The notes below the pieces were generated by a model, which worked only from the letters and a program-made list of their open reading frames with translations, was not told the origin of the DNA and did not search any database. The translations under genes and the position numbers were made by a program. From the NCBI GenBank assembly GCA_965224245.1, contig CBDCYW010000004.1:1-14683 (forward strand): a DNA stretch of 14,683 nt. Direction: 5' to 3'. Below, in pieces: positions 1 through 14,683 of this stretch (position 1 is the first letter of the stretch; every line of letters begins with the position of its first letter). The stretch is from Candidatus Eiseniibacteriota bacterium. Lineage in GTDB: Bacteria; Eisenbacteria; RBG-16-71-46; CAZAMP01.

Positions 1-2115
1 GATCAGCATTTGAAGCTCCGCGACCTTGACCGGATGGCTCTCAAACCGCTCCCACCACGGCACCAGGAGCGACTCCCATCGCTGCCGCTCGACGTTCGCA
101 CGCGTGTACAGGCGCTCGCGGTTGGCCATGAACCCGCTGACGCCCGCGACGTCGAGGATGCCGCTCATCGTTTTGGACCACCGCTCGAAGTTGCCGACGG
201 TGATGCTGCCCGCCGGCCGTCCTGCATTGATCCAGCCCCGGACGATCGTCAACGCGGCTTGGAGGAGCATGGGACGGTTGCGCACGGTCCATCCGCCAAG
301 ATCGGCGTGACGGAAGTCGTCTCGGTCGCTGGGACGCTCCATCTGCGCGTCGAGCACGATCGGCACGCATCGGCGCGCCATCTCCGAGGACATCACGGGG
401 TTGTTGCCCGTCGCGACCCACACGCTCCGCACGGGCCAGGACCCGGTCTCCGAGAGCGCCAGGATACGATCGCGCCACACACGGGCCGTGAGCGCCGAGG
501 ATAGCGCGTGGCTATCGAGGTAACGCGTGTTGTCGATGACGATGAACGGCAGGCCTTCGCGTATCGCCGCCGTGATGCGCTTGCGGATCTCCTCCTCGTT
601 CCGGGAGTCGGAAAGCGTCCCCGGAGGCTCCCCGGACATGGCCGACGCGATGACCTCCATCAGGAGCGTCGCACCGGTACCGGCGGCCGGCTTCTCGATC
701 AAGTGCAGTGGTGTGTTACCGGCGATCGCGTCGCGCACCAGCGGCAGGAGCACGAGCGCGAGACAGTTGGCTCGGCTGGCCTCGTCGACGAACGGGAACT
801 CCCCGAGCCACTCCCCAAGGAGCGTCTCGACCGCCACGCGGATCTCCCCGGGCGACGGAGTCTCCGGGACGCGGAGGCCCTCGATCTCCGCCCGCAAGAG
901 GACGTATACCTCGGTCTCGGCATTCCACCCGGACGTGACGACGATCTTGCCCGAGGCCGTCACGATCGGGCCGGTACTGACGCGCGCGAGCGATGGCAAC
1001 GGGATCGAGGTCGACGCCAGGACGGTCTTCGCGAACTCCAGCGGCGGGTCTGCGGCCTTGAGGTCACCGTTCTTTGTCGGTCGCACACACCTGACGGCTT
1101 GCGAGAGATGGAGCCGCATCGCGTGGGGCGAGATCGGCCTCGGGCGTCCCGCATCCCGGTCGACCTCGACGACGGTGTCGCCGAAACGAAACAGTCTCGG
1201 GGGTGCGTTCGCGGCGGCGATGGCAGCCCATGCCTCCTCACTCCGTAGATGAAGCTCGCCGTCGTTCAGCACGATCTCCGGGCGTACGGGGCCGGCGGTC
1301 CCGAGCGGTGCCGCAGGCGGGTAGCGCGTGATCGAGTGGGCAATCCGATCCACCTCAGACGAGTCGAGCGGGGGGCGGCAGCGTTCCGCGTTCTCCTCCC
1401 TGAGCGCGGCGGCGATCGCGGACCCGCCCATGCCGCGTCGGCGCATCGTGCCGGCCAGGCTTGTGAGCGAGTCGTTCCGTGAGCCCGCGAGAATGACGTC
1501 GTCCGCCGCTGCGATCCGTGGTTTCGGACGGCACTGGAGGGCTTGGAGCCAGGGACCCGGAAGCTCAGCGAGCGGGATCTCGCCTGGATGCGAGGACAGC
1601 TCCCATTCGTAACGCCGGCCGCTCACGTGCTCCGAGGGCGGGACGACGATGAAGCCGCCATCGCCCCTCACGTCGACGCCGGGATACCCGTCGCCGAATG
1701 CGTGCGCGCGTGATGACACGTGGCCGCCGGGGTGTTTGAACAGGAGATGCCACCCGCCGCCGCCGGTCTGCTGCTCGACGGTGTCCGGCAGCGGACCGAA
1801 CCGACGCTCCAGTTCTGCGAGCGACTCCTCACCATCGTGACCCGGGTCCACGTCGATCACCACGAGACCAGAGCGCGCTCCCGTGACGACTCCCACGCCG
1901 GCGTCAGGCGAGTGTTGCCACCAGCTCGTGATGACGGCCGGGTCGGTGGTCGCGTGTTCGACCCAGCCAGAGAGGCGCGGGTGTTTGCCGGGCGAGTCGC
2001 AGTCGTCGTCGGAGCACGTGCACCGCCCAGATCGGATGGGATGGATCGGGATCACGGGCCAGCCGAGCCCGGCGTATCGAAGCGCCCAAGACGCCGCATC
2101 GCGGTTAACGAGCAT
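1..2115 (-). CDS. Bifunctional DNA primase/polymerase (Prim-Pol, AEP superfamily) fused to PriCT-1 and a C-terminal AAA+/SF3-like helicase domain; 3'-partial, >=705 aa
   Basis: Manual translation from ATG 2115 is open to position 1. N-terminus MLVNRDAASWALRYAGLGWPVIPIH, Zn-like CTCSDDDCDSPGKHP, catalytic VIDVD (DVD 1846-1854), TGGGGWHLLF and GVDVRGDGGFIVVPPS. PriCT-1-like GSRNDSLTSLAGTMRRRG...CRPPLDSSEV. ATPase motifs EKPAAGTGAT (667-696), FIVIDN (529-546), WVATGNN (400-420) and MARR. Start overlaps the upstream HTH gene by 11 nt. Confidence 0.93.
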   Translation of the reverse strand, partial: MLVNRDAASWALRYAGLGWPVIPIHPIRSGRCTCSDDDCDSPGKHPRLSGWVEHATTDPAVITSWWQHSPDAGVGVVTGARSGLVVIDVDPGHDGEESLAELERRFGPLPDTVEQQTGGGGWHLLFKHPGGHVSSRAHAFGDGYPGVDVRGDGGFIVVPPSEHVSGRRYEWELSSHPGEIPLAELPGPWLQALQCRPKPRIAAADDVILAGSRNDSLTSLAGTMRRRGMGGSAIAAALREENAERCRPPLDSSEVDRIAHSITRYPPAAPLGTAGPVRPEIVLNDGELHLRSEEAWAAIAAANAPPRLFRFGDTVVEVDRDAGRPRPISPHAMRLHLSQAVRCVRPTKNGDLKAADPPLEFAKTVLASTSIPLPSLARVSTGPIVTASGKIVVTSGWNAETEVYVLLRAEIEGLRVPETPSPGEIRVAVETLLGEWLGEFPFVDEASRANCLALVLLPLVRDAIAGNTPLHLIEKPAAGTGATLLMEVIASAMSGEPPGTLSDSRNEEEIRKRITAAIREGLPFIVIDNTRYLDSHALSSALTARVWRDRILALSETGSWPVRSVWVATGNNPVMSSEMARRCVPIVLDAQMERPSDRDDFRHADLGGWTVRNRPMLLQAALTIVRGWINAGRPAGSITVGNFERWSKTMSGILDVAGVSGFMANRERLYTRANVERQRWESLLVPWWERFESHPVKVAELQMLI

Positions 2116-2320
2116 GTCCGCCACCGCCTTTCCGGCTTCGAGTCCGGCGGAGTCGCTTGAGCGCTGCTCGATATCGCTTCTCGAAGTCGGGTGGTGCGGT
2201 CTTGCGACCGATCTCGACCATCGAGACGAATTGCGGCGTCACACCCAGCGCGGCGGCGATCTCGTACTGGAGAACACCGGCCCGGAGGCGCTCGACCTTG
2301 AGTTCGAGTCCGAATGCCAT
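2105..2320 (-). CDS. XRE/Cro-family helix-turn-helix protein (71 aa)
   Basis: MAFGLELKVERLRAGVLQYEIAAALGVTPQFVSMVEIGRK fits the HTH_3 pattern. GGAGG RBS lies 6 nt before ATG 2320, favouring this start over the track's 2380. Confidence 0.85.
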   Translation of the reverse strand: MAFGLELKVERLRAGVLQYEIAAALGVTPQFVSMVEIGRKTAPPDFEKRYRAALKRLRRTRSRKGGGGHAR

Positions 2321-2322
2321 TG

Positions 2323-2400
2323 CAACCCTCCGACGTCTCGTCGCCACAGGACCGCGCGGATCGCGATCGCCGGGTGACAATTGATCGTCGGAGGTGATTG
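2323..2400 (-). promoter_or_regulatory. Long 5'-leader hairpin that sequesters the Shine-Dalgarno of the HTH-primase operon
   Basis: On the minus strand, CCUCCGACG pairs with CGUCGGAGG (the RBS), UUGUCAC with GUGGCGA, and GAUCGCG with CGCGGUC around an AUCCG loop. Several G-U pairs form only on the minus strand. Confidence 0.6.
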
Positions 2401-2427
2401 TGTCGGGCTAACGTGTTGTGGTTCAAA

Positions 2428-2464
2428 TGTTTAGATATTGCCGACGCGGCGGAATAGATAAACA
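2428..2464. promoter_or_regulatory. Imperfect inverted repeat, candidate operator or hairpin upstream of the HTH gene
   Basis: TGTTTA-ga-TATT-GCCG-acg-CGGC-gg-AATA-ga-TAAACA in an AT-richer intergenic stretch. GATAAAC recurs at 2457 and 2472. Confidence 0.45.
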
Positions 2465-2495
2465 CTTCGACGATAAACGCCAAGTGGCTGGGCGG

Positions 2496-3359
2496 CTAGA
2501 GGCGGACCCACATCGAGCGAAGCCACTCGATCTCCGAGGCGACGTCGCTTTCTCTAACAAGAGCGTCGAGTTTCAGTGCGTCTTCTTGCGTGCAGGGATA
2601 GACAGCGACGCCAAGCGCCGCGAGAAGGCGGTTGCCGGTCGCCGGTCTCATTAGCCGGTAACGCAGTTGTGGCATCGCCTTCGGGCCGAAGTCGTGGATG
2701 TCTTGCGGATTAGTCACGCCTGCCTTCTCAAGAAGCGTGCAGGCGATCGCGGCCGCACCTCCTTCCGGCCTCGATCGCTTGGGCACTGTTCGACACAGGT
2801 GGGAGTACACTGCCGCTCCAACTAGCTGCACGGCACACTGGCGGGTCGTACACAACGAAATGTCCCATGTCAGTGTTTCTGGCTGCGCGCCGTCTGCAAG
2901 TGCGTCGCTCATCGTCGGGATCACGGAGTATCGTGTGCCTGAGGGACGCCCTCGGCGATTGGGACTCTTCATCGGCCTGGTATTGTTCGCTTTCGCGATG
3001 ATCTTGCCACAGAGGCGATGCAGTTGGACGAGTAGGACCTCCCGGCGCAGCTTCTCGAAGGTCTCGCTCTTCAGTTCGATGCTGTGAATATCGACGATGA
3101 CCTTCTCCATTCGCTTGAGAAGCTCATTCGCGTCCGCTTGGATATCGTCGGCTACGTACAGTTCCTTGAAGAGCCGAAGCCACATAGCCAACTTGAACGC
3201 GTGCTTCGCGGACCACGTAGGTCCGATGACCTCGGCAATCCAACCCACGTCGTTGGTGGCGATTTCGGGGAGTAGTGTCTTGAGCCTGCGCGGGAGCACT
3301 CGCTCCTCCACGAACTCGAAGAGCCGCTCAAGGGCGTCTCGGTCGGACGATCTGCTCAT
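2496..3359 (-). CDS. Hypothetical protein (287 aa), no recognisable family
   Basis: Longest ORF filling the gap between the HTH gene and the methyltransferase. Protein-like, largely helical composition with an RRGRPS motif. No SD before the ATG. Confidence 0.7.
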   Translation of the reverse strand: MSRSSDRDALERLFEFVEERVLPRRLKTLLPEIATNDVGWIAEVIGPTWSAKHAFKLAMWLRLFKELYVADDIQADANELLKRMEKVIVDIHSIELKSETFEKLRREVLLVQLHRLCGKIIAKANNTRPMKSPNRRGRPSGTRYSVIPTMSDALADGAQPETLTWDISLCTTRQCAVQLVGAAVYSHLCRTVPKRSRPEGGAAAIACTLLEKAGVTNPQDIHDFGPKAMPQLRYRLMRPATGNRLLAALGVAVYPCTQEDALKLDALVRESDVASEIEWLRSMWVRL

Positions 3360-3365
3360 GTTAGG

Positions 3366-3415
3366 AAACTAAACCAACCAGGCTGTTGATCAACCAAAAG
3401 GTTGATCCCTAGCGT
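3366..3415. promoter_or_regulatory. Candidate divergent sigma70-type promoters sharing the palindrome GTTGATCAAC
   Basis: Minus strand: TTGATC(3393-3388)-16 nt-TAGTTT(3371-3366)-6 nt-ATG. Plus strand: TTGATC(3386-3391)-18 nt-TAGCGT(3410-3415). Also the dyad GATCAACC-aaaa-GGTTGATC (3388-3407). Confidence 0.45.
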
Positions 3416-3465
3416 GTCGATCGTGGGACTCGGAATGGGCCGAGACCGGGGCACGGAGGCCGCCC

Positions 3466-4551
3466 ATGGGGCGATCACAGACTATCTGGGGGGCATTGCC
3501 GGCCTACATCGGGGGCAAGAGACGGCTGTGCCCGCTCATCTTCCGCGAGCTGGACCGCGTGTTCCCACGCCGCCTGTGGGGGGGCGCCCGGTTCGTCGAC
3601 GCGTTCGCCGGCGGCGGCGCGGTGTCGCTGTTCGCCAAGGCCCAGGGGTTTCTCAACGTCCACGCGATCGACATCGCCGAGCGGTCGGTGATCGTGGGAC
3701 GTGCGGTCATCGCCAACGGTCGCGTGAGTCTCACCGAGGCCGATCTCCTTCGCATCGCGAGCACCGACGTTCGGAGCCCTGGGCCGATCGAGGCGCTCTA
3801 CGTCCCGAGCGTTTTCCCGAAGAACGTCGCCCGTTGGCTGGACCACGCGATCGCCACCGCCGAGGCGACCGCCGACGAGGCCAAGGCGAACCTGATCAAG
3901 CTCCTGGCGCTGAAACTCGCCATGGCCGCCCACCCGATGGCGCAGGTCCGTCCTGGCACGGCACACCGCGTGGCGACCGGCGAACTCGAAGCGATCACCG
4001 AGAGCTGCGTGAAGGTGTACATCGACGCGAAGCGGCTCACGAGCCCCGAGAAGCTGCGATCGTTCATGCGCGCGATCAACGGTGGCGTGATTGCCGGCGA
4101 GGGCGCGGTCACCAAGGGCAGCGCGATCGATGTGCTCCCGACGGTCCAGGCCGACGTCGTCTACCTCGACCCTCCGTATCCCGGCACGACGCCGTACGAA
4201 CGCGAGTATCGCATCCTCGACGAGATCTTCGACGGTGAGGCCAAACCCGTCAGCCGGTTCAGCGAGTCCGTCGATCTCCTCGACGCGCTCTTCGACTCGG
4301 CGGTCCATATCCCGGTCTGGCTCCTCAGCTACGGCAACGCTGAGCTATCCGGCGCCGACCTCGAGGACCGCGTCGCCGCATGCGGACGCGAGACGCGCCT
4401 CGTCGAGGTGCCCTATGCCCACAAAGCCTCCGTCGCCCGGGCCGAGACCCGTGCTCGCAACCGTGAGCTCCTCGTCGTCGCCGTCGACCCTGAGCACCGG
4501 CTCATCCAGCGCATTCGTGAGAGGAGGGCCGTCGATGCCTTCGAGTCCTAG
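3466..4551 (+). CDS. N6-adenine DNA methyltransferase, alpha class (D12 / M.NlaIII-M.FokI-like)
   Basis: YIGGKRRL (motif X), FVDAFAGGGAV (motif I, SAM binding), YLDPPY (motif IV), then LSY and NRELL. GGAGG RBS at 3455-3459. Confidence 0.92.
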   Translation: MGRSQTIWGALPAYIGGKRRLCPLIFRELDRVFPRRLWGGARFVDAFAGGGAVSLFAKAQGFLNVHAIDIAERSVIVGRAVIANGRVSLTEADLLRIASTDVRSPGPIEALYVPSVFPKNVARWLDHAIATAEATADEAKANLIKLLALKLAMAAHPMAQVRPGTAHRVATGELEAITESCVKVYIDAKRLTSPEKLRSFMRAINGGVIAGEGAVTKGSAIDVLPTVQADVVYLDPPYPGTTPYEREYRILDEIFDGEAKPVSRFSESVDLLDALFDSAVHIPVWLLSYGNAELSGADLEDRVAACGRETRLVEVPYAHKASVARAETRARNRELLVVAVDPEHRLIQRIRERRAVDAFES

Positions 4552-5215
4552 CATCGTTCCCGAGACGCGCGTCGTCCCCATCGCCGACCTCGTCCCGCAC
4601 CCGATGAACGCCAACGCGATGCCGCCCGATCTCTTCGAAAAGCTGAGAGGCCATCTGCGACGCAACGGACGGTACCCCGCCGTGATCGTGCGTCCGCATC
4701 CGGAGGAACCGACGAAGTTCGAGGTCATCGACGGGCATCACCGTGCGCGTGCCCTGGAGAGCCTGGGGCACGAGACGGTGCGCGTGGATATCTGGAACGT
4801 CGACGACACCGAGACGCGCGTGCTCCTGGCGACGTTGAACAGACTCGAAGGCGACGACATCCCCGTGCGACGCGCCGAGCTGTTGCACTCGCTCCTGGGG
4901 TCCATGTCGAGCGCCGACCTGGCCAGCCTCGTCCCCGAGAGCGAAGCGGAGATCCGAGACCTGCACGCGCTCCTCGAGTTCCCCGCCGGTGACATCGCCG
5001 CCCAGCTCGCCGACGAGGCCGCCGAGACCGAGAAGACCCTGCCGGTCGTCCTGACCTACGTGGTCCATCCCGAGCACGCCACGCTCATCGCCGACGCGGT
5101 CGAGCGCGCCTCGGACGGCATCACCGGGCGCGATCGGAAGGCGCGTGGCCTTCTGAACCTGGCCCGCCACTACCTGGAAGGAGCCCCCGATGCTGACGCG
5201 CCGACAGAAGCGTGA
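4535..5215 (+). CDS. ParB/Srx N-terminal domain protein (226 aa)
   Basis: VPIADLVPHPMNAN...G.YPAVIVRP...FEVIDGHHR...LATLNRLEG. GAGGAGG at 4521-4527 supports ATG 4535 rather than the track's 4091. Overlaps the MTase end by 17 nt. Confidence 0.88.
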   Translation: MPSSPSIVPETRVVPIADLVPHPMNANAMPPDLFEKLRGHLRRNGRYPAVIVRPHPEEPTKFEVIDGHHRARALESLGHETVRVDIWNVDDTETRVLLATLNRLEGDDIPVRRAELLHSLLGSMSSADLASLVPESEAEIRDLHALLEFPAGDIAAQLADEAAETEKTLPVVLTYVVHPEHATLIADAVERASDGITGRDRKARGLLNLARHYLEGAPDADAPTEA

Positions 5216-5741
5216 GGAGGCCCGGCGCCTGTTCCTGACCGGCGAGGCGGACTCCAACGCCGCCATCGCGCGCAAGCTACGCATGAAGGCACGCACCGTT
5301 GCCCGCTATCGCAAGGAAGAGGACTGGGATGAGCTCCGCGTGAAGGTCGATCGCCAGGCGGCTGAGAAGCTCGTCGAGTCGCTGGCGGGTGAGCGGACCA
5401 GTCTCAACCTGAGACACTTCCGTTACTGGGACGCGATCTTGGCCCAGGTCGGCGAAGCGATGAAGACCGACACGGCGCACGGCATCCGCGAGTTGGAACG
5501 GCTGACCCACATCGTCGAGCGGGTCCAGAAGGGGCAGCGCCTGGCTCGTGGCCTCAGCCTCACCGGGGAGAACGAGGAGCAGATCCGGGCCCAGGCGGCC
5601 GCCGAGTCCCGGGCCCTCGTGGACGCGTTCATCGACGCCGTGAAAGCGCACGTGCCCGACGAGGAGGCCCGCGATCAGATCCGGCTCACGGTGCTGGCGA
5701 AGCTCCCGCAGCAACCCGAAGAGGCGGACGTCGACGCATGA
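5190..5741 (+). CDS. Putative terminase small subunit (N-terminal HTH, DUF1804/Mu gp27-like)
   Basis: ARRLFLTGE...SNAAIARKLRMKARTVARYRKEEDWD HTH followed by a helical/coiled region. Lies directly before terL with an ATGA overlap. Confidence 0.7.
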   Translation: MLTRRQKREEARRLFLTGEADSNAAIARKLRMKARTVARYRKEEDWDELRVKVDRQAAEKLVESLAGERTSLNLRHFRYWDAILAQVGEAMKTDTAHGIRELERLTHIVERVQKGQRLARGLSLTGENEEQIRAQAAAESRALVDAFIDAVKAHVPDEEARDQIRLTVLAKLPQQPEEADVDA

Positions 5742-7297
5742 GTGTCCACCGCTATCTCACCGGGCGCCTCATGGAGGTCGTCTCCCCGGCGGTACGCACC
5801 CGGAGCCAGCCGCTCGCGAACTGGGCGGTGCGCGAAGTGCGCCTCGACGGCAAGCCGTTTGCCTTCGCGGGCCATGCCTACCTGCGCGCGATCTACGACG
5901 ACGTGAGCCCGCACGTTGTGCTCATCAAGGCCGCGCAGATCGGTGGGACGACCTGGGCGATCCTGCGCAGCATCCACGCGTGCCTCTCGGGGCTTCACGT
6001 GATGTACCTCTTTCCCACGCGCAGCGACGTCATCGAGTTCTCGAAGTCGCGCGTGCGCCCGCTGATCGAGGAGAACGCGTTCCTCCAGAAGGCGATGACC
6101 GACACCGATACCGCCGGGCTCAAGCGCATCGAGGGCAGCTACCTGTACCTGCGCGGCATGAGAAGCCCCATCGGCATCAAGAGCGTGCCCGCCGACATGA
6201 TCGTGTTCGACGAGCTGGACGAGGCCACGCCCGACGCGAAGACGCGAGCCAAGGAGCGGTTGAGCCATTCCAGCTACAAGCGGGTCATCGAACTCAGCAA
6301 TCCCTCGATCCCCGACTACGGCATCGACGCGGCGTACCAGGAGAGCGACCAGCGACATTGGCACCTCAAGTGCCCCGCCTGCGGGGAATGGACCGCACCG
6401 GCCCTGGCGTTCCCGCGAGGGCTGAACGACGAGGTGAGGATCATCCAGAAGGACTCCGACGGCACCGCTTTCCTGGCCTGCCCCGAGTGTGACGCGCCGC
6501 TCGACCCCGAGGCCGGCGAGTGGGTCGCGACGCATCCCGGGCGCGAGTCTCATGGGTACTTGATCAGCCAACTATTCTCGACGCTCATCGACCCCGGCGA
6601 GATCCTGCGTGAGTACGAAGCGACACGCTTCCCCGATCGGTTCTACAATTTGAAAATCGGCATCGCCTGGGTCGACCGGGCCAACCGGCTCTCGACCGAC
6701 GAGGTGCTGCGGCTCTGTGGCCCCACGGGGATGCTCGAGCGATCGTCCCCGTCGTGCACCATGGGCGTTGATACCGGCCGCGAGCTTCACGTGGTCATCG
6801 CCCGCCCTCGCGGGGACCGGCGCGAGATCGTCTACATCGGCGTGCACGCGGCCTTCGACGAGCTGGACGACCTGATCGCGCGGTTCAACGTCTATCGCTG
6901 TGTGGTCGATGGGCTGCCCGAGACGCATGCGGCGCGCGAGCTCGCGGCTCGCCAGCGGGGAACGGTGTTCTTGAACTTCTTCGCTGTGCACCAGCGTGGG
7001 CGACCGCGCTGGGACAAGGACAGCTACACCGTGGCGGAGAACCGGACCGAGGCGCTCGATGCGTCACGGCGCGCCATCCGAGACGGGGAGATCGTGCTCC
7101 CGCGCCGTTGCCGCATCGTCGACGAGTTCGCCAAGCATCTGACCGGCGACGCCAAGCAGCTCGTCGAGGATGACGAGACCGGCGCGCAGCACTATCGGTA
7201 CGTGCGGGTGGGCACAAACCACTTCTCGATGGCGCTGACCTACGAATGCATCGCGGCGGGGACGCACGACGTGATCGACTACGTGCCGCTGGCGTGA
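5738..7297 (+). CDS. terL: Phage terminase large subunit, lambda GpA family (519 aa)
   Basis: GpA-type Walker A IKAAQIGGTT, YLFPT, Walker B MIVFDELD, motif III-like LSNPS, CPACGEW...CPEC Zn-binding pair, and nuclease motifs MGVDTG and VVDG. Confidence 0.92.
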   Translation: MSVHRYLTGRLMEVVSPAVRTRSQPLANWAVREVRLDGKPFAFAGHAYLRAIYDDVSPHVVLIKAAQIGGTTWAILRSIHACLSGLHVMYLFPTRSDVIEFSKSRVRPLIEENAFLQKAMTDTDTAGLKRIEGSYLYLRGMRSPIGIKSVPADMIVFDELDEATPDAKTRAKERLSHSSYKRVIELSNPSIPDYGIDAAYQESDQRHWHLKCPACGEWTAPALAFPRGLNDEVRIIQKDSDGTAFLACPECDAPLDPEAGEWVATHPGRESHGYLISQLFSTLIDPGEILREYEATRFPDRFYNLKIGIAWVDRANRLSTDEVLRLCGPTGMLERSSPSCTMGVDTGRELHVVIARPRGDRREIVYIGVHAAFDELDDLIARFNVYRCVVDGLPETHAARELAARQRGTVFLNFFAVHQRGRPRWDKDSYTVAENRTEALDASRRAIRDGEIVLPRRCRIVDEFAKHLTGDAKQLVEDDETGAQHYRYVRVGTNHFSMALTYECIAAGTHDVIDYVPLA

Positions 7298-7649
7298 CCC
7301 CCGAACCGTGCCCTGGCGCGCGGCCCGTGGTGCCGATCTGGGACGCGGACCGCATATAGATGTGCCGAACCGCGACGCGCCGACCCCTAGCGACGCCCGA
7401 AACGGGACGCGAACGGCCCCTCGGTCCGCCGAACGGGAACGCGACAGCACGACCTAGAGATGCCGTAAGTCGCGATTGGGTGCAAACAGTGTGGCGATTG
7501 CGTCCCCTCACGGAGGGGCGAACGCGGTGTGGGTACTAGGGCGATTTTCGCGGCCAAATCGGCCCCTAACCTGCCCCTTTGCCCCGTCCAGCCCTTGTGT
7601 CGTAGTCCGACACGGAAACGATTATGTGGCTTGGAGTTACGCTGGGTGA

Positions 7650-7705
7650 AAATCGCCTGGCAGGAACCCAGTGTCGCAAATCGCCTGGCAGGAGCCCAGT
7701 GTCGC
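7650..7705 (+). repeat. Tandem direct repeat, 2 x 28 bp with 1 mismatch
   Basis: AAATCGCCTGGCAGGAACCCAGTGTCGC (7650-7677) and AAATCGCCTGGCAGGAGCCCAGTGTCGC (7678-7705). Confidence 0.95.
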
Positions 7706-7711
7706 AACTAA

Positions 7712-7743
7712 GCCACGGCGCTGTCTATCGCCACGGCGCTGTC
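7712..7743 (+). repeat. Direct repeat, 2 x 14 bp with an 18-bp period
   Basis: GCCACGGCGCTGTC at 7712-7725 and 7730-7743. Confidence 0.95.
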
Positions 7744-7798
7744 GCAGAGGTTCGGCCAGACAATGCCATGGAAAACTGTAAAGGACGTGATCACGGCA

Positions 7799-8074
7799 TC
7801 AATCATTCTCCTGGCGAAGCGCGATCACCTCCGAACTCGTCGCCTCCCGCTTCGTGTTCCCCTGCAGACGCCGCTTCCCGGCCTCCAGGAACTCCTTGCT
7901 CCAGTTGTAGTAGAGGTTCGGGCTGATCCCTTCACGCCGGCACAGCTCCGCGATCGTCTCCTCACCCCGGAGACCTTCCAGAACGATCCGGATCTTCTCT
8001 TCCGATGAGAACTTGCGGCGGGTCTTGCGACGGATCTCACGTACCGCCGACTCCGGGCCAGTCTTCTTCGACAT
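7799..8074 (-). pseudogene. IS3-family transposase OrfA (HTH_Tnp_1), C-terminally truncated, orfB absent
   Basis: VREIRRKTRRKFSSEEKIRIVLEGLRGEETIAELCRREGISPNLYYNWSKEFLEAGK is typical of OrfA. It stops at LRQEND, at the start of the expected leucine zipper, and no DDE ORF follows. Confidence 0.88.
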
Positions 8075-8144
8075 CAGGTCCGCTCCTTGGATGACGATTC
8101 AAAGAATACATCCCAGAAGTGACCATTGCGATTAGGCTTGATCG

Positions 8145-8170
8145 TGTCCCATCAGCTCTGACGGCGAACA
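8145..8170 (-). mobile_element. Probable left terminal inverted repeat of the IS3-family remnant
   Basis: Minus strand reads TGTTCGCCGTCAGAGCTGATGGGACA, starting with TG ~95 nt upstream of orfA. No convincing partner IR was found. Confidence 0.5.
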
Positions 8171-8553
8171 ATGGCGGGTTCGTGAGTCGATTCCGGGGAT
8201 AGCTGGGTGCCCCGTAGGGTCAACATATTCGACCGAGCTGCAACTTGTTTCTGGTGTTGAGCTTCGCTTCCAGCCGGCGACCGCTCCCCGCCCGAGTTGA
8301 CAGACCCTCCGAGCACGATCAGGCTTTCGATTTCGCCCACTCCATCGAGAGCCGTGACGATGACGCTTCTACCGATCCATCTCCTGATCGTGATCCTCCC
8401 TGGGTGATCCGGAAGGACCAACGGGTTCGGGCTGCAAGTATCGGCATGGTCCGGGTAGAATTGTCTTCTGAGAACGAGCCCAAGAAGATGGCCGCCAATG
8501 CACCAACGTCAATGGGGATATGTCCACGGCTCAGTCTCCAAAGAGGTACGTAC

Positions 8554-9171
8554 ATGGCACGCCTCGCTGAACTCGGTCTGCTGTGCCTCGTCTCGGCTAC
8601 GACGTCCTGGGCCGAGCCGTGCGACGACGCGATCCTGGAGCAGCTTCCCAACGAAGGTGACTGGTATCTGTCCGTCGAGATGTGCGGCTGGCTCTATGCG
8701 GAGTTCGCCGACAACGTGGTGTTCCCGGACGAGACCATCTCGTGCATGCGCTGGTGGGGGAGCACCTCGCACGACTCGCGACCGGTTCCGTTTCGGATCC
8801 GCGTGTACGTTCCTGGAACCGGCGGTGCGCCGGGAGAGGTCGTTTACGAACACTTCACTTCCGAGATCGACGGTTTCGAGGTCCCCATAGGCGGGCGCGA
8901 GTACCGGACCGAAGTGCCCGTGTTCGAGCCAGCGCCAGGACAGCCGTACTTCTTGTCCATCCAGGGATACTGCCCCGGGCAGTACTGGCGGTGGTGCACG
9001 GGAGACGGCGACGACGTCCCGGTCTGGTTTCGCTACCCCGAGGGCGGGTATCCGGACTGGACGGTGAACGACCTACCCGAGCCGGACGTGAGCTTTCAGC
9101 TCCTGGGGGAACTCTCGACGGTGCCCGTGCGCGAGGAGAGCTGGTCGGCGATCAAGGCTGTGTTTCGTTGA
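8554..9171 (+). CDS. Secreted hypothetical protein (205 aa) with a C-terminal SW-x-x-IK-x-x-(F/Y)R motif
   Basis: AGAGG RBS at 8542-8546. Signal-peptide-like MARLAELGLLCLVSATTSWA. Beta-rich body (ADN...MRWWG...YFLSIQ...DVSFQL). Ends VPVREESWSAIKAVFR. Confidence 0.85.
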   Translation: MARLAELGLLCLVSATTSWAEPCDDAILEQLPNEGDWYLSVEMCGWLYAEFADNVVFPDETISCMRWWGSTSHDSRPVPFRIRVYVPGTGGAPGEVVYEHFTSEIDGFEVPIGGREYRTEVPVFEPAPGQPYFLSIQGYCPGQYWRWCTGDGDDVPVWFRYPEGGYPDWTVNDLPEPDVSFQLLGELSTVPVREESWSAIKAVFR

Positions 9172-9203
9172 TCGGGCTCGGTGCCTGACCTTTGGGTGCG
9201 TTG

Positions 9204-9651
9204 TCAATGACGTGAAGCTCGCACTGTCCGGTACGGGTTCTGCCACGGCATGCCGCGTCCTGAGAGAAGCTCCTGCATTTCGAGCACGTCTACCTGTCGC
9301 TGGAACGCCTGACCGTAGATGCTGTCGCGGTCACGAAGCAGGTACGTCGGCCCGTCGCGCCACGCGAACGCTTCCAGGAGTTGGCGAGCCGTCCACTCGG
9401 CCGTCGGGTTCGTCGTGACGTTGAAGTGAAGCACCCGTCGGCGCTCGTTCGAGAGCACGAGGAACACGAAGAGAATCTGATTGCGGATCGTCGGCACGAC
9501 GAAGAAGTCGACGGAGATCATGTCGCGCAGGTGGGACTGGAGAAAGGCGGTCCAGGTCGGAGACGCGGGCCCGCGGCGCTTCGCCATGTACTTCAAGACG
9601 GGCGTGGGAGACGAAGAGACCCCGGACAAGGGCGATGATGGCTGCCAGCAT
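9204..9651 (-). pseudogene. Integrase-core (rve, IS481/IS3-like) transposase remnant with an internal deletion and 3' truncation
   Basis: N-terminus MLAAIIALVRGLFVSHARLE (ATG 9651) jumps, in another frame, to KYMAKRRGPASPTWTAFL...VDFFVVPT...RRRVLHFNVT...YLLRDRDSIYG...PWQNPY. Similarity ends just before the expected third catalytic residue (Glu). Confidence 0.85.
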
Positions 9652-9782
9652 GGGCGTTCCCAGTGTAGAATGGATGTGAGGGCGACGCCGGGAAGCTGGC
9701 ACGGTGGGGGTGTAGGTCAGGCTAGGCCAACGTCCATGGGTTTGCGGCAGGGAAAGATGTTCGTTCGCCCGAGGAGGGCTAG

Positions 9783-11225
9783 GTGCGAAACGTACTTCCG
9801 GTCGTCATGTCGTTGTTTGTCGGCGGATCGGTACTGGCTGCGGAATACACCGTGCCTGGTGATTTCCCGGACCTGGGCTCCGCGCTGGCTGTCACCGTTC
9901 CTGGCGACGTGGTGACGATCCTGCCCGGCAACTACAGTGGCCCGGGATGGCACTCGCTGTCGGCATCGCACCCTGGGGTCCTCTACATCAGGACCGAGGG
10001 TGGAGCCGAGGTGACGTCGATCGATCTCGATGGCAACGTGTTCTTCAACTCCAACACGCACCTGGATCTGACGGGACTGCGCCTGTACGGGGCCGGGCCG
10101 CTAGTCATTCATGCGCAGCAGTTCGAACTTGACATCGCAGAGTGCCACTTCCACGACAACACCGGCCGTATCGCAATCGGCGGAGACGATCATATGTTCG
10201 TGGCCAACACGCTCTGTGAACGAAACGGCGGCGGCTTTCGCGAGACCCGTGGGGTCGTGACAATTCACGACTCGGAGTTCGTCGACTGTACGGGTCCCCT
10301 GGTTGAGATCAACGAGTGGGGCAATCTGTTCATCGAGAGGAGTCGGTTCGTCGGGACGAACGGCGTGGCCGTTCTGGGAGAATCGTCGACCTATTCCGAG
10401 GTTCACGATACGGAGTTCGTTGGCGGGAACGACAGCGCCATTCATCTCTTCGACACCTACAAGCCGACCGCCTGGAGTGACCTTCTTCTCGTGGGCTGTT
10501 CGTTCGTCGACAACGTCACGCCGACGTCCGGAGCGGTCGCTCGCATGCCCGACAACAACAGCCATCTCAACGCGGAGGAGTGCGTCTTCGTCGGCAACGA
10601 GGCCGCAATCTCGGGCGGGTGCTTTCTCGTAGCGTTCGATCAGTCCGGATCGGTGCGCGCCGCGGACTGTACGTTTCACGACAACTACGCTCCCGACGGC
10701 GCGGTGCTCGCCGTCGTGGAGTCCTCGGCCACCATGCCCGACCCGGTAACGTTCCTCCGATGCCTGGTCACCGGAAACCGCGGCGACGTTCCGGTGACGG
10801 CGCCCACGCCCGTGGCAATTGATCCCAGCTGCACGGACGTCTGGGGCAACCCCGGTGGGGACTGGGCCGGCTTGCTCGCGGGCTGGGACCAGTGCGAGAT
10901 CGGGAACTTCTCGCTTGACCCCGTCTACTGCGATGTCTCCGCGCGTGACCTCACGCGGGAGTCCTCATCGCCGTGCCTTCCGGGGCAGCATCCGTGCACC
11001 GCCGACTGCAGCACGATCGGGCGCTGGGGCGTGGGCTGCATCGCGGTCGGCGTGCCGCCGCCACCGATCGGCGAGCCAGCGACCATTCACGTCGTGCGGA
11101 ATCCTTCCGCCGTGCCCGTCATGTTCCAGGTCAACATCCCCGGGGAGAGGGCAGCTTCCCTCACCATCTTCGATCCGGCGGGGCGACGCGTCCACGCCAA
11201 CGGAGTTGCCAATGCTCGGACGTAG
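9783..11225 (+). CDS. Secreted right-handed parallel beta-helix protein with a truncated FlgD-Ig-like C-terminal domain (480 aa)
   Basis: GAGGAGG RBS, signal peptide, TVPGDFP...GDVVTILPGNY start, repeated (C/S)xFxxN rungs, and Cys-rich CTDVWGN...GNFSLDPVYC...SSPCLP...IGRWGVGC. Ends with NPS...LTIFDPAGRRV and an early stop. Confidence 0.88.
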   Translation: MRNVLPVVMSLFVGGSVLAAEYTVPGDFPDLGSALAVTVPGDVVTILPGNYSGPGWHSLSASHPGVLYIRTEGGAEVTSIDLDGNVFFNSNTHLDLTGLRLYGAGPLVIHAQQFELDIAECHFHDNTGRIAIGGDDHMFVANTLCERNGGGFRETRGVVTIHDSEFVDCTGPLVEINEWGNLFIERSRFVGTNGVAVLGESSTYSEVHDTEFVGGNDSAIHLFDTYKPTAWSDLLLVGCSFVDNVTPTSGAVARMPDNNSHLNAEECVFVGNEAAISGGCFLVAFDQSGSVRAADCTFHDNYAPDGAVLAVVESSATMPDPVTFLRCLVTGNRGDVPVTAPTPVAIDPSCTDVWGNPGGDWAGLLAGWDQCEIGNFSLDPVYCDVSARDLTRESSSPCLPGQHPCTADCSTIGRWGVGCIAVGVPPPPIGEPATIHVVRNPSAVPVMFQVNIPGERAASLTIFDPAGRRVHANGVANART

Positions 11226-14200
11226 CGCCGCAACCGTCCTCTTCTCGATGGTCTTCTCCGCGGGGTCCACCGGTGCCGTCCCCTTCGTGACGGAGACGAT
11301 CGACGGGTCGGCGAACGACGCCGGTGTCTGGACCGGGATCGAGACGGACTCACGGGCGATCCCGCACATTGGATACGTGGACCGAACCGCGAAGATCGCC
11401 TGGCACGTGACCTGGACACCGGGTGGCTGGTCGTTCACCTCCCTGGAAGATCACGTGATCTTCTCGCCCGAGGATCTCGTAGATCTCCGTGAAGTACGCG
11501 TCGACGTGGACAGCTCGGATCGGGTGCATCTCGCCCTCGCCGCGACCTCGACCGGGGCCACTCATGTCTACCACGTCTACGACATCGGCGATCCCGACGG
11601 TGTGGATGTGGTGAACGCACGTCAGTTCGGCCACTCGGACCGGATTGCCATGCGACTCGACGTGTCCGACGTCGCCCACATGGTGTGGCAGCAGCACGCG
11701 GGATATCAGTCGCGTGGGTTCTACTACAGCACCAACGAGTCGGGGGACTGGATTGAGGAGAGGTTTGCAGACACTCAGCATCCCGTGTACCACGCCGCAC
11801 TCGGCGCCGGCGGCGGGGTCGTGGCTTTCGCGTTCAATCGATCGGCGCACCTGGACTCGTTGCGTTACTTCGAGCGGAGTGGACCCGTCTGGGGCCCCGA
11901 GGAGACCATCACCACGACCCGCGCCTACGGGCTGGCGATGTCCCTCGACACGGACGGCGAGCCGCACGTCGTGTACGTCGACGTGGTCGGTCGTCTCTGG
12001 TACGCCACGAAGCCTCTGGGCGGTTCGTGGCAGAACCAGATCCTCTACGCGGGCAGCGCCACGCGGGCACCCGCCATCACGGCCGTGGGTGGGGACGACG
12101 TTCACGTCAGCTACCAGGCGCTCGGCGATTCCTCGCTCCGATATCACGCCCGGGTCGGCGGGGCGTGGTCGAGCCAGATCGTCGATTCCACCGGAGATGT
12201 CGGGAACTACTCGTCGATCGCGGTCGATGTAATCGGCCGCATTCACATCGCGTATCACGACTCCACCAACGCAGACCTCAAGTACGCCATTGCCGCCGAC
12301 TGTAATGGAAACGGCATCCCGGACTCCGACGACATCGCCGGTAGTGCCGATCTCGACTGCAACGACAACCGTATCCTGGACGCCTGCGAGATCGCGGCGG
12401 GACTCGCGCTGGACCTCAACGAAAACGGTATCCCCGACGAGTGCGATCCCGGCAGCGGTGGTAGCGGCATCTCCTCGGCGGTGTGGACGACGACCGGGGG
12501 GCAGGCGGGTGCCGCGCTGGGATCGGCGGTCGCGTCGGCCGGTGACGTGAATGGTGATGGCTACTCCGACGTCGTCGTCTCCGCCCCCGATCATGACGGC
12601 GCCTTCGCGGACGTCGGCCGCGTGGCGGTCTATCATGGCTCGGTGACCGGCTTGGAGCTCGAGCCGGCGTGGGTGAAGGAGGGATCCGCCGCAGGCGTCC
12701 GATTTGGACACTCCGTCGGCACAGCCGGCGATGTGAACGGCGATGGCTACTCGGACCTGATCGTGGGAACACCATCCTCCGGATCGTACGTCTACCTGGG
12801 TTCCTCCTCGGGCCTCGAGGACACACCGGCCTGGACCGGCCCCAGCGGCTGGTCCGTGGCCACGGCCGGCGACGTCAACGACGACGGCTACTCCGATGTC
12901 GTGGTGGGTGACCCCACGGACTCCGGCGATGCCGGGATGGCCGCCGTGTTCCACGGATCCGTCGCGGGTCTCTCCGAGTCCGCCGACCGGGTCATCGGGC
13001 TCGGGGACGAGTTCATCCAGGTCGGCGACGAGTTCGGGTTCTGCGTCGCTCCTGCCGGAGACGTGAACGCAGACGGCTACGCCGACGTGATCATTGGCTC
13101 TCCCGGCTCCTCCAACCCGAATTCCTCGGGCAGGGCTTACGTCTTCTGTGGAGATGCCGGCGGAATCACGAGCAGCTGCTGGTCCTCCGCGTGGGGCGGC
13201 ACCGACCTGGGCCTGGCGCGATACTCGCAGTCGGTGGCCGGCGTGGGGGACGTCAACGGAGATGGGTTCTCCGACGTCATCGTGGGCGCCCCGCTGTGGG
13301 GAAACGGCCGGGTGTTCCTTCACCTGGGCCGATCGACCGGCGTGGGGCCGGATGAGTGGGCGTACGAGTCGAGCGAACCCTCTGCCAACCTCGGTTTCTC
13401 CGTGAGCCCCGCGGGCGACGTCAACGGAGATGGCCATGCCGACTTCTTCGTCGGCGTGCCCGGCGTGCCGATCGACGGAGGTGAGGCGCTGCTGTTCCTC
13501 GGATCGGAAGACGGCGCATCGAGCGCGGCGAGCTGGTCGGAGACCGGCGGCCAGTCGGGGGCGGCGTTCGGGACCGCGGTTGCCACGGCAGGAGACGTGA
13601 ACGGCGACGGCTACTCGGACCTGATCGCGGGCGCGCCCGGATTCGATGATCCGGCAGGGGACGCCGGAGGCGCGTTCCTGTACCTCGGGGCCCCGGGGGT
13701 GCCCAGTGACGTTCCGGCGCACACGTTCTGGATTGGCCAGGCGGGGGCCGGGATCGGCATGACCCCGCGGCGTGCGGGCGACGTCGATGGCGACGGCTTC
13801 GGAGACGTGATCATCGGCGTTCATGCACTCGACTACGACGCTGGCGCGAACGAGGGCGGTGCTTACTATCTGCGCGGACGACCCGATGGCCTGTGGTACC
13901 AGTCCTGGGTGGACTTCGGCGGCCAGGAAGACGCCTACTTCGGCTTCGACGTCGCCGGCGCAGGAGACGTCAATGGCGACGGCTACGCCGATCTCATCGT
14001 CGGCGCCTTCGGGAAGGATGATGACCAGGTCGATGAGGGGGCTGCGTACGTCTACCACGGCTCACCGGACGGACCTTCGGATACGCCCGACTGGAGCGCG
14101 TGGGGGAACGAAGTCGGCGCGGCTTTCGGCGTGTCGGTCGACGGTGCGGGCGACGTCAACGGCGACGGGTTCGACGACGTCATCGTCGGCGCATACCTCC

Positions 14201-14683
14201 ACGACGGTGGCTCCGTGGACGAAGGACGCGCCTACGTCTATCACGGCTCCAGTGCGGGGCTGTCTCCGACGCCGGCCTGGACGATCGACAGCAACGAGAC
14301 GAATGCCCGTCTGGGACTCTCGGTGGCGAGTGCGGGCGATGTCAACGCCGACGGCTACGCTGACGTCATAGTCGGTGTGTACTACCACAGTGGCGGTCAG
14401 ACCCAGGAAGGCTCCGCCCGGGTCTATCTCGGATCCTCCACGGGACTCGCGACGACACCGGTGTGGACGGCCGAGAGTGATCAGACCACGGCGTGGTTCG
14501 GTCGATCGGTGGCCGGTGCCGGCGACGTGAACGGCGACGGCTACGCCGACGTCATCGTCGGGTGTGCAAAGTTCAACAACGGGAACACCGACGAGGGGCG
14601 CGCCTACGTCTACCACGGGACGCCGGTCGGGCTCGAGGCGACGGCCGCGTGGACCTTCGAGAGCGATCAGACGCTGGCCTTCC
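11212..14683 (+). CDS. Large secreted protein: N-terminal beta-propeller, 3 DCNxNG-type Ca-binding repeats and >=12 FG-GAP (integrin-alpha-like) repeats; 3'-partial, >=1157 aa
   Basis: Manual translation from ATG 11212 (GGAG 6 nt upstream) has no stop to the window end. Signal-peptide-like MLGRSAATVLFSMVFSAGSTGA. Blades such as MSLDTDGEPHVVY and SIAVDVIGRIHIAYHD. DCNGNGIPD, DCNDNRILD and DLNENGIPD at 12298-12447. Twelve GDV(N/D)xDGxxD motifs from 12541. Confidence 0.93.
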   Translation, partial: MLGRSAATVLFSMVFSAGSTGAVPFVTETIDGSANDAGVWTGIETDSRAIPHIGYVDRTAKIAWHVTWTPGGWSFTSLEDHVIFSPEDLVDLREVRVDVDSSDRVHLALAATSTGATHVYHVYDIGDPDGVDVVNARQFGHSDRIAMRLDVSDVAHMVWQQHAGYQSRGFYYSTNESGDWIEERFADTQHPVYHAALGAGGGVVAFAFNRSAHLDSLRYFERSGPVWGPEETITTTRAYGLAMSLDTDGEPHVVYVDVVGRLWYATKPLGGSWQNQILYAGSATRAPAITAVGGDDVHVSYQALGDSSLRYHARVGGAWSSQIVDSTGDVGNYSSIAVDVIGRIHIAYHDSTNADLKYAIAADCNGNGIPDSDDIAGSADLDCNDNRILDACEIAAGLALDLNENGIPDECDPGSGGSGISSAVWTTTGGQAGAALGSAVASAGDVNGDGYSDVVVSAPDHDGAFADVGRVAVYHGSVTGLELEPAWVKEGSAAGVRFGHSVGTAGDVNGDGYSDLIVGTPSSGSYVYLGSSSGLEDTPAWTGPSGWSVATAGDVNDDGYSDVVVGDPTDSGDAGMAAVFHGSVAGLSESADRVIGLGDEFIQVGDEFGFCVAPAGDVNADGYADVIIGSPGSSNPNSSGRAYVFCGDAGGITSSCWSSAWGGTDLGLARYSQSVAGVGDVNGDGFSDVIVGAPLWGNGRVFLHLGRSTGVGPDEWAYESSEPSANLGFSVSPAGDVNGDGHADFFVGVPGVPIDGGEALLFLGSEDGASSAASWSETGGQSGAAFGTAVATAGDVNGDGYSDLIAGAPGFDDPAGDAGGAFLYLGAPGVPSDVPAHTFWIGQAGAGIGMTPRRAGDVDGDGFGDVIIGVHALDYDAGANEGGAYYLRGRPDGLWYQSWVDFGGQEDAYFGFDVAGAGDVNGDGYADLIVGAFGKDDDQVDEGAAYVYHGSPDGPSDTPDWSAWGNEVGAAFGVSVDGAGDVNGDGFDDVIVGAYLHDGGSVDEGRAYVYHGSSAGLSPTPAWTIDSNETNARLGLSVASAGDVNADGYADVIVGVYYHSGGQTQEGSARVYLGSSTGLATTPVWTAESDQTTAWFGRSVAGAGDVNGDGYADVIVGCAKFNNGNTDEGRAYVYHGTPVGLEATAAWTFESDQTLAF

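Follow-up and report, generated by a model that had tools for sequence, protein, structure and literature searches.

Does the hairpin in the leader of a small regulator/primase operon hide the ribosome-binding site (RBS) of the mRNA, or is it a site used at the level of the DNA, a mark between two genes, or simply a by-product of GC-rich sequence? This question is raised by the minus strand of contig C5, which in its full length of 14,683 bp (65.6% GC) is the window analyzed here. In a first-pass annotation, a rod-like structure had been described in front of a helix-turn-helix (HTH) gene, in which an upstream arm identical to the anti-Shine-Dalgarno (anti-SD) segment of 16S rRNA would bury the Shine-Dalgarno (SD) sequence and gate the synthesis of the HTH protein and of the primase encoded next to it. 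As judged from folding models, the hairpin is probably best filed as an SD-sequestering leader, which is a familiar phage way of limiting translation.

Genomic Setting of the Leader

The assembly, with a total of 6.9 Mb, is composed of a main contig of 6.45 Mb at 69% GC and 26 small contigs at 57-69% GC. For 25 of the 26 small contigs (C2-C27), the GC content is 57-66% and lies below the 69% of the 6.45-Mb contig, the exception being C20 with 69.0%. Primases are encoded by several of the small contigs, and C23 begins with 120 nt that recur without change at C11:46418-46537. The small contigs may be mobile elements or foreign DNA that was binned in, and the host assignment of the window is therefore uncertain. 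On its plus strand, the window carries genes for a D12 methyltransferase, a ParB-like protein, and the small and large terminase, among others; because of these terminase, ParB-like, and methyltransferase genes, C5 is regarded as phage-like. A large open frame at 10819-14682 (plus strand; >1288 amino acids) containing 11 FG-GAP repeats runs off the contig and is preceded by a beta-helix protein at 9783-11225; both proteins are possibly tail-fibre or adhesin-like. With regard to a tRNA-associated att site, no tRNA gene was found in the window.

The HTH gene occupies positions 2105..2320 of the minus strand, with its ATG at 2320 and the stop codon TAA at 2107..2105, and encodes a 71-amino acid protein of the Xre type (HTH_31, E 7.9e-06; HTH_3, E 4.8e-05). 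It is followed at 1..2124 (minus strand) by the gene of a primase with Prim-Pol and PriCT_1 domains and a helicase-like C-terminal part, which is cut by the contig end. The primase starts either at GTG 2124 or at ATG 2115, so that the HTH gene is overlapped by 20 or 11 nt, respectively. Since the HTH stop overlaps the primase start in the window as well as in both paralogous loci of the assembly (on C15 and C23), translational coupling of the two genes is plausible. Upstream of the HTH gene, a co-directional gene at 2496..3359 (minus strand), whose frame and strand are backed by codon-position GC, encodes a 287-amino acid protein for which neither a Pfam or PHROG match nor viral relatives were found; this gene is devoid of an SD. 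The hairpin is located in the 175-nt spacer between these two co-directional genes, about 100 nt downstream of the end of the 287-amino acid frame. GGAGG-type SDs are also present on other C5 genes, which speaks for a role of the hairpin in SD sequestration.

Fold of the Leader RNA

The hairpin described in the first-pass annotation is real in sequence and position. Minus-strand RNA from 2400 to 2318 folds into a single rod (2327..2394; leader positions 7-74) of 28 bp, namely 19 G-C, 6 A-U, and 3 G-U pairs, with small bulges and internal loops and the 5-nt apical loop AUCCG. Its minimum free energy (MFE) is -42.2 kcal/mol, compared to a mean of -27.5 for shuffled sequences (z -4.79), and none of 200 shuffles folds as well. 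The earlier description of the leader as folded from end to end holds for the rod as such, but the first six and the last nine nucleotides of the leader lie outside the helix. An inverted-repeat search and the listing of pairs agree on a perfect 9-bp outer helix, formed, as had been proposed, by the anti-SD arm CCUCCGACG on the 5′ side (2386..2394, minus strand) and by CGUCGGAGG on the 3′ side (2327..2335, minus strand). The latter contains the GGAGG (2331..2327), which is situated 6 nt before the ATG (2320..2318). The SD is consequently part of an RNA helix, as in leaders of the T4 gene e type, here at the base of the 28-bp rod.

The resemblance of the 5′ arm to 16S rRNA had been given particular weight. 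The 16S rRNA of the assembly ends in ...GGAUCACCUCCUUUCU, and the 9-nt stretch AUCACCUCC is truly shared with the leader; the canonical tail itself counts in favor of SD sequestration. The interpretation as a meaningful anti-SD mimic, on the other hand, had to be abandoned: only CCUCC pairs with the SD, while the extra AUCA is unpaired and reads ACUC in the paralogous leader. The extended 16S "mimic" is regarded as a coincidence.

The first-pass annotation had further taken about five G-U pairs, said to work on the coding strand only, as pointing to a structure of the RNA. The MFE structure contains three G-U pairs (2379/2339, 2371/2348, and 2366/2352), and one A.C mismatch would turn into a G-U pair on the other strand; for both reasons, the strand argument is weak. 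The asymmetry at the RNA level is present but modest, with the plus strand still reaching -35.3 kcal/mol (z -2.06; 7 of 200 shuffles as good); the bias of -42.2 (z -4.79) versus -35.3 (z -2.06) nonetheless counts for a structure that sequesters the SD.

That the plus strand also beats its shuffles would be expected if the hairpin were a palindrome acting in the DNA, be it as an operator of the HTH protein (autoregulation), as an origin or primase-loading site, or as a recombination hot spot, with the overlap with the RBS being incidental. A perfect 10-bp palindrome, GAUCGCGAUC, at the apex and the perfect 9-bp inverted-repeat arms are in line with such a role. Folded as single-stranded DNA, however, the region is unremarkable (z -1.85; 10 of 200 shuffles as good), and a continuous complementarity of 68 nt with three coding-strand G-U pairs is unlike the shape of an Xre operator, which measures 14-20 bp. 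Nor are the three GATC sites of the hairpin distinctive among the 148 in the window. A link of a Dam/GATC cluster to the D12 methyltransferase was dismissed, given that GATC is frequent throughout (about 47 sites expected from base frequencies) and that several similar clusters exist.

Overlapping perfect palindromes, GTTGATCAAC and GATCAACC-TTTT-GGTTGATC, are found at 3384-3407 in the divergent spacer of the 287-amino acid protein and methyltransferase genes. They look like operators and may be bound by the HTH protein. An operator common to this site and to the hairpin was rejected, because 2318-2400 contains no GGTTGATC-like site with up to one mismatch; 17 sites of this kind are present in the window as against 13 expected. 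The absence of any motif shared by the hairpin and these divergent-promoter palindromes also speaks against an operator function of the former.

Rarity of the Hairpin

According to raw energy, the hairpin ranks 56th among 7302 sliding 83-nt windows of C5, and it is the second-best locus after GC correction. Energies of -42.2 kcal/mol or lower were obtained for 4 of 3000 windows of matched GC content drawn at random from the chromosome and for another 4 of 3000 from the small contigs, which is about 1 in 750. Occlusion of the SD was viewed against a background of 1965 genome-wide GGAGG-N5-8-ATG/GTG sites preceding open reading frames of at least 70 codons. For these, the probability that the SD is unpaired has a median of 0.32 and is below 0.01 in 5.5% and below 0.003 in 2.7% of the cases; with a value of 0.0033, the hairpin site belongs to the lowest 3% or so of comparable GGAGG sites, which counts for SD sequestration. 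Overall, the hairpin is unusual at the levels of roughly 0.1% (energy) and 3% (occlusion).

Structures of this kind are rare, yet one or two of them can turn up in 14.7 kb of GC-rich DNA when both strands are considered. Our own estimate, which assumes about 1000 effectively independent windows and two strands, is one or two such hairpins per contig, and the hairpin could be a chance product of GC-rich sequence that is under no selection for a function. The energy and occlusion frequencies given above are compatible with this explanation, and so is the fact that a stronger rod occurs within coding sequence of C5. It is opposed by the observation that a top-0.13% hairpin falls on the SD of the leading gene of the replication pair, and this inside an intergenic region of 175 nt. 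The stronger rod is located at 4717-4799 (plus strand) within the ParB-like coding region (-47.7 kcal/mol; z -5.71; matched by none of 200 shuffles), where it may represent either a palindrome of the parS kind or an RNA structure; being the best C5 locus after GC correction, it counts against a special role of the leader in SD sequestration. Another segment, at 2117-2203 (plus strand), antisense to the 3′ end of the HTH gene and the primase start, is also among the top GC-corrected windows, with -42.1 to -42.5 kcal/mol.

A comparison with Rfam, as had been suggested in the first-pass annotation, assigned the leader to no family or riboswitch, with no match at the gathering threshold over the whole window and, between 1900 and 3500 at E up to 10, just two chance-level matches elsewhere. 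The missing family match is again compatible with a chance hairpin. A repeat element of the REP or MITE kind was excluded, as the 200-nt region is single-copy in the 6.9-Mb assembly, with only GC-rich chance matches of 14-22 nt.

Relatives and Paralogous Loci

Relatives of the primase were found at 7 loci on genome contigs, 2 on viral contigs, and 23 on metagenome contigs, all with at most 57% amino acid identity in the best segment. No tblastn match to the HTH protein of the window (E up to 1) was obtained in these 32 loci, and for this reason their leaders cannot be aligned with that of C5; small open reading frames that resemble MerR or excisionase HTH proteins, a label assigned by eye, often take its place. 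The HTH protein is likewise absent from the 205 other genomes of the phylum (E up to 1e-5), and a search of 5.8 billion proteins returned, at near lengths, only the protein itself. Viral relatives of the HTH protein comprise two loci recovered by a single protein and one by alignment; the one examined encodes a 198-amino acid protein and is not followed by a primase. The apical 22-nt pattern of the hairpin has no match in viral contigs, and positions 1-3400 of the window have none in phage GenBank records.

Within the assembly, small Xre-type HTH genes overlapping a primase start are found on three elements, C5, C15, and C23. On C15 (~1981-3120; L038), the HTH protein is 49-50% identical to that of the window and the stop codon of its gene overlaps the start of a Prim-Pol gene; the leader is unstructured (z +0.51). 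At the locus of a distant HTH relative (L039), only an unrelated hairpin is present. Both observations count against SD sequestration by a shared leader. On C23 (22634-22851; L037), where the HTH protein is 68-69% identical, the overlap is with the start of a DnaG/Toprim primase. The alignment of the two HTH proteins begins at M1, and upstream of the ATG the nucleotide similarity continues with non-triplet gaps, from which it follows that the leaders of C23 and C5 are non-coding and homologous. The 3′ arm of C23 keeps CGCGGUC, GACGA(U)GAGAC, and UCGGAGG, and the contig ends in the apical loop. The leader has been inherited together with the HTH gene in spite of the unrelated primase, which speaks for its role at the SD. 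As far as the sequences tell, a leader plus HTH cassette precedes two unrelated primase types in this assembly, which is the local twist of the system.

Two contigs from public sequencing runs extend this comparison. The one from run X3 (189 nt) combines the C23-type 3′ arm with a 5′ half that matches 2350-2394 in 40 of 45 positions, followed by 12 letters that differ from C5; the match over the 5′ half of the hairpin counts for SD sequestration. The other, from run X1 (151 nt; depth 3.7), agrees with C5 letter for letter over 2264-2387, beyond which come 27 unrelated letters that have no counterpart anywhere in the assembly. This contig carries a leader without the anti-SD arm, which counts against SD sequestration, and its breakpoint at 2387/2388 is either a mosaic junction in the 5′ arm or an assembly artefact.

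When the 5′ arm of C5 is hypothetically joined to the 3′ arm of C23, a rod of -34.2 kcal/mol is again predicted in which the SD is paired, in favor of SD sequestration. When the 3′ arm was mutated at random to the same divergence in 1000 simulations, 58 of the resulting arms equaled the real C23 arm in folding, so that retention of the fold is a trend rather than a proof. The structural conservation in homologues on which the first-pass annotation had placed emphasis is partial: it is suggested for the C23-type leader, the single close relative, by the letters of the 3′ arm and the 40/45 match of the X3 contig, and it is not seen for C15 and L039.

These comparisons bear on two of the explanations introduced above. 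A chance origin is compatible with the lack of significance of the conservation test; it accords less well with the retention of the arms in the paralog (79% identity in the coding region versus 40/45 in the 5′ half of the hairpin) and with the survival of the rod despite the indels in the paralog's 3′ arm. All in all, an origin by chance is unlikely, though it has to be reckoned with. For a palindrome acting in the DNA, it can be argued that leader and HTH gene are found as a unit before two primases that are unrelated to each other; that C5 and C23 have in common the HTH segment TPQFVSMVE, presumably the recognition helix; and that homology to two related sequences breaks at the edge of the hairpin, at 2387/2388 and ~2394/2395. 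Weighed against the unremarkable DNA fold and the atypical operator shape, a DNA-level function is nevertheless held to be quite improbable.

Accessibility of the Shine-Dalgarno Sequence

The claim that the leader gates translation has two parts. Burial of the SD stands, in terms of folding, in every context examined: the probability of an unpaired SD is 0.002-0.003 whether the leader is folded within 238 nt or 501 nt of sequence or together with the HTH coding region up to its full length, and this persistence of the rod counts for SD sequestration. The other part, an effect on HTH and primase synthesis, is a prediction from these models. A thermometer, which had been offered as one possibility, does not agree with the calculations, according to which the mean probability of an unpaired GGAGG rises from 0.002 at 37°C to 0.004 at 45°C, 0.015 at 65°C, and 0.079 at 85°C, meaning that the SD remains paired in silico to 65°C or more. 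For the suggested antisense target, no support was obtained.

The prediction that transcripts starting inside the 5′ arm would escape repression was borne out in silico, where the SD of such transcripts would be exposed 10- to 200-fold more. With 5′ ends at leader positions 8-10, the probability of an unpaired SD increases to 0.17-0.51; with a start at position 12, it is 0.03-0.20, depending on the 3′ context. This series of 5′ ends speaks for SD sequestration. The HTH coding region contains a second CCUCC, at 2284..2288 (minus strand). In RNAs that lack the upstream arm, it takes over the pairing with the SD, in a weaker hairpin (-17.5 kcal/mol); that the SD is paired even in 5′-shortened transcripts counts against the proposed sequestering leader.

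Upstream, the hairpin is bordered by a more AT-rich spacer (2395..2495, minus strand), which contains an imperfect palindrome and a weak sigma-70-like candidate. The palindrome, itself AT-rich, lies at 2416-2476 (minus strand), 20 nt past the stop codon of the 287-amino acid frame and just ahead of the hairpin; as an RNA structure it was discarded, its z of -1.42 not being significant. A consensus scan of 2050-2750, based on a consensus that may not be that of the host lineage, revealed no sigma-70-like site with at least 9 of 12 matches, which counts against the proposed sequestering leader. The candidate, TTGAAC-18-CACAAT, was read by eye and has 8 of 12 matches to the sigma-70 consensus, which may not apply to the lineage; its -10 hexamer ends at 2397. 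Its +1 would fall at about 2390-2388 and so lie within the 5′ arm, adjacent to the site at which the X1 contig diverges.

The position of the hairpin about 100 nt past the stop codon of a co-directional gene, with a second, weaker hairpin before it, also allows for an assignment to the upstream transcript. The hairpin would then punctuate the mRNA of the 287-amino acid protein as a terminator or attenuator without a U-tract, as an RNase III site, or as a stabilizer of the 3′ end, and SD sequestration would be a by-product. An interrupted stem of 28 bp, corresponding to about two helical turns, has the size of an RNase III substrate, and may be cut by the enzyme, which is encoded on the main contig C1 (Ribonucleas_3_3, E 3.2e-38). 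Intercistronic sites of this type are used in phage early operons, as described in PMC5371410. Against this assignment, the stem is followed by GGGUUGCAAUGG and not by a U-run, as the definition of an intrinsic terminator demands, and a terminator scan lists as its sole, weak site 2483..2467, away from the hairpin. The lack of a U-tract terminator at the hairpin, downstream of a co-directional gene, counts for SD sequestration. Moreover, the structure has been passed on along with the downstream HTH gene, and the upstream gene has no relatives with which it could be compared. Punctuation of the upstream transcript is, overall, of low probability.

Proposed Mechanism

Starting from what was observed, namely how the leader folds and how stable it is, where the SD lies, how the genes overlap, and that the leader is partly retained in one paralog, we infer the following course for transcription, ribosome access, and timing. 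The leader would act in cis, as a stem-loop in the mRNA of an HTH-primase operon on a phage-like element. In transcripts that contain both arms, including those reading through from the gene of the 287-amino acid protein, the GGAGG would be locked in the 28-bp rod. Binding of the 30S subunit, synthesis of the HTH protein, and synthesis of the overlapping and probably coupled primase would be held very low. Expression would require an mRNA without the 5′ arm, by analogy with the T4 genes e, soc, 49, and I-TevI. The likeliest source would be a transcript started just upstream of or inside the arm. With a start at about 2390-2388, where the weak TTGAAC-18-CACAAT candidate would place it, the inner rod would become a 5′-terminal hairpin and the SD would be only weakly paired. 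As an alternative, second route of activation, the rod may be cut by the RNase III of the host, as in adhE and lambda cIII; the presence of the enzyme on the chromosome counts for the SD-sequestering leader. That the leader silences read-through transcripts in this manner, after the kind of T4 gene e or of the RNase III-activated adhE and lambda cIII, is suggested by the folding models and is put forward tentatively, as a good possibility rather than an expectation.

A more far-reaching version would regard leader hairpin and Xre-type HTH gene as a portable cassette that is placed before unrelated primases and licenses the initiation of replication by way of translation. The cassette would overlap Prim-Pol on C5 and C15 and DnaG/Toprim on C23, and only the transcripts of one promoter, or those processed by RNase III, would open the SD and, by coupling, give access to the primase. 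This version is considered very doubtful.

Comparison with Known Systems

In the T4 genes e (lysozyme), soc, 49, and I-TevI, the RBS is hidden in long early transcripts and becomes accessible when transcription starts from a promoter within the structure, as outlined in PMC3014915. The leader of C5 resembles this class in that the SD belongs to the 3′ strand of a helix in the leader, long transcripts can come from a co-directional gene further upstream, and a -10-like hexamer immediately precedes the 5′ strand, with 5′-shortened RNAs being predicted to expose the SD. It differs by a much longer and more stable hairpin (28 bp; -42 kcal/mol) and by the nature of the gene, which is part of a regulator/primase pair instead of serving lysis or homing. 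The two are unrelated in sequence, and the C5 leader has no late-type promoter.

Translation that is activated by RNase III is represented by E. coli adhE, lambda cIII, and the lambda N leader, as described in PMC5371410. Occlusion of the RBS by intramolecular pairing, a stem of RNase III size, the phage-like setting, and the presence of the host enzyme are reminiscent of adhE and lambda cIII. Unlike in these, a cut in the rod could leave the SD trapped in the 9-bp outer helix, and neither a sequence nor an Rfam relation to adhE, lambda cIII, or lambda N exists.

With RNA thermometers such as ROSE and fourU, the leader has in common the pairing of the SD with a run of pyrimidines further upstream. 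Thermometers are short, imperfect helices that melt at 30-45°C, whereas the C5 rod is predicted to hold the SD beyond this range and has no match to a thermometer in Rfam. Stabilizing hairpins at the very 5′ end of an mRNA are known from leaders of the ompA type; a likeness to these would arise only with the putative start near 2390-2388, which would place the inner rod at the 5′ terminus.

Conclusion

The mechanism considered for C5 is a textbook one, of which the leader is a well-formed, putative instance, and no long-standing question is opened by it. If functional, it would add an architecture in which an HTH gene overlaps the primase gene, realized with two unrelated primase types. It would also mean that, in a poorly sampled lineage of high GC content, a mobile element or phage times its replication genes by occlusion of the RBS and not by a repressor alone.
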